Position numbers and translations under genes: made by a program
NCBI GenBank assembly: GCA_041660065.1
Contig: JBAZXC010000002.1
Span: forward strand, 170,620 to 234,619
DNA: 64,000 bases
DNA from: Parcubacteria group bacterium
Lineage (GTDB): Bacteria; Patescibacteriota; Minisyncoccia; Moranbacterales; GCA-2747515
Direction: 5' to 3'
Notes under the pieces: model-generated
Seen by the model: the letters and a program-made list of their open reading frames with translations, nothing else
The model's database searches: none
What the model was told of the DNA's origin: nothing
Part shown: one piece after another, positions 1 to 64,000 of the stretch
How the letters are laid out: every line of letters begins with the position of its first letter
How positions within the stretch are numbered: position 1 is the first letter of the stretch

Positions 1-704
1 TTATCTGCATCTTTTTTCACATTATCTCCATCCGTTTTCTCCCCATCCTCATTTTTTGCCGTACTCCACACGATAAAGTCATCCGTGAGATCTGCATCAG
101 CGATCACGGTCTTCTCCACATGGTCATTCACTACTTTTGCTTTATTGCCTTCCTCAATGCGATCGAGAGTGTTGCCAGCATCATTTTGTACCTCCACAGC
201 ACTTTCCACGACAAGCACTGACGTTGTGTCGCCCGATTCTGTCACGCCAAATTCCGTACCAAGCGCCTTGATCGCATAACGATCTGTTTGAACGATATAT
301 GTACGCGCATCATTTTTTGCAACACTATTGAAAATCTCCCCTTGTTCAACATCGATCTTTATATCCTGCACATTATCGACAAAGACAATGTGCGTATTCT
401 CATCCAATCGCACGATACTGCCATCCTCAAATGTTACGATCGCACGTGATTTCCCAAGCGTACGTAATTCATTGCCTTTTGCAAAAATATTACCCTTTGC
501 CGCAGTAAACCATCCAGACGTAGCACTCTCTCGCACTTCAACCGTACCTTCAGCATATTCCACCTGTCCATTGATCTTTTTTGTGGGTTGCTCCGCAGGA
601 ATTTCTGAGATTATTTGTGTCGATGTGCCTTGTGGCATATACCACAAAGCATAAAAACGTCCCGCAAAAAACGCCAACGTGAACAGAAGGATAAAAACGA
701 TCAT
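1..704 (-). CDS. FecR-domain protein (partial, 3' end runs off window start); N-terminal TM segment then FecR-like beta-rich domain
   Basis: Manual translation of minus strand from ATG at 704..702: MIVFILLFTLAFFAGRFYALWYMPQGT...GNELRTLGKSRAIVTFEDGSIVRLDENTHIVFVD...; open to position 1; explains why + strand ORFs 85..279 and 328..654 look non-protein-like. Confidence 0.5.
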   Translation of the reverse strand, partial: MIVFILLFTLAFFAGRFYALWYMPQGTSTQIISEIPAEQPTKKINGQVEYAEGTVEVRESATSGWFTAAKGNIFAKGNELRTLGKSRAIVTFEDGSIVRLDENTHIVFVDNVQDIKIDVEQGEIFNSVAKNDARTYIVQTDRYAIKALGTEFGVTESGDTTSVLVVESAVEVQNDAGNTLDRIEEGNKAKVVNDHVEKTVIADADLTDDFIVWSTAKNEDGEKTDGDNVKKDAD

Positions 705-775
705 AATAATTATAAAGATCTTTCGTCCTTTTTCTTCATAAAAATCCAGCATAGACTTTATCATTAAAATTAAAT

Positions 776-1684
776 CTACTTTTGAGAAGCGACCAGCGCA
801 CTGCGGAGTACACAGTTTGAACCGCGCAGATACATCGGTCGTTGATCTTTTTTGTAAAAATCGACACGTTCTTCAAATGTCTTTCGTTTTGCGTGCGCAT
901 AAAAGACACCCAGTGGCAATCGATCCGTTTCTGTTGCACGACGAAATGCATCCACCCGATCAGTCACATCACGATCATCTTCCATATAATACGTATGCTC
1001 TTTGAACCATTGATAGGTATTGATCTTGTTGAAAACAACACATGGCTGGAATAGATCCACCAAAGAAAATCCCTTGTGATCGATCGCTTGCGCGATGATC
1101 GCTTGCATTTTTTGTGGATCACCGACACTTGCGCGCGCCACAAACGGTGCGTCAAGAGAAATTGCCAGAGCGATCGGATTGATCGGCATATCGATCACAC
1201 CGTATGGTTGTGTTGGTGTGACTGTGCCTTCCTCTGTAGTCGGTGACGCTTGCCCTTTTGTCAGACCATAGATCATATTATTGTGGACGATGACGGTAAT
1301 ATCAGGATTGCGACGGATCGCATGGATGAGGTGATTACCTCCCTCGCCATAGACATCCCCATCCCCACTGGTAACGATCACCGTTTGCGTTGGATTTGCA
1401 ATTTTAACCCCGGTCGCAACAGGCAACGCGCGTCCATGCAGTCCATTGAAATAATTACAATTGATATATTGCGGTAATTTTGCAGCCTGCCCGACGCCTG
1501 ATACGAATGTCACATCTTGTGGCGCAAGATTTTTTTCTTGCAAAACATTTTTGATCGTTTGCAAAATAGGAAAATTACCACATCCCGGACACCACTGGCA
1601 TTCCACGGATTGTGGAACTGTAAAATTATTTTTGATATGTGCCGATCCGATCATAATATTTAGTTCAAAGTTTATAAAGGTCAA
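776..1684 (-). CDS. korB: 2-oxoacid:ferredoxin oxidoreductase beta subunit (TPP-binding)
   Basis: CQWCPGCGNF cysteine motif, GDGD...GGNH TPP-binding region; directly downstream of alpha/gamma subunit gene. Confidence 0.85.
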   Translation of the reverse strand: MTFINFELNIMIGSAHIKNNFTVPQSVECQWCPGCGNFPILQTIKNVLQEKNLAPQDVTFVSGVGQAAKLPQYINCNYFNGLHGRALPVATGVKIANPTQTVIVTSGDGDVYGEGGNHLIHAIRRNPDITVIVHNNMIYGLTKGQASPTTEEGTVTPTQPYGVIDMPINPIALAISLDAPFVARASVGDPQKMQAIIAQAIDHKGFSLVDLFQPCVVFNKINTYQWFKEHTYYMEDDRDVTDRVDAFRRATETDRLPLGVFYAHAKRKTFEERVDFYKKDQRPMYLRGSNCVLRSALVASQK

Positions 1685-1710
1685 AAGTTTATAAAGAAAA
1701 GAATATCACA

Positions 1711-3441
1711 TTACATTTTTTTTATTTGCTCCACAAGTTCTTCCACATTGAATGGTTCACCATTCCATTTGAGAATGGTTTTATCTATCGCGATGTCACA
1801 TTCTTGTGTCAAAAGATGCGCAAATTGTCCCGTGGCATTGTTTTCCACAACAATTACTTTTTCCGCTTTTGCAAAGATCTTTTTGATCTTCTTTTTATCA
1901 AGAGGAAATAATTGCACAAAATGTACGACAGTCATATCCTGATTGCCGGCTTCACTCACCGCCTCAACAACCGTGTTGCGCGTCGATCCCCAGCATACGA
2001 TCAATTTTTTGCCGGATTTTTTACTGCGTCCCGTTGTAGTTTTTTGCGTAATAACTTCCGGCAAAAGCATCACTTCTTCAAGAAGAGCACGTCTTTTGAA
2101 GAGACGCTTTTCTGCCATGTGCATATGAATTCCACGTGTGTCCTCGGTAATACGACCGGTTTCATCATGCTCATCACCATCCACACACACCAATCCGTCA
2201 CCGAACCCCGGCACGCCACGCTCGCTTACACCATTTTCCGTAAGTGCATATCGCTTGTAATCGCGTGTTGTTTCTATAATATGTTTTACGTTGTTTTGTT
2301 CCACAAAATCATTTTTTTCAACTTTGTACAATGCATCCACAAAATACTGATCCGTAAGCACAAATGTCGGAATCTGATATTTATCGGCAATATCAAGTGC
2401 ATGCGCCGTGACAGCATATGCCTGCATCGGTGTACCGGGCGCAAAGATCGCTCGCATAAATTCCCCATGTCCCGCATGAAGCACGAGATTGAGATCTTCT
2501 TGTCCCGTGTGCGTTGGCAAACCGGTTGCCGGACCGGGACGTTGTCCGATATGAAACGTGATCGGTGTTTCGATCATTCCCGCCAGAGAAACCGCCTCGC
2601 ACATCAGATCAAACCCACCGCCGGACGTCGTCACAATACTTCGCGCACCGGCATATGAAGCACCTAGTGCCATATTGACTGCTTCGATCTCATCTGTTGC
2701 CTGCTCTACCACCGCACCACACTCCTTGCTGTTCTGTGCCAAAAAAGTCAAAAGCCCCGTTGACGGCGACATGGGATACGCCACACAAAAATCAACCCCT
2801 GCCGCAAGCGCCCCAAATCCCACAGCATCAATGCCAGACATGAAGAGGTCATCTTTGACTGCCTCTTTTGTTTTCATTGCAACATGCACATCGTGTGAAA
2901 AAGCGAAATGTGCACCCATTTTAAAACCTCGTGATAATGCCTCTTGATTTTTTGTAATGATATCCTTTCCCTTTTTTACAAAGAAATTGCGTAAATATTC
3001 ACGTGCATGCTTTTCATCTGCGCCGATCAATCCCAAAATCGCACCGGCCGCAACCGTATTAGCATAAAGAGTGCCACCAATCGACTGCGCAATGCTTATA
3101 AAATTCACTTCCATCACACAATCCTGGCAAAATTCCGCGTCACGAAACCCCAAAAACATCGTCTTATCATTAAAACGATGCTTATAAAAAGAAAATGACC
3201 GCGGATCAAGAGAAACGAAGAGATCGATCGTAGAACGAAATGCGTCTCTTTTTTCACTGGAAATACGAATGGTCGTGGAATTGATCCCGCCACGCACGCG
3301 CGACATGTATTCCGCCGTCGCAAAGACATGAAAGCCTTGTAATTTCAAAATGTGCGTCAGCAAATGCGCAACGCTCTGAATCCCTTGTCCGGCTTGCCCT
3401 GCGATCACGATCGAAAGATCATCTGTAATATGATGTGCCAT
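1711..3441 (-). CDS. korA: 2-oxoacid:ferredoxin oxidoreductase alpha subunit with fused N-terminal gamma domain
   Basis: N-terminal gamma-like domain (IVIAGQAGQGIQS) followed by alpha domain (TSGGGFDLM, pyruvate-flavodoxin oxidoreductase family signatures); 576 aa. Confidence 0.85.
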   Translation of the reverse strand: MAHHITDDLSIVIAGQAGQGIQSVAHLLTHILKLQGFHVFATAEYMSRVRGGINSTTIRISSEKRDAFRSTIDLFVSLDPRSFSFYKHRFNDKTMFLGFRDAEFCQDCVMEVNFISIAQSIGGTLYANTVAAGAILGLIGADEKHAREYLRNFFVKKGKDIITKNQEALSRGFKMGAHFAFSHDVHVAMKTKEAVKDDLFMSGIDAVGFGALAAGVDFCVAYPMSPSTGLLTFLAQNSKECGAVVEQATDEIEAVNMALGASYAGARSIVTTSGGGFDLMCEAVSLAGMIETPITFHIGQRPGPATGLPTHTGQEDLNLVLHAGHGEFMRAIFAPGTPMQAYAVTAHALDIADKYQIPTFVLTDQYFVDALYKVEKNDFVEQNNVKHIIETTRDYKRYALTENGVSERGVPGFGDGLVCVDGDEHDETGRITEDTRGIHMHMAEKRLFKRRALLEEVMLLPEVITQKTTTGRSKKSGKKLIVCWGSTRNTVVEAVSEAGNQDMTVVHFVQLFPLDKKKIKKIFAKAEKVIVVENNATGQFAHLLTQECDIAIDKTILKWNGEPFNVEELVEQIKKM

Positions 3442-3674
3442 AATTTTTATTTATATTTTTCAAAAATCTCTGAATGCTCTCGCTTTTGTCATGTTGCATT
3501 TCAGCGATCTCTTTTGATCTTATTATAACACAAAACAAAAAACGACCGTAACAGATCGCTGATAACGACTCCTTTTTTTCAACTACTCTAAAATTAACCA
3601 ACAAAACACATGCCATGGGTACTGATGTGGGTACCCAAAAAGTTTTACACTATTTTCCCGTTGTAACCACGTTT

Positions 3675-3878
3675 TTATTCAGCCAGATCTTTTTTTACTT
3701 CTTCAAATTCATTCTCAATTTCCTGCAAACGCTTTTTTGATTCTTTGATGAGTTTTGCGCCTATTTTTACTTTTTCAATGCCCTGTTCCACATCCACTTC
3801 ATCTTGCTTTTCAAACCATGTAACGATCTCTTCGATCTCCTTGAGGTTTTTGGTCAAATTGCTTTTTGCTTGTGCCAT
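3675..3878 (-). CDS. xseB: exodeoxyribonuclease VII small subunit
   Basis: 67-aa coiled-coil protein, KNLKEIEEIV...FEKQDE...GIEKVKIGAKLIKESKKRL typical XseB; adjacent to xseA. Confidence 0.7.
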   Translation of the reverse strand: MAQAKSNLTKNLKEIEEIVTWFEKQDEVDVEQGIEKVKIGAKLIKESKKRLQEIENEFEEVKKDLAE

Positions 3879-3884
3879 ATATTT

Positions 3885-4040
3885 ATTAGTATGTTATTAG
3901 TATGTTAGACACGCCTTGCTTTAGACACACTGCGTTTTAGACACGCTACGCTAGTAGACTTTACACGACATTCTTCTGCATGTCTACATATCTAGAGCGT
4001 AGCGTGTCTACCAGTCTAATAGTCTAAATTTACTATACTA
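3885..4040. repeat. xseA-xseB intergenic motif array: TTATTAGTATG x2, TTAGACAC x3 direct, then GTCTA(C/A) x4 inverted; contains perfect 15-bp inverted repeat TAGACACGCTACGCT (3938..3952) / AGCGTAGCGTGTCTA (3996..4010)
   Basis: Read directly from sequence; 15/15 complementary arms separated by 43 nt. Confidence 0.6.
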
Positions 4041-4064
4041 CGATTTTTATTTTTACAAAAATAC

Positions 4065-5720
4065 CTATTGTACCTCCGTCATGATCTCGCCATCGCTGAT
4101 GTGAATTGTCATATGATCACCTTTGCTCACATCGTTTTTTCTTCGCACAACATTTCCCCGTTCATCACGTGCAATGCTGTATCCGAGCATGAGTTGTCTC
4201 TGCGGATCATTTTGTACGATCGACTTTGCAAGGAATTGCAGGCGCTTCATATATTGTATGATGCCACTTTGGAAAAGAGCGAATGCCCGTTGCATATTCA
4301 CAAGAGTTCTCGCATCATCGATCATGCGTCCATAGAAACGAAAGATGTGATCTTGCGCAACAGTAAAAAATGTTTTTTTGCGGTCAATGCTTTTTTCCAT
4401 GTGATGGATCACGTTTGCAAAGCGACGAAATAATTCTAATGATGATGTTACAATCTCTTCCAAAAAGTCCGTAAGTTGCCGTTCGTACTCATTGCCACGT
4501 TCTTGTTGTTGTCGCAGAGCTTTGTCAAAAAAGTGCACGATCATCTGCTCCCGACTGCGTACATATTCGCCACATTGATCCCAGCTCTCACGCACAGCAC
4601 GTGCCGCCGCCGTCGGCGTACTCACACCGCGATCCGCCACGAGTGTCGTCAACGTTTCATCCTGCTCATGCCCCACACCGGCAACAACCGGCACAGGAAA
4701 ATCTGCGACCATGCGCACCACTTTTTCATTATTGAATGCTTGCAAACTCTCCAAACTACCACCACCGCGCACAATGACCAAAACATCCAAATCTTTTTTT
4801 GCCATTGTCGTAAGGGCGCTGATCAGATCATCAACTGCCTGTGCACCCTCCACACGTGATTGATGGAAAATGATTTTGTATCCATAGTGACCCACATTGG
4901 TCGTAAAATCTCCGATTGCCGCACCTGTACGCGATGTAATGAGTCCAACTCGCTGTGGCAATTGTGGCAGTGCACGCTTTTTTTCCAGTGCCAACAATCC
5001 CTCCGCGTCCAATTTTTTCTTGAGATCATCATAGGCCTTTTTGAGCGCCCCTTCACCGTATAACTCCACCATCGTGCCCACAAAGCTAAATCCGTATTGC
5101 TTATGATAGTTGGGATGTCCCGTGATCACAATCTCCATACCGTCTGCAAGTGCGACACCGGCCAGATCATAACGATCGCAAAAGATCATACATCGCATCA
5201 CACTGGAGCGATCTTTGATCTCAAAATATACGTGCCCGCTCGCATTGCGCTTAAAGCCCACAACCTCACCCTGCACACGCACATTGCGAAAATGTGTTTG
5301 CAACAGTGTGTCCAACATCGTCACAAAATCCGTAACGCTTACTGCCACATCATTTTTATCGATGATTTCCCCGGTCTCCTGATCATAGTGCATCGGTTGT
5401 TGTACCGGCATGGGACGTATTGCCGCCAGATCATTCACCGCTTGTGCCTCTGCAAAAAGATTGTTCTTTGTTTCATAGGCAACAGATACATCGCCGGTAA
5501 TCCCATTGCCGCGCACCAAACCTAAAATTACATCACCATACTTGCGAATTTTTGCCGGACCGATGCCTTTGATCCGCAAAAGATCACTGCTTGTCTTTGG
5601 CTGCAATCGTGCAATTTCTTTGATGGTATTGAATTGTAAGACCATATATGGCTCCAGATGTTCTTTACCTGCCTGTTCTTGTTGCCATGTGATCAGTTGT
5701 TGCATAAGCGTCATATGCAA
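4065..5720 (-). CDS. xseA: exodeoxyribonuclease VII large subunit with N-terminal HRDC/helix-hairpin-helix-like extension
   Basis: OB-fold plus catalytic core (VYFEIKDRSS, VIVRGGGSLESLQAFNNE); first ~75 aa (FNTIKEIARLQPKTSSDLLRIKGIGPAKIRKYGDVIL) resemble HRDC/HhH domain, atypical for XseA. Confidence 0.8.
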   Translation of the reverse strand: MHMTLMQQLITWQQEQAGKEHLEPYMVLQFNTIKEIARLQPKTSSDLLRIKGIGPAKIRKYGDVILGLVRGNGITGDVSVAYETKNNLFAEAQAVNDLAAIRPMPVQQPMHYDQETGEIIDKNDVAVSVTDFVTMLDTLLQTHFRNVRVQGEVVGFKRNASGHVYFEIKDRSSVMRCMIFCDRYDLAGVALADGMEIVITGHPNYHKQYGFSFVGTMVELYGEGALKKAYDDLKKKLDAEGLLALEKKRALPQLPQRVGLITSRTGAAIGDFTTNVGHYGYKIIFHQSRVEGAQAVDDLISALTTMAKKDLDVLVIVRGGGSLESLQAFNNEKVVRMVADFPVPVVAGVGHEQDETLTTLVADRGVSTPTAAARAVRESWDQCGEYVRSREQMIVHFFDKALRQQQERGNEYERQLTDFLEEIVTSSLELFRRFANVIHHMEKSIDRKKTFFTVAQDHIFRFYGRMIDDARTLVNMQRAFALFQSGIIQYMKRLQFLAKSIVQNDPQRQLMLGYSIARDERGNVVRRKNDVSKGDHMTIHISDGEIMTEVQ

Positions 5721-5778
5721 CTATTGTGGCACAAAAAACCAAATAAAAAAAGCTTTTTCCTAAGAGTATCTCTCCCAG

Positions 5779-7245
5779 CTACAAAATCAACAAGAAAATT
5801 GCCGCAATGATCAAACACGTCACAAAAACGATCGATGCCCATCCGCATACCCGTACCCACCACGGATGCGTTTCTCTCCCCATGATGTGTTTATCATCCC
5901 CGACGATCATGATCACCACCAAAAGAGGCAAAGCGATCACACCATTGATGAATGCCGCATAATACAATGCCATGATCGGATTGATATGAAAAAAATTCAA
6001 AGAAAGCCCAAATAAAATTGAAATGACGATGATCATATAAAAACCTTTTGCATGAGAAAATTTCTCTTCCAGACCCTCATGCCATTTCATGACCTCCGCA
6101 AGCGCATACGCACCGGACCCGGCCAAAATCGGGACGGCAAGCATACCGGTACAGATCAAACCGATAGAAAAAAGAAGAAATGCATGTTCTCCCGCCAATG
6201 GGCGCAGTGCCATCGCCGCTTGATCTGCAGACTCGATATTATATATCCCATTCTGATGTAAGACTTGTGCTGTTGTGATAATGATGAAGAAGAAAACACT
6301 GTTTGCCAAAAACATCCCCGTTCCGACATCCGTACGCATTTTCCGTATTTTTGTCGTCAGTCCATGTTTTTCTTTTTTGAGAGGAATGATGGCACTTCTT
6401 TTTTCCATACGATTTTCCTCCACTTCTTCTGACGTTTGCCAAAAAAAGAGATATGGCGTGATGCTTGTGCCAAAAACAGCGATCATCGCAAAAACATATG
6501 ATTCATCAGGTAAAAATTGCGGCACAAAGGCAAAATGAAATATTTCGCGCCACGCAGGATGGATAATAAAACCTGTCACAACATACGCCAAAACTGAAAT
6601 AGTCAACCATTTCAACACGCGCACATAAATGCGATACCCGATGAAGATCTCACACACGATTGACACTGCCGCAAAAAGAAGCGCCGCGATATAAAAATTT
6701 ATATGCGTAAGCATATTCAATGCAGACGCCATTGCGCCAAGATCAGCACCAATATTCACAACATTTGCAATAATGAGTAGCACAACGATCCCGCCGACAA
6801 TACGTTTTTTATAATGACGCTGTAAAACACCGGCCAAACCATGATTTGTCACGATACCAATGCGTGCACATACTTCCTGAATCGCCATCATCATCGGCAA
6901 AAGCCACACGGCCATCCAGAGAATACTCAAACCGAACTTCGCACCAACAGAAGAATACGTACCGATACCTGACGGGTCATCATCCGACGCACCCGTAATG
7001 AGACCCGGTCCAAGTGCACGAAAAAAAAGATGCATTTTTTTCCAAGGGTTTTTTGCCAACTCCATGACGCGAATGACTTCTGTCTCCGCGATCACGACCG
7101 TACCATCAATCGTCTTGACAGCCCTAACCTCGCCCCACACGACCAATTTGCGCGCAACAATAAGAGGAATACCCGCCATATGTCGGAATTCCGACATGGA
7201 GAAAAATTTTTCATTATGATTATTGTCGTTTTGTATTGTTTCCAT
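5779..7245 (-). CDS. mntH: Nramp-family divalent metal (Mn2+/Fe2+) transporter with ~70-aa N-terminal extension
   Basis: GPGLITGASDDDPSGIGTYS motif (Nramp DPGN-like), about 11 TM helices, MLAVPILAGSGAYA. Confidence 0.75.
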   Translation of the reverse strand: METIQNDNNHNEKFFSMSEFRHMAGIPLIVARKLVVWGEVRAVKTIDGTVVIAETEVIRVMELAKNPWKKMHLFFRALGPGLITGASDDDPSGIGTYSSVGAKFGLSILWMAVWLLPMMMAIQEVCARIGIVTNHGLAGVLQRHYKKRIVGGIVVLLIIANVVNIGADLGAMASALNMLTHINFYIAALLFAAVSIVCEIFIGYRIYVRVLKWLTISVLAYVVTGFIIHPAWREIFHFAFVPQFLPDESYVFAMIAVFGTSITPYLFFWQTSEEVEENRMEKRSAIIPLKKEKHGLTTKIRKMRTDVGTGMFLANSVFFFIIITTAQVLHQNGIYNIESADQAAMALRPLAGEHAFLLFSIGLICTGMLAVPILAGSGAYALAEVMKWHEGLEEKFSHAKGFYMIIVISILFGLSLNFFHINPIMALYYAAFINGVIALPLLVVIMIVGDDKHIMGRETHPWWVRVCGWASIVFVTCLIIAAIFLLIL

Positions 7246-7321
7246 TTTTTCTCAAAAAAATATCTATCATCATTGTGTCACACTTCACGCGTTTTGATAA
7301 GAACAAAAAACCCTACCTCTT

Positions 7322-8104
7322 TTAAACACTGTATGGCGCATGATCGAAAATTTCATTGTCAATCGCGTTCTTCACCGCATTATATTCCGCGATATCTTTT
7401 ATCGCCCATGTGAGCAGTGGTTTATTTTTTTTGTGTGCAACAGACACGATCCAACACCGTGGCAACAATGATGCCCGACAAACAAAGAAATCCGGCATAT
7501 GCGCACTCACGCTCCACAAAATATACAAACCAATCTTTCGCACCCAGCCGCCACAAAAACTCTTATTCTTATAGTCAGTGAAGTTTTGTCCGCATGAGAT
7601 CTGCGGAAAATATTTTTTTGCTTTTTTGACCAAAAGCGGATCAAATGACGACAACGCGTAATTCCCATGATATTTTTTTAAAATATCGCGCAGTGTAGCA
7701 AGAAAAAATTCTCGATCATGTCTTTTGTTTTTCATCTCAATAAGAAGAGGCACGCGCCCACGGACAAGAGCCAGTACATCATCCAGCGTTGGAATATGCT
7801 CCTGCGATGAGCCTAGTATACACGCGGAAATCTCTTTTTTTGTCATGTCAGACAATACTGTGTCCACATTGCACATACGTTTTAGCGACCAATCATGAAA
7901 GACGATCATTGCGCCATCTGCCGACATCTGCACATCCAATTCAATCGGATAACTGGCATCAACAGCTTTTTGACATGCTCCCAATGAATTTTCCGGCGCA
8001 TCGTGACCCCATGCGCCCCGATGTGCGATCGGCTGCTGTTGTATCCACTGTTCTGTTTTCATAATAATCCACTGTATGCATTGCCCAAGACGCCCATTGC
8101 CCAT
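7322..8104 (-). CDS. glycerophosphodiester phosphodiesterase (GDPD family)
   Basis: HRGAWGHDAPENSLGA...ELDVQMSADGAMIVFHD GDPD catalytic motifs. Confidence 0.8.
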   Translation of the reverse strand: MGNGRLGQCIQWIIMKTEQWIQQQPIAHRGAWGHDAPENSLGACQKAVDASYPIELDVQMSADGAMIVFHDWSLKRMCNVDTVLSDMTKKEISACILGSSQEHIPTLDDVLALVRGRVPLLIEMKNKRHDREFFLATLRDILKKYHGNYALSSFDPLLVKKAKKYFPQISCGQNFTDYKNKSFCGGWVRKIGLYILWSVSAHMPDFFVCRASLLPRCWIVSVAHKKNKPLLTWAIKDIAEYNAVKNAIDNEIFDHAPYSV

Positions 8105-8262
8105 GGGAGTATAAAGATGAGACCGATCAACGGCAAGACAAACGTCACGATCGTAATGATCAATGTCGCGAGAAAGATCTTTCGCGCGCTTTCCACACTT
8201 TTATAAATTGCATTGATCTTTTTCTCTTGTTCCTCCAATTTTTGTAATATTTTTTCTTCCAT
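8059..8262 (-). CDS. small membrane protein (start trimmed to internal Met to avoid overlap with nth)
   Basis: Single hydrophobic helix IITIVTFVLPLIGLIFILPWAMG; ORF only. Confidence 0.3.
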   Translation of the reverse strand: MEEKILQKLEEQEKKINAIYKSVESARKIFLATLIITIVTFVLPLIGLIFILPWAMGVLGNAYSGLL

Positions 8263-8266
8263 ATTT

Positions 8267-8893
8267 TTATATATTCTTTTGACAAATATCATATAATACA
8301 CACTGATCGCATTTCGGAACGCGTCCACAGATCGCACGTCCATGCGTGATTAAATATTCATTCCATTCCACATATTTTTTTGGCGCGACAATTTGGCTCA
8401 TTTCCCCACTCATTTTTTCCGGCGTCCTCGCGTCACTAAGTCCGATGCGTTTACATAAGCGAAAAACATGTGTGTCCACCGCCATGCCCACATGTTTTCC
8501 ATATGCTTTTGAAAGCACGAGATATGCTGTCTTGATCGATACACCGCGCAATGTAAGCAATGCCTCCAATGTGTCCGGTACCTTGCTACCAAAATTTTTT
8601 ACCATCGTTTGCCCGCTTTCCTTGAGTGCTTTGGCTTTGGAGTGATAAAATCCCGTTGAGTAGATCTCTTTTTCCAACGTTGTGATCTTCGCCTTTGCAT
8701 AGTCTTCTGCCGTTGTATATTTTTTAAACAATTTTTTTGTCACCATATTCACACGCGTATCCGTACACTGCGCAGAAAGAATTGTCCCGACAAGTAATTC
8801 CAGGGGCGTTGTCCATTCTACAAACGGACCCGTTGTTTTATACGATTTTTTCAGCCGACGCAAAACTTCCCGCGCAATTTTTTGCTTATCCAT
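8267..8893 (-). CDS. nth: endonuclease III
   Basis: HhH-GPD domain (LVGTILSAQCTDTRVN), 4Fe-4S cysteine cluster C-x6-C-x2-C-x5-C at C-terminus; start set at MDKQKI. Confidence 0.85.
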   Translation of the reverse strand: MDKQKIAREVLRRLKKSYKTTGPFVEWTTPLELLVGTILSAQCTDTRVNMVTKKLFKKYTTAEDYAKAKITTLEKEIYSTGFYHSKAKALKESGQTMVKNFGSKVPDTLEALLTLRGVSIKTAYLVLSKAYGKHVGMAVDTHVFRLCKRIGLSDARTPEKMSGEMSQIVAPKKYVEWNEYLITHGRAICGRVPKCDQCVLYDICQKNI

Positions 8894-9013
8894 GATGCAA
8901 TTGTGGCACATCTCACACAAGAAATCAAAGATTGACAAAATTGTTGTCCATTGGTATAGTCCATACGCGGAAAATACCATTCACTGTTTCTTTGACAAAA
9001 AGGAGAGTATACG

Positions 9014-9565
9014 ATGACAAAAAATAATTCCCATAGCACAGTAACGCGATGTGCTCGATGTTCTTACATGCTCATGCCCCATGAAGGTTATGATGAAACG
9101 TGTGGTACACTCAATGTAACACTGTGCGAAGATTGTTATGCACACCCTTCGATCAATCCTGGGGAATACGCTTACGCGATCAAACTATGCCTCATAAACG
9201 ATTTTGGCACCTTGTCGCCGTACGAGATGCCGGTGTTTTGGCCACAAAAGGACGACGAACCTCTCGAGATTGAAGAAATCTTAAAAATCACACTTGAAGA
9301 ATCTGCATCGGACATTCCTTGCGGAAAGACCTGCAAATGCATGAGCATTTCCACAGAAATGCAAGCACGTGCAGAAATGAAAGATGGCAGTCTATGCATT
9401 TTTCACCGCATGGAAAACGGAATGCGCAGAAAAGCGCTTATGCTGTACTGGTGGCTTCGCTATTATGAAAAGAGTAACAGCCATCCGGATTTCTGGACGG
9501 ATTTTACAGAGGACGACATCATGTCCCCGCAAATCCTCGCCACCCATGCTCTCGGCATTGCATAA
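9014..9565 (+). CDS. Cys-rich hypothetical protein
   Basis: ORF with SD AAGGAGAG upstream; CxxC pairs (CARCSY, CEDCY); no recognisable family. Confidence 0.4.
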   Translation: MTKNNSHSTVTRCARCSYMLMPHEGYDETCGTLNVTLCEDCYAHPSINPGEYAYAIKLCLINDFGTLSPYEMPVFWPQKDDEPLEIEEILKITLEESASDIPCGKTCKCMSISTEMQARAEMKDGSLCIFHRMENGMRRKALMLYWWLRYYEKSNSHPDFWTDFTEDDIMSPQILATHALGIA

Positions 9566-9620
9566 TTTCACCCCATCCATAGCAGTCTGCGCACTGCTAT
9601 GGATATTTTTTTACAAAAGA

Positions 9621-11300
9621 TCACCAGCTTCCGCCACCACCGCCGCCAAATCCGCCACCCGATCCGCCACCGCTAAACCCCGATCCGCCGGAGCCTGCCG
9701 ATGACGGTTGCGAAACCATCGTGGCATTATTTGCATCGCTAAACGCGTGCAAACTATGTGCAAAAAGGATCGGTGAAAATGTTGCATCACCGCTTTCATA
9801 CCACTGTGGCTTTGTTTTATAAATATCCTCAAATTGTTTTGCCCATGCTTCTTCCACGCCGAGCACCATTGCATATGGCAACAACTTTTCAAATCGTTCC
9901 AGATTTTTTTCCGGCGCATTATGAAAATTGATCCGATCTTTTTCTGCTGTTTCCATATACAATTTCAACCCCAAAACCTGCTCACGAACGATCGCACCAT
10001 TTTTTGTCCGTTGTGGCATCACGATGCCAAAACTCAAAATAATAACGGATGAAAGAAATGTCGCTATGCCATAAGCAAGACCTGCCATACTGCCGGCAAT
10101 AAATGAACCGACAATAAGAAATATGCCGATCGTCACATATGTTGCGCGCACTATTGATGGCGTTCCCGTATAGTATCCCTTCTGCATGATCGCACCTTCT
10201 ATGCTTTTTTTGATTGCAACGAGATCCTTATAGAATTTTTCTTTAAGGTCTGACATCCTGCGCGTTTGCGCACCGCCAAAAATCGCATCAAATAATAATT
10301 TGTCTTGCTCGCTCACATCTGCAGAGCTCTTTCCTGTCTGCGTAAATTCATAATCCTCCGAAGAAAATACTCCTTTTTTGTCGATCTTTTTGATCGTGAG
10401 ATGGCCATTCACCGCCAGCTGGATGATCGCCGCAGAGACGCTCTTTGGTGCAACGGCATCTTCTGCGATCATCCCAACTTCCGCTGCCGTCAGACCTTCC
10501 GGCGCCTCGTAATATGGCACGATCGTCCCTTTACCTTCCGGATCACGCCCTTTGGTGTACCACAATCGCCACATGACTATAAGCACAAAAACAGGTAATC
10601 CAAAGATCCAATTGTCCATAAGATATTTGACGATCTTTTGTTGCAATGTCGGCTTGTACACTGTTCCGGCCGGCATGCCGATCACGGTTGTCACACCGGA
10701 ACCTGACACAAGATTTTCTTGCGCAAATGTCACTGTACGATCATTATTAGTGATCATGTCATCGCATGCGACTGTTGACCCATACGGTCCAGCAAAGCAT
10801 GCTGTTTTGCTGATCTGTGGTGCATGCACCGTTACCTGCACAGCCTTCATCAGCGCCGACCATCGATCTCCCGTTGCATTCCAATACAACTCGTCGTGAT
10901 CGTCAAAATAATTGATCGCGCCTGTGACCGTGTATGTGATCACATAAGTGTTCATACCTGTCACAAACTTATCCGCATTCCCAATCTTGATCTGCAGATT
11001 ATCCCCATCTCGTGCTGTGACAAATGTGTAGGGAACACCATATTGATCTGCGACAGTAATATGATCAAGTGTGATCGTACGATTATCATTTGTCGCATTG
11101 GTATATTTCACAGGAACATCACGATAGATCCCATGTCGCTGTGTCGTGCCATAATCATATTGGATCGTTTCTGCCACATCCACCGTTGCATCAGCATTGA
11201 TCGTCATATCTACATCATATGTTTTGATCTCCTCCGCACGTACGCTGAATATCGGCGCCAAAAGAAGCAGTCCTCCGAAGAAAAAGAATATTTTTTTCAT
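9621..11300 (-). CDS. DUF2207-family secreted/membrane protein with C-terminal Gly-rich tail
   Basis: Signal peptide MKKIFFFFGGLLLLAPIFSVRA, large extracytoplasmic domain, TM segments, C-terminal GGSGFSGGGSGGGFGGGGGGSW typical of DUF2207; alternative start at 11345. Confidence 0.65.
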   Translation of the reverse strand: MKKIFFFFGGLLLLAPIFSVRAEEIKTYDVDMTINADATVDVAETIQYDYGTTQRHGIYRDVPVKYTNATNDNRTITLDHITVADQYGVPYTFVTARDGDNLQIKIGNADKFVTGMNTYVITYTVTGAINYFDDHDELYWNATGDRWSALMKAVQVTVHAPQISKTACFAGPYGSTVACDDMITNNDRTVTFAQENLVSGSGVTTVIGMPAGTVYKPTLQQKIVKYLMDNWIFGLPVFVLIVMWRLWYTKGRDPEGKGTIVPYYEAPEGLTAAEVGMIAEDAVAPKSVSAAIIQLAVNGHLTIKKIDKKGVFSSEDYEFTQTGKSSADVSEQDKLLFDAIFGGAQTRRMSDLKEKFYKDLVAIKKSIEGAIMQKGYYTGTPSIVRATYVTIGIFLIVGSFIAGSMAGLAYGIATFLSSVIILSFGIVMPQRTKNGAIVREQVLGLKLYMETAEKDRINFHNAPEKNLERFEKLLPYAMVLGVEEAWAKQFEDIYKTKPQWYESGDATFSPILFAHSLHAFSDANNATMVSQPSSAGSGGSGFSGGGSGGGFGGGGGGSW

Positions 11301-11344
11301 AATAATAAAAAATTTAACTTGTAACTTATTTAATATGACTGTCA

Positions 11345-11456
11345 TTTTTTCTTTTATATAAGCAATTACTGAAAGCCCACTTTTGTCATCCTGAATGTGT
11401 TTCAGGATCTCGCATATACGGCTTATATAGATGCTGAAACACGTTCAGCATGACAT
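11345..11456. repeat. ~115-bp intergenic repeat element copy 1 (two hairpins: TCCTGAA..TTCAGGA and ATGCTGAA..TTCAGCAT)
   Basis: Near-identical to 56149..56280 (second copy has a 22-nt insertion in hairpin 2 loop). Confidence 0.7.
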
Positions 11457-11564
11457 GGATATTAAATGAGTCTTTGTGTCTTTATTATACCACTATTCCC
11501 CATGTAAAGAATAAAGCCCCAATATTTTTTGTAAAATATTGGGGCTTTGGAATCAGTGATGGCA

Positions 11565-12017
11565 CTATTGCACCGTTCCGATGATCTTTTTGATCTCGGC
11601 AACGGTCTCTCCTGATCTATTCTGAATAATCGCAGAAAAAAAATACATGCCTCTTTTTGCCCCAAGTAATTTTACTGTGATGGCGAGCAAATCATGCGGT
11701 TTGACTTGTTTTTTATATCGGACACCGTCAACGCCCACAACCATTGGAGTTCCCGACAATTCAAAAAAATTCTTTGCCAATACTGCCGCAACCAGATTGG
11801 CACATTCGATCTGGCAATGACCTGGGAAAATAGGATTATCACGGAAATGTCCCATAAACCACGGATCATCCGAGCAAATGGTTTTAATTCCGACCATCTC
11901 ATGCGGTCTTTCCGTGTTGTAGGAAATACGATCAAGCATTTGCGCCGGCCCTGTATGCGGGATCATCTCCGCAATATCTCCTCTCTCAAGAAAAAAAGAT
12001 TTTTTTTCGTCTGCCAT
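11565..12017 (-). CDS. hotdog-fold dehydratase (FabZ/FabA-like)
   Basis: HFRDNPIFPGHCQIE...GVDGVRYKKQVKPHD pattern of FabZ hotdog domain. Confidence 0.6.
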   Translation of the reverse strand: MADEKKSFFLERGDIAEMIPHTGPAQMLDRISYNTERPHEMVGIKTICSDDPWFMGHFRDNPIFPGHCQIECANLVAAVLAKNFFELSGTPMVVGVDGVRYKKQVKPHDLLAITVKLLGAKRGMYFFSAIIQNRSGETVAEIKKIIGTVQ

Positions 12018-12127
12018 TTCATTCCCTCCATATTGAATGACGTGGATCGGTTTGACACAAAAATGATGCTGTCTTTATAAAATATGAATAAAAGGTACTA
12101 ATGGACCATTATACCACAAAAACCACC

Positions 12128-13375
12128 TTAATGCAAGTGTCGATCTTTGTCACGTGTTTTTTTGTGAAAAGAGATGGCAAATCGATGCGCTTCCTCACGC
12201 ATGCTTTCCAACAACTCTTTATCGGTAATGATCGCATGATTGACTGGAAAAAATGCACTTTTATAGACATCGACCTTTTTACGCGTTGGCCCTTTGGCAA
12301 CTGCGATCACGGGAATATTTATATCTAGTTTTTGCCATAGATCATCCGCCATGTTGAGATGTCCTTTTCCGCCGTCCAAAACAATCAGCTGCGGTATGCC
12401 CCAATCATCGAGATGATTGAGCCGTCGCGCCAGCACTTCTCGCATCGCGCCCACATCATCGATCCCCTGCACAGACTGCACTTTGAATTTACGGTACTGA
12501 CTTTTATCCGCCACTCCGTTTATAAATACGATCATCGACGCAACCATCGCTTCCCCGCCGATATGTGAAATATCATATGCTTCCACACGCATCTCATGTG
12601 CACTAAATCGCGTAAATGCAATGTCCTTTTTCATCAGCGCAATATCATTGATATGTGTGAGTGCAAAGATCTGCCGTTTCACTTTGTCCGCTTCTTCGAA
12701 TTTTTCTTTTTTTGCCAAAGCGCGCATCTGCTTTTCCAACTTTTCGAGAAGTGCTTTCTTATGCCCGGAGAGAAAAAGCGCGATGTTGCGCATATTGCGT
12801 TTGTAGTCCGCCTCAGAGATCGCGCCGTCATACGGTCCGGGACACAGTCCCATTTGATAATGCAGACACCCTTTTTCACTCTGCTCACTGCGATCATGAA
12901 ATGGAAATATTCGGCGAATGATCTTAAGCGCGATCTTCATCTGATCGCGCGATGTATACGGACCATAAATTTTTCCCTTACGATACATCGCATCCTGAAA
13001 CTGTTCCTTATCAAAATCCGTCTGTCGTACGATCACAACACGCGGAAACCGTTCTTTGGTAATGACAAAAAAAGAAAAACTTTTATCATCTTTTCCGTCA
13101 ATATTATATTTTGGCTTATGCGTGCGGATTAGTTCCGCTTCAAGGATGAGCGCTTCAAGTACGCTATCGGTTTGAATTGTTTCAATGTCTGTTGCTTGCG
13201 CTACCAATCGTTCGATCCGCTCACCGCGCGTATCATGACCGGAAAAATATTGTCGCACGCGATCACGCAATGACGTCGCCTTGCCCACATACAACACCTC
13301 TCGTTTTGCACCACGAAAAAAATACACGCCGGGTGCTTTTGGCAATTCCGTTATTTTTTTCGCGTTATTTTTCAT
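12128..13375 (-). CDS. uvrC: excinuclease ABC subunit C, short form lacking C-terminal HhH domain
   Basis: N-terminal GIY-YIG (PGVYFFRGAKREVLYVGKATSLRDRV), UvrC RNaseH-like endonuclease region (GIPQLIVLDGGKGHLN); 415 aa vs ~600 typical. Confidence 0.8.
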   Translation of the reverse strand: MKNNAKKITELPKAPGVYFFRGAKREVLYVGKATSLRDRVRQYFSGHDTRGERIERLVAQATDIETIQTDSVLEALILEAELIRTHKPKYNIDGKDDKSFSFFVITKERFPRVVIVRQTDFDKEQFQDAMYRKGKIYGPYTSRDQMKIALKIIRRIFPFHDRSEQSEKGCLHYQMGLCPGPYDGAISEADYKRNMRNIALFLSGHKKALLEKLEKQMRALAKKEKFEEADKVKRQIFALTHINDIALMKKDIAFTRFSAHEMRVEAYDISHIGGEAMVASMIVFINGVADKSQYRKFKVQSVQGIDDVGAMREVLARRLNHLDDWGIPQLIVLDGGKGHLNMADDLWQKLDINIPVIAVAKGPTRKKVDVYKSAFFPVNHAIITDKELLESMREEAHRFAISFHKKTRDKDRHLH

Positions 13376-13403
13376 AAATATAGATCATCGTAGCACTGTA
13401 AAT

Positions 13404-13964
13404 CTATTCTTTCTTGGAGCGAGGTTTTTCTTCAGCATGGTCAATTTTCTTTTTTGCCGCAATCATCTGTAATTTGTTGATGATCGCCGATTCTGCAAAT
13501 GAACCGACTTCCGCAAATTGATCTTCAGGGATCATTTCACCATCAAGAGCACCACTCTTCATCACAAACTTATACATGGTCTTCTTTTTTCCGTTGTCGG
13601 AAATTTCACGCGCTCCCTGTATGATGCCCGCAAGCATCACATGATGCCCATTGAGATCGATCGCACAGGTCACGCGGTCACGGTCAATAGTGATATTTTT
13701 AATTGCATGTGTGATTTGCGCTTCCGTCATCATAACATCCCGTCCTGAGAGATCATTGTCGATCAATTTTTTCCAAAAATTTCTATCCGCATTATGACAA
13801 ATTGCTTGCGCTTCACACGTCCCCTCATATTTTCGCGCATTCTTGGTCACAAAACCCTGCCCATCAGCCGTCGGCACAAAAAAAGACCTGTATTCTTCGG
13901 GGATATCTTCAATACTGTGATATTTATTATCATGAGGATCAAATTGTGGTTTTTCTAAAGACAT
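13404..13964 (-). CDS. hypothetical protein
   Basis: ORF only; 28-nt gap to uvrC start, probably co-transcribed. Confidence 0.4.
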   Translation of the reverse strand: MSLEKPQFDPHDNKYHSIEDIPEEYRSFFVPTADGQGFVTKNARKYEGTCEAQAICHNADRNFWKKLIDNDLSGRDVMMTEAQITHAIKNITIDRDRVTCAIDLNGHHVMLAGIIQGAREISDNGKKKTMYKFVMKSGALDGEMIPEDQFAEVGSFAESAIINKLQMIAAKKKIDHAEEKPRSKKE

Positions 13965-14023
13965 GTGTGTGTGCTTAGATTTTTACATTCCCATCATAGC
14001 AATTTTTATGCGCCTTTACCACA

Positions 14024-15475
14024 TCATTTTGACAGATCCAAATCCTCTGTGATCCCAAGTTGATCGACAAATGATTGCACGTGACTCACTACGATCATCG
14101 CACCCTCATATTTTTTGAGTGCCTCCGCAATCACGGGGATATGACGAAAGTTGATATGATTGGTCGGCTCATCGAGAATGAGAAGTCCCGGCTCGAGCAA
14201 CACAAGTTGTGCAAATGCCACCAATCCCTTTTGCCCTTCAGACAAACTGCCGATCTTTGCCTCCATAACATGCTTGGTCAAGAGAAATCCGCTGGCAACA
14301 GCACGCAGTTTTTCCTCTTCTTGTATTTGCATGACATTTAGAAGTGCATCATACACCGTATCATCAAAGTTCAGTGTAGAAAAATCCTGTCGATAATAAC
14401 CCACACGCACACCATCCAATATTTTTGCACCCTCTGTATTGTTTGATGCCAATCGTTCAAGCAGTGTCGTCTTTCCAATACCATTCGGCCCTTTCAAAAG
14501 CAAGTGTTCTTTTTTCTTGAGGACAATATCCACCTTTTTCTCGATGGGTTCGTGATCTTTCATGATGTGCACCGATGTGATCGTGATCACATTCCCCACA
14601 AAATCACTTTGCGCAGGGATCACAAATTTACGGATCGTCTTATCCTCTTTGCGCACATCCACTTTTGATGCTTCCATTTCTGCGATCTCATCACGCATTT
14701 TCTTCGCCACGAGACGCATCTTACCACCTTTGTTTGCGAAGTAATTCATCTTCTCCTTATTGTCCCGAATCTGCTTTTCGAACTGCGCGTTCTTGCGAAT
14801 TTCTTTTTCGATCTGCGCTTTGATCTCCTCTACGACAATATAATAATCCCCCACATACTGATCGATCTTGTGATTGAATATATCGAGATACAACACACCA
14901 TCTGTGAACATGTTGAGGAAATCCGCATCATGAGAGATCACGATGCACGTCTTTTCATACATCATGAGAAACGTGAGCAAATGCCCCACGCCGGAATCAT
15001 CCAAATTGTTCGTCGGCTCATCGAGAAGTAACACGTCAGGCTCTTGGATCAATGCCGAAGCCAGAAGAAGTCGCGCTTGCTGTCCACCGGAAAAGGCGGA
15101 AATCGGTTTGTCCATCGGCAATGTCAGATCGACGGCACGCATCACTTCTTTGATATGTTTGTCCAATTCATAATCCTCTCCTTTAAAATACACGGCAAAA
15201 AATTCTCGCACAGTCAACGTCAGCTGTTCGCGCGGGATCACCTGTTGCGCGCATGCGATCGTTTGTCCGTCATTGATATAAATGTGTCCTGCTGTTGGTT
15301 TGTATGTCCCCATGATCAAGTTAAAAAGTGATGTTTTGCCCGCACCGTTTTGCCCCATGAGAGCTACTTTTTTTCCTTTGCGCAAAGCAAAAGACGCCTC
15401 ATCAAGGATCACCTTGCCGTTCTCATATGCAAAATTCACATCGCTAAAACGAATTGCTATTTCTTCCTGTGCCAT
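14024..15475 (-). CDS. ABC-F family ATPase (tandem ABC domains, no TM)
   Basis: Two Walker A (GQNGAGKTS, GPNGIGKTT), two LSGGQ signatures, linker between; start set at MAQEEI. Confidence 0.85.
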   Translation of the reverse strand: MAQEEIAIRFSDVNFAYENGKVILDEASFALRKGKKVALMGQNGAGKTSLFNLIMGTYKPTAGHIYINDGQTIACAQQVIPREQLTLTVREFFAVYFKGEDYELDKHIKEVMRAVDLTLPMDKPISAFSGGQQARLLLASALIQEPDVLLLDEPTNNLDDSGVGHLLTFLMMYEKTCIVISHDADFLNMFTDGVLYLDIFNHKIDQYVGDYYIVVEEIKAQIEKEIRKNAQFEKQIRDNKEKMNYFANKGGKMRLVAKKMRDEIAEMEASKVDVRKEDKTIRKFVIPAQSDFVGNVITITSVHIMKDHEPIEKKVDIVLKKKEHLLLKGPNGIGKTTLLERLASNNTEGAKILDGVRVGYYRQDFSTLNFDDTVYDALLNVMQIQEEEKLRAVASGFLLTKHVMEAKIGSLSEGQKGLVAFAQLVLLEPGLLILDEPTNHINFRHIPVIAEALKKYEGAMIVVSHVQSFVDQLGITEDLDLSK

Positions 15476-15664
15476 AAACCTTTTTCTAAGATAAAAAATA
15501 TTTTTACTGAATTCCCATTGTACAGGAAAAATAAAAAATGTGCAATCAATGTCTTTAGCGTTATTTATAGACACGCAATATTTATATATTACAAGTCTAT
15601 AATAATAAATCAAAAACGTGCAACTTACACGTTTTTGAATGATATATATCCGGCTATATTTCGA

Positions 15665-16201
15665 CTAGTTCTCAATAATATTTTTTGCTTCTACTACTGC
15701 GATTGTGTTTCTAATAGATTTAGCCTGCTCGTATTTTTTTTGCAACTCATCAAATAATGCTTTTGCATCCTCTTCCACAATTTGCGATCCATTTACTATG
15801 CCATCATATCCACCCACTGGTCTTCTTGGAATATGCCTTCCTCGAAAACCCTTCTCACGCACATTTACAGCAGAACCATTAATTGTTCCTTTGATAATAA
15901 TATCTGCTCCATCCTCCTCCTTTTGCAAATCCGTCTTTGTTAAGATTTCGAATTCCTGTTCCGAAATAACACCCTGAGATTTAAGTTTCCGATACTTTTC
16001 TTCGGTGATTGCATCCATGTGAACTTGACTTTCTACAGTCTCACCATTTTTTAAAATATTTTGTAAAATTGTGTTCCCTTCTTTTGCTCGATCAGCAACA
16101 TTATGTTCATAATTAGTTCGTTTTTGATCTGGAGTTGGCTGAGGTATAAATTGATTTTCAAAACCCATACACTTTGAATTAATGATGATATGATTTGTCA
16201 T
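15665..16201 (-). CDS. hypothetical protein
   Basis: ORF only. Confidence 0.4.
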   Translation of the reverse strand: MTNHIIINSKCMGFENQFIPQPTPDQKRTNYEHNVADRAKEGNTILQNILKNGETVESQVHMDAITEEKYRKLKSQGVISEQEFEILTKTDLQKEEDGADIIIKGTINGSAVNVREKGFRGRHIPRRPVGGYDGIVNGSQIVEEDAKALFDELQKKYEQAKSIRNTIAVVEAKNIIEN

Positions 16202-16232
16202 ATTATCACATCTTTGTTATAAATACAATCTA

Positions 16233-16261
16233 TTGACAAAAATTTAAATACGTGCTATGCT
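16233..16261 (+). promoter_or_regulatory. sigma70-like promoter TTGACA-N17-TATGCT driving the GC-rich + strand locus
   Basis: Consensus -35 and near-consensus -10 with 17-nt spacer. Confidence 0.45.
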
Positions 16262-16466
16262 GGTCCGTTAACATAAAGTTCCTTCATATTTAGTCACACA
16301 AAAAACAGCAAAAGTCGATTTTACATGCATTTTCAAAAATGTGATGGAAAATAATGCGCTCTCAAAAATGTGAGCTTATTTTTCCCGTCGCATCTGCCAA
16401 TATCTGGTCGAAAGCGCAAAACGGGGTCAAAAAAATCCGACACCATGCTCGGAAAAGGAGGCAAAA

Positions 16467-16568
16467 ATGCACAAAGATGGATTGTCGCCGCCCGTACAGG
16501 GCACCTATGAGTCCCTAAGTGGACATTTAATTTTTGATAATACCCTGCCGGCGCCGGCTGCTGCCTGA
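16467..16568 (+). CDS. small ORF, 33 aa (MHKDGLSPPVQGTYESLSGHLIFDNTLPAPAAA)
   Basis: Perfect SD AAAAGGAGG 7 nt before ATG; inside ~57% GC island. Confidence 0.3.
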   Translation: MHKDGLSPPVQGTYESLSGHLIFDNTLPAPAAA

Positions 16569-16617
16569 CAACCTGGCCTCGTCCTTCAACACTGGTACCT
16601 ACCAAAAAAGGAGGTGA

Positions 16618-16698
16618 ATGCGAATTGACGAATCCACGAGCACCGCCCGGATGAAACCCCCTGAAGCGCAATGTTGTAATAACTGTTGCGCTTTTTAA
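16618..16698 (+). CDS. small ORF, 26 aa, Cys-rich C-terminus (MRIDESTSTARMKPPEAQCCNNCCAF)
   Basis: Perfect SD AAGGAGGTGA 7 nt before ATG; followed by intrinsic terminator. Confidence 0.3.
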   Translation: MRIDESTSTARMKPPEAQCCNNCCAF

Positions 16699-16756
16699 AT
16701 TTATTCACAAAACTGTCTGATCGGTCTGATCTACCCAGATTATCTTGCAGCTTGCA

Positions 16757-16790
16757 GGAGCAGGTTTTATAACCTGCTCCTTTCGTTTTT
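16757..16790 (+). terminator. intrinsic terminator GGAGCAGGTT-TTAT-AACCTGCTCC + TTTCGTTTTT
   Basis: 10-bp perfect stem plus T-run; near-identical copy at 17892..17926. Confidence 0.75.
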
Positions 16791-16930
16791 ACAAAACAAA
16801 CATAAGTCACTTTTTACAGCACGAAAACAAATTATTGCTTCTCCTTGTGCCAAACACTTTACTAGAATTTCTTGACAAGAGAGAGAGAGTAAAATGATAC
16901 GTATAGACAATAGGATTTTATATTTACATA

Positions 16931-17377
16931 ATGGAAAATTATCAAAAATATAATATTTTATATCTAATTCAATCGTTCATTGCAATTTTTATTGGAGGTC
17001 TGATTTATATAATTTACCGAACAGACTCCTTGCTTATGTTTAAATGGTTCTACTATTTGAACTTGGATCAAACAATATTTTTTTTGAAATCATTTAGCAT
17101 CCCCGTAAACGATCTCATAAAATATAGTTTACCAGATGCTTTGTGGATATATTCTTATATCATGGCAATGTTATTCTTGTGGAAAGGCGCTGTAAATAGA
17201 AAAAATATTTTATGGATCTTATTTATCCCCCTAATCGGGATAAGCACTGAACTACTGCAAATATATGGATTTTCAGGAACATTCGACGTCGTAGATATTT
17301 TACTTTGTATTTTTGCAATAACATTAGCACTTCTTCAAATACGCTGTTTCAATTTAACAATTAATTATAAAATATGA
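16931..17377 (+). CDS. hypothetical integral membrane protein
   Basis: 4 predicted TM helices; ORF. Confidence 0.45.
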   Translation: MENYQKYNILYLIQSFIAIFIGGLIYIIYRTDSLLMFKWFYYLNLDQTIFFLKSFSIPVNDLIKYSLPDALWIYSYIMAMLFLWKGAVNRKNILWILFIPLIGISTELLQIYGFSGTFDVVDILLCIFAITLALLQIRCFNLTINYKI

Positions 17378-17856
17378 AACAAAGCAAAGAAAAATTTGGA
17401 TCAATAATAGTAATTATGCTATTTGCTTTTTTGGCTATCGGTAGTGCAGATACTACTGAAAAATCAACATCTCAACCTGGATCGACGACAGGTGAATCTC
17501 AACAAAATACAAATACAGCCCCAGAACCTCCAAAAGAAATTACCTACACTCCTGTTACAGCGAATGTACTATGCTCCGAGTACAAATCAAATGAAATCGC
17601 AGCAGACAAAAAATTTAAAGATCAATACCTTGAAGTGACTGGCATTGTCAAAAGTATTGATAGTGATTTCACCGATATGCCGGTTGTACATATAAAGTGT
17701 GGGGGAGAATATGATTTTATTAGCGTAGATTGTCATTTTGAAAGTAAAGATGAAGCAGCAACACTTGAAAAAGACAAGACGATAGTTATCCAGGGACGAA
17801 GTTCTGGTGAAGTAATGGGCAATCCTCAAATTAATACTTGTAAGATAAAAAAATAA
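17374..17856 (+). CDS. secreted/lipoprotein with OB-fold (tRNA_anti-like) domain
   Basis: Signal peptide MKQSKEKFGSIIVIMLFAFLAIGSA; C-terminal region resembles tRNA_anti-like OB-fold lipoproteins. Confidence 0.45.
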   Translation: MKQSKEKFGSIIVIMLFAFLAIGSADTTEKSTSQPGSTTGESQQNTNTAPEPPKEITYTPVTANVLCSEYKSNEIAADKKFKDQYLEVTGIVKSIDSDFTDMPVVHIKCGGEYDFISVDCHFESKDEAATLEKDKTIVIQGRSSGEVMGNPQINTCKIKK

Positions 17857-17891
17857 TTACAACACTAAAGAGCTTGACTTGCAATCTTGCA

Positions 17892-17926
17892 GGAGCAGGT
17901 TTTATAACCTGCTTCTTTTCATTTTT
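17892..17926 (+). terminator. intrinsic terminator, duplicate of 16757..16790
   Basis: GGAGCAGGTTTTATAACCTGCTTC + T-run; ~45 nt including 5' flank CTTGCA..CTTGCAGGAGCAGG shared with first copy. Confidence 0.7.
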
Positions 17927-18010
17927 ACAAAACAAGAATGCAAAGCACACTGCAACTGCGTTACTGCAAAATTTGTAAAACAATAGACGGTCTTTAATTA
18001 TGTATACTGT

Positions 18011-20878
18011 TCATTTCTTTAAAACCTCGCGCAAGAATTTTGCTGTGTAGCTTTCTTTGTAATATTTGATGACTTCTTCCGGAGAACCTGCAACAATAAT
18101 TTTTCCACCGCCAGATCCGCCCTCCGGACCCATGTCGATGATCCAGTCCGCTGTTTTGATCACATCCATATTGTGCTCGATCACCACCACGCTGTTCCCG
18201 CTTTCCACCAATCGATGCAAAACATCGAGCAATTTTGCCACGTCATCAAAGTGCAATCCCGTCGTCGGTTCATCGAGGATATACATCGTTTTGCCTGTTG
18301 CTTTGCGCGCGAGTTCCGTTGCCAGTTTTACACGTTGCGCCTCACCGCCACTGAGGGTTGTCGCACTTTGTCCGAGATGGATATATCCGAGCCCCACGTC
18401 TTGTAATGTCTTGATGATCGTATGGATCGCCGGATACGGCTCAAAAAAATCCACCGCCTCATCAACTGTGAGATCCAACACATCCGCGATCGTTTTGCCA
18501 CGATAGGTAATCTGCAATGTCTCGCTATTATATCGTTTACCTTTGCATACATCGCACGGCAAATACACATCCGCCATAAATTGCATCTCGATCTTGAGCG
18601 CACCATCACCATCACAATTGTCACATCGCCCGCCACGCACATTGAAACTAAATCGTCCCGGTTTATATCCCCGGGCTTTTGCCGCCTTTGTCTGCGCAAA
18701 TAATTCACGGATCGGTGCAAATACACCAGTATAAGTCGCTGGATTGGATCGTGGTGTGCGGCCGATCGGACTTTGGTCGATCAATATCACTTTATCGAGA
18801 TGCTCCACACCAACGATCTCTTGATACTTACCGGGACGCACTGCACTACGCATGAGCTTATGTGCCAATCCTTTATACAGGATTTCTTCAACAAGCGTTG
18901 ATTTCCCACTGCCAGATACGCCCGTGACCACTGTCATCATGCCCAAGGGAAATTCTACGGTGATCCCCTGCAAATTATTTTCTCTCGCACCACGTACTGT
19001 GAGGATCTTTTTATTTTTTATCAAACGTCGATGTTCTGGCACTGGAATGAATTTCTCACCGCGCAAATATTTTGCCGTCAAAGACTCTTTGTTTTGGATC
19101 ACTTTTTCCGGCACATCTGCCACAACGATCCGCCCACCGTGCTTACCTGCACCCGGACCGATATCAACGAGAAAATCCGCCGCACGCATCGTCTCCTCAT
19201 CATGCTCGATCACGATCACCGTATTGCCGAGATCACGTAAATACAGCAATGTTTCCAGAAGCTTTGAATTGTCACGCGCATGCAGTCCGATCGATGGCTC
19301 ATCGAGAATATACAACACACCCACCAACTGCGATCCGATCTGACTCGCCAGTCTGATGCGCTGTGATTCGCCACCGCTGAGTGTGTGCGCACTGCGCGCA
19401 AGCATCAAATATCCCAATCCCACTTTATTCAAAAAACTGAGCCGTGAGATCACTTCTTTAATGATCCGCTCACCGATGATCTTTTCTTGTGTGTTGAGTG
19501 GCAATTTTTCAAAAAATTGTACAGCGTCCGTGATCGTCATTTGCGATATTTCATCAATATGTTTTCCACCGATCTTGATCCACAAAACCTCTTGTTTGTA
19601 TCGACTGCCCTGGCACGCGCTACATGGTTTGCGCGACATATATTGTTCGATATCTTTACGAATACTATCTGATTCTGTTTTTTTGTACCGCTCTTCGAGA
19701 AACCCCACAATACCTTTCCATTCCACAGTAAAACGCCATGTGCTCCCTTTGGCACTTTTCATGCTCACAGGAATTGGATCTGGATCCTCATCGCCATGCA
19801 CCAAAACATCAAATTGTCGCTCGGCCAGATCTTTGAGACGCACATTTTCGGGAATGTGATAATATTGCAAAACGGCATGAAAGATCGCTCCATAGTATGA
19901 GTTTTTCTTTTTATTGCTCCACGGCAATACGCCGCCCTGTGCGATCGTTTTACTTGTATCAGGGATCACCATCGTGTAGTCGATTTCTTTTTTTGTACCC
20001 AAACCCTCACAGGCCGGACACGCACCATATGGCGAATTGAAACTGAAGAGGCGCGGCTCCAAATCGGGAAAAACGATCTTTGGATGGCGATGGCATGCAA
20101 ATTTTTGATTATATACAGTCACGGATTTTTTCTTTTTGTCATAAGGACGACGTACATATACCAATCCATCCGCGATCTTGAGCGAGATCTCCACAGCCTC
20201 AAAAAGCCGTGAGATTTCTTCCGCATCCGCCTTCATCGTATCTACGATGATCTCGATATTGTGTTTTTTATTGCGGTCCAATGCCAACTCACTGGCGGCA
20301 TCCAAATTGTGCACCTCTCCATTGATATATGCCTCGAGAAATCCCCTGTCCCACATATCGGAAAATAGTTTCAAATAGGTACCCTTGCGTGCGCGCACGA
20401 CAGGCGCACAAATTTCAATCTCCTCGCCTTGTGCATTTTCAATGATCTGCGCAACGATCTCATCGGTCGAGAGCACTGTGATCGGTTCATGACACTCCGG
20501 ACAATGTGGCACACCGATCTTTGCCCAGAGAAGACGCAGATAATCATGCACCTCTGTCACCGTCCCTACCGTAGAACGAGGATTGTGTGACGTCGTTTTC
20601 TGATCGATCGAAATCGCCGGCGACAATCCCTCGATCGTATCCACATCCGGTTTATCCATCTGCCCCAAAAACTGCCGCGCATAACTGGACAAACTCTCCA
20701 GATACCGTCGTTGACCTTCTGCAAAGATCGTATCAAACGCCAGTGTGGATTTCCCGCTTCCGGACAAACCGGTAAACACCGTAAAACTGTCTCGCGGAAT
20801 CGTGAGATTGATATTTTTGAGATTATTTTCTCGTGCGCCTTTGATGACAATATAGTCCGATTTATCTTTCATAGTCAT
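18011..20878 (-). CDS. uvrA: excinuclease ABC subunit A
   Basis: Two ABC ATPase modules with zinc-finger insertions ([13 protein letters not shown], CPxC motifs, LSGGE); ORF-track N-terminal 131 aa judged non-coding, start at [20 protein letters not shown]. Confidence 0.9.
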
Positions 20879-20881
20879 CAC

Positions 20882-20910
20882 AGTATAGATCATAAATGAT
20901 GATCTTTCAA
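20882..20910 (-). promoter_or_regulatory. uvrA promoter TTGAAA-N17-TATACT whose spacer is the palindrome GATCAT-N5-ATGATC (20888..20904); candidate LexA operator; leaderless or near-leaderless start
   Basis: Read on coding strand: TTGAAAGATCATCATTTATGATCTATACTGTGATG. Confidence 0.4.
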
Positions 20911-20984
20911 GTAATGATGAAATAATCATTGACAAAGACCTATCAAAATACACGTCTTTGCGAGGAATGCAGTGATAACGGAAT

Positions 20985-21043
20985 GACGAAGCAATCTCAC
21001 TAAAATATGCTGTTTTTCGTGCAGTGATCGAGATTGCTTCGTC
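20985..21043. repeat. 14-bp perfect inverted repeat GACGAAGCAATCTC / GAGATTGCTTCGTC with 31-nt loop upstream of uvrA
   Basis: Read from sequence; loop contains GCAGTGAT repeated at 20970 and 21022. Confidence 0.5.
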
Positions 21044-21095
21044 GCTACACTTCGTTCCGATCCTCGTAAAGACGAGACTAATAAGTCCACTATCT

Positions 21096-21644
21096 TTATA
21101 TCTTGGAAAAAGGTGAGTGGTTACTATATTGTGCGATAAAATCACTCGGACGCACCCAATCCTCTTTTTTTGTACGCTTCTGCTCTGACTTGAAATATCC
21201 AGGTAAAACAGTTCCGTCCCATGCTCCCACATAGATCCCAAAATGCAGATGTTCCTCTTGCCACCAGCCATTATCCACCGTATTGCTCTTACCTACCAAT
21301 CCGATCACATCTCCCATGTCGACGCGCGCACCTTTTTTCTTGTTTCGCTCACCGAGATGTCCATACAATGTGTAAAAAAGTTTATGTGTCACTGGATGTT
21401 TATGCACCACGATGATGATATTACCCCAATTACCTTTTGTCGCACTGCCCGCATGCAGTGCCGAATACACGACAGACCCGCGACCAATTGATACGACAGG
21501 CGTCCCCGCAGAGCAGATGACATCTTCACCGAGATGTTCACCCCAATCCACACCTCCAAAAATCCCATACACACCAAAACCCAACCCATTCACACGGTAT
21601 TCATCGACTGGGTAACACAATTGTCGTGCATAAGGATACGCCAT
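21096..21644 (-). CDS. M23-family metallopeptidase
   Basis: HxxxD (HLGEDV) and HxH (HLHFG) zinc motifs of the LytM/lysostaphin family. Confidence 0.8.
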   Translation of the reverse strand: MAYPYARQLCYPVDEYRVNGLGFGVYGIFGGVDWGEHLGEDVICSAGTPVVSIGRGSVVYSALHAGSATKGNWGNIIIVVHKHPVTHKLFYTLYGHLGERNKKKGARVDMGDVIGLVGKSNTVDNGWWQEEHLHFGIYVGAWDGTVLPGYFKSEQKRTKKEDWVRPSDFIAQYSNHSPFSKI

Positions 21645-21645
21645 A

Positions 21646-21861
21646 TTACCATTTGATCTGAAATTCCAATTCCTCTCCGTCTTTTCCTCTTTCGTGTTCA
21701 ATGTTGATCACCGCATCTTTGGGAATGCGTAATTTTTCTCCCGCAACGTGGATCACGAATTTTTCATCTTTTTCCAACACGTCTGCCAAACGTCGCAACT
21801 TTTTGATAAACTCTTTTTTCGTATAGACTTTTTCAATATCTCTGTTTTTTGATCTTTGCAT
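21646..21861 (-). CDS. amphi-Trp domain protein
   Basis: 71 aa, charged, C-terminal EFQIKW; matches amphi-Trp small protein family. Confidence 0.45.
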   Translation of the reverse strand: MQRSKNRDIEKVYTKKEFIKKLRRLADVLEKDEKFVIHVAGEKLRIPKDAVINIEHERGKDGEELEFQIKW

Positions 21862-21872
21862 ACGTGAAAAAT

Positions 21873-22982
21873 TTATTTATTAACTTCTCCATATAATATT
21901 TCTTTGGATCTTTCTTCTGTTTTTAAAAACTCATCACCCAACTTTTTTAATTCATTATTTGTTACATTGCCAAAAAGTTTTTCTATCAAACGCTGCCCAC
22001 TCTCCGGGAGTCTTTCTTGCGCTTTTTTCATGAGTTCCTCCCCATCGATATCTTTTTCTAAAGATAAAATGTTATTCACCCACCGTGCCGCACCTGCTTG
22101 GCGGATTATTGTTTGTAAATCCGGCAAGTCATATTCTCTGAGCTTTGCATTTTTTACCGCAGAAAAAACCTCTGCACTCCTTTTTGAAAAATCCCCTTGC
22201 ATCCCATGAGCATCTTGTTCACTTGGCAAACTCAAATATCGCTTATGAGATCCCTTAAATAAAGAATCATCCCTGCACATCGAACGTCTTTTTTGCAACG
22301 TGAACCATGCAATATCATTTGCGATCTTTTCCTTTATCTCCTCGCTTTCCATATCTCTGACAGTGGCACACTGAAAGGCGTGTGCGATCTCATGTGCAAT
22401 TGCATCTAAAAAATCCTTGAGATTCTCATTATGCTCAAGCTTGCCTCTACCAATACCGATTGTGCCAAGTAAATCGCCAAAGCCTTCATAATAGATTGCG
22501 TCAGCGGTAATTGTTCTTCCCGCATCAAATACGGTTATCTTTGGGATCTTATAACTGGCGCATAATTGATTTGCCCATTCCTGGCACATCTCCAACCGCC
22601 CACTTGTATCTCTGCCAATCCATTTTTTATTCAGATCCAAAAGACTTTCTTCAATTGCATGTAATGCTTCATTCGTACAAATTTTGTGAATATCCTGCAA
22701 TTCTTTGCTTGGTGTATACAGTTCATAAATTCTTGATTCTGCTTCAAGCATTTCTTCCGGCATGTGGATACGTGCTCCATTTTTTTCAAAAACATGCCAA
22801 CGCAAATCACTTATCAAATCTCTCTTCTCTTCGTCAGACAGAGATTTCAGATGCTCCTCAGGAAAGGACAAGATCTCTCTCGCCTTTTCTTGATTTTTTG
22901 TATTTATTATTTCTTTCTCATGATCAACAAGGCTTTTCTGGTCATTGCTGTGCAAAGTTTCAAATTCATTCATAAATATCAT
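21873..22982 (-). CDS. hypothetical protein with HExxH zinc-metallopeptidase motif
   Basis: DAIAHEIAHAFQ motif; no signal peptide. Confidence 0.45.
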   Translation of the reverse strand: MIFMNEFETLHSNDQKSLVDHEKEIINTKNQEKAREILSFPEEHLKSLSDEEKRDLISDLRWHVFEKNGARIHMPEEMLEAESRIYELYTPSKELQDIHKICTNEALHAIEESLLDLNKKWIGRDTSGRLEMCQEWANQLCASYKIPKITVFDAGRTITADAIYYEGFGDLLGTIGIGRGKLEHNENLKDFLDAIAHEIAHAFQCATVRDMESEEIKEKIANDIAWFTLQKRRSMCRDDSLFKGSHKRYLSLPSEQDAHGMQGDFSKRSAEVFSAVKNAKLREYDLPDLQTIIRQAGAARWVNNILSLEKDIDGEELMKKAQERLPESGQRLIEKLFGNVTNNELKKLGDEFLKTEERSKEILYGEVNK

Positions 22983-22985
22983 TAG

Positions 22986-23540
22986 CTATTGCATCATCGT
23001 CAACAATTCTTCCAATCCTGTCGTAAATGTCACAAATCCACTCACTTGATTGATGTGTCCGACGTCATTGAGTACGATCAATTTTCCTCCCAATTTTTCT
23101 TCCAAAACCTTCCCCTCTGCAAGCGGTACATAGGGATCATTGTCAGAATTGATAAAGACTTTTTGCATCACAGACCGCGCAACTTTATCATAATCCAAGG
23201 GCGAAGTAAAAAAACTCTCCAAATACGGGATACCGATCGAATGTGAAAATCCCGAAACTAAAAGCATACCTCCGATCTTTTCATTTTCTGCCAGAGATTC
23301 CACATACCGCATGATCGCCATACACCCCAGACTATGTCCGACCAAAAAAATCTCTTCGTTTGGCGTGCCGATCTTTGTGTGCAAATATTTCACCCACTCA
23401 TCCATTTGAGGAAAATCTGCGATTGGCATCTGCAATACTTCTGCAGAAATATTTTTCGCGCTGAGCTCGTCTTTCATCCACGGAAGCCAATCTGATTGCG
23501 CAGAACCACTCCACCCATGGACAATAAATACCTTTTTCAT
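22986..23540 (-). CDS. alpha/beta serine hydrolase (RBBP9/YdeN family)
   Basis: IVHGWSGS oxyanion region, GHSLGC nucleophile elbow, ~185 aa. Confidence 0.7.
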   Translation of the reverse strand: MKKVFIVHGWSGSAQSDWLPWMKDELSAKNISAEVLQMPIADFPQMDEWVKYLHTKIGTPNEEIFLVGHSLGCMAIMRYVESLAENEKIGGMLLVSGFSHSIGIPYLESFFTSPLDYDKVARSVMQKVFINSDNDPYVPLAEGKVLEEKLGGKLIVLNDVGHINQVSGFVTFTTGLEELLTMMQ

Positions 23541-23723
23541 ATATTTTATCAAAAAATGACTTACTGCCTATATTTTACTCCACTCACTGTAAAATCCAAA
23601 ATTCATATGTGAATTCGCTTTCTTGACAAAATATATTTTTTGATGCTAATATTGACAGTTGTTTTTTACATCAAAAAGAGCTCGTACCTAAAAAATCTGA
23701 TTTTCCCACAAAGGAGACTCCCC

Positions 23724-24011
23724 ATGGCAAACGAAATTTACAAAGTGGATATTTTTGCAGTTGATCGTGCAATGCTAGGCGACTCAAAAACGATCACGAT
23801 CCATCGAAACAATGGCATTCCATTGAAAATTCCTCTCTCTCGCATTACATGGTCAATCGTGCCGGATGATATGGGAGAAATCGATTTTTGTATTACCCCA
23901 GTCATTGACGATGATCTGCAAATGACCTATGAGATCGCCGGATACAAAAAGTACATGGAGGAATTTGCCGAAGCAATAGGTCTCCGCACCGGCATTTTTA
24001 AAAAAGACTAA
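23724..24011 (+). CDS. hypothetical protein (95 aa)
   Basis: SD AAAGGAGA upstream of MANEIYK; terminator downstream. Confidence 0.4.
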   Translation: MANEIYKVDIFAVDRAMLGDSKTITIHRNNGIPLKIPLSRITWSIVPDDMGEIDFCITPVIDDDLQMTYEIAGYKKYMEEFAEAIGLRTGIFKKD

Positions 24012-24035
24012 CAGTTACCCACCTCCTGATTCAAA

Positions 24036-24085
24036 AACTCTGCATTAGCGCACTATTGCAGAGTTTTTATTTTGAAAAATTTAAT
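24036..24085. terminator. bidirectional intrinsic terminator (AACTCTGCA..TGCAGAGTT flanked by A-run and T-run)
   Basis: Read from sequence between convergent genes. Confidence 0.6.
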
Positions 24086-24094
24086 GCACCACAT

Positions 24095-24385
24095 TTACAA
24101 CAATTTCCTTCTTGCCCAGACTTTCTCCACATAGATCTTGCGCCACCATACACGTCCGGACAAAAAACCGCCAACTGCGCCCAATAGCAAAAGCACCCAG
24201 TAAAAGATTGGACCTATATGATCACCCCCCGGAGAATTCAATTGACTGAACTCGACCAAAGCGCACGCGACAATGCCGACAAGCGCGCCCAAGATCGTGG
24301 CCGCAATCAGATACACGATCTTTTTGGTGACTGTTGGTTCTCCCGGGGCAACAAATTGTACGACACGATCTGCAATGATTCTCAT
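24095..24385 (-). CDS. small membrane protein (2 TM)
   Basis: ORF, hydrophobic helices. Confidence 0.35.
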   Translation of the reverse strand: MRIIADRVVQFVAPGEPTVTKKIVYLIAATILGALVGIVACALVEFSQLNSPGGDHIGPIFYWVLLLLGAVGGFLSGRVWWRKIYVEKVWARRKLL

Positions 24386-24538
24386 ATGTTTTTTTATTTT
24401 AAATTTATCATCTCTTCGTATACTATCATAGCAAATACTTTCAAAAAGTCCCAGAGTAAAAAATATCCGGCACATGCCTTTTTGCAAAAATATAAAAAGA
24501 GCTGGTTAGGCTCTTTTGATTCATATTTTATAACCTTT

Positions 24539-25525
24539 TTATTGTAGTATTAATTTATAATACCGAAACTTATTGATTGTGAGGATGTTATTATGATCCC
24601 GCACATGTCGACCGACATCACTATAAAAAATCACTAAACGTTCGCGATCCTTTTTGACGTACTCGATGATCTTTTCTGTCTCGAAAATTTCATGGATAAA
24701 GCCGTTTCCTTTTGCACATTCCAATCGTCGCTTGTATGACTGCGCATTTCTATCTGACAGATCCCCACCATCAACGATATACAGGTCATAACCGGAGAAA
24801 TTATCTCGGAAATTATCAACGATGTATTCCAGACGATTTTTGGGAAGCCTGTACAAAAATCTGTTTCCCTTTTTGTTCTTCATCTGCACCTGCTGAATGA
24901 GGATCCGCCGGTCATTCATGATTGAGAAGCCGATTGTCATAACATGCGTACCTTTATAGTGCACGAGAAAACCAAATATCCCATCCAAGAATGTGCGACT
25001 GTGTTTGGAATAACCATATTCATTATAGCCTGTAGTAAAATCAAGTCTTACAGAAAAATCCTTTGGTAGACCACGAAAAACAAATTCCGTCAGATGATCA
25101 TATGCATCGACCACTTCATTCCAAACATTACGACCACCACCATACAACCACATGGAACTCTGGATCTTCCGCACAAGATTATACCGATCATCACATTTAA
25201 AAAGATCCTCGACAGTAGTATGCATGTATCCAGATGAATATTCGATCTTGCACAACTCATCAAATGTAAAATGCTCAAATACCTCAAGCGGTAATTGATA
25301 AAAATTGCGCCAGAATTGAAAATCCTCGGGATCGCACAGATGATCAGCGATCAATTCTCGCTTACCTGCCAATTTTTTGGAAATATTGCGCAATGCGTAG
25401 ATCGGTTCTTTCCACCGCGGACTCACCTTGCGCAAACAACCTTTTACCTGTCCCAATTCAATGCCCACCATGAAAATCACCTCCTTTGTATATTTTGACA
25501 CATCTCTTTTATTTTTAAATAACAA
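24539..25525 (-). CDS. hypothetical protein
   Basis: ORF only. Confidence 0.4.
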   Translation of the reverse strand: MLFKNKRDVSKYTKEVIFMVGIELGQVKGCLRKVSPRWKEPIYALRNISKKLAGKRELIADHLCDPEDFQFWRNFYQLPLEVFEHFTFDELCKIEYSSGYMHTTVEDLFKCDDRYNLVRKIQSSMWLYGGGRNVWNEVVDAYDHLTEFVFRGLPKDFSVRLDFTTGYNEYGYSKHSRTFLDGIFGFLVHYKGTHVMTIGFSIMNDRRILIQQVQMKNKKGNRFLYRLPKNRLEYIVDNFRDNFSGYDLYIVDGGDLSDRNAQSYKRRLECAKGNGFIHEIFETEKIIEYVKKDRERLVIFYSDVGRHVRDHNNILTINKFRYYKLILQ

Positions 25526-25621
25526 CCGGTCATTCTAAACCATACAAAACAATTTGTCAACGGTCGTTGCGTGCTTTTTTGTATATAGATGTACACGACA
25601 GTACAACAGTGATATAATTTC

Positions 25622-26134
25622 TTGGTTATGAACACAATTCAAGAAAATAAAAATCCCACACAAGAGGACTCAACATTGGAAAGTCTTGCATTCAAAGCCA
25701 CACGACACATCGGGTCAACGACATCACTGATCATCCACTCGATTTTTTTCGTGGGAATTTTTGCGTTGCAGTGGCTCAATTTTACTTTTGATCAGATCAT
25801 GCTCATCCTCACAACCGTTGTATCTTTAGAAGCGATCTATCTCGCCATATTCATCCAGATGACCGTCAACCGCCACGCAAGCGAACTCGCTGATATCAGT
25901 GAAGATGTGGAGGATATTAGCGAGGATGTGGAAGAGATTTCCAAAGATATTGATGATATCCAGGAAGATGTGGAGGATATTAGCGAGGATGTGGAAGAGA
26001 TTGGCGAAGAAATGGAAAAGGATGATGAAAAAGATGATGCAAAACACAACAGCAGTCAACAACGGATCAATCACATCGAAAGCATCCTCAAAGAACTCCT
26101 CGCCGAGGTTCGTGAGCTAAAGGATAAGAAATAA
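25622..26134 (+). CDS. 2-TM membrane protein with acidic 21-aa tandem repeat (EDVEDISEDVEEIS..)
   Basis: 63-nt tandem DNA repeat at ~25901..26026; 3' terminal 68 nt duplicated at 27917..27984. Confidence 0.55.
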   Translation: MVMNTIQENKNPTQEDSTLESLAFKATRHIGSTTSLIIHSIFFVGIFALQWLNFTFDQIMLILTTVVSLEAIYLAIFIQMTVNRHASELADISEDVEDISEDVEEISKDIDDIQEDVEDISEDVEEIGEEMEKDDEKDDAKHNSSQQRINHIESILKELLAEVRELKDKK

Positions 26135-26194
26135 AATAAAAAACGACGATGCAACTGACACCGTCGTTAAAATTCTTCTGTGGATTATCTTGAT

Positions 26195-26788
26195 TTAGAG
26201 ATCCGATTTAAACTGCAAGAGCATTTCCAATAAACTGCGCTCTTTTAGGAGAATCTCAATAAAAAAGATCTCCGGTAAAGATGTGTACGGACTTTCTACT
26301 CCCACTTCATGAAATATGAATGAGGTATTTGTTGAAAGCAAAGCCTCTTGCACCAGTGTATTTTGCCGGATCTTCTCATGAATGAATGTGACAATGAGCA
26401 TACGGTGTTCAATTGAGTTATAGATGATCTGCTCATCTCCCCAATAAACAAAACGCTTTTCCCCTTTTTGAATGGAATGCGTGATTTCCCTTCCAGCTCT
26501 CAGTGCATCCATCCCATCCATCGCAAATATTTCTTCTCGCTCGGCAATATCCGCAAATTTAATGCCCTGCAATGGACTCTCAACGGATGGAAAAATGTGT
26601 GACCCAATTGCAAATGGTGTTGTGGCAGGATTTGACAAGATTTGCCCTCTCCAATCCTCCGAGCGATATCGGATGTTCAAACTGTCCTTGTTTTTTTGAA
26701 CCATAAGATCACCTATTCCTTGTTTTATGATATATTTTGTTAAAATAACGGTAAAAATCAGCATATAGTATTTTGTATACCATGTCAA
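26195..26788 (-). CDS. NADAR (DUF1768/YbiA-like) domain protein
   Basis: C-terminal MLIVTFIHEKIRQNTLVQEALLSTNTSFIFHEVGVESPY resembles NADAR consensus. Confidence 0.45.
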   Translation of the reverse strand: MTWYTKYYMLIFTVILTKYIIKQGIGDLMVQKNKDSLNIRYRSEDWRGQILSNPATTPFAIGSHIFPSVESPLQGIKFADIAEREEIFAMDGMDALRAGREITHSIQKGEKRFVYWGDEQIIYNSIEHRMLIVTFIHEKIRQNTLVQEALLSTNTSFIFHEVGVESPYTSLPEIFFIEILLKERSLLEMLLQFKSDL

Positions 26789-26953
26789 TCAACACGACCA
26801 TTGTGATCACAATAGCATGAATTTTAGTCAAAAATTTATCTTTTTTGCACCCCGCGCACAAAGACTTCCGACAGAGCAGAAATTCTCACGAAAAAAGATC
26901 ACTCTCATTGTGAGGATGACCTTTTCTTTTTTTGAAAACTTTTCTGTGATGAC

Positions 26954-27190
26954 CTATTTTGTGCTGATGCCAAAAAATTTGTACAGCATGCAATAGCCAG
27001 TCGCTGCGGTCAGAAGCAACATTACGCCAATAATATACCCGACAACCTGCCCCCAGCCAGCAAATGCGCTGTACGCAAAATACATCACCACCAAACCCGC
27101 GATCGCGCGAAAAACACGATCCATTGTGCCCTCGTTGACCTGCATATGATTATAAATTAACAAATTATCTTTGTATTGTAGTACCTCCAC
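26954..27190 (-). CDS. DUF2892 (YgaP-like) small membrane protein
   Basis: RVFRAIAGLVVMYFAYSAFAGWGQVVGYIIGVMLLLTAATGYCMLY pattern. Confidence 0.5.
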   Translation of the reverse strand: MEVLQYKDNLLIYNHMQVNEGTMDRVFRAIAGLVVMYFAYSAFAGWGQVVGYIIGVMLLLTAATGYCMLYKFFGISTK

Positions 27191-27353
27191 AATCCCCCCT
27201 TTATTTCACCCATTCGTCATTGCGATGAACAGAGAGAAGACTCTTGCCCTTTTATCTCTTTGACAGACCACATATAAACTGCTATGCTAACGCGTTACCA
27301 AAAAAGTCATTTAACAATCACACAAACACATTCCCGTATAGGAGGACTCAGAG

Positions 27354-27854
27354 ATGCCCGCGTACGAACCGACCGGACCGTATATCTTACAGAGCGGTCC
27401 AAAAAAAGGCCTGAGCATTGAGCAACTCATGTTCAGTAATTACGAATGGCTCGTCTTCATGAAAAATTTTCTCAATGAAAAAAGCCCCGACGCCAAAAAC
27501 CAGTTACACAAACACATTGAGTGGGTACTTGGTCAAGGAAGTCGCCGCTCGCCCACGATGATTTGCCCCCAATGTGGCAAAAGACCGGTATCCTATTTTT
27601 CCTATCTCGGATCCGAACAATTTGGCTATTCGATGGGCGCTACATACACATGCTGTAATGATGAGGACTGCATACACCGATTGAGTACCCGGGGCATTGA
27701 AAAAAAACCGGCTTTTTTATCGATCGACCACTCATCGATCATACATTTCAAATCAAAGCGTGATCAAAAGAAAGTCGTAGACATTCTCAAAAAATGTTAT
27801 GAGTTGCCCAAACGGCTGACTAAAGAGACATTGTTCGCGTTCTTTAACAAGTAA
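27354..27854 (+). CDS. hypothetical protein with zinc-ribbon (CPQC...CC..C)
   Basis: Strong SD AGGAGG; ORF. Confidence 0.45.
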   Translation: MPAYEPTGPYILQSGPKKGLSIEQLMFSNYEWLVFMKNFLNEKSPDAKNQLHKHIEWVLGQGSRRSPTMICPQCGKRPVSYFSYLGSEQFGYSMGATYTCCNDEDCIHRLSTRGIEKKPAFLSIDHSSIIHFKSKRDQKKVVDILKKCYELPKRLTKETLFAFFNK

Positions 27855-27913
27855 CGCAAAACAAAAAGAGCCTGTATCATTCAGACTCTTTTTTCTTTTT
27901 CTCCTATTTATTC

Positions 27914-27984
27914 ATCTCAATCACATCGAAAGCATCCTCAAAGAACTCGTCGTCGAGGTCCGCGAGCTAAAGGATAAGAAATGA
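27914..27984 (+). pseudogene. remnant of the 3' end of gene 25622..26134 (encodes ..INHIESILKELVVEVRELKDKK*)
   Basis: 68 nt with 5 mismatches vs 26067..26134; no start codon upstream. Confidence 0.55.
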
Positions 27985-28048
27985 AAAAATCGGTCTTTCT
28001 CTCCACAAAGAGAAAGACCGATTGCACGTGATTACGTACTGACAATAT

Positions 28049-28972
28049 TTATTGCTTGCACATTTCCCACACATCTGGATATTGTTGCATCGTCTGAGCC
28101 GTAGCGAGATTCCACGAATCAGTATTACACTGTATTTCTCGATCATCTTTATGCAAAGATTCGAGATAGTTGCGATACAGCTCATAGAATTGTCGCTCTC
28201 GGATCGATCCGGGATTAAACCGATGGACTGCGTCAGGATGACTATTCATCAAACCGGCAAAATTACTCGTGGCGACGTTTATCAATTCCTGTTGCACAAT
28301 GACTTTGGGATTCTCAGCAATTTTGAGCGCATATTCATACCTTTCCGTCGTCAATGGCATTTTCCCCAGTGTGGAAACCTGCTCATCATACACCGCCTGC
28401 TGTGTTGGGATCGTGGTCCAAAATGGAGTAATGTAAAATCCACGAATAGGAAACATCGCCAAGAAAATCAAACCTGCGCCACAAAATACACCACAAAAAG
28501 GAACAATGAAACCAATGAACTCAAGGTTGTTTAACTTTCTCACAACAAACATGCAACAAGAAAGAACGGCAAAAAAGTACATCAGCATAAAATATGACGA
28601 CGGAGAAACACCTGCATACATGGACGGTACATGTCTGACCCTAAAAATACACATGACCGCAATAAGATTAACAATCCAAAGAAGCAGCAGCATAGCACCT
28701 ATTTTGCTATATAACGGCTTCGCAAGCCTAAAACTCCTTTCCTTCTTATCGAGATATATCCCATCTTTGAGTATAATACTCTTGCACTTTTTACACTTGT
28801 CCTCATTCCATTCCAAGTCTATCGACTTGATGTGTTTACCACATCTAGGACAACGGCGAAAATCATGCATTGCCTCAGAATTTCCTTCTGCTTTTACCAA
28901 GTATTCTTTGGCAAAGCAACGTCTCCACAGATCAACAACATAGTTTTTCAACGAACTGACAAGCTGTGCCAT
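28049..28972 (-). CDS. hypothetical membrane protein with N-terminal zinc ribbon
   Basis: CPRCGK...CKKCK then 4 TM helices; terminator hairpin 27991..28020 downstream. Confidence 0.45.
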   Translation of the reverse strand: MAQLVSSLKNYVVDLWRRCFAKEYLVKAEGNSEAMHDFRRCPRCGKHIKSIDLEWNEDKCKKCKSIILKDGIYLDKKERSFRLAKPLYSKIGAMLLLLWIVNLIAVMCIFRVRHVPSMYAGVSPSSYFMLMYFFAVLSCCMFVVRKLNNLEFIGFIVPFCGVFCGAGLIFLAMFPIRGFYITPFWTTIPTQQAVYDEQVSTLGKMPLTTERYEYALKIAENPKVIVQQELINVATSNFAGLMNSHPDAVHRFNPGSIRERQFYELYRNYLESLHKDDREIQCNTDSWNLATAQTMQQYPDVWEMCKQ

Positions 28973-29193
28973 AATAGCACCTCCTCTGATAGAAAATTAC
29001 GCTTTTTTAGATCATGCGATTGTCATGCCGGTGTACTTATGCATCGAGATGCAATTCCACTCTGGCGATGTATATCGTCACGTCTTTCGCGTATTTTATC
29101 GTTCCGACCTATTCGGACCGACATGAAAGTTTAATACAGAACTGATTGTATGTCAAGGATGGTTTTTTGGGTAATATAAAGCAAATGGATCAC

Positions 29194-30312
29194 TTATTTG
29201 AAATGGATCACCGTGATCTCCGGACGTCCTGATGTGCGCATTGCCGGACCCCATGTGCCGACACCCCGCGATGTATAGATCGAGAAATCTCCCTCACGCG
29301 TCAGTCCATTCGCATAGCGACCATAGATCGCACGCGTGATCAGTTGAAATGGAAATAATTGCCCGCGGTGCGTGTGCCCCGCCAATTGCACATCAAAACC
29401 CAGATCCTTGGCAGTACGTGCACTAGAGGGATCATGATACAGGAGGATGTTTGGTTTGTTGAGGTCGAGATCCTGCATATTGTGGATTGTTTCTGCGATG
29501 TCTTTTTTCTCGCCACGCTCGGGATAACTCACGCCGACGATCTGCATTCCATCCACAGATACCACAGCATCATCCAAAGTTTGGATCGCTGTTTGTGCAA
29601 GCGTATCGGTCACCATATCCAGACCGAGATATGTCTCATGATTACCCGTAATAAAATATACACCCTGCGGTGCTGTCATATGTCGCAACGGATCGATGAG
29701 TTCTGCCAGCGCGCCATCCATCCCGTCAAAGAGATCCCCCGTGATAAACACCACGTCAGGATGTTCCTTATTGACCGCAGTCACTACCTGCGTCAAAAAA
29801 CGCGCGCCATATGTGTGACCGAGGTGCACATCTGATAATTGCACGACCGTTTTGTCTTTCCATGTCTCAGGCAGATCTTTGACCTCTAGTGTGATGTGTG
29901 TGACTGTGGGATGAAATGCGCACCATATACCATACCCGGAGTACACGAGAGCGACAATGAGAAAAGAGGTTGCCACAAATTTTTCATTCATGCCACATGC
30001 AAACATGTGACAGATCAGAACAATACCCCACACGATGATACACACTATGATCACATTCCACCCGATGGCAAGCAGTAATCCCGAGATCCCATAAAAAGCT
30101 CTCGTAAAAATATTCTCCGCATAGTGCGCGAGGATCGATGCAATGATAAAGCTCACACCACACACAAACAATCCCACCACCAACCACATTTTGTATTGCG
30201 GATCACTGATGCTAAAAAATCTGACCAAAGAAATATAAATAAAATAGTTCCCGCCAAAAAGGATCGCGATAAAAATGACCAAAAATATCATGAAGCCCCA
30301 CACCATATGCAT
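29194..30312 (-). CDS. membrane-anchored calcineurin-like metallophosphoesterase
   Basis: DVHLGH, GDLFD, GNHE, GHTHRG phosphoesterase motifs; N-terminal TM helices. Confidence 0.8.
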   Translation of the reverse strand: MHMVWGFMIFLVIFIAILFGGNYFIYISLVRFFSISDPQYKMWLVVGLFVCGVSFIIASILAHYAENIFTRAFYGISGLLLAIGWNVIIVCIIVWGIVLICHMFACGMNEKFVATSFLIVALVYSGYGIWCAFHPTVTHITLEVKDLPETWKDKTVVQLSDVHLGHTYGARFLTQVVTAVNKEHPDVVFITGDLFDGMDGALAELIDPLRHMTAPQGVYFITGNHETYLGLDMVTDTLAQTAIQTLDDAVVSVDGMQIVGVSYPERGEKKDIAETIHNMQDLDLNKPNILLYHDPSSARTAKDLGFDVQLAGHTHRGQLFPFQLITRAIYGRYANGLTREGDFSIYTSRGVGTWGPAMRTSGRPEITVIHFK

Positions 30313-30383
30313 GAATAATTAATCGTTAAACTCATCTCACACAATTGTACGCTATTGGAATCATTTTGACTACGCGTGGTCCG

Positions 30384-31136
30384 TTATGTTTTTGCTTGCA
30401 CTGCTGCGACATAATTACAATAATCACAATTTTCCGCTGCCGGAGGAATGTCATCACGCATGAGACACGCGTGCGCATCAGTGATGGTCTGCTCCACCCA
30501 GCTCGCATCACCAACATAGGGGATGACTTTGACATCAAATTCCAATTTACTGTCAAAAGCCTCTTTGTCAGTGTCTCCATTACAATAGACAAAATACCCC
30601 GTGTTTGAGACGGTAAAACCGTTTTTGCGAAAAAGCCATTGATAGATTTCCATCTGCCGTTTGTAACCGATCTGCCACTCCGCATCCAGACTAACTTCCC
30701 CGCTTTTTGACGTTGCCTTATAATCCACGATGATCAATTCTCCTTGCGGATTGACCCACACATCATCCACTCCGCCAGTGACGAGTATATTGGTTTTTTC
30801 ATGCAGATACTGTATACCCCGTCGCAATGAATCCCGCCACTCATCCATCCGCTTATCATCAAACGGCACAGCATCGATACCATATTCTTGCATCAAGGGA
30901 TGCGCTGTTTGACCGACTCTATGGATATCAAATTCTTTTTTGAGCAAAGCATCCACTGCCGAGTTGAGATTGAACGGAAATCCCGGCGGACGCCCCACAC
31001 CGAGCCTCCGGTCCAAATAAAAACATCGTGGACAATTCAAAAACAGATCAATCTTTGACCGCGATAGCTTAAATGCGTTCTCAGATGCAGGATCAAAAAT
31101 ATTGCGCGTTCTTATAGCCTTATAATATTCAGACAT
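30384..31136 (-). CDS. Cas4-like PD-(D/E)XK nuclease with Fe-S cysteines (stand-alone, no CRISPR nearby)
   Basis: N-terminal CPRC, IVDYK catalytic motif, C-terminal C..CDYC; palindrome R1 ~38 nt upstream. Confidence 0.6.
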   Translation of the reverse strand: MSEYYKAIRTRNIFDPASENAFKLSRSKIDLFLNCPRCFYLDRRLGVGRPPGFPFNLNSAVDALLKKEFDIHRVGQTAHPLMQEYGIDAVPFDDKRMDEWRDSLRRGIQYLHEKTNILVTGGVDDVWVNPQGELIIVDYKATSKSGEVSLDAEWQIGYKRQMEIYQWLFRKNGFTVSNTGYFVYCNGDTDKEAFDSKLEFDVKVIPYVGDASWVEQTITDAHACLMRDDIPPAAENCDYCNYVAAVQAKT

Positions 31137-31173
31137 ATGTTTAATTTTACGATGTAGTTAATTAAGCCGATCC

Positions 31174-31207
31174 GTAACATAATTATACGACCGTATAATT
31201 ATGTGAC
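31174..31207. repeat. 34-bp palindrome R1 GTAACATAATTATACGACCGTATAATTATGTGAC
   Basis: Member of 6-copy family; upstream of Cas4-like nuclease gene. Confidence 0.85.
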
Positions 31208-31301
31208 ACGGTATTGTTGCCTGTTGTATCAATTGATCAATTCTTTAAAAAATTGAGTTGTGTTTTGTCCCATATTTTTATAATTAAGTTATTTGCAAAG
31301 T

Positions 31302-31335
31302 GGTACATAATCGCACGGCCGTGGGATTATGTTAC
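31302..31335. repeat. 34-bp palindrome R2 with ~70-bp conserved left flank
   Basis: GGTACATAATCGCACGGCCGTGGGATTATGTTAC; flank shared with R5 and R6. Confidence 0.85.
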
Positions 31336-31398
31336 GGGGTTTTTAGCATTTGCAGTTTGGATAAATTGCAAAATATGTAATGGGATAGGAATGTAATG

Positions 31399-32007
31399 TT
31401 ATGCATCTTTACGATCCTTCCAAAATTTATGTTTTTTATTCTGCTCATTGACCAATTTTTTCAGCTTGTTCCAATTTTGTTTTTTATTTCCTTCATCCAT
31501 CATCTTATTGATATCTTTTCCGTTTAACCCGGCATACAATGCCGCGATCTCATAACGCACACCTTGATTATCATTTGGATTCATTTTTAGCAAAAGTCGA
31601 TATAATTCAATCGCCTTTTCATTATCTCCTTGATCCCAATAATCATCGCCCATGTATTGTATTGCACGCATGTACGCTCGATTATCCATGTCGCCCCACT
31701 CCATGGATTTCGGCCATTTTGGAAATTTTTTGACCGTTTTTCTAAAAGCGATTCTCGTCACTTCTTCACGCCTTTTGTCATCACCAAGCACGCCATACAC
31801 ACTGATCAAACCAATATACGTTTGCACATAATCATCATCCGCAATTAATGCAGATTGCAGTATTTTTAACGCTTTCTTTGCACCTCTCTTACCTTCATCC
31901 AAGAGATCCATTGCATCATAATAATTATTATTAAGTTCTTCATAATCTATATTTTTGTTGTTCATATATAGTTTATAAATTATTATCATTTTTCCAACTA
32001 CACCCAT
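31399..32007 (-). CDS. TPR-repeat protein
   Basis: Tetratricopeptide-like repeats (AYMRAIQYMGDDYWDQGDNEKAIELYRLLLKMNP). Confidence 0.55.
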   Translation of the reverse strand: MGVVGKMIIIYKLYMNNKNIDYEELNNNYYDAMDLLDEGKRGAKKALKILQSALIADDDYVQTYIGLISVYGVLGDDKRREEVTRIAFRKTVKKFPKWPKSMEWGDMDNRAYMRAIQYMGDDYWDQGDNEKAIELYRLLLKMNPNDNQGVRYEIAALYAGLNGKDINKMMDEGNKKQNWNKLKKLVNEQNKKHKFWKDRKDA

Positions 32008-32033
32008 AGTTAGAAAAACCCACTTTTAAAAAT

Positions 32034-32067
32034 GTAACATAATTATACGGCCGTATGATTATGTGAC
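32034..32067. repeat. 34-bp palindrome R3 (overlaps stop codon of PaaX-like gene, upstream of TPR gene)
   Basis: GTAACATAATTATACGGCCGTATGATTATGTGAC. Confidence 0.85.
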
Positions 32068-32625
32068 TTTTCTTTTAAAGAAATGTTTTTTAAGTTCTGA
32101 TGCATTATCGATGGTTGATGCTGTAATTATACGCACATATTTATCTGCATTGTATAGACGAACGAGATCCAATATCGTTTTTTCGCACGGATATGGTGAT
32201 ACAAAGACGCTTTGTTGCAATTGTTTGAATTCCAACACATAAAGATGTTTGCGCAAAATATCACGAAAGACACGATCATCCTCCGGTATATCAAAGATCA
32301 CAATGCGCCACTTCTTATCCCATTTTTTAGGTTTGACAAATGTTGCAATCGATCCAAATAAGTCCAACTGGTGCGCAATCCTTTTTCCTTGCGCAGTCAA
32401 AACCAGCATAAAAGATCCATCTGGCATCTTGCGTTCTTTGATAAGCTTTTCTTGTGAAAGTCGTTTGAGCGATCGCGCAAAACTGCGACGATTAATTTTT
32501 TGCCAATCTTTGTGCATAACGGAAAGCGTAGCAAAATACTGACCTGGGGAATGGGATAATCCCAGTGCGACACCGCCAAACAACAAAACGAGAATCTTTT
32601 TTTGTAACTTCCCTATTTTATACAT
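32059..32625 (-). CDS. PaaX-family transcriptional regulator-like protein (Cas2-like C-terminal domain)
   Basis: WRIVIFDIPE...LRKHLYVLEFKQLQQSVFVS motif of PaaX_C/Cas2-like fold; palindrome R4 begins 13 nt upstream of start codon. Confidence 0.6.
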   Translation of the reverse strand: MYKIGKLQKKILVLLFGGVALGLSHSPGQYFATLSVMHKDWQKINRRSFARSLKRLSQEKLIKERKMPDGSFMLVLTAQGKRIAHQLDLFGSIATFVKPKKWDKKWRIVIFDIPEDDRVFRDILRKHLYVLEFKQLQQSVFVSPYPCEKTILDLVRLYNADKYVRIITASTIDNASELKKHFFKRKVT

Positions 32626-32637
32626 AGCGCACTAATG

Positions 32638-32671
32638 GTAACATAATCCCACGGCCGTGGGAATATGTTAC
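32638..32671. repeat. 34-bp palindrome R4, candidate autoregulatory operator
   Basis: GTAACATAATCCCACGGCCGTGGGAATATGTTAC, perfect 34-bp palindrome. Confidence 0.85.
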
Positions 32672-32851
32672 TTTTTTACACGTTTGAAATTTGGAGAATT
32701 GTGGTGTATTTCATCCTATATTTTTGCATTGATCATTTATCCCGATAATTTTAACGCAATGAAAGATACCAAACCACATCTATCATTTATTCTTTCAAAA
32801 ATTGAATTGTTTTTTGCCCCGTGTTTTATTTTTTAATGACTTTAGCTATGT

Positions 32852-32885
32852 GGTACATAATTATACGGCCGTGGGAATATGTGAC
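32852..32885. repeat. 34-bp palindrome R5 with conserved left flank
   Basis: GGTACATAATTATACGGCCGTGGGAATATGTGAC. Confidence 0.85.
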
Positions 32886-32979
32886 CTTTGATGCGTCGAT
32901 TGATATCATTTGTCAGACCAATCTTCACATACCCCGGCATCGCCTCGTTGATCAAAATATAGATAATTTCATTTATAGT

Positions 32980-34158
32980 TTATTTTTTAGGTTTTAATAA
33001 CAATAGTAATTCTTCTGATTTCACTCGTGATGCTTTGATTTTATTATTTTTTAGTTTATTGTTTCCTCCTAGAGTACTAAATTTACCAACAATGACATCA
33101 TGAGAATGTTGTCTACTGGACTTATCAATGTCAAAATATTTTCTTGATATCTCCTTAACTAGTTCACCAGAAAGTCCATTGCTACATTTTCCTTTTGGAA
33201 ACGTGAAAATTACTGACACTTTTTTTTGTGCAAGCACACATAAAAGATCATTAAGTGCTTTTTTTGACTGACTTAAATTACTAAAATGTGACTGTGGTCT
33301 CTCCGTAATGTCTGGGTAGCGTCCTACGCCGGATACTGGTCCACATGTGCCTCGTGCGATTGTTTCTAATACGTGATAAAACCTACTATAATGCACACCG
33401 GAATATGGCGGATCAATAAAGACAAGATCGCCCTCTTTAACTTTTGTTTTGATAAAATGGATTGCATCATCCACATATGTCTTTCCTTTTACTTTTGCGT
33501 GTTTTTCAGAAATTTCCTTAAGGGTAGTCTTGCATACATGTATGATATCTCTATGCCATGCGTCATAGAGAAACTTTCCAGCAGTTTCTGTTGGTTGAAA
33601 AGGTTGAGCTGTGTGCCCCGGAGCTGCTATCGTTCGACTTACAGCATCAATAAGCGCTGCAAGACATGCTGTTTTTTCTGTACTGTTTTTTGGTAAATAT
33701 TTTATAAGATAATCAATCGTCAACGCTTGTAATGGACTGAAATAGTGACCGCCATATGCATTCCAGATTGGACCAATACTTGATTTTTTTTCACATAGTT
33801 TTCGTGATTTTTGAACTGTTTTTCTAAGTACACTGATTTTACAATCCTGCAACTTCACTGCTTCATTAAAAAATGTGGAGGATTTTATCTTTGCATTTGC
33901 TTCTTCAATCCATTTATTTTCCAGTGACACAGGATTTAACTTTTTGTCTCGCTCAATAATAGAACCAGACAAAATCTTACCATACATTTGCAAATCAGAA
34001 GCTAAAACAGGCACATTGAAACTTTGTGCAACATGATGCACAACCGATCCAGCACCACAAAAAGGATCCACAAATCTTTTTGCAGTTGGCACGGTTTTTT
34101 TTATTAGTTCACCCAATCCATTATTTAGCATGAACCGCTTTGAGCCCATGTATTTCAT
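32980..34158 (-). CDS. D12-class N6-adenine DNA methyltransferase (Dam-like) with ~100-aa C-terminal extension
   Basis: DPFCGAGS (motif I) and VFIDPPYSG (motif IV, DPPY). Confidence 0.75.
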   Translation of the reverse strand: MKYMGSKRFMLNNGLGELIKKTVPTAKRFVDPFCGAGSVVHHVAQSFNVPVLASDLQMYGKILSGSIIERDKKLNPVSLENKWIEEANAKIKSSTFFNEAVKLQDCKISVLRKTVQKSRKLCEKKSSIGPIWNAYGGHYFSPLQALTIDYLIKYLPKNSTEKTACLAALIDAVSRTIAAPGHTAQPFQPTETAGKFLYDAWHRDIIHVCKTTLKEISEKHAKVKGKTYVDDAIHFIKTKVKEGDLVFIDPPYSGVHYSRFYHVLETIARGTCGPVSGVGRYPDITERPQSHFSNLSQSKKALNDLLCVLAQKKVSVIFTFPKGKCSNGLSGELVKEISRKYFDIDKSSRQHSHDVIVGKFSTLGGNNKLKNNKIKASRVKSEELLLLLKPKK

Positions 34159-34177
34159 ATTTTTGTTTTTTAACTTC

Positions 34178-35335
34178 CTATAGTCCAGATTTTTCTTTCA
34201 GTTCCCTGTACAGAGCTGATGGACCAGTGCCACCCGGAGCATATCTGTCCCTATTAAAATCATCATCTTGCAAATCTATCCGATTAAATATTTCCAAAAA
34301 CTCCTCCTTTGTGACAATATCGCCAACTTTATCAAAACTGAGATAGGCATCTTTTAAAAATCGCATCAAGGCAATAAACCCCGTTGATTTGTTTAATATC
34401 ATATTTTGTTGAACATCGTTCCATGCAGTTGGCCACTTTTGTTGCACTGCAAAAAAATAATTCCACAATATTTGAGCAATATTTGCATCTTCTTCTTCAA
34501 TAAACATATTTCTCAAAAAAAGTTTTTTTTCATCATCACCATTAACTTTATTTGGTATTGAATCTCTTTTATAAATATCCCTATCTTTCATTGCACAAAT
34601 ATTATTTCCTGAGATATACCGAATCAACGAATCAACAAATGTTGCTTGGGTTATTGTCTCAAATCTATCCGTAGCTACACCAAGGATTTTAATTTTACCA
34701 AAAAATGGACTACCCTCCTTCTGATCTAGTGCTCTAGCAATATTATGAGCAGTTTTTTGTGGACTTCTAGTTTTTGTATACTCAAATAAATCTGCAACAA
34801 GTGATTTATTTACCTTTGTGTGGCTTTTATTTATTGTAGCAAAGATAATTGCTTGGTCTTCAATATCCATATCAACAAATATCGTCACATTTAGAGTGAA
34901 ATCTTCATTGTTCAAATCAAGTCCACCCTCTCTCAAACCAGCTAGTCTATGTTGACCATCTAGTATTTTTGCTACATTATTATTTCTGCGAATCATTAAC
35001 TTTCCACTACTTTCATCATAATTAATGTTGCAAATTGCAGAATCGCCAACATTTTCAAACTGACTAATTTCTACAATGATACCAGTTGGAAATGTTGCAT
35101 CTACAAGCTGAACATAGCTCGCTATTTCCTTCACTCTATTTTTTGATAATAATCTTTGAATTCCAATATATTTTTCTAGTTCAGTCGAGTTTGTTTCCAA
35201 ATGTCTTATATCTGCATAAGATATTTCCAGTAAATCTTTATAACCAATTGATGCAACATAAAAAACTCCAACGGGTTGTTTCACCTGAATGCAACTAACT
35301 TCAATATAATTTTCATTATTATTTAAAGTATTCAT
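34178..35335 (-). CDS. DGQHR-domain protein (DndB-like, ParB/Srx fold)
   Basis: Literal DGQHRLAGL motif; adjacent to MTase and R-M genes. Confidence 0.7.
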   Translation of the reverse strand: MNTLNNNENYIEVSCIQVKQPVGVFYVASIGYKDLLEISYADIRHLETNSTELEKYIGIQRLLSKNRVKEIASYVQLVDATFPTGIIVEISQFENVGDSAICNINYDESSGKLMIRRNNNVAKILDGQHRLAGLREGGLDLNNEDFTLNVTIFVDMDIEDQAIIFATINKSHTKVNKSLVADLFEYTKTRSPQKTAHNIARALDQKEGSPFFGKIKILGVATDRFETITQATFVDSLIRYISGNNICAMKDRDIYKRDSIPNKVNGDDEKKLFLRNMFIEEEDANIAQILWNYFFAVQQKWPTAWNDVQQNMILNKSTGFIALMRFLKDAYLSFDKVGDIVTKEEFLEIFNRIDLQDDDFNRDRYAPGGTGPSALYRELKEKSGL

Positions 35336-35850
35336 GATAATTGATTCATAATATCTCTTTGACTCTCCTTATTTTCTTGATCAGGATCAAGATTTTGGGA
35401 TTGACGATAGTGTGCATAATATATCGTACCAAGAGCATAAAGAACAAATATCCCCGATATTAATCCTATATATTGTGTTTTAGTTGGAACAACTGTAGTG
35501 GCCATATAGCCTACAGCAGAAAATATAATTACAACCCAGGAAATCATATATAAGATTTCTGACAAATTTACTGGTTTTTTTGAATAACCTCTCATCATGT
35601 GAATAGCAGAGCCTAATAATGCTGCGCTATATATAAAAAATTCTCCATTTTTCCAGAGTTGATTTATGCTAAAATTATCATCGGTTATGAGTACGTAAAA
35701 AAAAGTGAGCCAAATTGGTAAAAATGAAAAAAATATTGTTACAAAAATGAAAAACACCGACTCCTTATGATCGTCCCAAGCCTGTGTTTCTTTAATTATC
35801 TTAAATATATTCATAATAATTAATTTGCTATTGTAGCATTCAATATTCAA
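35332..35850 (-). CDS. small integral membrane protein (4 TM)
   Basis: ORF, hydrophobic helices; inside defense gene cluster. Confidence 0.4.
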   Translation of the reverse strand: MNIECYNSKLIIMNIFKIIKETQAWDDHKESVFFIFVTIFFSFLPIWLTFFYVLITDDNFSINQLWKNGEFFIYSAALLGSAIHMMRGYSKKPVNLSEILYMISWVVIIFSAVGYMATTVVPTKTQYIGLISGIFVLYALGTIYYAHYRQSQNLDPDQENKESQRDIMNQLS

Positions 35851-35877
35851 ATATGCAAATGACGATTAATATTCACT

Positions 35878-38355
35878 TTATTCACTCCACAATTTAGCGA
35901 TCACATCTTTTGTTTTTTGTTCGTATATGTCGATGAGTTTTTTTGCTGATTCAACCAAAACACGTTCTGCTTCAATTTTTTCTACAATTAGTTTTTGATT
36001 TATTTTTGATGGCAAAGAAATTTTGATGGATCTAATAATTGGCATATTCAAACCACCTCTTTGATTTTCTCCGTTAATGTTTCTTATTTCTTGATATTTT
36101 TCTTTCAAAGAATATAATAAAAATTCTGAGATCAATTTATTTTCATCTGGATTTATAGAAACCAACGATTGATTACAAGCAGCTTCAGTTCTAAGAATGG
36201 CAATGGTCCCACGTGTCTTTCCTTGACCATTCAATGCTATCAAAACAGAGTTTTTTGGCAATAATCTAGCATTTGAATTATCTAATCCAAGCTGTGTAAT
36301 CCTACCTTCACAATCATAAATTTCCCCTCTATGGATATCACCAGAAACAAGCCACTTAATATCCCCATTATAATATTCTTTAATTGTGGATCGTGGAGTG
36401 CCTCCTGTCATGAGCGTAGAAACATCTCCAATCTTTACCTTTTTCCACTCTGGGTCAATTTCAATTTTTGGCTTCCAATTTTCTGTGATTTGTTTTGCGC
36501 CGGTGATGATTTTTTGATAGCCATCCAATTCTGCTACGATTTTTTCTTGGATTTCGAGAGGTGGAAGTGGAATTTTTGTTGATTTTAATTTTCCAAAATG
36601 TCTTTTGTACCCGTCAGATTCTATTGGATTTACTATTAAATAATAATACAAAAATTTTGGAAGCAATTTGTCATTTGTCTGCAAAATTTTAATACCATCT
36701 GCACCTTGAATAAAATTATTTTCAATATATTTAATTGCGCAGGTATGATCACCAAAAACAATCACTGGGTTTTGTACTGATATTATGGCATCTACATCAT
36801 CGCTCCAACCAGATATATTATCTTGAGATTGATCAATGACAGGATATCGACCATCACTTTTTATATCTTCTTTTTTTAATTTTTTTGGTGGAACAATCGT
36901 AAGTATTAAGTCTTCAATTTTTATCATTGGCCATTTTACATTTGTATAATCTACAGATTCAAAATAGCGATCGCCACTCAAATTATAATCTCCACTCTCC
37001 ACAATTTTAGATTTTTTAACGGCTGTTGCTATAGATTCCGGATCAAGTCCGGAATGACATGATGAAGGCATCGTTTGATTTTCTTTCCATGCATTTAAAA
37101 TTTCCACTGCACATGACAAATCATTTTTATCACTTGGTCTGCGCTGTGCGCCGAGATCAAAACCATCATTGGCGATTTTGACAAAAAGAATTTCGTCATT
37201 CGTTTCCTTTTTGGTCTTGTCAAAAAAGAGGATTGACGTCTTCACACCTGCATACGGATTAAAAACGCCACTCGGCAAACTTACCACAGCCCAAAGCCCT
37301 GCATCTTCTACAAGCTTCTCACGAATCGCTTTATGCGCACGAGCTGCCTGAAAAATCACGCCCTCTGGTACAATCACGCCACATCGCCCACGATCAGTCA
37401 GATGACGAATCATATAATTGAGAAAAAGCACTTCAGTCGCTCCTGTGTCCATCTGCAATTCTTCTGCCACTGCCGCACGATCGATCTTGCCCGCGAATGG
37501 TGGATTTGCCAATATGATATCCCATTTTGTCGTTTCCCCTTGCGTATCCACAAGTGAATTGCGTCGCTTAATCGTCGCATGTGGCAATTTATGAAAGTAT
37601 AAATTCATGAGACCGAATTTGATCATATCCGGATCACTGTCAAACCCCGTGAATGCTTGATTTTCCAAAAATTTCTGTTGTTTTCCTGTGAGGATATCCA
37701 TCGGAAATTTTCCCGCTTTTTTAAAATCATCAGTTGTGTACTTCTGTTTCAAATGATCCAATGCCGCAACAAGAAATCCGCCCGTACCACAGGCCGGATC
37801 ACAAATACTTTCTTCTGCCTTTGGATCGATGACGTCTACAATAAATTTGATAATATGTCTTGGTGTGCGGAACTGTCCTCCTGTGCCCGCTGATGCGATA
37901 CTGGAAAGCAAATATTCATAAAGATCGCCAAAAAGATCCGATCGTGTTGTTTTTTCTTCAGATTCTAGATCTGCCATCAATTCTTCGATTTTATGCACGA
38001 CTGTACGCAGTGCCGGTCTGGCAAAAAGTTTCACATGTGCTTTGTTGTAAAGCATCTTCACTGTTGGATTCGTTGTTTTTTCTGCAATTTTTTCAAAGGC
38101 ATCTCCCAAGTGTCCGAAAAGAGCATCTGCATTGAGACTGAGAATATTATCCCACTGATAAATTGCCAGCTCCCCACTTAAAACCGGTTTATATTTTTTG
38201 TCCAACAGTTTTTGCTCTTGATCATGCTTGTGTAGTTCGCGTAAAAAAATAATATAAATCATGAGTTCAATCACCGCCGTATGATTGGTAAGACCGCCAG
38301 CCCAAATGACATCCATAATGCTATTGATCTTGCTACGAAATTCTTGTAATGACAT
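35878..38355 (-). CDS. hsdMS: Type I R-M methyltransferase fused to specificity subunit (HsdM-HsdS single polypeptide, two TRDs)
   Basis: HsdM N-domain, motif I DPACGTGGF, motif IV LANPPFAG; C-terminal half has two target-recognition domains each ending in conserved LPPLEIQEKIVAELD / LPSKINQKLIVEKIE. Confidence 0.85.
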   Translation of the reverse strand: MSLQEFRSKINSIMDVIWAGGLTNHTAVIELMIYIIFLRELHKHDQEQKLLDKKYKPVLSGELAIYQWDNILSLNADALFGHLGDAFEKIAEKTTNPTVKMLYNKAHVKLFARPALRTVVHKIEELMADLESEEKTTRSDLFGDLYEYLLSSIASAGTGGQFRTPRHIIKFIVDVIDPKAEESICDPACGTGGFLVAALDHLKQKYTTDDFKKAGKFPMDILTGKQQKFLENQAFTGFDSDPDMIKFGLMNLYFHKLPHATIKRRNSLVDTQGETTKWDIILANPPFAGKIDRAAVAEELQMDTGATEVLFLNYMIRHLTDRGRCGVIVPEGVIFQAARAHKAIREKLVEDAGLWAVVSLPSGVFNPYAGVKTSILFFDKTKKETNDEILFVKIANDGFDLGAQRRPSDKNDLSCAVEILNAWKENQTMPSSCHSGLDPESIATAVKKSKIVESGDYNLSGDRYFESVDYTNVKWPMIKIEDLILTIVPPKKLKKEDIKSDGRYPVIDQSQDNISGWSDDVDAIISVQNPVIVFGDHTCAIKYIENNFIQGADGIKILQTNDKLLPKFLYYYLIVNPIESDGYKRHFGKLKSTKIPLPPLEIQEKIVAELDGYQKIITGAKQITENWKPKIEIDPEWKKVKIGDVSTLMTGGTPRSTIKEYYNGDIKWLVSGDIHRGEIYDCEGRITQLGLDNSNARLLPKNSVLIALNGQGKTRGTIAILRTEAACNQSLVSINPDENKLISEFLLYSLKEKYQEIRNINGENQRGGLNMPIIRSIKISLPSKINQKLIVEKIEAERVLVESAKKLIDIYEQKTKDVIAKLWSE

Positions 38356-38358
38356 TTT

Positions 38359-40779
38359 TTATATTTTTAATATTTTACTTGTGGCAATATCTTCCGCCAT
38401 TTCGATCAGTTCTTCCTCTTTAAATCGTTCTAACCATTCACCCGGTCTATACACGTTAAATGGTGGCTCTGATAAAAATGACACATTTCTCTCCTGTGCA
38501 GATCGCACCACTTTCTCACGCAATTCATCGTTGGTCGTCATCTTGGCAAAAATCAGTCGTGACATCAATGTGCGCTCTTGATCCGCACCTGGCTCTATAC
38601 CGTATTTTTGTACCATATCCTCCATCCATTGATCTCTCTGCGAATCACGCGTTGGAAGCTCTTCCTTGCCCAGTGCACTGAGTACAAAATTACGAATGGA
38701 TACAATTACACCAAAACCTTCTTGCAATTTATCTTCTGAAAAATATTCTTTTGGTTTGTTAAATACGTGTTCATCCAAAAATAGACTCAACTCTGCCTCA
38801 CGCTCTTCATCTTCTGCCATCTTGAGAACTTCCCCATTTTCTGCGACAATTTCTTGAATTGCTTTGGTCCATGCGGATTGATACATGTTTTTGTCCACTG
38901 CATCACCATCGGGACCAACCGTCATTTTATCCCTGGTAAGCACAGCATCATCATCGTTGCTCACAATTGGTGTAAATGGCGACGGCGTTTCAGTTCCACC
39001 ATCGCCAATAACTCCCTCACCTCTGCCACCTGTCACCGTAGCCCCCTTTAATATTAATGGGGTTTTGAGTGGCGCTTCCCAATCATATTTTTCTTCAAAG
39101 TATTCCACAACACCGCAAAAATCAAAAATCGTAAAAAACTCTTTTTTAAAATCTTTACCATCATGGTGAAACGTGTACAAACGTGTGCCGCGTCCCTTAA
39201 TTTGCTGATATGAGGTTGTTTCAAAAATCGGTCGTGCAAGTACGATATTGAGAACTTCCGGACAGTCAAAACCTGTGGTGAGCATATCTACTGATACCGC
39301 AACACGCATACGTTGATTTTCTGGATCCTTGAATTCTTTGGCGATTTGTTGTGCATTCATCACACTACTCGTAATTGTTTTGGCAAATTGTCCACCATAT
39401 GCCGGCATCATCTCATTGAGAATTTTTTCCAACTTCAGTGCATGCCGCTGTGATACCGCAAAAATAATCGACTTGCCAATTTCTCCATCAGGTGCTTTAT
39501 TGGCATTATCGAGAAATTCCTGCATCATCGTGCGGTTCGTTTTTTCCAAATAGACCTTCTTTTCCAAATCTCGAATTGTAAAGGATTCGCCCTTTGCCTC
39601 GGATACTTCCAAACCCTCTGGACTAAGTGCCTTTTGCGTAAGCACCGTGTTCATTTTGTGAAATCGTGGACCGACAAGAAATGGCCCCTGTGAATCGCCA
39701 ATGCCATCTTGAATAGTATAACGATATGTTGCCACACCATCCGCACATCCAAAAAACTTATATGTATCTCTCTGAAGACGTTTTTCAAATGCACGCGGAT
39801 CATCTATTTGTAATTGTGATTCATCAATATTTTTGAGAAAGTCTTTCGGTGTGGCAGTGAGACCAACTTTTGTCGCTCCGTAAAAACGATCTGTTGCAGC
39901 ACGTGCTTGTGCAGAATATATACTGCGGTGTGCCTCATCATGAATAATTAAATCAAAATACCCCGGTGAAAAATAATCTTCGCCATTCTTAATCATGCTT
40001 TGAATTGTTGCCACCACAACATTTGCGCCAACAATATTATTGCGTGCACTTCCCCAAAATGTGGCAATGGATGATAAATCACCTAAAATTGGTTCGAATG
40101 CCCCCTTGGTTTGTGTAGCAAGTGTAATACGGTCTACAAGAAAGAGAACATTTTGCGCCTGGTGTGTTTCTAAAAATTTGCGAATAAGCGCAGCCGCAAG
40201 TCCAGTCTTACCCGTCCCCGTTGCCATCTCCAAAAGAAATGCTCTTTTGCCGGCATCATATCCTTCGGCAATTGTATTGATTGCTTCTACTTGATAATGG
40301 CGCAATGAAAAATTACTCGGATCAACTCTTTGTAAATAGTCTGGTGTGATCGGATTGCGCGTAAGTGGCACTACATTACCCATCGTATCAGCATTTCTTT
40401 TGCGCTCAAGATCCCGTTGTGTATAAAATTCATTTACTTGAATCGCATCTCCTTTGGTAATATCCCAAAAATAAATAACGTGATCATTTGCCAAATAAAT
40501 ATATTGGATTTTTCCTTTATACTGAGCATCCACATAATTTAACGCCTGTTGTTTGGCGCTATACGGATCAATTTCTGGTGCCTTTGCTTCAATAAGCGCT
40601 AATGGTTGTCCAGATGAGTTTTTCAAAATATAATCCGATCGTCCTGCAACGCCATGATCTTCAAAAATAACTTGTTGAAAACTTTCAATATCCCATTTGG
40701 CATCCCGCAATTTTCTATCAATAACAACACGTGAAAAAGCTTCACTCATAGATATAACATCATAATATAACTCTTTCAT
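38359..40779 (-). CDS. hsdR: Type I restriction enzyme R subunit
   Basis: N-terminal PD-(D/E)XK (DYIL...EAK), helicase motif I ATGTGKT, motif II DEAH; start set at MKELYY. Confidence 0.85.
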   Translation of the reverse strand: MKELYYDVISMSEAFSRVVIDRKLRDAKWDIESFQQVIFEDHGVAGRSDYILKNSSGQPLALIEAKAPEIDPYSAKQQALNYVDAQYKGKIQYIYLANDHVIYFWDITKGDAIQVNEFYTQRDLERKRNADTMGNVVPLTRNPITPDYLQRVDPSNFSLRHYQVEAINTIAEGYDAGKRAFLLEMATGTGKTGLAAALIRKFLETHQAQNVLFLVDRITLATQTKGAFEPILGDLSSIATFWGSARNNIVGANVVVATIQSMIKNGEDYFSPGYFDLIIHDEAHRSIYSAQARAATDRFYGATKVGLTATPKDFLKNIDESQLQIDDPRAFEKRLQRDTYKFFGCADGVATYRYTIQDGIGDSQGPFLVGPRFHKMNTVLTQKALSPEGLEVSEAKGESFTIRDLEKKVYLEKTNRTMMQEFLDNANKAPDGEIGKSIIFAVSQRHALKLEKILNEMMPAYGGQFAKTITSSVMNAQQIAKEFKDPENQRMRVAVSVDMLTTGFDCPEVLNIVLARPIFETTSYQQIKGRGTRLYTFHHDGKDFKKEFFTIFDFCGVVEYFEEKYDWEAPLKTPLILKGATVTGGRGEGVIGDGGTETPSPFTPIVSNDDDAVLTRDKMTVGPDGDAVDKNMYQSAWTKAIQEIVAENGEVLKMAEDEEREAELSLFLDEHVFNKPKEYFSEDKLQEGFGVIVSIRNFVLSALGKEELPTRDSQRDQWMEDMVQKYGIEPGADQERTLMSRLIFAKMTTNDELREKVVRSAQERNVSFLSEPPFNVYRPGEWLERFKEEELIEMAEDIATSKILKI

Positions 40780-40887
40780 TCTACCCCCTATCCCACCAAA
40801 AATCAAAAAAATGGCTTTTTTATGGTGTTTTTTTTGGTGTTGCTATTTATTTCATTTTATCATGATGCTCTTTTGATAACATATACC

Positions 40888-40985
40888 AGATTGCTACACC
40901 CAACTCAAAGAGGGCTCGCAATGACAATGGGAGATTGCTACACCCACTCAAGGAGAACTCGCGATTGGCGATGGGAGATCACTTA
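40888..40985. repeat. 44-bp tandem repeat, 2.2 copies (AGATTGCTACACCCAACTCAAAGAGGGCTCGCAATGACAATGGG)
   Basis: Read from sequence upstream of hsdR. Confidence 0.6.
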
Positions 40986-41128
40986 CTAAGAGATACGAGG
41001 AGTGGCTATGTGTGTATTGAAATACACTTTTTACATGGCACATTTCACACATATTGAGATTTTTGCTATGATATCTATAAATAATTGCACCATCACCATT
41101 AGATCATCATACTATTGAGGAGGATTTC

Positions 41129-41284
41129 ATGGCTGGACACGGAACCAACAAAACAGGCAACAAAAAAAGCAATGGACGGCGAGCCGGAATCAAGACAAAA
41201 GGTCGTGCCAAACAAATGCCACCCACAATCGCTGCCAAAAGAGAGCAGGAGAAGCGTGAAAGAAGCAGAAATAACCGCTATTAG
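41129..41284 (+). CDS. 51-aa lysine/arginine-rich small protein (module copy 1)
   Basis: MAGHGTNKTGNKKSNGRRAGIKTKGRAKQMPPTIAAKREQEKRERSRNNRY; SD GAGGAGG; paralog at 45332..45487 with >90% DNA identity over first 80 nt. Confidence 0.45.
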   Translation: MAGHGTNKTGNKKSNGRRAGIKTKGRAKQMPPTIAAKREQEKRERSRNNRY

Positions 41285-41311
41285 TCGTTAAAACGACCAA
41301 CAACTCCCCAT

Positions 41312-41348
41312 GGAGACAGTGTGCAACATCACCTGTCTCCCTTTTTTA
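41312..41348 (+). terminator. intrinsic terminator GGAGACAG..CTGTCTCC + T-run (conserved in module copy 2 at ~45515..45550)
   Basis: Read from sequence. Confidence 0.6.
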
Positions 41349-41441
41349 ATGTGTTGCATTTTTATCAATTTTGTGTTAGGATGGCACGTCGTGTACATTT
41401 AACAATTTCCTAAACAAACCCTACATCACGGAGGAATACCT

Positions 41442-41732
41442 ATGCAGAGCATCACATCACGTGACATTATCAGCACAAAGTACACCATCATAGATGGCAA
41501 ATCAGTCATCCTCATCTTGCTTGTGAAGTTGCCCCTGGTCAGACTACCTCTTGAACGAACTACATGGCTTGTTGACAAATCTGCACCGACCAATAGCGTT
41601 GAAATCTCAGAAGAGCCCAATCAAGGAACCGCAGAATGTGATTTTACCATTGTAGGTGACACGATGGAAACATTGCGCGCATTTGGACATCAGATTCTCA
41701 CCGACTCATTTAATGAAATATTGTGGAGATAA
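41442..41732 (+). CDS. 96-aa hypothetical protein (module copy 1)
   Basis: Paralog of 45647..45937 (~35% aa identity, shared C-terminal ..FARQILTD.F); own SD and terminator. Confidence 0.45.
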   Translation: MQSITSRDIISTKYTIIDGKSVILILLVKLPLVRLPLERTTWLVDKSAPTNSVEISEEPNQGTAECDFTIVGDTMETLRAFGHQILTDSFNEILWR

Positions 41733-41959
41733 CCTGGACTCTCCCCTATCGCCACAACCGACGACATGTCTATACATGTTGTCGGTTTTTATTTTTTATT
41801 AATTTATGTTAATTGTCTTTTTTTAATAATGTATCACTGTACGCCCCCCCTTGCATGCTCATGATAACAATTATTATTACTCCTTGACTAATTTTTGAAT
41901 ATAAAAAAGCGTGACCCTCATTAAGTCACGCCTACTTTGATATTTGCAGAGATTTCTGC

Positions 41960-42298
41960 TCAACTTTTTTTACTTGCCGCTTCCAATAATGCACCTACCA
42001 GGATCGCAGCACCGACACCAACTGCCACTTTTGCTACTTTACCCATAGGCTTTTTTGGAGCATCTTGCGGATAATCTTGCGGTTCCACATCATATGCTAG
42101 GCCAGCAGTAAAAAAACCTTCTTTTCTTTTTTTTGTTCGACCGCACCTAGGGCATTGATGATATGTGAACCCATCAGTATCGCCACATGTTCGCTCCATG
42201 TCAACAGGGATTCTTATAATCCGTGTTCTCCCATATCCAATCTCTTCCTCCGACTCATCAAAACAACTTTTACATTTCATAATATCACCCTCCTCCAA
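41960..42298 (-). CDS. zinc-ribbon protein with C-terminal TM helix
   Basis: CKSC...CPRC; C-terminal VAVGVGAAILVGALL. Confidence 0.4.
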   Translation of the reverse strand: MEEGDIMKCKSCFDESEEEIGYGRTRIIRIPVDMERTCGDTDGFTYHQCPRCGRTKKRKEGFFTAGLAYDVEPQDYPQDAPKKPMGKVAKVAVGVGAAILVGALLEAASKKS

Positions 42299-42401
42299 GT
42301 TTTGCGCTTACCTCCTAATTGCCTCTTCGACAAAGAACTTCTAATTTCATTATCAATACCATATTACAAATATGCTAATTTGTCAAGGTTCATCAATATT
42401 T

Positions 42402-43445
42402 TTATTCTTCTTTCACACGGTTTTGTTTCACTATAAAATGATCTTCGGGATATGTCATTTTTTGTTCCTCTGCAAGTTTTCGCAAATATCCCTTCCCCAT
42501 CGTTTTCTCAATCAGTCGTGCAAGTGGCAAAAGATGTCCTGTGAAATGTGCTTTTGCAAAAACAGCAAAGACATCTTCGCGCGATGCGAATTGTTCAGAA
42601 CTTTTTTCATAGATTTGGTCAATAAGCTTATTGAGAAATTGTCGCTCTTCGAGATATACATCAGCTGTCCCCCATTTGGACATTCCTTCATAGCCCCTCT
42701 TATGCAGTTCTCTCACAAATGTGCCTGAAATACGCTCCGTTTCATCAAATCCAGGATAAGTTTCATCACGAAAATTCATTCCGGCCTCAAGAGCAGGTAT
42801 GTCCGCAAAATTCTCCACTGCAAATCGTCTTGCCAATTCCTCTGTGACAGCCTCATTCAACATTTCAAAATACCCATAGCCACCTTCTTTATCTTGCATA
42901 CCAAAGATTCTCATGCCGTCTCTTCGTCTATGATAGTGCAATTTGCTCTTTTCATCATCTTGCCATTGTGCATGTACTGTTTGATATTCTTGCAAGTGAA
43001 TCAATTCATGTGAAAGGACTTTTGCAAATTTTACAAGATCATCATGACGAAATAGATTTATCAAGGCACCTTGAATCTCCATTATATAAAGTCCATCACA
43101 CATTGAGCCATCTTCATCGCGAAATCTTGACCAATTAGATTTTGATAACTTTTTTTGATCTATAATATGGATATGATCAGCGGTGATTTTAGTATATATT
43201 CCACCATAGCGTTCCACAAAGTCTTTCATTTTTTCATTGACAGCATCAATAATCTCAGATTCATCGTCTGTTTTCTCTCTTTCAAAGCCATAAAATTCTT
43301 GATTTTCAAATAGATCCGCAAAGAATTCCAATGCTTTTTCTTCATCTTCTTTATTTTTCATCAATGCGCGTGAAATAGTTGTTTTTCTTTCCGGCGTATT
43401 TTCCGCGGGAGCTTGTGCAACGGGTTGTTCAAATGGATTTTTCAT
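42402..43445 (-). CDS. hypothetical protein with HExxH metallopeptidase motif
   Basis: VLSHELIHLQEY. Confidence 0.45.
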   Translation of the reverse strand: MKNPFEQPVAQAPAENTPERKTTISRALMKNKEDEEKALEFFADLFENQEFYGFEREKTDDESEIIDAVNEKMKDFVERYGGIYTKITADHIHIIDQKKLSKSNWSRFRDEDGSMCDGLYIMEIQGALINLFRHDDLVKFAKVLSHELIHLQEYQTVHAQWQDDEKSKLHYHRRRDGMRIFGMQDKEGGYGYFEMLNEAVTEELARRFAVENFADIPALEAGMNFRDETYPGFDETERISGTFVRELHKRGYEGMSKWGTADVYLEERQFLNKLIDQIYEKSSEQFASREDVFAVFAKAHFTGHLLPLARLIEKTMGKGYLRKLAEEQKMTYPEDHFIVKQNRVKEE

Positions 43446-43558
43446 ATGTGGGCATTTTTTTATCTTTGAATCAGTATTCCGATACTATATCTTTCCCTGA
43501 TATTCTATTAATTATTTTTTTTATATCAATTTTTCCTTCTTCTTTTTCCTCTGTTATA

Positions 43559-44545
43559 TCATTTTCCATTCAATAATAACAATATCAGTCCGATCATGCG
43601 ATCTTTGTCGCGTGGTTTTGATTCTGCCACAAGCAGTGTGATCGTGGTAAGTGATTCCGGCGTGATCTTTTTTTGGAAATCAATACCCGTTTTGTGCAAA
43701 AACCACACAAATGCAAATGCGCCCGTACGCTTATTGCCATCGTTAAACGGGTGATTTTTCACGACAAAATATAGTAGATGTGCAGCTTTTTCTTCAATAC
43801 TCGGATACATATCAGCGCCAAACGCTGATTGCAAAACGTTACCCAATATACCTTCAAGATTTTTTTCTTGTTTTTCTTGTGCAAACAGATCCGATGCTTG
43901 TTTTTTGGCAATCAAATCTTTCTTTAAATCACCTACAGCACTGTACAAATCACTCGCACGCAGTGATACATCTTTTTTTGTTACACCCTTGTGTGGCAAC
44001 CGATCTTCATCATAGGCTTCCAATGAAAACCATGTACCGGCAAATGTTTTGATCAGTTCCAAAATATCATCTGTTTTGATCGTATGATCTTTTGGTAGCA
44101 GCTTTTGTACGTGTTCTACCGCTGTGAGAAAATTGTCATAATTTTTGCCAATCCGTTGCGGATTGATGAGATATCCTTTTGTGATATATTGTCCGAGAAT
44201 TTTATTAGCCCAACGTCTAAACTCAATTGCGCGAACAGAATTTGTTCTATATCCAACCGCTAAAATAATATCCAAGTTATAGAAATTCACTGTCCTAGTT
44301 TGCATTTTCCCCTCTATCGCTCCGTGTTTTGTGGTATGTGCAAAATTTGCACATACCACTTTCTGATCAAGTTCTTTATCAGAAAAGATGTTTTTAATAT
44401 GTTTGACAATCACAGTTCTATCAACATCAAAAATCTCGGCAATTTGTTTTTGTGTTGCCCAAATTGTTTCATTATCAAAATCCTCACGAAGTTCTATTGC
44501 TCCGTTTTTTGCTTGATAAATTGCCAATTGTTTCTTGTTTGCCAT
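43559..44545 (-). CDS. RhuM-family N-domain fused to Fic/Doc domain protein
   Basis: Fic motif HPFNDGNKRTG; N-terminal ~130 aa resemble virulence protein RhuM family. Confidence 0.75.
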   Translation of the reverse strand: MANKKQLAIYQAKNGAIELREDFDNETIWATQKQIAEIFDVDRTVIVKHIKNIFSDKELDQKVVCANFAHTTKHGAIEGKMQTRTVNFYNLDIILAVGYRTNSVRAIEFRRWANKILGQYITKGYLINPQRIGKNYDNFLTAVEHVQKLLPKDHTIKTDDILELIKTFAGTWFSLEAYDEDRLPHKGVTKKDVSLRASDLYSAVGDLKKDLIAKKQASDLFAQEKQEKNLEGILGNVLQSAFGADMYPSIEEKAAHLLYFVVKNHPFNDGNKRTGAFAFVWFLHKTGIDFQKKITPESLTTITLLVAESKPRDKDRMIGLILLLLNGK

Positions 44546-45331
44546 GGATATATTTTGTTTTAAATTAGCACATTCATTCTACCCTTTTTCCCTATTCCCT
44601 GCCAATGTGATGCAATTTTTAAACTCTTCAGAATTCCCGAATGGTTGGGGATGTTTAAAATCCCTCTTTAATTCCTACCTACCGGCAGGCAGGCCCCCTT
44701 TACAAAAAGGAGATATGCAAAATTTTTTTGTGTGATAACAAATTTACAGCCAAGCACAGGTAATAAAAATGGGCATCAGTGATTTACACCAATGCCCTTT
44801 GCAAATTTACCAAGGGTTCTTCCCTCTTTTTTACAGATTTAACGGATCAATTTCGTCATGATTATCCAAAACGATCATCCCCTCCACGGTAATGTATCGT
44901 ATGGGAATTTTGACTCCAGGTGGCAACACAAGTCCATTCGTCTTGCTAATATCTTTTTTTTACAATGATATCGAGTCGCTTGGCTCTCGTCTCTTTCCTT
45001 TGGCGATCCCTCCCCACTTCCACTACGCGATCATAGTGAATTTGTTGACGGTATTGAATCGCTTGTGATCTCATCTTATCCCTATTTTGGCACCCTCTTT
45101 TCATCTTGTCCCCCATATTTTTGTTGAATTTGATCAAACTGGAGACTCATCTTATCCGCTTGTGTATTTATCTAAAGAACTTCGTTTTGTAATCGACTAT
45201 AAAAAAGAGTACACGGCGAGCCGGCTCATGTCAATTTTTTTGCACATTTCACACGCATTGCGTTTTTTGCTATGATAGCAATAAATGGATTTTACCGAAC
45301 CATAAACCATCCCAATGACAAGGAGGATCTC

Positions 45332-45487
45332 ATGGCTGGACACGGAACTAACAAAACAGGCAACAAAAAAAGTAATGGACGGCGAGCCGGAATCAAAACA
45401 AAAGGTCGTACCAAACCAGTGCCCCCCAATATCGTTGCAAAAAGAGAACAAAAAAAGCGCGAAAAGGGTCGACCTACCCGCTATTAG
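45332..45487 (+). CDS. 51-aa basic small protein (module copy 2)
   Basis: MAGHGTNKTGNKKSNGRRAGIKTKGRTKPVPPNIVAKREQKKREKGRPTRY; conserved promoter (..CACATTTCACAC..TTTTTGCTATGATA) shared with copy 1. Confidence 0.45.
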   Translation: MAGHGTNKTGNKKSNGRRAGIKTKGRTKPVPPNIVAKREQKKREKGRPTRY

Positions 45488-45646
45488 TCGCTCAAACGAC
45501 CAATAGCTCTCTACGGAGACAGGATGCAACATCACCTGTCTCTATTTTTTTGGCGTTGTGTATTTTTCAATTGTGATATACAATGACTCATCGCGTTATT
45601 TAACAGTTTTTTTTGGAAAAACCCCTACATTTCGGAGGAGTATTTC

Positions 45647-45937
45647 ATGATAAAAATCACTACGGACGATATCATCAACACAAAGTGCATCATCACGGGT
45701 GACAAAGTAACCGTCCTCATCATCCACCTGAAAGGTAAGGTGCTAAAAATTCCCCTTGATAATACCATGTGGATCACTACAAATAAAATGCCGGAAAATA
45801 CAGTTTTGATCGCGTCAAAAGAACCCAACGATGAATCTGCTGAACGCACTTTCATCATTGCGAGCTCTTCGGTCGAATACTTGCACGAATTTGCACGTCA
45901 AATTCTTACTGACACATTTGATCCAAACGAATTCTAA
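45647..45937 (+). CDS. 96-aa hypothetical protein (module copy 2)
   Basis: Paralog of 41442..41732; followed by terminator CGACGACATGTGTAGACATGTGTCGG-like hairpin + T-run. Confidence 0.45.
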   Translation: MIKITTDDIINTKCIITGDKVTVLIIHLKGKVLKIPLDNTMWITTNKMPENTVLIASKEPNDESAERTFIIASSSVEYLHEFARQILTDTFDPNEF

Positions 45938-46129
45938 ATGCCCCGATACAACCGACACATGTCTACACATGTCGTCGGTTTTTTTATCTTTTTGATTCGC
46001 GTTGATTACCTTGGAATCACTTACGTTATCTACTCAAAGATCAATTCCGCGATCTTCCCTCTAATAAGTTCTTTGAAAAACTGTATTGTGCTCTGCCCCA
46101 TATTTTTATTTTTAAATTATTTACAACGT

Positions 46130-46163
46130 GTAACATAATTATACGGCCGTGGGATTATGTTAC
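46130..46163. repeat. 34-bp palindrome R6 with conserved left flank, 240 nt upstream of AAA-CYTH gene
   Basis: GTAACATAATTATACGGCCGTGGGATTATGTTAC. Confidence 0.85.
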
Positions 46164-46401
46164 GCGGTATTTTTAACGTTGCATTCATAATTATAATATT
46201 TTTTTCATTAAAATTTCATGTAAGTAATTGATTGCTTAATTAAAGGTACCTGACCCCATTTATCAAATGTGTTTAGACATTACCAAAAAATATTGACTTT
46301 TTACTGTATTTATATTATTATTTCCTGTCAGATCTTTGACAAGTAAATATCCATACATTTTTGATCACTATCGTTTCAACCCAAAAAATTGGAGGCTACA
46401 T

Positions 46402-47505
46402 ATGCTTACAGGAAAGATTTTATTGATCGTTTTGACAGGTGGTCCTTGTGCAGGAAAAACCAGCGCCCTCTGCCGACTCTTGGAGTGGCTGACGGGACTG
46501 GATTACCGTGTTGCCATCGTTCCGGAGGCAGCCACTGAGCTGATCACCTGCGGGATCCGACCACAAAATTTTGATGACAACGTGCTGTTTCAGCAGTTTG
46601 TAACCAAAAACATTTGTGCAAAGGAGGACTTGTTTGCGATGGCCGCTTTGCGGATGAAAACAAACGACCCTTCCAAGCCAACCATTCTCCTGTGCGACAG
46701 AGGCCTCATGGATTCACGTGCCTATGTCGGAGATGAAGCATTTACAAAGATCCTCGCCAAAGAAAATTTGGATCTTGCAGATGCATGTGACAGGCGCTAT
46801 GCCGGTGTGATCCATCTGCGCACAGCCGCTGATGGAGCAGAAGAATATTACACACTGAGCAATAATGCCGCACGATCAGAATCGCCCAAAAAAGCACGAG
46901 AATTGGACCAAGCCACTGAACAAGCGTGGCACGGTCATCATCGCTTGGTCGTTGTGGACAACAGCACGTCTTTTGCAGGAAAACTCATGCGCACACAACA
47001 GATCGTGTCCTCGATCCTGGGCATTCCCGGTCCGACAGAGTATGAACGGAAATTCCTCATTACCGAGGCTGACGAACCGCTCATCATCCCTATTCCCCAT
47101 GTAGATGTTGCCATAGAGCAATACTATCTCAACGGAGACAAGGAGCGCGTCAGGAAACGGACACGGCATGACGCCAGTACGTACTTCTACACGATCAAAA
47201 CAAATCGTCCGGGCATGGAGAGAGCCAAGGTCGATCGGATCATTAGCGAAGATGAATTCTTCGACTTCCTGCGCAGAAGGGATCTTTCGCGAGGCGTGGT
47301 ACGGAAGACCCGGACGCATTTCGTCTGGCAAAACCAGTATTTCGAGTTGGACCATTTCCATCACAACAACATGAAAATTCTCGAAGTGCGCCTTACCCAG
47401 GGGCAAACAGAGGTCATTCTCCCCCCGTTCATTCCCACGTCACTTGACGTAACGGATGATGAACGGTTTTACAACAACAGTATCGCCGCATCGATCAAAG
47501 ATTGA
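46402..47505 (+). CDS. P-loop NTPase (AAA_28/NadR-like) fused to C-terminal CYTH (triphosphate tunnel metalloenzyme) domain
   Basis: Walker A LTGGPCAGKTS; CYTH signature EYERKFLI; GC content visibly higher than surroundings; start set at MLTGK after SD GGAGG. Confidence 0.6.
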   Translation: MLTGKILLIVLTGGPCAGKTSALCRLLEWLTGLDYRVAIVPEAATELITCGIRPQNFDDNVLFQQFVTKNICAKEDLFAMAALRMKTNDPSKPTILLCDRGLMDSRAYVGDEAFTKILAKENLDLADACDRRYAGVIHLRTAADGAEEYYTLSNNAARSESPKKARELDQATEQAWHGHHRLVVVDNSTSFAGKLMRTQQIVSSILGIPGPTEYERKFLITEADEPLIIPIPHVDVAIEQYYLNGDKERVRKRTRHDASTYFYTIKTNRPGMERAKVDRIISEDEFFDFLRRRDLSRGVVRKTRTHFVWQNQYFELDHFHHNNMKILEVRLTQGQTEVILPPFIPTSLDVTDDERFYNNSIAASIKD

Positions 47506-47713
47506 TTGATATGAGGTGGCACAAGATCAAAAAGCAAGAGCATGAGGAAAACTCCCCATGCTCTTTATTTATTGTGTATAGGATTAAGTCTAGATTCCCG
47601 TTTTCACGGGAATGACAAGAGTTTTCAGACTCAAACATAGTTTCTCCTGACAATTTTTTCTTTGATTTCTTGCCCAAATGTAAAAGCCGGTGTTTCTTTT
47701 GAAACATCCGGCT

Positions 47714-48109
47714 TTAGTAGTGTTGGATATGCAGCTCCGGCTCATAATACAGGCACTCATACAGCAGGATCGTGCGATGACAGAGTGTCGGCACAGATTC
47801 GATACACAGGAATGTCACTCTCTTATGCAATGCATAACGCGCAATCGTTCGCACGATCGTCGCGATGTGATCTTTGCGCAGATGCGCCAGATACAGATCG
47901 CAGTAGTGACCATAAGTGATCTCCCCCCGATAATATTTCCCGACAATTCTGTCCGGTGGCGCGAGATCTTTGAGCCATAGATCAAATGAACATGGCCAGA
48001 TGCGCTCGTCCGGCGTGGTACCATCGTTTAGCGTGTGTCGCGACATCACTGAGATCCGCAACCCATCAGAATTTGTCGCCGGCAATAAAATACATTTTGT
48101 ACGGATCAT
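47714..48109 (-). CDS. DUF488-family protein
   Basis: DLWLKDLAPPDRIVGKY...EITYGHYCDLYLAHL pattern of DUF488; elevated GC. Confidence 0.55.
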   Translation of the reverse strand: MIRTKCILLPATNSDGLRISVMSRHTLNDGTTPDERIWPCSFDLWLKDLAPPDRIVGKYYRGEITYGHYCDLYLAHLRKDHIATIVRTIARYALHKRVTFLCIESVPTLCHRTILLYECLYYEPELHIQHY

Positions 48110-48136
48110 TATTGATCTCCTTTTTTGATCGTTTTT

Positions 48137-48730
48137 TTACTTATTTTTATTGATCTTTTGATTTCCAATTATATCATATATACATCGATCATTGGCTCCT
48201 TTGACAAAGATAAAAGAATCATCCTGAAGCTCCAACTGCATTGAACACAGCTGGGGGCTTTTTGATAGCTTTGCCGTTTCAGAGACAATGTTGTTATAAA
48301 AAAAGATTATCGCAATCACAACCAAAACTATCCCAAGAATTTTCCCTGGATTTCCGTTGACAAAACGATTCTTATTGACCATCACAATGATAACGCCAAC
48401 GATTATGGCCAAGAGGCAGAATATCCCATACATAAAACCGACCGCCAAAAGCATGAGGCATTCTTGCCCAACGCCTATGCCGCCCAAGCCATAAAATAAC
48501 ATCAGTAAGGAAAAGATGATTAGACTGCTCGCTGAAATATTCCACACGTTCATTATTTTCGAATTGTCCAGTTTTTTAATATCATTGGCTATGGATATGC
48601 ACGTGATCAAAGCGAGTAACCCAACGCTAAAAAGTACGAGAAACCCTATCCCATCCGAGAAATCATACAGGATCACCAATAAAGAAACTGCGTACACGAT
48701 CAAATCAATCTTAGAATTTTTGCTGAGCAT
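48137..48730 (-). CDS. hypothetical integral membrane protein
   Basis: ORF, multiple TM helices. Confidence 0.4.
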   Translation of the reverse strand: MLSKNSKIDLIVYAVSLLVILYDFSDGIGFLVLFSVGLLALITCISIANDIKKLDNSKIMNVWNISASSLIIFSLLMLFYGLGGIGVGQECLMLLAVGFMYGIFCLLAIIVGVIIVMVNKNRFVNGNPGKILGIVLVVIAIIFFYNNIVSETAKLSKSPQLCSMQLELQDDSFIFVKGANDRCIYDIIGNQKINKNK

Positions 48731-48747
48731 ATCATTTTTTTAGCTTA

Positions 48748-49956
48748 TTATTTCTCCACAGAAGAAATTGATCCTGCCATCCGCTGAAACACTTGCACCG
48801 CCTCCTTGAGTTCAGCGTGAGCATCCGATCCGTCCAACAGCCCTTGAGCGTATTTTTCCACTACTTCTTCCTGACTAATTCCCTCTTTTTGGGAAATTGT
48901 ATTGATCTCATCATAGATCCCTATATCCAAACAAATCGACGGGTATGCACTACTGGCAGTGGAATATGCTTGCATTGACGGCATCGGTTCTCCTTCATAG
49001 ATGATGCGATAATCAATCGCCGTATGGCTATTCAGTTTTTTGCAACCTTTTTTACAAAAACGATCCACATCGTCAAAATCGACAGCGCATGTGCCGGCTC
49101 CATTGGTCGGACTATCGGGGATATAATCTTTTTTTGCCGCTACCAGCCATATTGAAAAATCATTACGTATATCAGCTGAGAGATTTTCATTGGTGATTTT
49201 TATCTCAACAAAATCTTGGCTCTTCTGAAATTCGGAAGCTGACCAATTCGAAGGAAGATCAATGGCAAAACCGTATTTTTTGTTGGTATAACGCTTCCAT
49301 TTTCCATCTGTCTGCCACATTTTTGAAAGAGCATCGTTTCTTTCTTCAAAATATCCTTGGTCACCGGTATTTTCTGGAATGATTTCTACTTTTTGTTTTT
49401 CTACTTCCATTTTTGCCAATTCCCCGTCCAATCTCTTTTGTAGGATGATATTTTCTTGCTCGCTTCTTTTTTGGTCTATTTCATCGCGATTACGATGGGC
49501 ACTAATAATCTGGACATAGAGAGTGCCGGCATATAAAACAATACTAAACAGAACAACCAGAACAACAAATATCCACCAATTGCTTTGTTTCCTGCTATCC
49601 GGAGAAATATCCGCATCATTTTTTTGTTGTCGATAATTTTTCCATTTGAAAAAAAGATAGCCCGCCAAAAGCCCCGCAAGTACCCAGAGAACAGCCGTTA
49701 CAAATATATACACGTAGAAAGCTTTTTCCGCTTCCAATTCGAAGACTGGCTGAAAGATCACAACGACCAAAGACATGGGAACAAAAAAAATCACCGATAA
49801 ATGTCGGCTGATCGTTCCTCCGTCTTGCGTTTCAAAAAAGATCCCTATGAGCGGAAAAATCATTCCCAAAATAAACCCAGAAAACAAGCCCCAAATCAAA
49901 TATTTACTTAGAAAGATTTTCTGTTCCATAAATTCTTTATAGTGGTCTCTTTTCAA
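48748..49956 (-). CDS. hypothetical membrane protein with C-terminal extracytoplasmic domain
   Basis: ORF, N-terminal TM helices. Confidence 0.45.
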   Translation of the reverse strand: MKRDHYKEFMEQKIFLSKYLIWGLFSGFILGMIFPLIGIFFETQDGGTISRHLSVIFFVPMSLVVVIFQPVFELEAEKAFYVYIFVTAVLWVLAGLLAGYLFFKWKNYRQQKNDADISPDSRKQSNWWIFVVLVVLFSIVLYAGTLYVQIISAHRNRDEIDQKRSEQENIILQKRLDGELAKMEVEKQKVEIIPENTGDQGYFEERNDALSKMWQTDGKWKRYTNKKYGFAIDLPSNWSASEFQKSQDFVEIKITNENLSADIRNDFSIWLVAAKKDYIPDSPTNGAGTCAVDFDDVDRFCKKGCKKLNSHTAIDYRIIYEGEPMPSMQAYSTASSAYPSICLDIGIYDEINTISQKEGISQEEVVEKYAQGLLDGSDAHAELKEAVQVFQRMAGSISSVEK

Positions 49957-50122
49957 AAGAAAGCTCTTTAAATATTTTGTCTTTCTAACTTAAATTGTGA
50001 TGTTCAACTCTGAGATAAGAATTGCCATCAGAATTAGACAAGTATACTGATATTAAATACTGTGCTTATTATACCATTTTTCGATTTTTTGACGAATGCA
50101 GAGACATTGCGTTTATCTGAAT

Positions 50123-50791
50123 TTACACATCTCCTTTTTCTTGGAAACTGTAAAAGGCAGTTTGTGTGATGATGATGTGATCGATGAGCTCGACGCCCAT
50201 GACCCTTCCCGCCTCAGTGAGCCTCTTGGTCACACTGATATCATCATCTGATGGCGTCACGTCTCCTGAGGGATGATTGTGCGCCACGATGATCGACGTT
50301 GCCAGATGTTCAAGCGCCGGCTTGAACACTTCACGCGGATGGATGAGGCTCGCGTTCAACGTCCCGACTGAGATCGTTTCTTTGTGCACCAGCTGATTGC
50401 GTGCATTGAGATAGAGTGCGACGAAATGCTCTTTCTTTACTGTGCGCAGTTCCTGCAACTGTGCAACGGCTTCTTTGGCGCGAACGATCGTTGGCAGATT
50501 GTTGTCCTGCACGTCCAACGCCCGCTTGGTCAATTCAAAAGCCGCAAGAAGCAGACACGCCTTTGCCGGACCGATGCCTTTGATCTGTGACAGGTCTTTA
50601 TAATTGAGATGAAGAAGTTTTTTGGTCGGAAATTTTTGCAAGATGTCGCGTGAAACGTTCAATACATTTTTCCCCGCAATACCCGTGCACAACAAGACGG
50701 CCATCAATTCATGGTCTTTCAAATTCTCCGCACCTTTTTCCATCAACTTTTCCCGTGGCATCACATGCCGCGGCATATCTTTGATCATCAT
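50123..50791 (-). CDS. radC: RadC-like JAB/MPN domain protein
   Basis: HNHPSGDVTPSDDD JAMM motif; HhH region LSQIKGIGPAKA; start may be internal (MPREKL). Confidence 0.8.
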   Translation of the reverse strand: MMIKDMPRHVMPREKLMEKGAENLKDHELMAVLLCTGIAGKNVLNVSRDILQKFPTKKLLHLNYKDLSQIKGIGPAKACLLLAAFELTKRALDVQDNNLPTIVRAKEAVAQLQELRTVKKEHFVALYLNARNQLVHKETISVGTLNASLIHPREVFKPALEHLATSIIVAHNHPSGDVTPSDDDISVTKRLTEAGRVMGVELIDHIIITQTAFYSFQEKGDV

Positions 50792-50969
50792 GATTCTTTT
50801 TTAAAATTTACACTACTACACTGTCTTTGCGTCTTCTTTTATGTAGACTATTTTTAATTTTAAGTTTGGTTTATTGACAATATAGCTATATAAGTATATA
50901 ATATACATGTAGACAATAGGTTTACTCGATTTTGATCGATTACCGCCAGCAGTGGCGGTTTTCTGATTT

Positions 50970-51584
50970 TTAATGCTTTTTTTTGAATTTATCAAAACTA
51001 ATCCTATATTCAAAATCCTCAGCAAACAAAACTTCCTTTACCACGCCAAGTTTCTGCATATCAAAAACTTCTCGCCCCACATGATTCCTCGCACCAAAAA
51101 CATAACATTCTTTTTGATATTCTTCATACATATATTTTATCGCATACATCAAATCCCCATCACCTGAAAACAAAATTACCGTATCATAATTATCTCTTTC
51201 TTTTATCAAATCGACTGCCATTTCCACATCAAGATCACATTTTTTTTCAAACCCATATTTGTTATCATCGCTATGAATATATTTTACTCTTTTTTGAACA
51301 ACATCAAACCCACTCATTTTTGCCTTTTCAAGAATCAATCGTGACCAGCTAATTAAATTGGTTGATTTTTCATTTTCACCATAATCAGCGCCATAATAGA
51401 ATCTTCTTAAAAATTTTTTTCCAGTTGAAAAGTTCTTACAAAGCTGTGCAAGCTCTTTGATACCAACTCTCCATATCAAACTATGTTTCCATTTTTCTAT
51501 ATTTCCATAGTCAACAATTATCAATGTCTTCTCTTTTTTATTAGAAAATGAATCTACAAATTTTTTGATTTCGTCTTTTGTCAT
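50970..51584 (-). CDS. NYN/LabA-like (PIN-like) domain protein
   Basis: LIIVDYGN...DLDVEMAVDLI...ILFSGDGDL. Confidence 0.65.
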   Translation of the reverse strand: MTKDEIKKFVDSFSNKKEKTLIIVDYGNIEKWKHSLIWRVGIKELAQLCKNFSTGKKFLRRFYYGADYGENEKSTNLISWSRLILEKAKMSGFDVVQKRVKYIHSDDNKYGFEKKCDLDVEMAVDLIKERDNYDTVILFSGDGDLMYAIKYMYEEYQKECYVFGARNHVGREVFDMQKLGVVKEVLFAEDFEYRISFDKFKKKH

Positions 51585-51601
51585 AACTCAACAAATCTCA
51601 T

Positions 51602-52282
51602 TTATTTTTTATGCGTGCTGTGTGTTGCTGGCAATACTTTGCGAAACACGCCGGCAATGAGGATCTGATCCGACTCATCGAGATAGATCGGCTGATGTTT
51701 CGGGTTGGTCGACTGCGGGAATAAGCCAATCATATGCCCTCTGAGCTTTCGATATTTTTTGATCGTCGCCATGCCATTGATCACCGCCACAACAATCTTT
51801 CCTTCGAGATCCTCGCCATTGTCATACTTGGCAAACACGACATAATCATTGTCATTGATATCCGCTTTATTCATCGAATCCCCCAACGCTTTCACGGCGA
51901 ATAGTTGTGCCGGTTTTTCTTTGCGAAAAAGGCTCGTGGATACTTGCACATACCCCTCCACATTATTATCCGCAAACGCCAATGCTTCTCCGCATGACGC
52001 AAGTCCAAATGTCGGAATGGAAAAAATATTCTCGAGATCGGAGAATGACTCATTTTTCACCATATAGATCTTTCTTTTATCATCACGCTTGATGAGCCCC
52101 TTCTTCTCCAGTGCTTCCACCACTTGTACCGTGCCTTTGAGCGCACCAACGTCATGTCCTTCTTCCTGCAATGTTGCATGCACTTTGTATGCGGTTGGAT
52201 TATGTGATCCCTGCTCAATGATCTCGCGAATCGTCTCCAAGATCACATGTTGTTTGCGTGTGAGTTCTTGCGTCTTTTGCAT
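51602..52282 (-). CDS. lexA: LexA repressor
   Basis: N-terminal wHTH, S24 peptidase domain with ALGDSM (Ser) and K dyad; start at MQKTQ. Confidence 0.85.
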   Translation of the reverse strand: MQKTQELTRKQHVILETIREIIEQGSHNPTAYKVHATLQEEGHDVGALKGTVQVVEALEKKGLIKRDDKRKIYMVKNESFSDLENIFSIPTFGLASCGEALAFADNNVEGYVQVSTSLFRKEKPAQLFAVKALGDSMNKADINDNDYVVFAKYDNGEDLEGKIVVAVINGMATIKKYRKLRGHMIGLFPQSTNPKHQPIYLDESDQILIAGVFRKVLPATHSTHKK

Positions 52283-52305
52283 ATTTTTTATTTTTATGTA
52301 ATTAT

Positions 52306-52340
52306 AGTGATATAGTATCATCATCGTATATCACTGTCAA
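52306..52340 (-). promoter_or_regulatory. lexA promoter TTGACA-N17-TACTAT overlapped by inverted repeat AGTGATATA-N12-TATATCACT; candidate SOS operator
   Basis: Read on coding strand: TTGACAGTGATATACGATGATGATACTATATCACT. Confidence 0.45.
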
Positions 52341-52506
52341 TAATTTCACGTGACAAATGTAAAATCCCCCTTTTCCCCCCTTTGCCAAAGGGGGAGGGGC
52401 GTTGACTTTCCGAGAACTTTATGTTATAATAGCCTGTTGTGTTTCATTAACAATCCCGAGAGGGATATATACGCCTGAGAAGGCATCCTAGAGACAGGAG
52501 GAAAAA

Positions 52507-52944
52507 ATGAAAGAATTGGCATCACAAAAACTGAACCCAGAGGAAATCGTGACACATCTGATCAGAGGATCAGAAAAAGTCGACCGCATGAGGAAAGAAG
52601 TTGAGTGCCTCATTCGCACAATTGCAGGACTAATAAAGATTGAATCATTACCCATGCCCAGATTTAGTGAGCACAAAACGGAACAATGTTCCTGGCGATT
52701 CACACCGGTGAATACCGACGACCATGGTATTGTGACCCGAGATCTCGAAATATATTGCATCTTTCACTTCACGCCTAAAAATTCTGGCATCGTGTATTCC
52801 CTCAAAAAATCCGTACCCTTTCATTCTAAATATGTACAGCACGTTCACCAATGCCTCCCTGATTTTGTTCAGGGTGTATTACGGTTTTTTCCTGAGATAC
52901 AAAACCAGTGGGAGTTTCTCTTGCGTGCATCTCTAAATATTTAA
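52507..52944 (+). CDS. hypothetical protein (divergent from lexA)
   Basis: ORF with SD GGAGG. Confidence 0.4.
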   Translation: MKELASQKLNPEEIVTHLIRGSEKVDRMRKEVECLIRTIAGLIKIESLPMPRFSEHKTEQCSWRFTPVNTDDHGIVTRDLEIYCIFHFTPKNSGIVYSLKKSVPFHSKYVQHVHQCLPDFVQGVLRFFPEIQNQWEFLLRASLNI

Positions 52945-52981
52945 CTCTATTGGAAAATCTCACATAGACTGGAGGAATATC

Positions 52982-53278
52982 GTGTCAAACGAAATAGAAT
53001 GTAGAAATGATCTGTTTTGGCGTCAATTACCTGAACATAGCGGCAGACTCACTGCCAACGGAAACCCTGACCATGAACTCATCGAGGACGAAATCATCAC
53101 AAAGGTTTTTACACGAGGCAAAAAATATCCCATAACGCTTCATATCGATGGGAGTGATCGTGGTGATGTGGATATCGTAATCTGCGCTTGTAGTGATGAT
53201 GGAAAACTCCATCAGATCATTTTGGCAATTGACGTCCGTGTTACCGAACAAAAACTCCTGGATCATTTTATTTTTTGA
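52982..53278 (+). CDS. 98-aa hypothetical protein, tandem paralog A
   Basis: Paralog of 53456..53773 (shared ..EIITKVFT.GK.YP...H......D.DI.I.A..DDGK...); conserved downstream terminator AAGCGAGTACG.TATG..TATATCTGACTCGCTTTTTT. Confidence 0.45.
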   Translation: MSNEIECRNDLFWRQLPEHSGRLTANGNPDHELIEDEIITKVFTRGKKYPITLHIDGSDRGDVDIVICACSDDGKLHQIILAIDVRVTEQKLLDHFIF

Positions 53279-53455
53279 TAGATATGATCTAAACAACCCG
53301 CAAAAGCGAGTACGGTATGTAATATATCTGACTCGCTTTTTTATTTCACCCGGTTGACTTCTCTTACATTTCATCCTACACTACCCCTTCATGTTGTTTA
53401 ACAACACTTTGTATAAAAACCCATCCCCAAAACCTAACAGAGGAGGTGCACATCC

Positions 53456-53773
53456 ATGTCCGGCAAAAAAGAACCCAAAAATAATAAAACAACATGCACG
53501 AAAGATCTGTATTGGCGCTACGTCCCTAACTATTCCGGCACTCTCAGTGCCGACGGCACGCCTGATCCCCAACTTGTAAAAAAGGAGATCATCACAAAGG
53601 TATTTACCGCAGGCAAAACGTATCCTCTCTCAGTCCACGTCTCCGAAAGTGATTGTGCTGACGCAGACATTACGATTTACGCTCTCGGTGACGATGGGAA
53701 AGAATACCCTGTTCTTGTTGCCGACGATATCCTCGTCAGAGACAAGCGCCTCTTGAGTCATTTTTGTTCTTAA
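53456..53773 (+). CDS. 105-aa hypothetical protein, tandem paralog B
   Basis: See paralog A; SD GAGGAGG. Confidence 0.45.
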   Translation: MSGKKEPKNNKTTCTKDLYWRYVPNYSGTLSADGTPDPQLVKKEIITKVFTAGKTYPLSVHVSESDCADADITIYALGDDGKEYPVLVADDILVRDKRLLSHFCS

Positions 53774-53984
53774 AAAAATTTCATTCTTGATCCTACACAA
53801 GCGAGTACGATATGCACTATATCTGACTCGCTTTTTTGTTGGCAAATCCAGCCGTCGCATGAAGCTATGGACTGGCAAGAAAAAACCGGGGGAATCTCTG
53901 CTGAGATCCTCCCGGTTATGCTTCGCCAAGCCATAGCCTTTTGTTCGTAGAATGGCTTTGCCAAGCCGTAGCCTTGGTCTTTTT

Positions 53985-55283
53985 TTAGTGCACAGTACCA
54001 AATCCTCCTGACTGTGCTTGCATTTGGCGCATCATTTCTGCGATTTCCTCTTCAGTCGACATTGCGCCGGTCATACCTGCTGATGGACCGCCAATCATAA
54101 TGGCGATACCTGCAATCCTTTTTTCTTTCGCATCCTCCTCTGCTTTTTTGAGAGCCTTTGCCACATCGATTTTGAGACCGAATTTCTTCTTTGCAGTAAA
54201 AAGCGCATCCGCCGCCGCATCCCCGAAAAATTTTCTCGTGGTCACACACTCTGCGAGACCCTTTAATTGCTTCTTCGTGAGGGTGTCGCATGTCTGCAGA
54301 TATGCAACAATAAATCGATGTTTGCCGGTTCTGGTCATGAACGACTGTGCGAATCCGCTTGGGTCACCGCCATCAACGATGAGGAATGGCAGAGCTCTTT
54401 GGATCACAAATTCCTCCTTCTTTTGCATTTCTGCTTCACCACCTCTTGGCGCCGTGATGTTGCGAGCAATAATCTTTAGCTGATCCAATGAGAGCTCGAC
54501 ATTCTCGTACTCCACGAGATCAATGAGTTTCCGCAGGAACACATCATATGTCACTCCGATGTATGGTGCTTCGTTTATTGATCCTCTGCATTCATCGCTG
54601 TAAAAGATCGGTGCATGCATTGCATCAAGAAGAATGTCTGCCGTAACAGCCTCTTCCAGTGAGATCGCCATGATAAGATCACAGCAGTGCAAAGCGGAAT
54701 TCCTTTCATGGAGAAAATACGATGCGTAAGTCTGGCCATTCATGATTTTCCCCACCATCGCATCCACGATCTCACTTGCAAAGATATCTACTGCCGGAAT
54801 ATGATCGATACTGGCAAACATCGCACTGTCCAGGAGAATGTGTATTCTTTCCGCCACCTGCATCAATTCATTCAATATCTCTGCATCCGGTGACTCCGGA
54901 ACGATAAAGAGATCATTTCCTTTCGCGAGAATCTCTCGCACAAGACCAGCGACGGCATCTTTATGAATTCTCGACAAAACGAGAAGGATCAGTTGCTCCA
55001 TCTCAAATAGCGACGGTACCCATGACGCTCTGATGTGTTGACGAATGGCCAGATGTCGCAAATCATGATGGCGACATGCTCGGACAAATTTACTTACATC
55101 ATCCAAATCATCCGTTGTCAATCGATCGATACCTGCACGCAGATGATTTAAATTTTGCTCATGGATCTTTCTTTCATCCGCACGCATCGCTTGAACATCC
55201 GAAGAAGGAATGCTGTTTGCGATCCCCACAAGCTGAACCAAATTTTTTGCTACCTTGACCTGCCCTTCAATTGTTAATGCCAT
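53985..55283 (-). CDS. hypothetical protein (433 aa)
   Basis: ORF; start set at MALTIEGQ preceded by GGAGG; ORF-track N-terminal extension judged non-coding. Confidence 0.4.
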   Translation of the reverse strand: MALTIEGQVKVAKNLVQLVGIANSIPSSDVQAMRADERKIHEQNLNHLRAGIDRLTTDDLDDVSKFVRACRHHDLRHLAIRQHIRASWVPSLFEMEQLILLVLSRIHKDAVAGLVREILAKGNDLFIVPESPDAEILNELMQVAERIHILLDSAMFASIDHIPAVDIFASEIVDAMVGKIMNGQTYASYFLHERNSALHCCDLIMAISLEEAVTADILLDAMHAPIFYSDECRGSINEAPYIGVTYDVFLRKLIDLVEYENVELSLDQLKIIARNITAPRGGEAEMQKKEEFVIQRALPFLIVDGGDPSGFAQSFMTRTGKHRFIVAYLQTCDTLTKKQLKGLAECVTTRKFFGDAAADALFTAKKKFGLKIDVAKALKKAEEDAKEKRIAGIAIMIGGPSAGMTGAMSTEEEIAEMMRQMQAQSGGFGTVH

Positions 55284-55656
55284 CTCAATCCTCCATTTTG
55301 ATCTATGTTTATGAAGCACTTCAATGCAACTAGTGTAATATGCTTCTGTTAAAGTACAACATGATATAGTACATGAATATTTACAACGCGTCAAACCGTA
55401 AAAACTGCACGTCTGAAAACTCAAAAAATCACGCATATATCAACAAGACCCCCTCTCCCTGAGGGAGAGCTTGCCTACCGGCAGGCAGGGGTTGGGGTGA
55501 GGGGTATTTCAAGCAAGATCATTGCCTGATCACACTTTTTAGTGTATAACTGCACAAGGTGCCAAACACACCACCCTTTGCGTAAAGCTACGGCTTGGCA
55601 AAGAAAGAACTGCCATTTTTGTGACAGTTTTCTTTTTTATCCTATTTTTTCTTTTT

Positions 55657-56100
55657 TTACACAAATTCAATGTCATCCACGGTTTTACCGTAAAAGTCTT
55701 GTCTTTTACCAGTGCGATCATGAATCCCCAGGCTCAGGTACGATCCATCACTGGATTCGTAATCCCAAAATGTCTCACTGTCCCCTTCTTTGAAGATCTC
55801 CTCACCACTTGTCCGCTCAGCAACAGCATGTGCATCAAATAGAAACGTGAAATCTTTCCCGTCATAGACCAATTCTTCCGGAAACGGCTCTGCGATGCCA
55901 CTATAAACCTCTCGCACCAACACAAAAGAATTTGTCTTGGCATCATCTGCCAATACATATCCATCCGAGAGAAAACATTTGATATAAAAACTTTTATCGT
56001 CAAAACGGAACAATACGACTTCCCGCACCTCAAGTTCCTTATCGTCCACAATGATCGTTGCGCCTGCGGCAATCTTTTTGCGAAATTCTTGTACGTACAT
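55657..56100 (-). CDS. hypothetical protein
   Basis: ORF only. Confidence 0.4.
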   Translation of the reverse strand: MYVQEFRKKIAAGATIIVDDKELEVREVVLFRFDDKSFYIKCFLSDGYVLADDAKTNSFVLVREVYSGIAEPFPEELVYDGKDFTFLFDAHAVAERTSGEEIFKEGDSETFWDYESSDGSYLSLGIHDRTGKRQDFYGKTVDDIEFV

Positions 56101-56148
56101 ATATGGCTGTTATTAGTATCCCTATTAACTAATTTAATATAAATGTTA

Positions 56149-56280
56149 TTTTTTCTTTTATATAAGCGCTTATTGAAGGCAAACTTTTGTCATCCTGAAT
56201 TTATTTCAGGATCTCACACTCATGGCTTACTTAGATGCTGAAACAATCTGCCTGCCGATAGACAGGGTTCAGCATGACAT
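56149..56280. repeat. ~115-bp intergenic repeat element copy 2 (with 22-nt insertion related to the CCTGCCTGCCGG motif)
   Basis: Aligns with 11345..11456. Confidence 0.7.
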
Positions 56281-56376
56281 AGAAAAATAAATAAACTCTA
56301 TATGTTTGACTATATCACACAAATGCAAAGCCCGCACAAGTAACCGTACAGGTTTTTCATTTTTCTTGATCCGTTC

Positions 56377-57765
56377 CTACGAAAACAGTTCAACCAAAAG
56401 TCGTACAGGAGAACCCTTGGCGCCTTTGGCAAGTTGTTCATCAAAAATAGCTGTCATGGTCGGTGCCATATCGATATGCACCCACTTGTCTTTGTATTCT
56501 TTGGCAAAATGCTTGAGGAAAATCGCACCCGTAATGGCTCCGCCAATCCCGCCTTGTCCCTTGGTGCGAATATTGGAAATATCCCCATGCGTCCCCGCAA
56601 TCTCTGCGCTATAATCATCCCATAGTGGCATACGCCACACCGCATCACCTGTTTTTTCTCCTGCCTCAATCACTTTTTGCGCCAATGCATCATTATCGGT
56701 GAACACCGCACTCGCACGCTCGCCCAGCGCAACCACCGCCGCACCTGTAAGCGTCGCCACATCGATCACCTGTTTTGGATTGAAGCTCTTGGCATATGTG
56801 AGTGCGTCTGCGAGAATCAGCCGTCCCTCCGCATCCGTGTGCCCGATCTCCACATGCGTACCGTCCATCATTGTGATGATGTCTCCCGGACGCATGCTGG
56901 TCCCGCTTGGCATATTTTCTACTGCCGGGATCAATACGACAATGTGCTCTTCACTGTTCAATCGATCTGCCGCAAAGATCGCCGCCACAACAGCCGCGGC
57001 ACCGCTCATATCCATCATCATTTCCAATCCATACGGATGTGGCTTGGTATCGATGCCACCACTGTCATACGTCACGCCCTTACCCACAAGCACCGTCGGT
57101 TTTTTTGTCCCCGTGCCAAAATATTCCAAAATGATAAACCGCGATTGACATGTACTTCCCTGTCCCACTGCGAGCACGCCATTCATTTTTTTGCGACGCA
57201 TTTGTTTCTCATCCAACACACGCATTTTGATCTTGGTGCCTTTGATCGCCTTGCGGATGATCCCTGCGAGATGCACCGGCGTCATATCACCGCCCGGCGT
57301 ATTGGCGAGGTCACGACAAAAGTTTACTTGTGACGCGATCGTCACACCTCTGCGAAAATCTTTGTGTACGCATGTCTTGTCTTTTTTTTGCGCCACAACG
57401 ATCACCTCATCGATATCATGCCATCCTTCTTCCGGTTTGGCCTTGTATTTGCGGAACTCATAATCCGCCATATACACCGCCTCTGCAAAAATCTGACACA
57501 AGTCGTCACCGATGCCCTCAAACACTATCAGGTCCTTCCATGTAATTTCCAATCGCTCGATCTTGTATTTCTTGGCCTCTTGGATGATCGTGCGCACAAG
57601 CACAATCCATTTGCGCCGCGTCATCGCATCCGCTTTTGGCACTTTGATCTCCAACACATCGCCCTTTGCACCCGCCACAAAACGATTTCCCACGATCTTT
57701 TCCTGCAATGACACGCGCGTATATTTTTTGCGTGTAGTATTTTTTTCAACGATCGTGATCTTCAT
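56377..57765 (-). CDS. pepA: leucyl aminopeptidase (M17)
   Basis: NTPGGDMTP, VGKGVTYDSGGID, MKxDMxGAA M17 signatures. Confidence 0.85.
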   Translation of the reverse strand: MKITIVEKNTTRKKYTRVSLQEKIVGNRFVAGAKGDVLEIKVPKADAMTRRKWIVLVRTIIQEAKKYKIERLEITWKDLIVFEGIGDDLCQIFAEAVYMADYEFRKYKAKPEEGWHDIDEVIVVAQKKDKTCVHKDFRRGVTIASQVNFCRDLANTPGGDMTPVHLAGIIRKAIKGTKIKMRVLDEKQMRRKKMNGVLAVGQGSTCQSRFIILEYFGTGTKKPTVLVGKGVTYDSGGIDTKPHPYGLEMMMDMSGAAAVVAAIFAADRLNSEEHIVVLIPAVENMPSGTSMRPGDIITMMDGTHVEIGHTDAEGRLILADALTYAKSFNPKQVIDVATLTGAAVVALGERASAVFTDNDALAQKVIEAGEKTGDAVWRMPLWDDYSAEIAGTHGDISNIRTKGQGGIGGAITGAIFLKHFAKEYKDKWVHIDMAPTMTAIFDEQLAKGAKGSPVRLLVELFS

Positions 57766-57829
57766 ATGTGCAATTGGTTAAAAGATTATTTACAGCCTGT
57801 CTCTATTAAAGGTTGTTTCTTGCACTTCG

Positions 57830-58858
57830 TCAAATATGCAATAGCGCATGATCCAATTTTAATGCAATTTTTGTTTTCAATCGATGTGTATTTCCATGGC
57901 TCAACAACCCTTCATATGAACGCCATCTTTTCAGTGTCGCATTTTTCCTCATCCGTCGCACCATCCTCTTTTTCGTCTTCGTCCGCAAGATCCGATGATC
58001 AGAAAAGATGATCATCCCGAGAAAATCCACACCGGATGAGAGGGTTTTGATAAAAACCTTGTCCGGATGCATTTCCAGTCGTAATTCTTCCCACAAAAAG
58101 TTCTCTATGGCTGGAATATCATTCTCCAACTGTTTTTTGTTTGTGGCTAAGAATACAAAATCATCCGCGTAACGAATATAGTATTTTGCTTTCATTGTAT
58201 GTTTTGCAAACTGATCGAATTTGTTCATATAAATATTCACAAATAATTGTGAAGTCAGGTTGCCCAGCGGAAGTCCGATTTTCCTCTCTTTCCTGTGGTA
58301 CGGTTGAAATGACGAGAAACTCTCTATGATGTTTTCAAGAAGTGTGATGATATTTTTGTCCGGAATATATTCGGAGAGAATTTTTAATAAAATATCATGG
58401 TCGATATTTGCAAAGAATTTTTTGATGTCGCATTTCAAAACCCAACATGTTTTTGTGTTATTTTGACTGACTTTATGAAAATATTTTTTAAATCTATTGA
58501 TTGCTTTATGGGTTCCTTTATCATTTCTGCATGAATACGAATCAGCGATAAATGTTTTGTCAAAAAACGGATAGAGTTTTCTATAGATTGCATGATGCAA
58601 AAGCCGATCACGCACGATAGCTTTGTGGATGTTTCTTGGTTTGGGATCGTTGATTTTGAACGCTTGATAACCGCCGTGTTTATAGGTAAAATTACAGAGA
58701 TCATTGTGAAGCAAAAAGATGTGATCCATGAGTCTCAAGGAAAATTCCTGCACGTCCTTCCTGTTTCTCTTTCCTTTTTCAAATTCTTTCCATGCTTCCA
58801 ACAAGTTTTCTACACTGATAATATCATCATACGTATGAATCAATTGAATTTTCATCAT
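57830..58858 (-). CDS. diversity-generating retroelement reverse transcriptase
   Basis: RT motifs incl. YADD (IRYADDFVFL) and DGR-type motif 4 GLPLGNLTSQLFVNIYM (SQ instead of SP); 342 aa, no maturase/endonuclease domain; adjacent Avd, TR and VR. Confidence 0.8.
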   Translation of the reverse strand: MMKIQLIHTYDDIISVENLLEAWKEFEKGKRNRKDVQEFSLRLMDHIFLLHNDLCNFTYKHGGYQAFKINDPKPRNIHKAIVRDRLLHHAIYRKLYPFFDKTFIADSYSCRNDKGTHKAINRFKKYFHKVSQNNTKTCWVLKCDIKKFFANIDHDILLKILSEYIPDKNIITLLENIIESFSSFQPYHRKERKIGLPLGNLTSQLFVNIYMNKFDQFAKHTMKAKYYIRYADDFVFLATNKKQLENDIPAIENFLWEELRLEMHPDKVFIKTLSSGVDFLGMIIFSDHRILRTKTKKRMVRRMRKNATLKRWRSYEGLLSHGNTHRLKTKIALKLDHALLHI

Positions 58859-58886
58859 AGTCAGACTTTTAAAGCCCCCCAGAGGA

Positions 58887-59240
58887 GTGCCTGCTGTAAT
58901 TACAAAGGAAAAAGAAACGTATAGTTATTGGTTGACATTACATCGCAATTTTCCCAAAACGGAACGCTACGGGCTCGGACGCAGGATCGACCAAATATTT
59001 CTCGAAGTTCTGGAATCAAGTTTTACTGCCACATATTTGCCACCAGAACAAAAAGTGCTACTTCTGGGGAAAATAATTTCACGCCTTGATATACTCAAAT
59101 TTTATTCTCAACTTGCATGGGAAAACAAACTCATCCCCAATAATCATTATATAGATCTTTCACAGAGACTAGAAGAGATCGGTCGCATGCTCGGTGGATG
59201 GAGAAAAGGACTTTTGGAAAAGAAAACTCCTGCAAAGTAA
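58887..59240 (+). CDS. avd: Avd (accessory variability determinant, four-helix-bundle protein); GTG start; opposite strand to RT/TR/target
   Basis: Architecture and C-terminal EIGRMLGGWRKG match Avd/TIGR02436 family (compare Bordetella phage Avd ..EVGRILGSWI..). Confidence 0.7.
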   Translation: MPAVITKEKETYSYWLTLHRNFPKTERYGLGRRIDQIFLEVLESSFTATYLPPEQKVLLLGKIISRLDILKFYSQLAWENKLIPNNHYIDLSQRLEEIGRMLGGWRKGLLEKKTPAK

Positions 59241-59264
59241 GCAGGAGAAAAAACAATAAGTTTC

Positions 59265-59374
59265 GGAGCCACCAAACGATGTTGATTCTCGGCGTTCCAG
59301 ACGTTCGAGTTCTCAAGCCGGTTCACATTCGCCTTGAGCAAGTCGTCCGAGTTGAAGTTCACGTTGGCAACGAA
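59265..59374 (-). repeat. DGR template repeat (TR), 110 bp
   Basis: Aligns with VR at offset 433; 12 mismatches, all at TR adenines on the minus (sense) strand. Confidence 0.85.
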
Positions 59375-59684
59375 ATATGCGACGAGCCATCCACACCATC
59401 ATCCTTTGAATACTCTCAGGATTGTATCTTATGCGGGACATAGAAGTCTGCCGGCTCATCGCACCAACTGGCTGTTTTTTTGTTTCAAAAAACATATCCG
59501 CTATTTTGCAAGACATATCCGGCAAAATCCTCGAGTACATTTTTTGACAACCTTGATCTGAGGCCTTAACCGCAAATTTTTCCAAGATTATAACTCTATT
59601 ATACAAAAAAATCCCTCTGATTCAAAGTGCCAAAGCACCAAAGAATCAAAGGGACTAAAAGAAAAGGAACTAGATGACTTAGTT

Positions 59685-60455
59685 TCAAGCCAGATGCGGA
59701 GCCACCAAACGAAGTCGAAACTCGGCGTACCAGACGTTCGAGTGCTCAAGCCGGCGCACATACGCCCTGAGCAAGTCGTCCGAGTTGAAGTCCACGTAGG
59801 CAACGAAGAACTCACCCGTATCTTCATTTTCAAGTAGAAAAAATGTGCCGTAACCATCTCTCTTGAGTTTATCGCGATACTTCACCGCGAATTCTTCAAC
59901 GTGACCTTGTCCGACACAAAGCTTGCGCAGATCTTCCCGATATTTTTCAACGAACTCCCCAAAACTTTGAAATTCATCAGGAGATGCGCCAAACAAAAAA
60001 CCAAAAAGTTGACCAAATGTGCCATCCTCAATCATTTCGCGAACGCGAACCGTGATTTTGTTTTTTCTGGAACACTTTTTACTAAGTCCCCAATTTACAA
60101 AATCGCGATCTATGCCAGCCTTAAAAGTATCTTTGGCATTAGAAAGCATCTTGGTGCCATCATCCGGTCCGAGCTCTATGATTTCATCCTGATAAAGATC
60201 GCGGAGATAGACTTTTGGACTACTAGAGGGTTTTACTACCTCAGCCACATTATCAACTGGCACGATCTTATGTGTGCCGTTGAGAACTCCGCGAAATCCT
60301 GCGTGATTCCTATACTGACCGAACTTTGTAACCTCACTTGATGTCCAACCTTCCGCTTCCAGCTTTTCCATCAGTTGATGCGTTTGACCTTCGGAATAAG
60401 AAGACATGTCTTCCTCCTTTTGGCACATGTGCCATCGTAAATATTTTGCTGCCAA
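59685..60455 (-). CDS. DGR target protein with C-terminal variable C-type-lectin-like region (..DFNSDDLLRAYVRRLEHSNVWYAEFRLRLVAP)
   Basis: VR at 3' end; TR-encoded version has AAY (Asn) codons at variable sites; ends in FRLxLV-like motif common in DGR VRs. Confidence 0.75.
   Translation of the reverse strand: MAAKYLRWHMCQKEEDMSSYSEGQTHQLMEKLEAEGWTSSEVTKFGQYRNHAGFRGVLNGTHKIVPVDNVAEVVKPSSSPKVYLRDLYQDEIIELGPDDGTKMLSNAKDTFKAGIDRDFVNWGLSKKCSRKNKITVRVREMIEDGTFGQLFGFLFGASPDEFQSFGEFVEKYREDLRKLCVGQGHVEEFAVKYRDKLKRDGYGTFFLLENEDTGEFFVAYVDFNSDDLLRAYVRRLEHSNVWYAEFRLRLVAPHLA
59698..59807 (-). repeat. DGR variable repeat (VR) occupying the last ~36 codons of target gene
   Basis: Identical to TR except at positions where TR sense strand has A; shared GC-rich 3' end TCGTTTGGTGGCTCC (IMH-like). 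Confidence 0.85.
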
Positions 60456-60676
60456 CTTGGCCGATATGGTTTCGCCACAGCCAAAAATTGCCTTAGATAA
60501 GCCTTTTTTGGCTGTGGTGAATGAAAAGTTGTCAAGTTACTACGATTTTACGTTGTACGCCTAAATCGTCATTTTGTCAATATTTTTGTAAAAATCTCCC
60601 CTAGCCCCTCTTTACAAAAGAGGGGTACAAACTCTCCCTTTTTTAAAAGGGAGATGTCCGTAGGACAGAGGGATTT

Positions 60677-62077
60677 TTACAGATTTTTGCTAAGAAATGT
60701 TTGCAATTCTTCCACGGCGACACTTGTCTGTTCCATCGTGTCGCGATCGCGCACCGTTACTATACCCTTTTCCAGTGTGTCAAAATCGATCGTCACACAG
60801 TACGGTGTACCGATCTCATCTTGACGACGATAACGCTTGCCCACATTGCCATTGTCATCAAATTCACACATATATTGCATCTTGAGCATATCATGGATCT
60901 CACGTGCTTTTGCCACCAATTCCGGTTTGTTTTTGAGAAGCGGAAATACTGCCACCTTGATCGGCGCGAGAACCTTTGGCAATTTGAGTACTGTGCGCGT
61001 CTTACCCTCGCCCAGATCTTCCACAGTAAATGCCTTGTCCAGAAACATCAGGAATAGTCGCCCCAATCCCACAGACGTCTCCATGATATGCGGGATGAAT
61101 TTTTCTTTGGTCTTTTCATCCACATAATCCAATGTCTTGCCGGAAAATTTGCTATGTTGTGAGAGATCCCAATCACCACGCGCATGAATGCCTTCCACCT
61201 CTTTGAATCCACCAAGAGATCGGAAATTATATTCAATGTCATATGCTTGGGAAGCATAGTGCGCAAGCTTCTCATGTTTGTACCAACGAATATCATCCAC
61301 ACCGATCCCGAGATCGAGATACCACTGCCATCGCACAGCTTTCCACATATCATATTTTTCTTCCATCATGGATGGATGGAGGAAATATTGCATTTCCATT
61401 TGTTCAAATTCTCGTGTACGGAAAACGAATTGCCGCGCCACGATCTCATTGCGAAACGCCTTACCCACCTGCGCGATACCAAACGGCAATTTGACACGCG
61501 TAGAATCCACCGTGTTTTTATATTCAAGGTAAATACCCCCGCATGTCTCCGGACGCAAATACACGACGTTTTCCTCACTGAGCACATCCGTCGGTGAGCC
61601 GAGATTGGATTTGACCATGAGTGAAAATCGCTTGGCCTGTGTGACATCCGTCGAACCGCAATTGATACACTTCAGCTTTCCCTTTTCTCGTAATTTGTCC
61701 AATTCCGCATTGATAAACTCAATTGGCATCTTGTCCGCCACAATATCAAACGCTTCCAAGACATGATCGGCACGCATACGTGCTTTGCATTTACGACAAT
61801 CGATCTGCGGATCATCAAAGCTGTCCACATGTCCCGACGCAACCCATGTCGTCGGATGCATAAAGATCGCACTGTCCAGTCCCACCACATCATCACGGTA
61901 TTGCACCATATGTCGCCACCATGAATCGCGAATGTTATTTTTGAGCAGTGTCCCATAATGTCCATAATCATAGATCGCACCCAATCCGCCATAGATCTCC
62001 GACGATGGAAATACAAACCCACGCCTCTTGGTCAATGACACCAACTCGTCCATGATCGTCTTTTTATTATCTGCCAT
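60677..62077 (-). CDS. glyQS: glycyl-tRNA synthetase (alpha2 type)
   Basis: Class II aaRS motifs, full-length GlyRS homology (SSEIYGGLGAIYDYGHYG). Confidence 0.9.
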   Translation of the reverse strand: MADNKKTIMDELVSLTKRRGFVFPSSEIYGGLGAIYDYGHYGTLLKNNIRDSWWRHMVQYRDDVVGLDSAIFMHPTTWVASGHVDSFDDPQIDCRKCKARMRADHVLEAFDIVADKMPIEFINAELDKLREKGKLKCINCGSTDVTQAKRFSLMVKSNLGSPTDVLSEENVVYLRPETCGGIYLEYKNTVDSTRVKLPFGIAQVGKAFRNEIVARQFVFRTREFEQMEMQYFLHPSMMEEKYDMWKAVRWQWYLDLGIGVDDIRWYKHEKLAHYASQAYDIEYNFRSLGGFKEVEGIHARGDWDLSQHSKFSGKTLDYVDEKTKEKFIPHIMETSVGLGRLFLMFLDKAFTVEDLGEGKTRTVLKLPKVLAPIKVAVFPLLKNKPELVAKAREIHDMLKMQYMCEFDDNGNVGKRYRRQDEIGTPYCVTIDFDTLEKGIVTVRDRDTMEQTSVAVEELQTFLSKNL

Positions 62078-62304
62078 AATATTTTAGTTAAAAGTTATAA
62101 AGTTTGTACTCTAAATAAAAAACTCGTCCTAATCACTCCAAAGACTTTGCTTTGAAATCATCAGGACGAGTATCTGACCACCGTCGCTCTCACGAGCTTT
62201 GGCGAGTTAAACCCGCGGTTCCACCTGCTTTTTCGGACGTTTTATGTCCAAACACCTCTTAAATTTTCACCCCTCGTGAGTGCGCCACCACCCATCAGCC
62301 ACAT
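62078..62304 (-). promoter_or_regulatory. T-box riboswitch-like leader of glyQS: promoter TTGACA-N17-TATTTT (~62311..62339), T-box sequence AGCAGGTGGAACCGCGGG (62212..62228) with UGGA bulge, intrinsic terminator hairpin (62123..62170) + U-run
   Basis: Conserved T-box motif GGUGGNACCGCG read on minus strand; UGGA matches tRNA-Gly discriminator U; terminator directly precedes start codon. Confidence 0.5.
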
Positions 62305-62410
62305 AGCATGAAAATACCATGGACAGAATTCCTTGTCAAGACAACAGAATCATTCTTGCTTTAATATAAAAAGGGCAAGTAATAAAAAATATTGACTTGC
62401 CCTGTCGGCA

Positions 62411-62782
62411 CTAGAAACAAATATCAGATCTCATGTGTGAAGGAAAACTTTGCTGGATCATATCATACAATTGATCAAGTCGCACGTTTTCGGAAAGATC
62501 ATATGCATGTTTCTTGCCCGATGGATCATAGGCATCGACGTGATTTTCTCCATTGTAATGATACACCCATGTCTCAACCGCCATACTCATGCGCACCCCG
62601 GTAATGGGCGCAAACATATCATCGATAGGATTTGGTTGCGGCACAATGAGGGCGTAGATGCGCTCTGCACCAATTTCAATGCGTTCAAACTTAAAGAACC
62701 CTTTATCATCAGTTTTTGACACCTCTTTGCGAACAGCCTGTCTCCCTGCCACAATACCCTCAATGATCTCACTCATGCTCAT
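62411..62782 (-). CDS. hypothetical protein
   Basis: ORF; terminator hairpin AGGGCAAGT..ACTTGCCCT downstream. Confidence 0.4.
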   Translation of the reverse strand: MSMSEIIEGIVAGRQAVRKEVSKTDDKGFFKFERIEIGAERIYALIVPQPNPIDDMFAPITGVRMSMAVETWVYHYNGENHVDAYDPSGKKHAYDLSENVRLDQLYDMIQQSFPSHMRSDICF

Positions 62783-63006
62783 TTCCTTCTCCTTTTTGAT
62801 TGATTAACGGTGTATTTATCTCTCACCTTTCCTATAAAGAACACGTTGATCCTTGCATCAACGTGGTATTGTGTCATATTATTCAAATAAAGTCATTGTA
62901 ACTCAACATTTCCTATTATTTTACTTTCTTTTTGTCTATTTTTTGTTTATAATAAAGGTGTTTATTATTTATTATTTTTTGTCGATTTTGTCGACATTTT
63001 AAAGAT

Positions 63007-63738
63007 ATGCTGGAAAATGACCTATTGACGTTTGGATTTGACCAAAAAGAGTCACAAATCTATCTGGCACTCCTCGAGCTTGGAGAAGCGGGTGTACTGC
63101 GCATCGCACAAAAATCAAAAGTAAAACGCACAACAGTATATCACGTCTTAGAAAATCTCAAGAAAAGAGGTTTGATCGGCACAGTTGCTGTAAAAAAGAA
63201 AAAGCTCTACTTTGCCCAAACGCCAAAAAGATTGGCAAGTGAATTGGATGAGAAAAAGGGCGCGTTGGAAAAAATCATGCCCGAACTTTTGTCAATATCC
63301 AATCTCATTGAAAAAAAACCAAAAATCCAATATTTCGACGGCATCGGTGGGATTAAAACAATTCTTGAAGACGAACTTTCCGCCGGTGCGACAAAAATGA
63401 TGGGATGGTGCACAGAAAACTATTGTCATACGATTGGCGAAGAATATTTTGAAACATATTTCACGCCAAAAAGAATCGCACAAAAAATCTACTTTAATAT
63501 GATCGCCCCGGAAAGCGACCATTACAAGAAACTGCAAAAGAAAAATACTAAGATGTTTTGGACGATTAAAATGATGCACGCGGAGAATATCGCGCTCGAA
63601 ACTGATATCATTATTTATGGAAAATCAAAGACATCGCTTATTTCATACAATGAAAAGATCGGGCTGATCATCGACAGTCAAAGCATGCACAATACACTAA
63701 AAACAATTTTTGAATCGCAATGGCACTTGATGCCATAG
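63007..63738 (+). CDS. TrmB-family transcriptional regulator
   Basis: N-terminal wHTH LTFGFDQKESQIYLALLELGEAGVLRIAQKSKVKRTTVYHVLENLKKRGLI. Confidence 0.7.
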   Translation: MLENDLLTFGFDQKESQIYLALLELGEAGVLRIAQKSKVKRTTVYHVLENLKKRGLIGTVAVKKKKLYFAQTPKRLASELDEKKGALEKIMPELLSISNLIEKKPKIQYFDGIGGIKTILEDELSAGATKMMGWCTENYCHTIGEEYFETYFTPKRIAQKIYFNMIAPESDHYKKLQKKNTKMFWTIKMMHAENIALETDIIIYGKSKTSLISYNEKIGLIIDSQSMHNTLKTIFESQWHLMP

Positions 63739-64000
63739 ATGGATCGCCTGCATTGCCAAAAGAAATATCCTGGGTGACGAACAACTACAGCACTTCTTAA
63801 AACAAAAAATGACACAGCGGGTGGGAAGTGTCAATTTTTGTTTTTATTTTTGTTTTTGTTTTTGCCTCTAAATGATGATTATTTAACAAAAAATGAGCAA
63901 TGGTCGTCAAACGACACACTACTCACCCGTTGATACCATTATAGCACACTTTTATACAAAAAGCAAGTCCTCTATTTATGACTTTTTTAACAAAAATCCG

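Follow-up and report, generated by a model that had tools for sequence, protein, structure and literature searches.

The window, the whole analysed stretch of 64,000 nucleotides, carries five closely packed genes on its minus strand. The first two encode a Type I restriction-modification (R-M) system, and the next three encode a small membrane protein, a DGQHR-domain protein and a D12-class DNA methyltransferase. This arrangement raises the question of whether the five genes act as one system and what the last three genes do.

Locus layout and the Type I genes

The ORF calls recovered all five co-directional genes of the first-pass annotation with the sizes given there (Table 1). The gaps or overlaps from hsdR to the methylase gene were 3, 27–63, −4 and 19 nt. 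This tight spacing indicates that the five genes probably form a single operon. Translation of hsdR probably starts at the ATG at 40779, and the operon promoter should lie in the 320-bp region with the tandem repeat. The locus had been described as bounded by this repeat on the high-coordinate side and by a palindrome cluster on the low-coordinate side, and both were found. The cluster spans 31177–32882, with further copies of the palindrome at 31177, 31305, 32037 and 32641, and a sixth copy lies beyond the locus at 46133. The palindrome arms gave 14 matches against 0.4 expected by chance, and the nearest palindrome may be a terminator or an operator. A promoter and terminator scan of 32.5–41.5 kb performed no better than on shuffled sequence. 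No Rfam RNA family was found in the window, and ARAGORN predicted no tRNA.

Table 1. Genes and sequence features of the locus in window coordinates
Feature	Position	Strand	Remark
44-bp tandem repeat, 2.1 copies	40888..40979		In the 320-bp region upstream of hsdR
hsdR, Type I restriction subunit	38359..40806	-	ORF of 815 aa from TTG
hsdMS, HsdM and complete HsdS in one chain	35878..38355	-	ORF of 825 aa
Small membrane protein	35332..35814	-	160 aa from ATG at 35814 (public gene call P0361)
Small membrane protein, longer ORF reading	35332..35850	-	172 aa from TTG
DGQHR-domain protein	34178..35335	-	ORF of 385 aa
D12-class N6-adenine DNA methyltransferase	32980..34158	-	ORF of 392 aa
Nearest 28-bp palindrome, ACATAAT-N3-ACGGCCGT-N3-ATTATGT	32855..32882		98 nt downstream of the methylase stop

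The HsdR protein has ResIII (128 bits), helicase and HSDR_N domains in Pfam and matched REase_I of PADLOC at 237 bits. Its nuclease motif PD-(D/E)xK reads D58...E73-x-K75, and its helicase motifs are GTGKT (197–201), DEAH (290) and QxxGRGxR (544–552). Its score against the EcoAI/FtnUII equivalog NF046051 was 248.5 bits, under the cutoff of 550. In the methylase half of HsdMS, N6_Mtase matched residues 139–468 (196 bits) and MTase_I matched residues 7–470 (386 bits), with motif I DPACGTGGF at 186 and motif IV NPPF at 284. The specificity half contains two Methylase_S domains, with target-recognition domains (TRDs) at about 473–620 and 636–795. The Specificity_I profile (166 bits) aligned almost at full length, residues 473–806 falling on positions 13–350 of 375. 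The proposal of a single HsdM–HsdS chain with two complete TRDs was therefore borne out, including the intactness of the TRDs, on which it could have failed.

A nuclease/translocase HsdR, an N6-adenine methylase and a two-TRD specificity part, as in Type I systems, are all present. The usual three separate subunits are not, and M and S form a single 825-aa ORF. A frameshift artefact was excluded as the source of this fusion. HsdMS residues 433–825 were recovered at 100% identity in an independent Logan assembly that spans the M/S junction, and more than 120 homologues of the same architecture, about 800–850 aa long, were among the matches listed. Such membership also overturns the earlier view that M–S fusions are uncommon. 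The hsdR-hsdMS two-gene operon was seen in 3/3 other genomes, all three contexts lacking the downstream genes, and the layout occurs in other bacteria of the candidate phyla radiation (CPR) and in a Deltaproteobacteria MAG. We found no description of an M–S fusion in the literature searched, and "HsdMS" denotes two separate genes in the papers found there. Judged by sequence, hsdR and hsdMS form a Type I R-M system that is intact and whose M–S fusion is genuine. The two-gene layout with a fused HsdMS is standard and is common among CPR bacteria, and the Type I part matters less than the three genes that follow it.

A trio of membrane protein, DGQHR protein and methylase

The 385-aa protein was confirmed as a DGQHR-domain protein by TIGR03187 (203.5 bits, cutoff 58.85) and PF14072 (64 bits, cutoff 29.1). 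Its N-terminal domain has a ParB/sulfiredoxin (Srx) fold of the NTPase type, and the fold matches include the sensor domains of BrxU, SspE and DndI. The NTP-site residues are conserved, and QR (60–61), DGQHR (126–130) and FxxxN (F165, N169) are invariant. The C-terminal domain (about 186–385) is all-helical and confidently modelled, and neither a known fold nor a nuclease motif could be recognised in it. The protein as a whole showed no recognisable nuclease or other effector domain and no DNA-binding fold such as an HTH. A profile built from the DGQHR alignment matched no PDB sequence, and the only Foldseek matches in the PDB were weak ones to ParB. The protein scored 25.6 bits against the DndB model TIGR03233 (cutoff 328). 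Against DpdB, it scored 76 bits in PADLOC and 74.9 bits in NCBIfam (NF041060, cutoff 300). No dnd, dpdA, dpdC or TGT-like genes were found among the neighbours at 28–47.5 kb. A partition ParB (ParABS) in a plasmid context was examined and rejected: only the core fold is common, HTH and dimerisation domains and a ParB/HTH family match are lacking, there is no ParA neighbour, and the contig is chromosomal (307 kb).

The hydropathy scan of the small membrane protein showed three strong segments and one weaker, so that its annotation as a four-TM protein holds for three segments and less clearly for the fourth. The protein matched nothing in Pfam, PADLOC or NCBIfam. Its homologues (50 representative clusters) are all stand-alone proteins of 113–202 aa, and no fusions occur. 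Its stop overlaps the start of the DGQHR gene by 4 nt. In 84 of 85 related loci the membrane-protein gene lies directly upstream of the DGQHR gene, with gaps or overlaps of 0–12 nt. The small membrane protein is thus an obligate partner of the DGQHR protein. The first-pass annotation had proposed a DGQHR and methylase module of two genes; the separate modification-linked module stands, but this adjacency gives it three genes, which we call the trio.

The window methylase is a predicted N6-adenine DNA methyltransferase of the D12 class (PF02086, 58.5 bits, cutoff 22), with the AdoMet motif DPFCGAGS (31–38) and an invariant catalytic DPPY (D249-P-P-Y252). It had been called Dam-like. The D12 class holds, but its match to the Dam family TIGR00571 was 39.4 bits against a cutoff of 114.85 and covered the N-terminal 56 residues only, so by its sequence it is not Dam-like in the strict sense. 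An extra C-terminal tail of about 100 aa had also been described. Alignment by hhalign placed residues 211–386 on positions 157–278 of 283 in DpnM-like enzymes, so the C-terminus is canonical and the claim of a tail does not stand. The extra length is internal, in the region of about 60–210 and in an insert after DPPY. This internal length is common to a whole family of 377–426 aa, whose 3362 homologues are conserved over their full length. The window-type methylase belongs to a distinct D12 family habitually linked to DGQHR-domain proteins. It follows another DGQHR-domain protein in 45 of 80 metagenomic loci, and most of the remaining loci have a weak DGQHR-like ORF upstream.

Loci related to the trio were found in at least 10 phyla, on plasmids and on viral contigs, and the trio is conserved at 40–68% identity across phyla. 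Most loci are chromosomal. The module was present on 12 IMG/VR contigs, and prophage-sized viral contigs are among its carriers; the plasmids that bear it have toxin–antitoxin (TA) and R-M genes alongside. Cultured carriers include Echinicola vietnamensis, Flavobacterium anhuiense, Tenacibaculum adriaticum, Rhizobium rhizogenes pRiA4 and a 15-kb Acinetobacter plasmid.

The DNA-modification gene that accompanies the membrane/DGQHR pair is interchangeable. A Dam/DpnM-family methylase lies beside the pair in 73/85 loci, and the trio methylases of other loci pass the Dam cutoff (222–258 bits). The window-type methylase is the partner in the window and in three other loci, and N6_N4 methylases take this place in two. 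In L083 and L084 the partner is dndC-D-E with dndA, and the dnd operon there has no canonical dndB. About 5–8 loci with adequate flanks had no methylase nearby. On the DGQHR tree this partner was exchanged several times, which fits a reader/effector core that is usable with any mark.

Most trios have no recognisable nuclease. Nucleases are added at some loci, namely DpnII at L054 and L066 and BglII/BstYI-family enzymes at pTR3_1 and pRiA4, and a 766-aa Card1-nuclease/DGQHR/HEPN protein occurs in five loci. At pTR3_1 a C-protein-like HTH regulator lies between R and M. Some loci thus own a true restriction enzyme and a C-protein, which indicates that the pair does not simply stand in for a missing restriction enzyme. 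In the window, the sequence GATC is more frequent than expected (O/E 1.34), with no avoidance signal. At other trio loci, counted without a control set, GATC showed a mild deficit (median O/E 0.89), and a strong deficit occurred only with DpnII.

The genes flanking the trio were mostly housekeeping in 111 sampled cases, and a scan of these 111 flanking proteins showed no clear defence-island enrichment. Island context was therefore dropped as support for a defence role of the trio. The label of defence island remains plausible for the window locus, but the trio elsewhere usually lies amid housekeeping genes and not normally beside Type I genes. The PADLOC check named in the first-pass annotation returned REase_I, MTase_I and Specificity_I for the Type I genes, but the trio fits no modelled system. 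PADLOC-DB v2.0.0 gave it only a generic MTase_II match and weak DpdB/DndB matches, with none for the membrane protein, and no system model of PADLOC, Pfam or NCBIfam covers the module. The trio was not described in the literature searched (DGQHR, DndB-like and ParB-like anti-phage topics).

Proposed role of the trio and alternatives

We give an even chance to the reading that the operon combines a Type I R-M system with a portable, R-M-like surveillance module of three genes gated by DNA modification. For the Type I part, the proposed action is drawn from what is established for Type I systems and from the motifs, which are intact: HsdMS would methylate a bipartite target, and together with the EcoAI-like HsdR it would translocate on and cut unmethylated DNA. 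In the trio, the D12 methylase would put m6A on the host's own DNA, and the DGQHR protein would load on DNA as an NTP switch of the ParB/Srx fold. By analogy with SspE and DndI, cognate modification would make the DGQHR protein hydrolyse NTP and release, and on unmodified incoming DNA it would stay engaged. The co-translated membrane protein may tether the DGQHR protein at the envelope, where foreign DNA enters. Alternatively, it may be the effector that the DGQHR protein activates, leading to membrane damage and abortive infection. The conserved trio, its exchangeable modification partner, the fold and the conserved NTP-site residues are observed; the defence role, the reading of the modification state and the part of the membrane protein are what we infer here.

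The full-length alignment of the DGQHR protein to TIGR04172 of phosphorothioate-restriction loci, with a TM protein upstream, is consistent with surveillance, as is the fold in common with the sensor domains of BrxU, SspE and DndI. The near-constant adjacency of the pair, its linkage to modification genes, the nucleases added at some loci and the mobility of the module, seen in its spread over phyla, plasmids and viral contigs, also speak for it. DndI and SspE are modification-sensing NTPases (PMC11662687), and DndB-like proteins bind ATP/GTP (10.1101/2025.10.10.680097). Arguing against surveillance are the lack of an effector domain in the DGQHR and membrane proteins, the housekeeping flanks, the methylase-free loci, the loci that already own a restriction enzyme and a C-protein, and the missing GATC avoidance in the window. 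DndB, a relative that has been characterised, represses transcription and is not a restriction factor (PMC4507180). On balance, the trio probably represents DNA surveillance of a new, methylation-linked kind. We further speculate, as a possibility that we rate clearly below even, that the membrane/DGQHR pair is a nuclease-free reader–effector cassette. Such a cassette could be combined with whichever enzyme marks the DNA, be it one of three methylase families or Dnd phosphorothioation, and incoming DNA without the mark would set off an immune response by way of a membrane-coupled, ParB-like NTP switch.

The DGQHR protein could instead be a DndB-like, NTP-modulated repressor that tunes a neighbouring epigenetic or orphan methylase, which would make the module regulatory and not defensive. 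We consider this unlikely. The founding DGQHR protein, DndB, does repress dndBCDE, and DndC, DndD and DndE rose 9- to 19-fold in a dndB mutant (PMC4507180). The pair at L083 and L084, inside a dnd operon without canonical dndB, and the scarcity of nucleases among trios also suit a repressor. However, a repressor does not explain a co-translated membrane partner kept in 84/85 loci, and the protein has no recognised DNA-binding fold and minimal similarity to DndB (26 bits, cutoff 328). The HTH regulator of pTR3_1 would already fill the regulatory role there, and the identity across phyla would be unusual for a repressor, as operators would differ between hosts.

A second alternative, which we think quite improbable, takes the five genes as one integrated system. 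The trio would then supply accessory subunits to the Type I enzyme, for instance as a second methylation layer or a restriction-alleviation controller. The tight packing and probable co-transcription of the five genes suit this reading, a Type I system lies near the trio at L077, and a ParB-like COG1479 protein (equated there with the DUF262/DGQHR domain) was reported from inside a Campylobacter Type I locus (PMC3632139). The pattern also recurs at L094, where hsdR-hsdM-hsdS is followed after 35 nt by genes for a DndB-like protein, an unknown protein and a window-type methylase. However, relatives of the window's Type I genes were detectable at only 1 of 80 genome DGQHR loci, no Type I domains were among the recurrent flanking families of the trio, and the hsdR-hsdMS operon stands without the trio in the three contexts described above.

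It is very unlikely that the module is a modification machine only, in which the modification enzyme acts on DNA with the aid of the DGQHR NTPase. The ATPase DpdB is said to assist DpdA in preQ0 insertion in this way, the DGQHR protein matches the DpdB models, and it is linked to modification genes of several chemistries. Nevertheless, Dam/DpnM-type methylases act alone, the scores are far under the DpdB cutoff, dpdA and dpdC were not found among the genes at 28–47.5 kb, and the membrane partner is left unexplained. Least probable of all is that the pair, tethered to the membrane and ParB-like, serves mobile elements in maintenance, partition or addiction, with the methylase as their anti-restriction gene, for although the ParB/Srx fold and the plasmid and prophage-sized carriers suit it, ParA and the ParB HTH and dimerisation domains are missing and most loci, like the 307-kb window contig, are chromosomal, with housekeeping flanks.

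Comparison with known systems

Modification-based discrimination of self from non-self is known from restriction enzymes, BREX, DISARM, Dnd/Ssp and Dpd. One gene of the trio can be recognised as the source of the mark, which may be of several kinds, and the other two genes have no predicted nuclease. If the trio is defensive, it would be a widespread system with a ParB-fold NTP switch and a membrane protein in place of an endonuclease, and members of the large DGQHR family that do not belong to Dnd or Dpd would gain a function. If the pair is a reader–effector cassette, it would represent modification-based immunity of a new class that differs from restriction endonucleases. The dedicated D12 family of 380–410 aa that travels with DGQHR proteins is now defined, and the cultured carriers open the function of the trio to direct testing.

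The Type I genes resemble the EcoAI/FtnUII-like systems (family IB) in the nuclease and SF2 helicase motifs of HsdR, the HsdM motifs, the two TRDs with conserved spacer helices and the tight linkage. They differ in having M and S in one polypeptide and in the HsdR score (248 bits against 550). Kiwa consists of the membrane protein KwaA and the DNA-binding protein KwaB, without a methylase. The likeness is confined to architecture, a small multi-TM protein being encoded together with a soluble partner that acts on DNA; there is no sequence relationship and no PADLOC Kwa match.

The DpnII system (DpnM, DpnA, DpnII) is close to the commonest form of the trio, which uses a DpnM-like methylase (2DPM, E 2e-47). 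At L054 and L066, the pair is inserted within a DpnM-DpnII-...-N6_N4 methylase cassette. The window, in contrast, lacks a DpnII-type endonuclease, and its methylase comes from a different D12 family. The DGQHR domain, the QR/DGQHR/FxxxN motifs and adjoining DNA-modification genes are common to the window protein and to DndB (Dnd) and DpdB (Dpd). However, the window protein is far below their cutoffs (26 against 328 and 75 against 300), and the published descriptions consulted for either include no membrane partner.

Another close family is TIGR04172, "DNA phosphorothioation-associated DGQHR protein 1", which is itself uncharacterised. Residues 14–382 of the window protein aligned to positions 2–379 of 381 (E 5e-58), and a member on a Ruegeria plasmid is preceded by a membrane protein of about 180 aa in a modification-dependent restriction locus. 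The window protein scored 197 bits against a cutoff of 450, and its partner is an m6A methylase and not dnd. In SspE, DndI, GmrSD and BrxU, a DUF262/DGQQR ParB-like NTPase is fused to an HNH or DUF1524 nuclease, whereas the window DGQHR protein has a helical domain without a fold match and a separate membrane protein.

Gene layout and surrounding DNA

ORF calling placed five genes on the minus strand, hsdR, hsdMS, a small membrane protein gene, a DGQHR protein gene and a D12 methylase gene, exactly where the first-pass annotation had put them. The distances from hsdR to the methylase are 3 nt, 27–63 nt, a 4-nt overlap and 19 nt, and these short spacings indicate that the genes likely form a single operon. 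The window belongs to a MAG of the Parcubacteria group (candidate phyla radiation), and a 307-kb contig encodes a protein with 100% identity to the DGQHR protein.

The G+C content dropped from about 0.42 to 0.30–0.36 between 37 and 31 kb of the window. The two repeat types reported earlier are real. The 44-bp tandem repeat (2.1 copies, 83% matches) lies where the promoter of the operon is presumed to be; the Rfam search gave no match there and the promoter scan no convincing promoter. The 28-bp palindrome has the pattern ACATAAT-N3-ACGGCCGT-N3-ATTATGT, for which 0.4 arm matches were expected by chance. Its copies, each of which contains GGCC, flank a TPR gene and the gene of a PaaX-like regulator, and the entire low-GC region lies between the outermost two. 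The palindromes could serve the PaaX-like protein as operators, act as terminators or delimit a cassette. Upstream of hsdR lies a gene for a RhuM-family and Fic/DOC domain protein; Type I R-M loci frequently harbour genes of this type.

GGCC was strongly avoided in the 64-kb window (44 observed against 110 expected, O/E 0.40, z −6.3), and GATC was its most over-represented 4-bp palindrome (606 against 451 expected, O/E 1.34, z +7.3). These biases suggest that HaeIII-type restriction acted on this DNA in the past and that GATC has some functional use.

Coordinates of features in the window and in compared loci
Feature	Sequence	Position	Strand	Remarks
hsdR	window	38359–40806	minus	ORF, 815 aa
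hsdMS	window	35878–38355	minus	ORF, 825 aa
Small membrane protein	window	35332–35850	minus	ORF, 172 aa from TTG; 160 aa from ATG 35814 (public gene call)
DGQHR protein	window	34178–35335	minus	ORF, 385 aa; DGQHR motif includes D126 and R130
D12 methylase	window	32980–34158	minus	ORF, 392 aa
44-bp tandem repeat	window	40888–40979		
28-bp palindrome	window	31177–31204, 31305–31332, 32037–32064, 32641–32668, 32855–32882, 46133–46160		pattern search; five copies within 31177–32882, sixth at 46133
TPR gene	window	31399–32007		
PaaX-like regulator gene	window	32059–32625		
51-codon ORF	window	41130–41285	plus	very basic peptide (MAGHGTNKTGNKKSNGRRAGIKTKGRAKQ...)
Hairpin after 51-codon ORF	window	41277–41304		
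RhuM-family and Fic/DOC domain protein	window	43559–44545	minus	2.7 kb upstream of hsdR
~500-aa DGQHR, ~430–450 aa soluble protein, D12 operon	metagenomic loci L132–L211; L093, L094	e.g. L132 585–4626		
~766-aa insert protein	trio loci L001, L009, L011	5091–7385; 6965–9265; 278–2584		examples among five loci
Trio	Acinetobacter pTR3_1	9912–12901		
Trio	Echinicola CP003346	about 1.624–1.629 Mb		

The Type I system

The domain profile search showed that HsdR contains ResIII/helicase and HSDR_N domains, with the motifs D58...E73-x-K75, GTGKT, DEAH and QxxGRGxR. It scored 237 bits against PADLOC REase_I and 248 bits against the EcoAI/FtnUII family, below the equivalog cutoff of 550. Residues 7–470 of HsdMS, with DPACGTGGF and NPPF motifs, fit the full-length Type I methylase profile. 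Residues 473–806 fit the full-length specificity profile and hold two Methylase_S domains; both target-recognition domains (TRDs) are therefore intact, as the first-pass annotation had supposed.

The fusion is not an assembly artefact, as a separate Logan assembly reads residues 433–825 in frame with 100% identity. That Logan contig stops within hsdMS at about 37060 (residue 433), just upstream of the M/S junction, and its end coincides with the G+C drop from 0.42 to 0.30. The break in the assembly graph may stem from variation within the population, for example alternative specificity halves.

The 120 best homologues of HsdMS were mostly 796–880 aa long (8 shorter, 1 longer), and 119 carried both N6_Mtase and Methylase_S. 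Fused hsdMS followed hsdR in all three other contigs inspected, which are unrelated (Shapirobacteria, a 1.35-Mb metagenome contig and a Deltaproteobacteria MAG); the genes adjoin in two and are one gene apart in the third. Since fused homologues are abundant and linked to hsdR, HsdMS is a new member of a populated subfamily. The earlier remark that such fusions are uncommon holds only against textbook three-gene systems. The Type I half requires no new mechanism.

A constant pair with interchangeable partners

The small membrane protein, the DGQHR protein and the methylase form a trio, of which the first two are a conserved pair. The pair was analyzed in 85 loci, comprising 80 genomic loci with DGQHR relatives (39–59% identity) and five from look-ups, with mechanical ORF calling that makes the counts approximate. 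In 84 of the 85, the iterated profile placed a small-protein homologue immediately ahead of the DGQHR gene, with gaps of about 0–12 nt or overlaps. The DGQHR gene and methylase had been proposed as a separate two-gene module; the module is indeed separate, but it has three genes. The small protein evolves fast, with few conserved residues and 3–4 hydrophobic segments by hydropathy. It stood alone in every homologue found and had no match in Pfam, PADLOC or NCBIfam. In contrast, the DGQHR protein is 40–68% identical across phyla, with carriers in Patescibacteria, Bacteroidota, Chloroflexota, Acidobacteriota, Pseudomonadota, Verrucomicrobiota, Nitrospirota, Desulfobacterota, Cloacimonadota and other phyla. 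Every further gene family was present in at most 7 of the collected loci. The genes flanking the trio were mostly housekeeping genes, and the full trio occurred on twelve IMG/VR viral contigs.

A D12 methylase was near the pair in 73 of the 85 loci. It directly precedes the pair in the same orientation in 56 and lies downstream in about 9; a few loci had no linked methylase. Most of these enzymes belong to the Dam/DpnM family (DpnM structure 2DPM, E 2e-47; TIGR00571, 222–258 bits, cutoff 115). The partner was an N6_N4 methylase in two loci (L049, L073), and in L084 a phosphorothioation set of DndC, DndD, a DndE-HerA fusion and DndA. L083 has a DndE-ATPase fusion matching that of L084. In two further loci (L054, L066), the pair lies within a DpnM-DpnII-pair-N6_N4 methylase cassette. 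On Acinetobacter pTR3_1, a BglII/BstYI-family endonuclease, an HTH regulator and a 392-aa D12 methylase precede the pair, and on pRiA4 the genes in its vicinity include those for an MT-A70 methylase and for a BglII-family enzyme. A Ruegeria plasmid carries a true TIGR04172 member, preceded by a 180-aa membrane protein and adjoining a phosphorothioation-system restriction enzyme and a DndD-like ATPase. The partner type switches several times on the neighbour-joining tree of DGQHR proteins. The modification partner is thus interchangeable, and the core of the trio is a constant membrane-protein/DGQHR pair with a swappable DNA-marking enzyme.

Several loci showed additional arrangements. The dnd operon of L084 (Verrucomicrobiota) has no canonical dndB and carries the pair at its end; in L084 and L083, also Verrucomicrobiota, DndE is fused to a HerA/FtsK-like ATPase. 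In five trio loci, an inserted gene separates the methylase from the small gene. Its product, a protein of about 766 aa, has a Card1/CARF-associated PD-(D/E)xK nuclease joined to a DGQHR domain and a Swt1-like HEPN domain, and this combination makes it a possible added effector. In L003/L081 (Patescibacteria), the genes after the trio encode RadC, a 470-aa protein with a MutH domain, a C5 methylase and Vsr, an arrangement that resembles a Sau3AI-type GATC system. DpnII and BglII/BstYI-family enzymes are neighbours in other loci, and taken together these associations hint at GATC-centred sites as the usual target.

The window methylase is of the D12 class (58.5 bits, DPFCGAGS and DPPY motifs) and scored 39 bits against the Dam family, under the cutoff of 115. 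Its family is conserved at 377–426 aa, with 3362 homologues detected. In the profile-profile alignment, residues 211–386 matched DpnM-like positions 157–278 of 283, so its conserved end, FSTLGGNN...SRVKSEELLLL, is a normal Dam-type C-terminus. About 110 extra residues are internal, and the 'extra C-terminal tail' described at first is absent. This family travels with DGQHR proteins. Twelve of its top matches lie on contigs equal in length to those of the closest DGQHR homologues, and one of them, L092, was verified to have the small-DGQHR-methylase order. Another operon accounts for 45 of the 80 metagenomic loci: genes for a protein of about 500 aa with a DGQHR domain and for a soluble protein of about 430–450 aa, which had no family match, come before that of the window-type methylase. 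In most of the others, either the flanks were short or the upstream ORF resembled DGQHR proteins more weakly. Because the methylase occurs mostly in this other operon and the window's layout in only one of the 80 (L146), the window trio is a minority hybrid of the DpnM-type trio's TM/DGQHR core and the methylase of a second DGQHR system. PADLOC v2.0.0 and NCBIfam contain no model for either of them.

Possible role of the trio and relation to known systems

The DGQHR protein has a ParB-type NTP-binding fold, as do the modification-sensing domains of SspE and DndI. DndB-like proteins bind ATP/GTP (10.1101/2025.10.10.680097). For DndI, it is reported that the phosphorothioate mark stimulates the ATPase, so that marked self DNA is released, and that unmarked phage DNA is restricted (PMC11662687). 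By analogy with these proteins, the methylase would mark self DNA, the DGQHR switch would hold on to DNA that lacks the mark, and localising or executing the response would fall to the membrane protein. No effector domain was recognised in the membrane protein or the DGQHR protein of the trio, and the GATC statistics are ambiguous. We give a defence or surveillance role an even chance, and hold the specific steps with less confidence.

The main rival is a regulatory role of the DGQHR protein like that of DndB, which has direct experimental precedent (PMC4507180); it leaves the obligate membrane partner and the cross-phylum conservation unexplained, and we consider it unlikely. Functional integration of the trio with the Type I system, whose genes are again adjacent in L094, appears more doubtful still. 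That the DGQHR protein helps modification is slightly less probable than this, and maintenance of the element by the pair is the least probable reading.

The trio was not described in the literature searched on DGQHR/DndB-like proteins, M-S fusions and ParB-like defence. The most relevant analysis (PMC10853773), in its available portion, discusses DndB as a possible ParB-type effector and does not discuss the trio. The Type I part adds a member to a known kind. The trio builds on an established pattern in which DGQHR proteins are encoded next to DNA-modification genes, as in Dnd, Dpd and TIGR04172.

Follow-up and report, generated by a model that had tools for sequence, protein, structure and literature searches.

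A duplicated two-gene unit

The window considered here is a stretch of 64,000 nucleotides from a Parcubacteria (CPR) MAG, the single genome from which the cassette described below is known. Within it, a unit of ~758 nt occurs twice in direct orientation, at 41038-41795 (cassette A) and 45242-46000 (cassette B), the two being 4203-4204 nt apart, and nhmmer recovers exactly these two copies, with E-values of 1e-254 or better. Each copy opens with an extended -10 promoter, which is followed by a polycationic ORF of 51 aa and an intrinsic terminator (T1), and then by a mildly acidic ORF of 96 aa and a further terminator (T2). A preliminary description of the locus had proposed just such a two-copy cassette with a common promoter, and all of its elements were found in place.

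The promoter of cassette A (41044..41072, + strand) reads TTCACA-17-TATGAT with an upstream TG, a 10/12 match, and lies in a conserved block at 41038-41082; that of cassette B (45248..45276, +) has the same hexamers, spacing and TG. The small ORF follows at 41129..41284 (+) in cassette A, with a GGAGGA Shine-Dalgarno sequence (51 aa, net charge +13, pI 11.8; NCBI MFA5986392), and at 45332..45487 (+) in cassette B (51 aa, net +15, pI 11.9; MFA5986397), and these are the only intergenic, Shine-Dalgarno-preceded, strongly basic small ORFs within the 64 kb. Immediately behind each lies a post-stop hairpin followed by T1, together spanning 41284..41347 (+) in cassette A (hairpin 41284-41297, terminator stem 41312-41340, T-run to 41347; -21.1 kcal/mol, z -5.3) and 45487..45551 (+) in cassette B (terminator from 45515; z -2.8). 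The 96-aa ORF of cassette A (41442..41732, +; net -4, pI 4.8; MFA5986393), again with a GGAGGA Shine-Dalgarno sequence, is predicted to be β-rich with a helix at its C-terminus; its counterpart in cassette B lies at 45647..45937 (+; net -4; MFA5986398). T2 of cassette A is an intrinsic terminator with a 14-bp stem and a T-run (41756..41797, +; z -6.2), and that of cassette B occupies 45950..45987 (+; z -4.5), so that T1 and T2 are strongly structured in both copies (z -2.8 to -6.2).

In both copies the small gene and the 96-aa gene are thus separated by a 157-nt spacer that holds a strong intrinsic terminator. The internal promoter ahead of the 96-aa gene is weak, matching 3/6 positions in the -35 hexamer and going unreported by the promoter scan, so that expression of the 96-aa gene may rely on transcripts that read through T1. 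The same terminator could equally mean that the two genes are independent.

The locus is as it was assembled. An independent Logan assembly contig of SRR18595301 is identical to window positions 37032-47618 (10,587 nt) with 0 mismatches, which disposes of the assembly artefact that had been raised as a possible undoing of the duplication, and since the copies are only ~84% identical, collapse or mis-joining is impossible. The small ORF evolves as a coding sequence, with a dN/dS of 0.21 in frame as against 0.8-1.2 in the other frames, and this rules out both a non-coding stretch and a genuine gene in another frame; its open +1 frame is a consequence of T-poor composition. Spurious ORFs or an artefact in place of a real gene duplication might be suspected from a single MAG whose cassette lacks homologs. 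Against the identical contig, the divergence of the copies and the frame-specific purifying selection, together with the promoter, the terminators and the consensus Shine-Dalgarno sequences on both genes in both copies, that reading is refuted and keeps next to no probability.

Divergence of the copies and their place in a defence island

The small proteins are 80% identical, and their first 26 residues are the same. At the nucleotide level, the first 78 nt of the gene agree at 75/78 positions (96%), in keeping with the more than 90% reported earlier; the homology of the 96-aa proteins is likewise borne out, with an identity (41%, BLASTP E 8e-22) slightly higher than the earlier figure of ~35%. 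The promoter is 87% identical between copies over 45 nt, T1 82% with its loop included and T2 85%, and elsewhere identity falls to 47% in the 5'UTR, 36% in the spacer and 22% upstream. Similarity between the copies ends exactly at the promoter on one side and at T2 on the other.

Judged by a synonymous divergence of about 1, the duplication is ancient. This divergence is not uniform: dS is ~1.0-1.1 in the 96-aa gene and in the 3' half of the small gene, as compared with 0.18 in codons 1-26 (Fisher p=0.002), while dN is 0 in those codons, 0.23 in the C-terminal half of the small protein and 0.49 in the 96-aa protein. The uneven divergence pointed out in the preliminary description is therefore real and exceeds what selection at the protein level would produce. 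Protein function does not account for the low synonymous divergence of codons 1-26; on the substitution pattern, it would need either gene conversion over a short tract long ago or a constraint at the nucleotide level, and gene conversion may be responsible. The frozen 5' segment shows no structure, nor does the window contain a complement to it; whole-leader folds of the cassettes are not significant, and a known RNA element, riboswitch or leader was rejected, as Rfam gives no match, either at its gathering score or at E<=1.

Between the copies lie three minus-strand genes, much as first described. These encode a 112-aa Zn-ribbon protein (41960..42298; CxxC...CxxC) of no known family with a C-terminal hydrophobic (TM) segment; a 347-aa protein (42402..43445) with a HELIH (HExxH) motif, also of no known family and with no close relatives in JGI contigs; and a RhuM-Fic/Doc fusion (43559..44545) that matches Pfam RhuM (3e-20) and Fic (1e-13) as well as TIGR01550 DOC_P1, and that corresponds full-length (residues 1-326 of 328, E 1.1e-110) to the PADLOC candidate defence family PDC-S23. 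RhuM-Fic/Doc is a known partner of R-M loci in multilevel defence (Anantharaman et al., 2013; PMC3710099). The wider island holds a type I R-M system, DndB with a D12 MTase, PD-(D/E)XK, the RhuM-Fic/PDC-S23 gene, AAA_28-CYTH, DUF488, RadC and NYN.

The idea that the copies bracket this island or mark its boundaries in a mechanistic sense was not supported. Cassette A sits inside the lower-GC, minus-strand R-M/RhuM-Fic defence array, and at 41-42% the GC content of the cassettes matches the genomic background (42.5%), as against 37.5% for the insert. There is no tRNA at the insert, no integrase, transposase or recombinase domain among the annotated neighbours, and no significant terminal repeat of the insert, and homology extending into the flanks of the copies is marginal or absent, which eliminates mobile-element ends. 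Near-identical, recombinable direct repeats are excluded as well, the copies being 84% identical over 230 nt, with dS about 1 and a longest exact run of 23 nt. We suggest instead that foreign, lower-GC defence genes would have accumulated beside and between native cassettes, and that the flanking position of the copies would have arisen in this way rather than through any part played by the repeats in recombination or mobility.

Relatives within and beyond the genome

A third member of the 96-aa family, of 95 aa, was found by tblastn, BLASTP and hhalign at 23724..24011 (+; NCBI MFA5986374), so that the family has three paralogs within the genome. It matches the copy B protein by BLASTP with E 5e-6 (33% over 80 aa) and by hhalign with E 8.7e-5, and it has a promoter of its own (TTGACA-17-TAATAT), a Shine-Dalgarno sequence and a terminator. 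No small basic ORF lies upstream of it, and its neighbours, UvrA and a Ser hydrolase, place it in a core-chromosome context outside the defence island. This solo paralog indicates that proteins of the 96-aa type can work without the small protein.

Beyond the genome, the cassette was sought in genomes, metagenomes, phages and plasmids and turned up in none of these. Pfam, NCBIfam, PHROGs, PADLOC, the PDB and a 15-billion-protein collection contain no homolog of either protein, which upholds the earlier impression that they belong to no recognised family. A word-indexed search of 5.8 billion clusters, together with a search of 1.84 billion representatives in which HMMER was run exhaustively with a two-member profile of the 96-aa family, returned only the genome's own copies and two spurious repeat proteins. 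As this exhaustive search also missed the third paralog, relatives below ~30% identity would escape it. DNA-level scans found nothing for the small gene in GTDB genomes, JGI metagenomes and IMG/VR, nor for the 96-aa family in IMG/VR; tblastn against phages and plasmids gave no cassette homologs, and 22 loci with AAA_28-CYTH homologs in other genomes contain no cassette components. AF2 models of the cassette proteins are of low confidence (pLDDT 50-53). Neither protein can be attached to a known sequence or fold family, and it is in that sense only that they are categorically new.

Below threshold, the small protein resembles in sequence only the basic RNA-binding tails of L27 and uS4. Small ORF B scores E 0.025 against Pfam PF01016 (bL27), at 15.1 bits under a gathering cut-off of 20.5, and small ORF A gives nothing; identity with bL27 is rejected by this sub-cut-off score, by BLASTP (E 0.46) and by hhalign (0.3% probability, with a PDB-validated L27 alignment), while the uS4 match (E 0.096) is compositional. 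The resemblance would fit a nucleic-acid-binding composition. The preliminary description had named a known ribosomal or nucleoid protein as the finding that would overturn it, and no such identity emerged from the L27 comparisons or from the p6 profile tests given below. A lineage-specific, ribosomal-protein-like factor that associates with the ribosome and exists as two paralogs is a related idea, to which the small size and extreme basicity of the product, the strength of its promoter and Shine-Dalgarno sequence, a terminator of its own and the likeness to L27 and uS4 N-terminal tails all lend some colour. Set against the failed L27 tests, the match of copy B only, a location in a defence island rather than an r-protein operon, and the lack of homologs in any other genome for what should be conserved at least at the family level, it is improbable.

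For the 96-aa protein the nearest lead is p6, the histone-like dsDNA-binding protein of phage phi29, whose fold runs β1, hairpin, β2-3, α1, β4, α2. A three-member profile matches the PDB p6 chains 8pw2/8pw4 at E 0.09-0.1, collinearly over ~65 residues with EIT(K), W and S.EPN.E positions in common, and the proteins are alike in size, acidity and a β-rich layout with a short C-terminal helix. On the other hand, hhalign against p6 (PF17548) gives a probability of 8.1%, no support came from the fold, and the Pfam p6 model, which finds phi29 p6 at 1.7e-54, reports none of the three paralogs even at E<=10; of the p6 invariant residues in the HMM alignment, G37 and A44 are unmatched and V59 is conservatively replaced by I. 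The notion of a very remote p6 relative, and with it of the cassette as a phage-derived DNA-organising pair, is thus very improbable. A CsrA-like identity for the family was also discarded: hhalign gives 19% over 25 columns only (a β-hairpin motif), CsrA PDB matches come at E 0.7-1.3, and there is no Pfam match.

Possible functions and known systems

The anatomy, coding status, age and purifying selection of the unit, its orphan status and its lack of mobility features are matters of observation that we hold with high confidence. Every statement on function draws on composition and layout. Within these bounds, the explanation we put forward, tentatively and with somewhat less than even confidence, is a lineage-restricted duplicated unit that would make a nucleic-acid-binding polycation and, via terminator read-through, an acidic partner. 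One complete orphan expression unit would have undergone an ancient segmental duplication, with both copies kept functional by selection. The strong extended -10 promoter and consensus ribosome binding site would drive a 51-aa hydrophilic, extremely cationic, probably disordered protein. A net charge of +13/+15 and a pI of 11.8-11.9 make nucleic-acid binding by this protein plausible, an assignment that we regard as evenly balanced, with the invariant 26-residue N-terminal segment presumably contacting RNA or DNA. With T1 directly behind the small gene, only some transcripts would reach the 96-aa gene, to whose expression the weak internal promoter may add slightly. The 96-aa protein might act on the small protein as binder, chaperone or adaptor; the complementary charges (+13/+15 versus -4) hint at such a partnership, which is possible if rather doubtful. 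In each copy, the small protein's variable C-terminal half would diverge in step with the 96-aa protein, an impression drawn from two sequences, too few for statistics.

The two genes may instead be unrelated neighbours that were duplicated together, an autonomous 96-aa family alongside a small basic protein with a separate role. A strong terminator and a 157-nt spacer separate them, the solo paralog resides in the core chromosome, and duplication of one contiguous segment means that their linkage needs no functional reason; yet tandem order, spacing and both terminators have been kept at dS about 1 while the spacers have become near-random in sequence, and the charges are complementary. Such independence is unlikely, although its probability is appreciable.

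An accessory to the defence island resembling toxin-antitoxin (TA) or abortive-infection systems, in which one product inhibits growth (a polycation binding ribosomes or DNA, for example) and the other neutralises it, the copies being insulated paralogous pairs, was also considered. The cassettes do lie within a dense defence island, both comprise two small, adjacent, co-directional genes (51 and 96 aa, + strand) as in type II TA modules, with one basic and one acidic product, and one half of the small protein diverges fast along with its partner. Yet no toxin or antitoxin domain is found in Pfam, NCBIfam, PADLOC or PHROGs at E<=0.1, nor any defence HMM match to the pair; the promoter is without an evident palindromic operator; and the strong intergenic terminator and the solo 96-aa-type paralog beyond the island are at odds with a canonical TA architecture, the paralog also arguing against the larger protein as a toxin, since it would there go unneutralised. 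A hydrophobic, membrane-active toxin of type I is excluded by the hydrophilicity of the small proteins (GRAVY -1.8, range -1.7 to -1.9, with no hydrophobic segment), and in the promoter scan neither small gene contains a minus-strand promoter-like site for an antisense transcript, nor is there a complementary partner within the window. A TA-like role is accordingly unlikely. Also distinctly unlikely is a CPR-lineage two-component module of a kind not seen before, composed of an abundant, disordered polycationic effector and a cognate acidic β-protein; here the effector's invariant N-terminal 26 residues would be directed at a conserved nucleic acid or at the ribosome, its variable C-terminal half would be bound by the acidic protein, and the co-diverged, insulated pairs would serve the defence array around them in an accessory or regulatory capacity.

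The genomes of CPR bacteria are small and streamlined, and two full copies plus a third paralog with intact signals at dS about 1 argue for a real lineage-specific function of the unit described here. Small polycationic proteins are systematically under-annotated, and orphan genes are frequent in CPR MAGs. If true, a new nucleic-acid-binding or defence-accessory pair would extend poorly understood CPR biology; with orphans so common and the unit known from a single genome, practical importance is modest until homologs or experiments are in hand.

The R-M/RhuM/Doc neighbourhoods already described (PMC3710099) contain no counterpart of the cassettes themselves; the RhuM-Fic gene here adjoins the type I R-M system on the same strand, a likeness of context only. 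From phi29 p6 (~100 aa, acidic, β-rich, with a short C-terminal helix), which it resembles in these respects, the 96-aa protein differs in that its C-terminus carries no acidic tail and its surroundings are not those of a phage. The small protein lacks the L27 β-sandwich, is not conserved outside its own genome and is not encoded in a ribosomal operon, and it resembles the basic N-terminal extensions of bL27 and uS4 in its G/N/K/R/T-rich, cationic and probably disordered composition, its size class and its strong expression signals. In comparison with type II TA modules, the cassette differs in its terminator-bearing 157-nt spacer where these have a tight or overlapping operon, in one larger-protein paralog that stands solo, in having no detectable toxin or antitoxin domain and in a small protein of 51 aa that is polycationic and has no DNA-binding fold that can be recognised; it is like them in its co-directional small genes, its basic/acidic pair, its defence-island location and its diverged paralogous pairs.

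A self-contained cassette in two direct copies

The duplicated unit is 758 nt long and lies at 41038-41795 (cassette A) and 45242-46000 (cassette B); a profile of both copies, run with nhmmer against the 64 kb, matches exactly these two places. Each cassette opens with an extended -10 promoter, TTCACA-17-TG-n-TATGAT (41044-41072 in A, 45248-45276 in B), followed by a 5'UTR of ~50 nt, a GGAGGA ribosome-binding site and a small ORF of 51 codons (41129-41284 and 45332-45487). A small hairpin begins within the stop codon of this ORF and is followed by a strong intrinsic terminator, T1 (41312-41347 and 45515-45551). A second GGAGGA site then precedes a 96-codon ORF (41442-41732 and 45647-45937), and the unit ends with a second terminator, T2, with a 14-bp stem (41756-41797 and 45950-45987). 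Local folding z-scores for T1 and T2 range from -2.8 to -6.2. The cassette is a self-contained, strongly signalled unit; apart from its small genes, no strongly basic small ORF in the window is both intergenic and SD-preceded.

The small protein is a 5.7-kDa hydrophilic polycation (net charge +13/+15, pI 11.8-11.9, GRAVY about -1.8), 80% identical between the copies and fully so over residues 1-26. The 96-aa protein is mildly acidic (net -4) and predicted to be beta-rich. The preliminary description of both copies and of the genes between them is accurate, although it put the identity of the 96-aa proteins at ~35%; we obtain 41% (E 8e-22). A candidate second promoter lies inside the unit (TTGCAT-17-TAGGAT / TTGTGT-17-TACAAT), but its -35 hexamer matches at only 3/6 positions and it is absent from the promoter-scan output.

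The feature is real. NCBI annotates the cassette genes (WC819_03530/35 and 03555/60) on a 307-kb contig of this Parcubacteria-group MAG, and the Logan assembly contig of run SRR18595301 reproduces window positions 37032-47618, spanning both copies, with zero mismatches. Because the copies are ~84% identical, repeat collapse or mis-joining cannot have produced them, and an assembly artefact, raised earlier as a possibility, is ruled out.

A tblastn search of the window with copy B finds a third member, a solo 95-aa paralog at 23724-24011 with its own promoter, Shine-Dalgarno sequence and terminator and no small basic ORF upstream. It is collinear with the 96-aa proteins (BLASTP E 5e-6, 33% over 80 residues; hhalign E 8.7e-5), shares with them the motif LKIPL..(I)TW and the C-terminal helix Y..EFA..I, and lies beside UvrA and a serine hydrolase rather than in the defence region that holds the cassettes.

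Divergence of the copies and the frozen start of the small gene

Along the unit, identity between A and B runs from 22% upstream to 87% in the promoter, 47% in the 5'UTR, 76% at the SD/start, 96% over codons 1-26, 73% over codons 27-52, 82% across hairpin plus T1, 64% in the inter-gene leader, 57% in the 96-aa ORF, 36% in the spacer and 85% in T2. This mosaic tracks function, with signals kept and spacers decayed to near-random, as long-term purifying selection on two functional copies would predict. Read in its annotated frame, the small ORF has a dN of 0.10 and a dS of 0.49 (ratio 0.21), whereas the two other frames give ratios of 0.8-1.2; the annotated peptide is therefore what selection sees, and the +1 frame is open because the sequence is T-poor. 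For the 96-aa gene, a dS of 0.97 and a dN of 0.49 make the duplication old.

The nearly identical 5' end of the small gene had been singled out from the start, and the uneven divergence holds up. Codons 1-26 have dN 0 and dS 0.18, against a dS of 1.1 for the remainder of the gene, and 3/~19 synonymous sites have changed there as compared with 43/~78 in the rest (Fisher p = 0.002). By these counts, conservation of the segment exceeds what protein-level selection gives. The segment is unstructured (z about 0) and is set apart from the conserved promoter by the diverged 5'UTR; no complementary partner to it was found in the window, and the promoter scan showed no antisense promoter at the gene. 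The low dS could record an old, short gene-conversion tract of ~90 nt, or it could reflect selection on synonymous sites, for example to keep an open, A-rich initiation region. Ongoing recombination between the cassettes seems unlikely, since the longest exact run they now have in common is only 23 nt. The three most notable points are the function-tracking mosaic, the frozen 78-nt start and the fact that a streamlined genome has kept three paralogs.

A defence and DNA-modification neighbourhood

The cassettes sit in a dense defence and DNA-modification region. In order, it carries a PD-(D/E)XK nuclease, a TPR protein, a PaaX-like regulator, a D12 adenine methyltransferase and a DndB-like protein; a type I-like R-M system at 35878-40806, made up of a fused methylase-specificity protein (825 aa; N6_Mtase plus Methylase_S) and HsdR (815 aa), with the DndB-like and D12 genes upstream on the same strand; cassette A; the three insert genes; cassette B; and then AAA_28-CYTH, DUF488, RadC, NYN and a LexA-like S24 peptidase. 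The insert genes encode a Zn-ribbon protein with a C-terminal hydrophobic segment, a 347-aa protein with a HELIH motif and no family, and a RhuM-Fic fusion (PADLOC PDC-S23, 1e-110). These three and all R-M genes lie on the minus strand, and the embedding of RhuM-Doc fusions in R-M loci has been described before (PMC3710099). Cassette A thus stands within the array, oriented the other way, instead of marking its edge; the proposal that the cassettes bracket an island is not supported, and that aspect is incidental.

The cassettes have a GC content of 41-42%, near the genome background of 42.5%, while the insert genes are at 37.5% and the whole 31.2-46.2 kb stretch at 37.2%, which suggests that foreign genes gathered next to native cassettes. 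tRNA, integrase and transposase genes are absent, the insert has no terminal repeats, and the flanks of the copies share nothing beyond a marginal 32-nt match (6/200 shuffles). Among 22 other genomes, no cassette-like ORFs lie near AAA_28-CYTH homologs.

Other repeats occur in this region. Six near-perfect palindromes of 28-34 nt, GT(A/G)ACATAAT...ACGGCCGT...ATTATGT(T/G)AC (0 expected by chance), lie at 31177-31204, 31305-31332, 32037-32064, 32641-32668, 32855-32882 and 46133-46160, each placed 16-41 nt ahead of a start codon on the minus strand, which belongs to the PD-(D/E)XK nuclease, the TPR protein, the PaaX-like regulator or the remnant of a gene. The neighbouring PaaX-like regulator may use these palindromes as operators, or they may be hairpins of 5'UTRs. 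A ~109-nt repeat, 81% identical between 31236-31344 and 46064-46172 (also 32780-32885), combines the palindrome with a roughly 60-nt segment encoding, on the minus strand, the truncated N-termini MGQNTTQFFKELIN*, MGQSTIQFFKELIRGKIAELIFE* and TGQKTIQFLKE*; no full-length gene in the window starts in this way. As its outer two copies flank the low-GC (37.2% vs 42.5%) 15-kb defence segment, they are better candidates for island-boundary scars than the cassettes. Within the RhuM coding region, a perfect 14+14-nt palindrome at 44331-44359 (GTGGTATGTGCAAA A TTTGCACATACCAC) has a half-site that is 88% identical over 16 nt to the -35 region conserved in the cassette promoters (TTTGCACATTTCACA), which could be chance or a shared binding site. 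The 700-nt gap between RhuM-Fic and cassette B (44546-45241) holds a terminator-like minus-strand hairpin (44797-44771) and a basic minus-strand 56/63-aa ORF (44946-45137), called by one gene caller and not by NCBI and having no family match; this could be either a small transcription unit or DNA that has decayed.

Elsewhere in the window, a 120-nt intergenic repeat (11322-11441 and 56126-56245, 84% identical; no Rfam match) contains a conserved hairpin, CATCCTGAA...TTCAGGATC. Both copies stand just ahead of genes on the minus strand, and the repeat may be a common leader or a regulatory RNA. Terminator-like hairpins at different genes form pairs 89-90% identical (53301-53345 / 53796-53840; 16751-16790 / 17886-17925), and it seems that this genome often reuses or duplicates its regulatory hairpins. 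The gene at 25622-26134 carries a 21-nt tandem coding repeat (25891-26037; acidic E/D-rich heptads), and a 73-nt segment, 92% identical between 26067-26139 and 27917-27989, encodes the same C-terminal tail at both loci (...INHIESILKEL..EVRELKDKK*), which indicates another small paralogous pair.

Possible function and comparison with known families

From its layout, the cassette would produce the small protein in excess, and the 96-aa protein would come from transcripts reading through T1, possibly with help from the weak internal promoter. The chances are about even that the small protein binds nucleic acid via its invariant N-terminal 26 residues. A more doubtful idea is that the variable C-terminal half of the small protein touches the cognate 96-aa protein, which would serve as its binder, chaperone or adaptor; such contact would account for the joint divergence of that half and its partner. 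The strong terminator between the genes and the existence of the solo paralog speak against such coupling; the same two observations, together with the failure to detect any toxin or antitoxin domain, weaken the case for a canonical toxin-antitoxin unit. Given their location in a defence region, the cassettes may have a looser defence-accessory role.

Neither protein matches a family in Pfam, NCBIfam, PHROGs or PADLOC, as the preliminary description had anticipated. A word-indexed search of 5.8 billion clusters returned only proteins of this contig, and all five (both small proteins, both 96-aa proteins and the solo paralog) are singleton clusters. Exhaustive HMMER searching of 1.84 billion representatives with a profile of the two 96-aa proteins gave only these two as genuine matches, the two borderline ones (E 4e-4, 1e-3) being surface-repeat proteins; it did not recover the third paralog, so relatives below ~30% identity are out of its reach. 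The small protein was searched only by methods that need near-exact words. DNA-level scans found nothing for the small gene in GTDB species representatives, JGI metagenomes and IMG/VR or for the 96-aa family in IMG/VR, tblastn found no cassette relatives in phage and plasmid collections, and Rfam searches were empty both at gathering score and at E<=1. By these searches, the cassette proteins appear to belong to no known sequence or fold family and to occur in a single genome. CPR MAGs commonly contain orphan genes.

Several identities were tried and dropped. For the small protein, ribosomal protein bL27 is a sub-threshold Pfam match of copy B only (E 0.025, 15.1 bits vs a cut-off of 20.5); BLASTP against T. 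thermophilus L27 gives E 0.46, and an hhalign comparison with an L27 alignment that recovers the PDB chains of L27 at E 1e-47 yields a probability of 0.3%. A match to the uS4 N-terminal tail (E 0.096) is compositional, of the same kind. For the 96-aa family, CsrA reaches 19% probability, confined to a 25-residue beta-hairpin motif. A profile of all three paralogs finds phi29 p6 chains in the PDB at E 0.09-0.1, collinear over ~65 residues; hhalign against four p6 homologs gives only 8% probability, the Pfam p6 model matches 0 of the three paralogs, and G37 and A44, strictly conserved according to the p6 structure paper (PMC10899789), are unmatched in the family. The tryptophan that the family has in common with phi29 p6 is, among p6 proteins, specific to phi29.

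Follow-up and report, generated by a model that had tools for sequence, protein, structure and literature searches.

A conserved dyad over the lexA promoter as the probable autoregulatory operator of a Moranbacteria-type LexA

The 64-kb stretch of DNA that was analysed as a whole (hereafter the window) is from a Candidatus Moranbacteria (Moraniibacteriota) genome, within the Patescibacteria of the candidate phyla radiation. At 51602..52282 on its minus strand lies a gene for LexA, the textbook example of a regulator that has acquired new binding motifs many times in its evolution. The promoter of this gene is overlapped by inverted repeats, and the features of the locus to which the text refers are as follows, with half-sites given in gene orientation.

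51602..52282, minus strand: lexA coding sequence (226 amino acids plus stop), examined by Pfam, by alignment to Escherichia coli LexA and by an AlphaFold (AF2) model
52306..52312, minus strand: half-site C, TATCACT, just downstream of the -10 hexamer and one arm of the 9-N12-9 repeat
52306..52322, no strand assigned: putative core operator dyad, GATGATA-CTA-TATCACT, for which the family consensus is AGTGATA-N3-TATCACT
52312..52317, minus strand: -10 hexamer of lexA, TACTAT, with a 17-nt spacer and a TG upstream, at the centre of the dyad
52316..52322, minus strand: half-site B, GATGATA, degenerate at its first two positions and containing the TG of the extended -10
52329..52335, minus strand: half-site A, AGTGATA, abutting the -35 hexamer and forming the other arm of the 9-N12-9 repeat
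52335..52340, minus strand: -35 hexamer of lexA, TTGACA, conserved in relatives

Based on its Pfam domains, full-length alignment, structural model and PDB matches, the product of 51602..52282 is a genuine LexA, combining a winged helix-turn-helix (HTH) with an S24 peptidase and keeping every LexA hallmark. Pfam assigns Peptidase_S24 (PF00717) with a score of 68 bits; LexA_DNA_bind reaches 25.1 bits against a cut-off of 23.7, a weak match that is explained by a 5-residue insertion separating helix 2 from helix 3. The protein aligns with E. coli LexA from end to end, with Cys97-Gly98 falling on the E. coli Ala84-Gly85 cleavage site and Ser136 (in GDSM) and Lys175 (in TIKKY) falling on the catalytic dyad of S119 and K156; Ser136 and Lys175 are invariant across 43 family members, and Cys97-Gly98 is likewise invariant in the family. 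A Cys-Gly cleavage site is the form found in UmuD. The AlphaFold model (mean pLDDT 66, approximately 75-83 over much of both domains and below 50 in the linker) contains three helices (residues 9-25, 31-40 and 48-60) and a beta hairpin ahead of a C-domain rich in beta structure, and its best PDB matches in Foldseek are full-length LexA (3JSP, 3K2Z and 1JHH) and the LexA DNA-binding domain (1LEA).

Downstream of lexA, a gene with a Pfam NYN domain (50970..51584, minus strand) starts 17 nt past the lexA stop, and neither a terminator nor a promoter is predicted within that 17-nt gap. The NYN gene is probably co-transcribed with lexA and would therefore be under the same operator, although the pairing is specific to the window genome and is not conserved in the relatives examined. 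As to the wider setting, a type I restriction-modification pair, a Fic/RhuM-domain gene and an RVT_1 reverse transcriptase gene lie near lexA, such mobile or defence-type genes being located at 35878..40806, 43559..44545 and 57830..58858, and two paralogous small ORFs (41443..41733 and 45628..45937) each follow a similar hairpin. These neighbours suggest a stretch rich in defence or mobile elements.

The original prediction drew attention to AGTGATATA-N12-TATATCACT over the lexA promoter spacer and -10, and that palindrome is indeed there: AGTGATATA (52306..52314) and TATATCACT (52327..52335) are exact 9-nt inverted copies of each other, 12 nt apart, and they lie across a minus-strand lexA promoter of the sigma-70 type. 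By itself the repeat is unremarkable, since the window holds approximately 25 separate loci with perfect inverted repeats (9 nt or more per arm, loop up to 20 nt), corresponding to 61 overlapping arm-pair matches versus 8.7 in first-order Markov simulations. The lexA element is set apart from chance by being conserved in all 12 orthologous promoters. Between the lexA promoter and a TTGACT-17-TATAAT sequence (52402..52430), within the otherwise A+T-rich divergent promoter region, there is also a G+C-rich hairpin (CCCCCTTTGCCAAAGGGGG, with flanking G/C runs) at 52362..52396; the equivalent place in relatives is occupied by the ordinary terminator of the upstream gene.

The comparison comprised 12 independent lexA promoters whose LexA proteins are 65-100 % identical (65-86 % for the 11 besides that of the window), including three (L001-L003) from a species-level genome collection in which the closest LexA loci are labelled Moraniibacteriota and eight (L020, L022, L024, L026, L029, L034, L035 and L036) found as homologues. 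A metagenome scan with the LexA alignment yielded distant relatives only. The intergenic DNA around these promoters is unalignable apart from the conserved element, within which TGATA and TATCA are unchanged in all 12, always with the same N3 between the heptamers (TGATA-N5-TATCA). In every promoter compared, the dyad AGTGATA-N3-TATCACT is centred on the -10 hexamer, and a -10 equivalent, TAnnnT, occurs at the same place in every relative. Half-site A is fused to the -35 in 10 of the 12 promoters and is absent in L020 and L029. Additionally, the L022 promoter has a second full tandem site (19 bits) directly downstream, and L020, L026 and L029 have a further TATCACT or AATCACT at the start codon, giving heptamer copies in both orientations, which are better explained by a protein recognition element than by a promoter element. 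The layout of dyad plus -35 heptamer is conserved across the loci of the LexA subfamily compared, whatever the neighbours, being found in at least four different gene neighbourhoods; lexA lies beside a divergent unknown gene in the window, RNase III in L022, adenylosuccinate lyase in L034, and ftsA-ftsZ ... nrdR-nrdD in L020, L024, L026, L029 and L036. Thus, the proposal of a lineage-specific LexA box fares well insofar as a candidate lexA operator is conserved (12/12), but the conserved unit is AGTGATA-N3-TATCACT together with the -35 heptamer and not the 9-N12-9 repeat, so that the palindrome recovered by comparison is in part a different and tighter one.

The 9-N12-9 repeat joins the extra heptamer A to the far half (C) of the dyad, a pairing to be expected from the letters alone, as half-site B is degenerate at two positions whereas A is perfect. 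It is unlikely that this repeat, or alternatively the A-B direct repeat, is the functional unit, bound by two LexA dimers or by one dimer in the direct-repeat mode that has been reported in other LexA lineages. In the window and in L001-L003 the 9-nt arms pair without a mismatch, and A is present in most of the promoters; however, the arms are imperfect in L022, L024, L026 and L035, the two promoters that do without A keep a perfect B-C dyad, and the A-B distance varies (12, 13 or 14 bp), tracking the length of the promoter spacer, whereas B and C are separated by N3 in 12/12. Moreover, the centres of A and C are 22-23 bp apart, which is too far for one dimer of known LexA geometry (3JSO complex). 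Covariation between the 9-nt arms of A and C was considered as a sign of a hairpin and rejected, as it holds in L002 and L003 and fails in L022, L024, L026 and L035; the likeness of the arms is better explained by the 8-nt half-site consensus, AGTGATAT. Sanchez-Osuna, Barbe and Erill reportedly studied the LexA network of the Patescibacteria (Environ Microbiol 19:3465, 2017). In PMC7739468, which came later from that group, the study is placed among cases of direct-repeat recognition by LexA, a remark that would allow for the A-B direct repeat, rather than the B-C dyad, being the bound unit; the study is also cited in PMC8565304. Within the dyad-centred reading, half-site A is probably a secondary or co-operative site.

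Since half-site B overlaps the extended -10 consensus TGnTAnnnT, part of the conservation of the left half-site is promoter conservation. That the entire element reflects promoter architecture (an extended -10 and a discriminator) or an RNA/DNA hairpin, with no repressor involved, is nonetheless very unlikely. While the left half coincides with TGnTAnnnT and the region as RNA would fold with an energy of -9.3 kcal/mol (z = -3.3), the TATCAC(T) that follows the -10 does not belong to any promoter element and is missing from other extended -10 promoters of the same genomes, such as that of nrdR (TGTGGTATAAT), the exact dyad symmetry extends over 7-8 nt in 12/12, and heptamer copies occur elsewhere in the same promoters. 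The hairpin, furthermore, spans the promoter, and half of it lies upstream of the transcription start and would therefore be missing from the RNA. The lexA operator region has no match in Rfam.

With regard to the identity of the bound protein, all Moranbacteria LexA proteins that accompany the dyad have nearly the same recognition helix, LKGTVQV(V/I)EALEKK (one has M for V), and this helix is preceded by the 5-residue insertion in the HTH turn. The insertion is missing from E. coli LexA and from the other Patescibacteria LexA compared, except L010, and the helix-3 sequence differs in E. coli LexA and in the other Patescibacteria LexA (Dojkabacteria/WS6-type, L010-L013, L019). The other Patescibacteria lexA promoters carry different repeats, e.g. 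GTATAC copies in the Dojkabacteria/WS6-type loci and TACATA-N6-TATGTA in L010. A lineage-specific helix is thus paired with a lineage-specific operator, as is expected if LexA is the protein that binds the dyad. Recognition of the dyad by a different transcription factor would be compatible with the single site seen per genome region and with a link between LexA and the site that is drawn from sequence. Yet the site accompanies lexA in four or more unrelated neighbourhoods (divergent unknown gene, RNase III, ftsZ and adenylosuccinate lyase), no regulator gene other than lexA is a constant neighbour, the LexA recognition helix hardly varies over the same set, and the site is distinct from the NrdR boxes at neighbouring nrdR promoters, all of which make a different factor quite improbable. 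A LexA box at nrdR/nrdD beside lexA in relatives was also considered and rejected, only NrdR boxes and an extended -10 being present there. The nrdR promoters (L020 10740..10810; L024, L026 and L029) have TGTGGTATAAT and then paired NrdR-box-like palindromes (ACACAACATATAGT...), and the ribonucleotide reductase cluster beside lexA appears to be NrdR-regulated and not LexA-regulated.

On balance, the dyad at lexA is probably the autoregulatory operator of a Moranbacteria-type LexA that acts by promoter occlusion. The anatomy and conservation of the element can be read from the promoters themselves, and from them we infer binding, co-operativity and induction. A LexA dimer would bind the B-C dyad over the -10, where the centres of the two half-sites are about one helical turn apart, and a second LexA contact may occur at the -35 heptamer, possibly adding co-operativity. 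LexA at both dyad and heptamer would exclude RNA polymerase from the -10 and the -35; by analogy, a position over these two hexamers is the classic geometry of LexA autorepression, and a dyad over the -10, conserved in 12/12 orthologous promoters and presumably bound by the gene's own product, is the own-promoter operator feature of a LexA. Upon DNA damage, RecA filaments would trigger LexA self-cleavage at Cys97-Gly98 by Ser136/Lys175, and the promoter so freed would permit the induction of lexA and the co-transcribed NYN gene.

An operator matrix built from nine lexA sites gave 26.9, 20.1 and 23.2 bits, at the same position, for the L034, L035 and L036 promoters, which are outside the matrix set. 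In the window, the lexA site scores 23.0 bits and the next best match in the 64 kb scores 10.0 bits; across the window and approximately 0.4 Mb of fetched, partly redundant loci, scores of at least 19 bits occur only in lexA promoters. Weaker matches are either extended -10 promoters, since TGnTATAAT is similar to the left half of the motif, or coincidences within coding sequence. Several of the weaker matches were rejected as further sites, those at 41823, 45572 and 25608 being extended -10 promoters or single half-sites, with 25608 and 45572 in the first class, and those at 24616 and 48661 being inside coding sequence; codons for EVIKYH account for a 12-bit match in L030 and L031 where uvrA has its 3' end. 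Within the available sequence, the dyad box is seen only at lexA and no second regulon member was found, the link to DNA damage coming from the identity of LexA. A search with E. coli RecA found no recA in the window or in any fetched locus, and there is no translesion polymerase among the approximately 50 window ORFs run through Pfam. Just downstream of lexA in L034, a weak dyad (CTTGATATAGTATCATT, 12.9 bits, 10712..10745) lies over the TTGACA promoter of a gene for a 119-aa product of unknown function, and no other candidate for a second target was seen.

The nucleotide excision repair genes of the window had also been proposed to carry the operator, and their features are as follows.

12128..13375, minus strand: uvrC
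18011..20878, minus strand: uvrA
20882..20910, minus strand: uvrA promoter, TTGAAA-17-TATACT, with a matrix score of -5.4 and not part of the LexA operator system

That one non-canonical SOS box is common to lexA, uvrA and uvrC, forming a classical regulon that includes nucleotide excision repair, now seems highly improbable. ATGAT/ATCAT-rich strings do occur in all three regions, lexA and uvrC share ACAGTG...ACGATGAT...CTATAT when two gaps are allowed, and ATCATCGTA is present 3 times in the window versus 0.84 expected. Against the lexA-operator matrix, however, the upstream regions of uvrA and uvrC score -5.4 and -11.5 bits versus 23 for lexA, and the common strings need different gaps and have opposite orientations relative to the genes. 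The uvrA string was found just as described, i.e. TTGAAA-GATCATCATTTATGATC-TATACT at 20882..20910 with the -10 three nt from an ATG, but the half-sites of its palindrome point the opposite way (ATCA...TGAT, versus TGAT...ATCA at lexA). Moreover, GATCAT-N5-ATGATC in the uvrA spacer is unique to the window, being absent in the syntenic loci L030, L031 and L032, where the promoter itself is conserved as TTGAAA/TTGATA, 17 nt, TATACT/TATAAT and then nnnATG(A/G)CTATGAAA, with ATGACTATGAAA conserved along with the -35 and -10. The window contains 50 perfect 6-N5-6 palindromes versus approximately 22 expected; the uvrA palindrome is unremarkable. At uvrC, where the minus strand reads TTTACAGTGCTACGATGATCTATATTT-ATG, the strings of the claimed gapped resemblance to the lexA upstream region are present, but the match needs two gaps and the uvrC upstream region has no conservation in the relatives compared. 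The pattern ATCATCAT-NN-TAT-N-ATC, which was said to be common to the lexA and uvrA spacers, matches neither site as written; a match appears only with different gap lengths for each site, on the antisense strand of lexA and the sense strand of uvrA, and ATCATCAT alone occurs 19 times in the window.

The uvr comparison used syntenic loci containing both uvrA and uvrC, one of which has, in addition, uvrB and another uvrA; L030 and L002 derive from one genome and L033 and L020 from another, the lexA box being known in both. Upstream of uvrA, uvrB and uvrC in these relatives, including the two genomes that have the lexA box, there is no match of at least 9 bits. Judged by sequence comparison, the resemblances of uvrA and uvrC to the lexA site are due to chance and are not conserved in relatives. 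With no operator at the window uvrA and uvrC or at the relatives' uvrA, uvrB and uvrC, these DNA-repair genes appear to be outside LexA operator control within the available sequence. In practice, the operator is now defined more precisely, and of the three regulon members that had been proposed, two are dropped.

The uvrA region has features of its own. ATG(ACT) follows the -10 after 3 nt and ATGAAA follows it after 9 nt (20866..20910, minus strand), an arrangement that is conserved in L030, L031 and L032 (around 9944..10013) and that implies a leaderless or near-leaderless uvrA mRNA. Translation of uvrA probably begins at the second ATG (20872); a public gene call places the start 17 codons farther upstream. 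The upstream intergenic region (20930..21095) is filled by an imperfect palindromic repeat element (GACGAAGCAATCTC ... GAGATTGCTTCGTC, with the ends TTGCGAGGA / CCTCGCAAAGACG) that looks like a REP/MITE-like family, and related repeat words are present at 40890..40990 of the window and upstream of lexA in the relative L002 (about 2840..2930).

LexA-binding motifs differ between phyla (PMC4951493), and 17 of them have been counted (PMC8565304). Among eight published LexA box types, none occurs upstream of lexA, uvrA or uvrC. This agrees with the original prediction as regards the three boxes that it named: the E. coli-type CTGT-N8-ACAG (gammaproteobacterial SOS box) and the Cheo box GAAC-N4-GTTC (Firmicutes/Actinobacteria) have 0 matches in the whole window, and the alphaproteobacterial direct repeat GTTC-N7-GTTC has 1 window match, which is not upstream of any of the three genes. 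The LexA described here resembles that of E. coli (3JSO/3JSP) in its architecture, fold, catalytic Ser/Lys and cleavage-site glycine, and the two lexA promoters are alike in having a dyad operator over the gene's own promoter and more than one copy of the site. In contrast, the E. coli operator is CTGT-N8-ACAG versus TGATA-N5-TATCA here, the E. coli cleavage site is Ala-Gly versus Cys-Gly, E. coli LexA is without the 5-residue HTH-turn insertion, and E. coli uvrA is a classical SOS gene whereas the window uvrA carries no box.

Other lineages provide further parallels. The boxes of Firmicutes/Actinobacteria LexA (DinR) and of the Verrucomicrobia are likewise short palindromes in which a small spacer of fixed length separates the arms; the Verrucomicrobia box, TGTTC-N4-GAACA, occurs as tandem sites in lexA promoters, with documented cases of a full site plus a degenerate or partial neighbour (PMC4951493), which is akin to the conserved full site plus partial neighbour of the lexA promoter here. 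The monomer, however, is GAAC/TGTTC in those boxes versus GTGATA here, and the spacer here is odd (N3). Short, lineage-specific dyads with odd spacers (N3 and N5), found by footprinting of lexA promoters, are known in Bdellovibrio (TTAC-N3-GTAA) and the Bacteroidetes (CTAA-N5-TTAG and GGA-N5-TCC) (PMC8565304), but these differ in sequence, and the Bacteroidetes regulators have a lambda-CI-like HTH versus the LexA winged HTH here. Closest in taxonomy is the 2017 Patescibacteria study, which concerns the same superphylum and the same question and whose motif is described in a citing paper as a direct-repeat type; an A-B heptamer direct repeat (12-14 bp) does occur in 10/12 Moranbacteria promoters, but the invariant pair here is inverted with a fixed N3. 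In sum, AGTGATA-N3-TATCACT is unlike the eight published types tested and may provisionally be regarded as a further LexA box, its conserved pair being inverted with a rigid N3 whereas the direct-repeat pair is variable in spacing.

A more far-reaching reading, which is offered tentatively and is somewhat doubtful, is that a LexA with an enlarged HTH turn reads an undescribed box, that the SOS circuit of these reduced genomes has contracted almost to an autoregulatory loop plus variable downstream cargo (here, the NYN nuclease gene), and that the nucleotide excision repair genes are constitutive, with uvrA leaderless. If true, a new motif in an uncultured, genome-reduced lineage, together with a change in the HTH turn, would be a data point on the co-evolution of protein and operator, and the definition of the operator would make the Moranbacteria DNA-damage regulon predictable from metagenomes alone.

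The lexA surroundings in more distant relatives offer some additional observations. In these, lexA is situated within ftsA-ftsZ-lexA-nrdR-nrdD-nrdG, with a perfect DnaA-box-like 9-mer on either side of it (TTATCCACA / TGTGGATAA), the 9-mers being located at 9790..9800 and 10680..10690 in L020 and at equivalent places in L024, L026, L029 and L036; the window has no such 9-mer. Finally, L020 contains a ~130-bp element with 20-nt terminal inverted repeats (CCCGGTAGTGAAACTTCAAC / GTTGAAGTTCTACTACCGGG) at 9868..10000, inserted exactly at the ancestral lexA start codon, such that the operator and promoter are now 174 nt from the present ATG.

Follow-up and report, generated by a model that had tools for sequence, protein, structure and literature searches.

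A probable architecture B3 diversity-generating retroelement from Parcubacteria and the conserved RNA structure around its template repeat

The DNA analyzed here, a 64,000-nucleotide stretch from a bacterium of the Parcubacteria group (hereafter the window), very probably carries an intact chromosomal diversity-generating retroelement (DGR) of the Patescibacteria (CPR) with the architecture B3, arranged as a target gene ending in a variable repeat (VR), a template repeat (TR), a reversed avd gene, and a reverse transcriptase (RT) gene. A sequence-only reading of the same DNA had proposed a complete DGR, and all of its parts are indeed present: a target with a 3′ VR, a TR, avd, and an RT, together with adenine-specific differences between TR and VR. 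The DGR itself is of a known kind; the leader RNA upstream of its TR has no Rfam family and represents a testable lead.

Results

TR and VR differ only at template adenines

The 110-nt TR (59265..59374, minus strand) contains 27 adenines, of which 12 are changed in the VR (59698..59807, minus strand). The VR corresponds to residues 201-237 of the target protein and ends 10 nt short of the stop codon. Ungapped comparison of the two repeats at an offset of 433 yielded exactly 12 mismatches, located in TR coordinates at 59280, 59283, 59286, 59287, 59296, 59311, 59322, 59323, 59329, 59334, 59359, and 59365. All 12 are a T in the TR on the plus strand, i.e., an A on the minus (sense) strand, and none lies elsewhere; the VR has A, C, or G at these sites on the plus strand. 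With 27 T in the 110-nt TR, all 12 mismatches would hit T by chance with a probability of (27/110)^12 = 4.8e-8. An independent repeat search recovered the same pair as a 116-nt repeat (59259-59374 / 59692-59807), and this extension adds two mismatches, both at TR adenines, giving 14 of 14 over 116 nt. The repeat coordinates and the adenine-only differences reported in the sequence-only reading were reproduced, and tabulation of the mismatches returned no non-adenine site.

Because the VR differs from the TR at TR adenines only, we conclude that the TR sequence was transferred to the VR under mutagenesis specific to adenines. The pattern also argues for TR-to-VR homing recent enough that no other mismatch accumulated. 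In the frame of the target gene, 10 codons differ between TR and VR. The TR holds nine AAC/AAT codons, seven of which are changed in the VR along with AAG, CAA, and CAT, in agreement with the earlier statement that AAY codons occupy the variable sites. At the 3′ ends of VR and TR, DGRs typically have the elements IMH and IMH*, a G+C-rich identical stretch beyond which the sequences part. As a possible candidate, TR and VR share the 15-nt stretch CGTTTGGTGGCTCCG after the last adenine difference, beyond which their flanks diverge, as judged from the sequence. No further VR-like copy was detected on either strand of the 64 kb.

The RT is of the DGR type and avd lies reversed between RT and TR

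The RT gene (57830..58858, minus strand) encodes 342 aa with the motifs LGNLTSQ and YADD and matches RVT_1 with an E-value of 3e-27. In DGR RTs, the motif (I/L/V)GxxxSQ stands where group II RTs have QGxxxSP, and YxDD is catalytic. Among solved structures, the closest is bRT, the DGR enzyme of the Bordetella phage (8ub7_A, "Reverse transcriptase"; E 5.7e-37), to which the protein aligns across residues 10-305, and the ORF is full length with the catalytic YADD. The best group II intron RT reached only E 8.7e-20, named retron RTs (Eco8, Ec83, Ec78, St85 family) E 7e-8 or weaker, and the PDB chains labelled "retron-type reverse transcriptase" 2e-19 (5hhl) and 4e-18 (5hhj), all far weaker than bRT. 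More than 8000 homologues were found at E≤1e-30, with names from Parcubacteria, Moranbacteria, and similar groups. Judged by its motifs, already recognized in the earlier reading, and by its nearest solved enzyme, the RT is a DGR-type enzyme.

Two other identities of the element were considered and rejected. A group II intron, which would combine intron RNA domains with an RT bearing a maturase (X) domain and often an En domain, is contradicted by the absence of any Rfam intron match in 57500-60800 at E≤1, by a TIGR04416 score of 151.7 bits against a cut-off of 300, and by the length of the RT, which has only 342 aa. A retron is contradicted by the much weaker similarity of the RT to retron RTs than to bRT, by the lack of a match to a retron RNA family, and by the presence of a VR.

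The avd gene (accessory variability determinant; 58887..59240, plus strand) lies on the opposite strand between RT and TR. Its product matches Pfam bAvd PF22296 with an E-value of 6.2e-14 (52.8 bits, cut-off 40) and NCBIfam DivGenRetAVD with an E-value of 7e-20, the latter at 71.3 bits and hence below the cut-off of 80; a phmmer search against solved Avd structures gave no match. The position and strand first assigned to avd held up, but the GTG start assigned with them is not secure and the start codon is best regarded as uncertain. The intergenic gap between avd and RT measures about 28 nt in the window, and in the relatives its median is 44 nt between alignment ends.

The target gene likely encodes a 240-aa protein with a C-terminal VR

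The target gene (59685..60407, minus strand) likely starts at ATG 60407, giving a product of 240 aa. An AAGGAGG lies six bases upstream of this ATG, and the NCBI gene model of an identical protein also starts at this codon and has 240 aa. The 256-aa protein described previously exists as the longest ORF, which extends to a TTG at 60455, but the ribosome-binding site and the NCBI model point to the shorter product as the likely gene. A further upstream ATG ("MCQKEED..."), the choice of gene callers in several homologues, was rejected since its codons are the AAGGAGG ribosome-binding site of ATG 60407.

We found 26 homologues of the target protein, all of them unnamed, and the family may belong to one of the classes that Wu et al. 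(2018) call "ungrouped" or "UVR". Searches against Pfam revealed neither an FGE-sulfatase nor a DUF1566 match, and Foldseek, run on the predicted target structure with PDB and BFVD as libraries, returned nothing below E 0.1. In the predicted model, the structural scores for a C-type-lectin/FGE-like fold are under the usual confidence level; the target would be a small, possibly lectin-like binding protein. Two homologues of the target gene (L003 and L004) are orphan targets that have no RT, avd, or TR within 6 kb.

A hairpin lies 3′ of the target gene (59605..59655, minus strand) and consists of a 12-bp stem, TCCCTTTGATTC / GAATCAGAGGGA, followed by a T7 run. It was read directly from the sequence; our hairpin scan left it unscored due to its loop of more than 8 nt. 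A similar hairpin is also seen in the relatives L007 and L011. We consider it a probable terminator of the target gene.

The gene order is that of candidate-phyla DGRs

The order VR, TR, reversed avd, RT was found in every one of the 76 related Patescibacteria loci whose upstream sequence was long enough to show it, with an avd homologue in the same position and orientation in each. A TR/VR pair was detected in 59 of these loci, in each case with at least 80% of the mismatches at TR adenines. Wu et al. (2018; PMC5758913) define architecture B3 as TR-(avd)-RT with avd reversed and no further accessory gene, and report it for 90% of candidate-phyla (CPR) DGRs. The window has this same arrangement, with the TR at 59374-59265 (minus strand), avd at 58887-59240 (plus strand), and the RT at 58858-57830 (minus strand). 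The inverted avd, which had been called unusual, is so only in relation to the Bordetella prototype. Membership in the clade explains it sufficiently, and the locus is one more example in a clade of thousands.

Comparison of the window with its closest relative, L001, revealed that the TRs are 78% and the gene bodies 80% identical, whereas the VRs share only 64% identity. Each VR nevertheless matches its own TR at all non-adenine sites, with 0 non-A mismatches in both loci. We infer that the DGR was active after the two lineages diverged and that it may still be active today.

A structured leader and a bracket duplex surround the TR

Upstream of the TR lies a structured non-coding leader of about 220 nt (59375..59591, minus strand), which we analyzed in an alignment of 60 loci (A3). 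Covariation was assessed in a MAFFT alignment that had not been fitted to the structure, and the structure was derived using RNAalifold. On the minus strand, the leader comprises the stem-loops SL1 (59577-59556) and SL2 (59536-59496), a strand A (59479-59472) that pairs with a strand A′ in the 3′ flank of the TR, an invariant A (A138, at 59469), an invariant UUGG (59467-59464), the 12-bp helix P3 (59464-59453 / 59388-59377), and the helices P4 (59450-59435) and P5 (59424-59397), the last with the loop GAGAGUAUUCAA. Across the 60 loci, 94.2% of the alignment cells are paired, compared to 38-53% in slid controls, and compensatory changes occur at 40 of the 48 pairs; 0 of 500 shuffles reached the observed values. 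In the window sequence, 44 of the 48 consensus pairs form, and folding of the window RNA (-114 kcal/mol, z -2.8) recovers the same helices. The leader co-occurs strictly with RT and avd in 60/60 loci. A 97-aa ORF over the leader (59313-59606, minus strand) was rejected as a gene since the open frame is kept in only 10 of 60 relatives.

An Rfam search of 57500-60800 yielded no family for the leader and only a chance snoRNA match at E 0.87. We found no description of the leader in the literature searched, with Paul et al. (2017) lying outside that search, and Wu et al. (2018; PMC5758913) do not mention a structured leader RNA.

The 3′ flank of the TR (59249..59264, minus strand; alignment A2) carries a conserved CG(A/C)AAC motif, here CCGAAAC, and contains strand A′ (59256-59249). 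Over eight columns in the 60 loci, the A/A′ bracket duplex across the TR is 90.6% paired, with several pair types per column (e.g., UA 27 / AU 20; GC 32 / AU 11 / GU 9), whereas other registers reach at most 78% with a median of 53%. The duplex is A/U-rich and its background is accordingly high, with 50-62% pairing in slid positions versus 79% observed over 12 columns.

Two further ideas concerning the P5 loop were discarded. A pseudoknot of its GAGAGU with the consensus ACUCUC of the TR 3′ flank was rejected since the complement is absent from the flank in the window. The P5 loop motif also pointed to possible phage-borne copies at eight IMG/VR loci, but none of these has an RT or Avd homologue, and they were regarded as chance matches.

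A candidate promoter and a terminator-like hairpin may delimit the TR RNA

A promoter-like site for the TR RNA is located at 59598..59625 (minus strand), with TTGAAT and TATAAT separated by 16 nt and matching 10 of 12 consensus positions. Across 57 related loci, hexamers resembling a -10 box are concentrated in an 11-nt interval that precedes the invariant UUGG by about 137 nt, with 37 in this interval versus at most two per position elsewhere. On the other side of the TR, a terminator-like hairpin in TR sense (59217..59247, minus strand) is formed by CTCCTGC, the loop TTACTTT, and GCAGGAG, followed by TTTTCTTTTC, with the avd stop codon in the loop. Promoter and terminator are consensus matches and are therefore referred to as candidates.

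When the TR-avd junction was aligned with MAFFT (A2), RNAalifold returned no pairs, the stems being aligned in shifting registers, and the junction hairpin was instead assessed by its enrichment relative to random windows. A hairpin with a T-run was present at the junction in 50 of 60 related loci, compared to 9.6% of random windows, and in 0 of 60 on the avd-sense strand. The T-run is conserved as TTTT(G/C)TTTT, and the position of the avd stop codon varies among loci, from ahead of the hairpin to within or beyond it. For 207 DGRs, Handa et al. (bioRxiv 10.1101/2023.10.23.563531) predicted stem-loops that bind Avd immediately 3′ of the TR, and the junction hairpin could be such a stem-loop instead of, or besides, a terminator.

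Discussion

A model for the TR RNA

We propose that the inverted layout is explained by the TR, since it looks like a small RNA gene of its own. The TR would not be co-transcribed with avd or RT but would be the core part of its own non-coding transcript, about 375 nt long and running from about 59591 to 59217 on the minus strand. Expressed from its own promoter, this RNA would consist of the structured 5′ leader of about 220 nt, the TR, a short 3′ flank, and the terminator-like hairpin, which would terminate transcription where the converging avd ends. avd and RT would be expressed divergently from the short region between them. Within the RNA, the leader strand ending at the invariant A59469 is predicted to pair with the TR 3′ flank; the invariant UUGG would follow A59469 and lead into the 12-bp helix, the other strand of which would abut the 5′ end of the TR. 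The leader would thereby act as the binding site of RT and Avd and as a cis-priming scaffold, i.e., as a permuted DGR RNA. Once the cDNA had taken the place of the VR, about 10-16 codons for the C-terminal surface of the target would be diversified.

In Bordetella, the primer strand ends in the priming adenosine and is followed by the stop-duplex strand that borders the TR, and the structured RNA is made up of a 140-nt spacer downstream of the TR and 20 nt of avd upstream (Handa et al., bioRxiv 10.1101/2023.10.23.563531). Tentatively, and as a serious possibility rather than a firm proposal, we suggest that candidate-phyla DGRs use a circularly permuted DGR RNA, with RT-Avd binding, the priming A59469, and the stop helix all in the upstream leader. 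The suggested equivalence with the primer and stop elements of Bordetella is one of topology, with no homology at the sequence level.

Alternative explanations

If the repeats were an ordinary duplication whose copies diverged randomly, and the RT an unrelated neighbor of retron or group II intron type, this would explain the existence of a repeat and an RT and nothing beyond that. This explanation has a negligible probability given that all 12 mismatches fall on a single base (4.8e-8), that the same signature recurs in 59 related loci, that no group II intron or retron RNA family was matched, and that the RT resembles the Bordetella DGR enzyme far more closely than it does the RTs of group II introns or retrons. 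The locus could also be a relic, whose TR/VR signature records past homing while the element is now inactive. The case indeed rests on one assembled sequence, where activity cannot be observed, and the orphan targets L003 and L004 indicate that cassettes and targets do separate. Nevertheless, the RT is full length with its catalytic YADD and aligns to bRT over residues 10-305, avd is intact, every RNA element conserved in relatives is present with 44 of 48 pairs forming, and the 0 non-adenine mismatches over 110-116 nt argue for recent homing, all of which makes a relic quite improbable.

With an intact DGR as the preferred reading, two alternatives concern its RNA. The gap of about 28 nt between avd and RT (median 44 nt) leaves little space for an RT promoter and would favor a single TR-RT transcript running antisense through avd, an idea raised in the sequence-only reading, in which the junction hairpin serves as an Avd- or RT-binding stem-loop and not as a terminator; stem-loops that bind Avd are predicted downstream of the TR in many DGRs (Handa et al.). 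We regard such a transcript as rather unlikely because a conserved terminator-like hairpin directly follows the TR, with its T-run in TR sense in 50/60 loci and never in avd sense, and TR and RT do not require co-transcription (Wu et al., 2018; PMC5758913). The leader, in turn, occupies the stretch between a candidate promoter and the TR, a location typical of riboswitch-like leaders, and contains invariant unpaired nucleotides, as might a ligand- or protein-sensing regulatory RNA that controls TR transcription rather than a scaffold for reverse transcription. However, the leader contributes a helix that borders directly on the TR and a strand that reaches over the TR to pair with the 3′ flank, as a scaffold positioning the template would require, and it strictly accompanies RT and avd in 60/60 loci. 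A purely regulatory role is thus very unlikely, and a separate TR RNA with a scaffolding leader is the reading that we prefer.

Implications

To our knowledge, the DGRs of the ultra-small Patescibacteria are the most abundant DGR group and are experimentally untouched. The inverted layout is accompanied by a strongly covarying RNA around the TR, which offers a testable model of how reverse transcription may be primed and delimited in these bacteria. If the permuted scaffold is true, template-positioning elements might be provided by either flank of the TR, and a compact RNA with two small proteins would be a candidate for engineered targeted mutagenesis. The RNA signature can also be used by DGR finders to locate the TR in this Patescibacteria clade.

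Comparison with known systems

The element shares the Parcubacteria host, RT clade, gene order, and reversed avd with the candidate-phyla B3 DGRs, and as in these its target is small, with a C-terminal VR and no recognizable sequence domain. We found no difference at the level of the cassette, which places the locus within this group. The target has no sequence similarity to Treponema denticola TvpA or to other DGR variable proteins with a C-type-lectin fold, which bear the VR on their ligand-binding face.

With the DGR of Bordetella phage BPP-1 (mtd-avd-TR-brt), the element has in common a homologous RT, an Avd-family protein, adenine-specific transfer from TR to VR, and a target gene whose 3′ end holds the VR. 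At the RNA level, our model likewise has a duplex at the template 3′ end that ends in an adenosine and a duplex bordering the template 5′ end. The two differ in that avd is reversed here and lies between TR and RT, that the element is chromosomal rather than located in a phage, and that the target is not Mtd-like. Furthermore, the structured RNA here is a leader of about 220 nt upstream of the TR, with only about 45 nt downstream.

Retrons express their structured non-coding msr-msd RNA from a dedicated promoter, and this RNA has a template held in a long-range duplex and an RT-recognized structure 5′ of the template. The same features appear in our model of the TR RNA, and a parallel between DGR and retron 2′-OH priming has been drawn by Handa et al. 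(bioRxiv 10.1101/2023.10.23.563531). In contrast to retrons, the RT of the element belongs to another clade, Avd is required, and the cDNA rewrites a target gene.

An intact DGR with an adenine-only signature

Re-examination of the sequence, ORFs and repeats at 57500-61000 shows that the window carries an intact diversity-generating retroelement (DGR), as the sequence-only reading had correctly recognized. A repeat search, independent of the ungapped comparison, returned one long direct repeat (59259-59374 / 59692-59807). Compared without gaps at an offset of 433, the template repeat (TR, 59265-59374, minus strand) and the variable repeat (VR, 59698-59807, minus strand) in the target gene differ at 12 of 110 nt, which reproduces the earlier 110-nt pair and each of its mismatch positions. 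All 12 mismatches fall on T in the TR plus strand, i.e., A on the minus sense strand (p = 4.8e-8, given 27 T per 110 nt of TR), so that the claimed restriction to TR adenines holds. In the target frame, 10 codons differ and seven of the nine AAY codons of the TR are altered in the VR, confirming their location at variable sites. No second VR-like copy was found in the whole window, even with adenine positions free to vary.

The reverse transcriptase (RT, 57830-58858, minus strand) matches RVT_1 (E 3e-27) and contains the motifs LGNLTSQ and YADD. Its top match among solved structures is chain 8ub7_A ("Reverse transcriptase", 328 aa, E 5.7e-37), which we take to be the Bordetella phage DGR enzyme from the cryo-EM series of Handa et al. 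Group II intron RTs (8.7e-20), chains named as characterised retron RTs (7e-8 or weaker) and 5hhl and 5hhj, labelled only "retron-type reverse transcriptase" (2e-19 and 4e-18), are more distant, in agreement with the proposed DGR-type RT. The Avd homolog expected on the opposite strand corresponds to an ORF at 58887-59240 (plus strand) that passes Pfam bAvd (52.8 bits, cut-off 40) and matches NCBIfam DivGenRetAVD with E 7e-20, under that model's cut-off. In 30 of 78 related loci from other genomes (L001-L084), in-frame ATG, GTG and TTG are absent near the conserved Avd N-terminus, which is preceded in related loci by a conserved C-run (read as Pro-Pro-Pro); in the window (58859-58900), GAGGA touches the proposed avd GTG with zero spacing. 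It is possible that avd uses a non-canonical start codon; another possibility is that the C/G-run serves as a shared signal within the 28 nt separating the divergent avd and RT.

The inverted avd is the norm of the clade

RT homologues at E<=1e-30 number more than 8000, with named ones coming from Parcubacteria, Moranbacteria, and similar groups. From species-representative genomes, we scanned 80 loci with RTs 60-77% identical for RT, Avd, and adenine-biased repeats. In every locus with enough upstream DNA (76/76), avd lies directly upstream of RT on the opposite strand, and this TR-(avd)-RT layout is architecture B3 of Wu et al. 2018 (PMC5758913). The inverted avd, previously considered unusual, is therefore the clade norm and already published. 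In the 59 loci with a detected TR/VR pair, the TR is located just past the avd 3' end (median gap 12.5 nt) and the VR upstream of the TR by a median of 340 nt.

Target protein and signs of homing

The genes adjoining the DGR encode leucyl aminopeptidase and glycyl-tRNA synthetase, and its setting is therefore chromosomal, not phage. The target protein has no match in Pfam or NCBIfam, in line with the earlier reading that its N-terminal 220 aa have no recognisable domain. A Parcubacteria MAG encodes an identical hypothetical protein, annotated at 240 aa; this start, with AAGGAGG six bases 5' of ATG 60407, makes 240 aa likelier than the 256 aa originally assigned. Just 5' of the target gene (60454-60538) is an imperfect inverted repeat of 34 nt, with 74% complementarity and a 17-nt spacer. 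Across the 26 aligned target homologues, every one unnamed, the body of the protein is conserved and the last 35 residues are hypervariable, with W226 and P237 almost fixed; the AlphaFold model has a pLDDT of 86 (residues 70-240 >90).

RT, avd, and TR are all absent within 6 kb of two target homologues in other genomes (L003:6001-6714, 70% identical, and L004:6001-6705, 58% identical), one of which lies in a cluster of hydrogenase-maturation (hyp) genes. These two genes might be orphans, or a DGR located elsewhere in the genome might act on them as remote targets. Another set of small proteins in the alignment (P0017-P0026) has an N-terminal helical segment in common with the target family (MSSYSEGQTHQLMEKLEAEGFTP...) and a C-terminus unlike the target's, tryptophan-rich and hypervariable (FFWGTIYR..W.W..W), suggesting that families of DGR targets have exchanged domains.

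In the closest relative, L001, the target is 76%, the TR 78%, and the gene body 80% identical to the window. In both loci the VR equals its own TR at all non-adenine positions (12/12 differences adenine-only in the window, 24/24 in L001); identity between the two VRs, by contrast, is only 64%. This sequence pattern argues that homing went on after the two lineages split. The public gene calls of L001 exemplify the mis-annotation of these cassettes: a 238-aa ORF is called antisense to VR, TR, and the leader between them (6572-7288, minus strand), and avd (7203-7532, minus strand) is missing.

A conserved leader, a long-range duplex and a terminator-like hairpin surround the TR

The part of the locus deserving follow-up consists of three minus-strand elements whose reality as RNA features has robust support; the role proposed for them is hypothetical. 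The non-coding leader 5' of the TR (59375-59591, ~220 nt) is kept across 60 loci (L005-L084). Conservation extends ~225 nt from the TR back to a promoter-like TTGAAT-16-TATAAT, also where TRs and targets are unrelated, and -10-box-like hexamers cluster within 11 nt at a constant spacing from an invariant UUGG. An open frame across the leader is kept in only 10/60 loci. The leader has no match in Rfam, and we found no description of it in the searchable literature.

Using a plain MAFFT alignment, RNAalifold predicts two 5' stem-loops and a 12-bp helix (P3) that closes a junction with two hairpins and whose 3' strand stops a few nt short of the TR. Leader pair cells are 94.2% paired, compared to 38-53% with partners slid, and the covariation score is 0.727 versus 0.10-0.19 in slid controls; compensatory changes occur in 40 of 48 pairs, and none of 500 shuffles matched the observed values. 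The window leader forms 44 of the 48 consensus pairs, and the single-sequence fold of its RNA yields the same helices (z -2.8). Furthermore, a leader strand pairs over long range (59479-59472) with the TR 3' flank (59256-59249), between a conserved CG(A/C)AAC motif and the hairpin. This bracket duplex is 90.6% paired over 8 columns, all other registers reaching <=78%, and includes pair mixtures such as UA 27 / AU 20 and GC 32 / AU 11 / GU 9. The leader strand ends in an adenosine (59469 in the window) that is invariant in 60/60 loci, and the invariant UUGG comes after it.

Directly 3' of the TR, a terminator-like hairpin (59217-59247), whose loop contains the avd stop codon, is followed by TTTTCTTTTC. 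A hairpin with T-run is present on the TR-sense strand of the TR/avd junction in 50/60 relatives, compared to 9.6% of random windows of the same loci and 0/60 on the avd-sense strand. Depending on the locus, the avd stop codon falls before, within, or after the hairpin, shifting by ~40 nt, which shows that the hairpin does not arise as a side effect of avd coding. Instead of a terminator it may be an Avd-binding stem-loop, and the range surveyed by Handa et al. (10.1101/2023.10.23.563531) would score it as such.

Comparison with the Bordetella DGR RNA

In Bordetella, the spacer downstream of the TR carries a short segment that base-pairs with the TR 3' end and has the priming adenosine as its last nucleotide; two nt further lies one strand of the "stop" duplex, which is completed by a segment immediately upstream of the TR. 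The same spacer contributes further RT- and Avd-binding structure (Handa et al., 10.1101/2023.10.23.563531). That survey reached no further than 40 nt on the upstream side of the TR and 100 nt on the downstream side and would thus miss a leader of the type described here. Similarly to Bordetella, the window leader contains a strand that pairs with the TR 3' flank and ends in an invariant A, then a short invariant linker and a helix strand whose partner abuts the TR 5' end. Unlike in Bordetella, the strand comes to the TR from the 5' side. The comparison is one of topology, with no sequence homology between the two RNAs. On this basis, we infer that the leader may be equivalent in order to the Bordetella DGR RNA elements.
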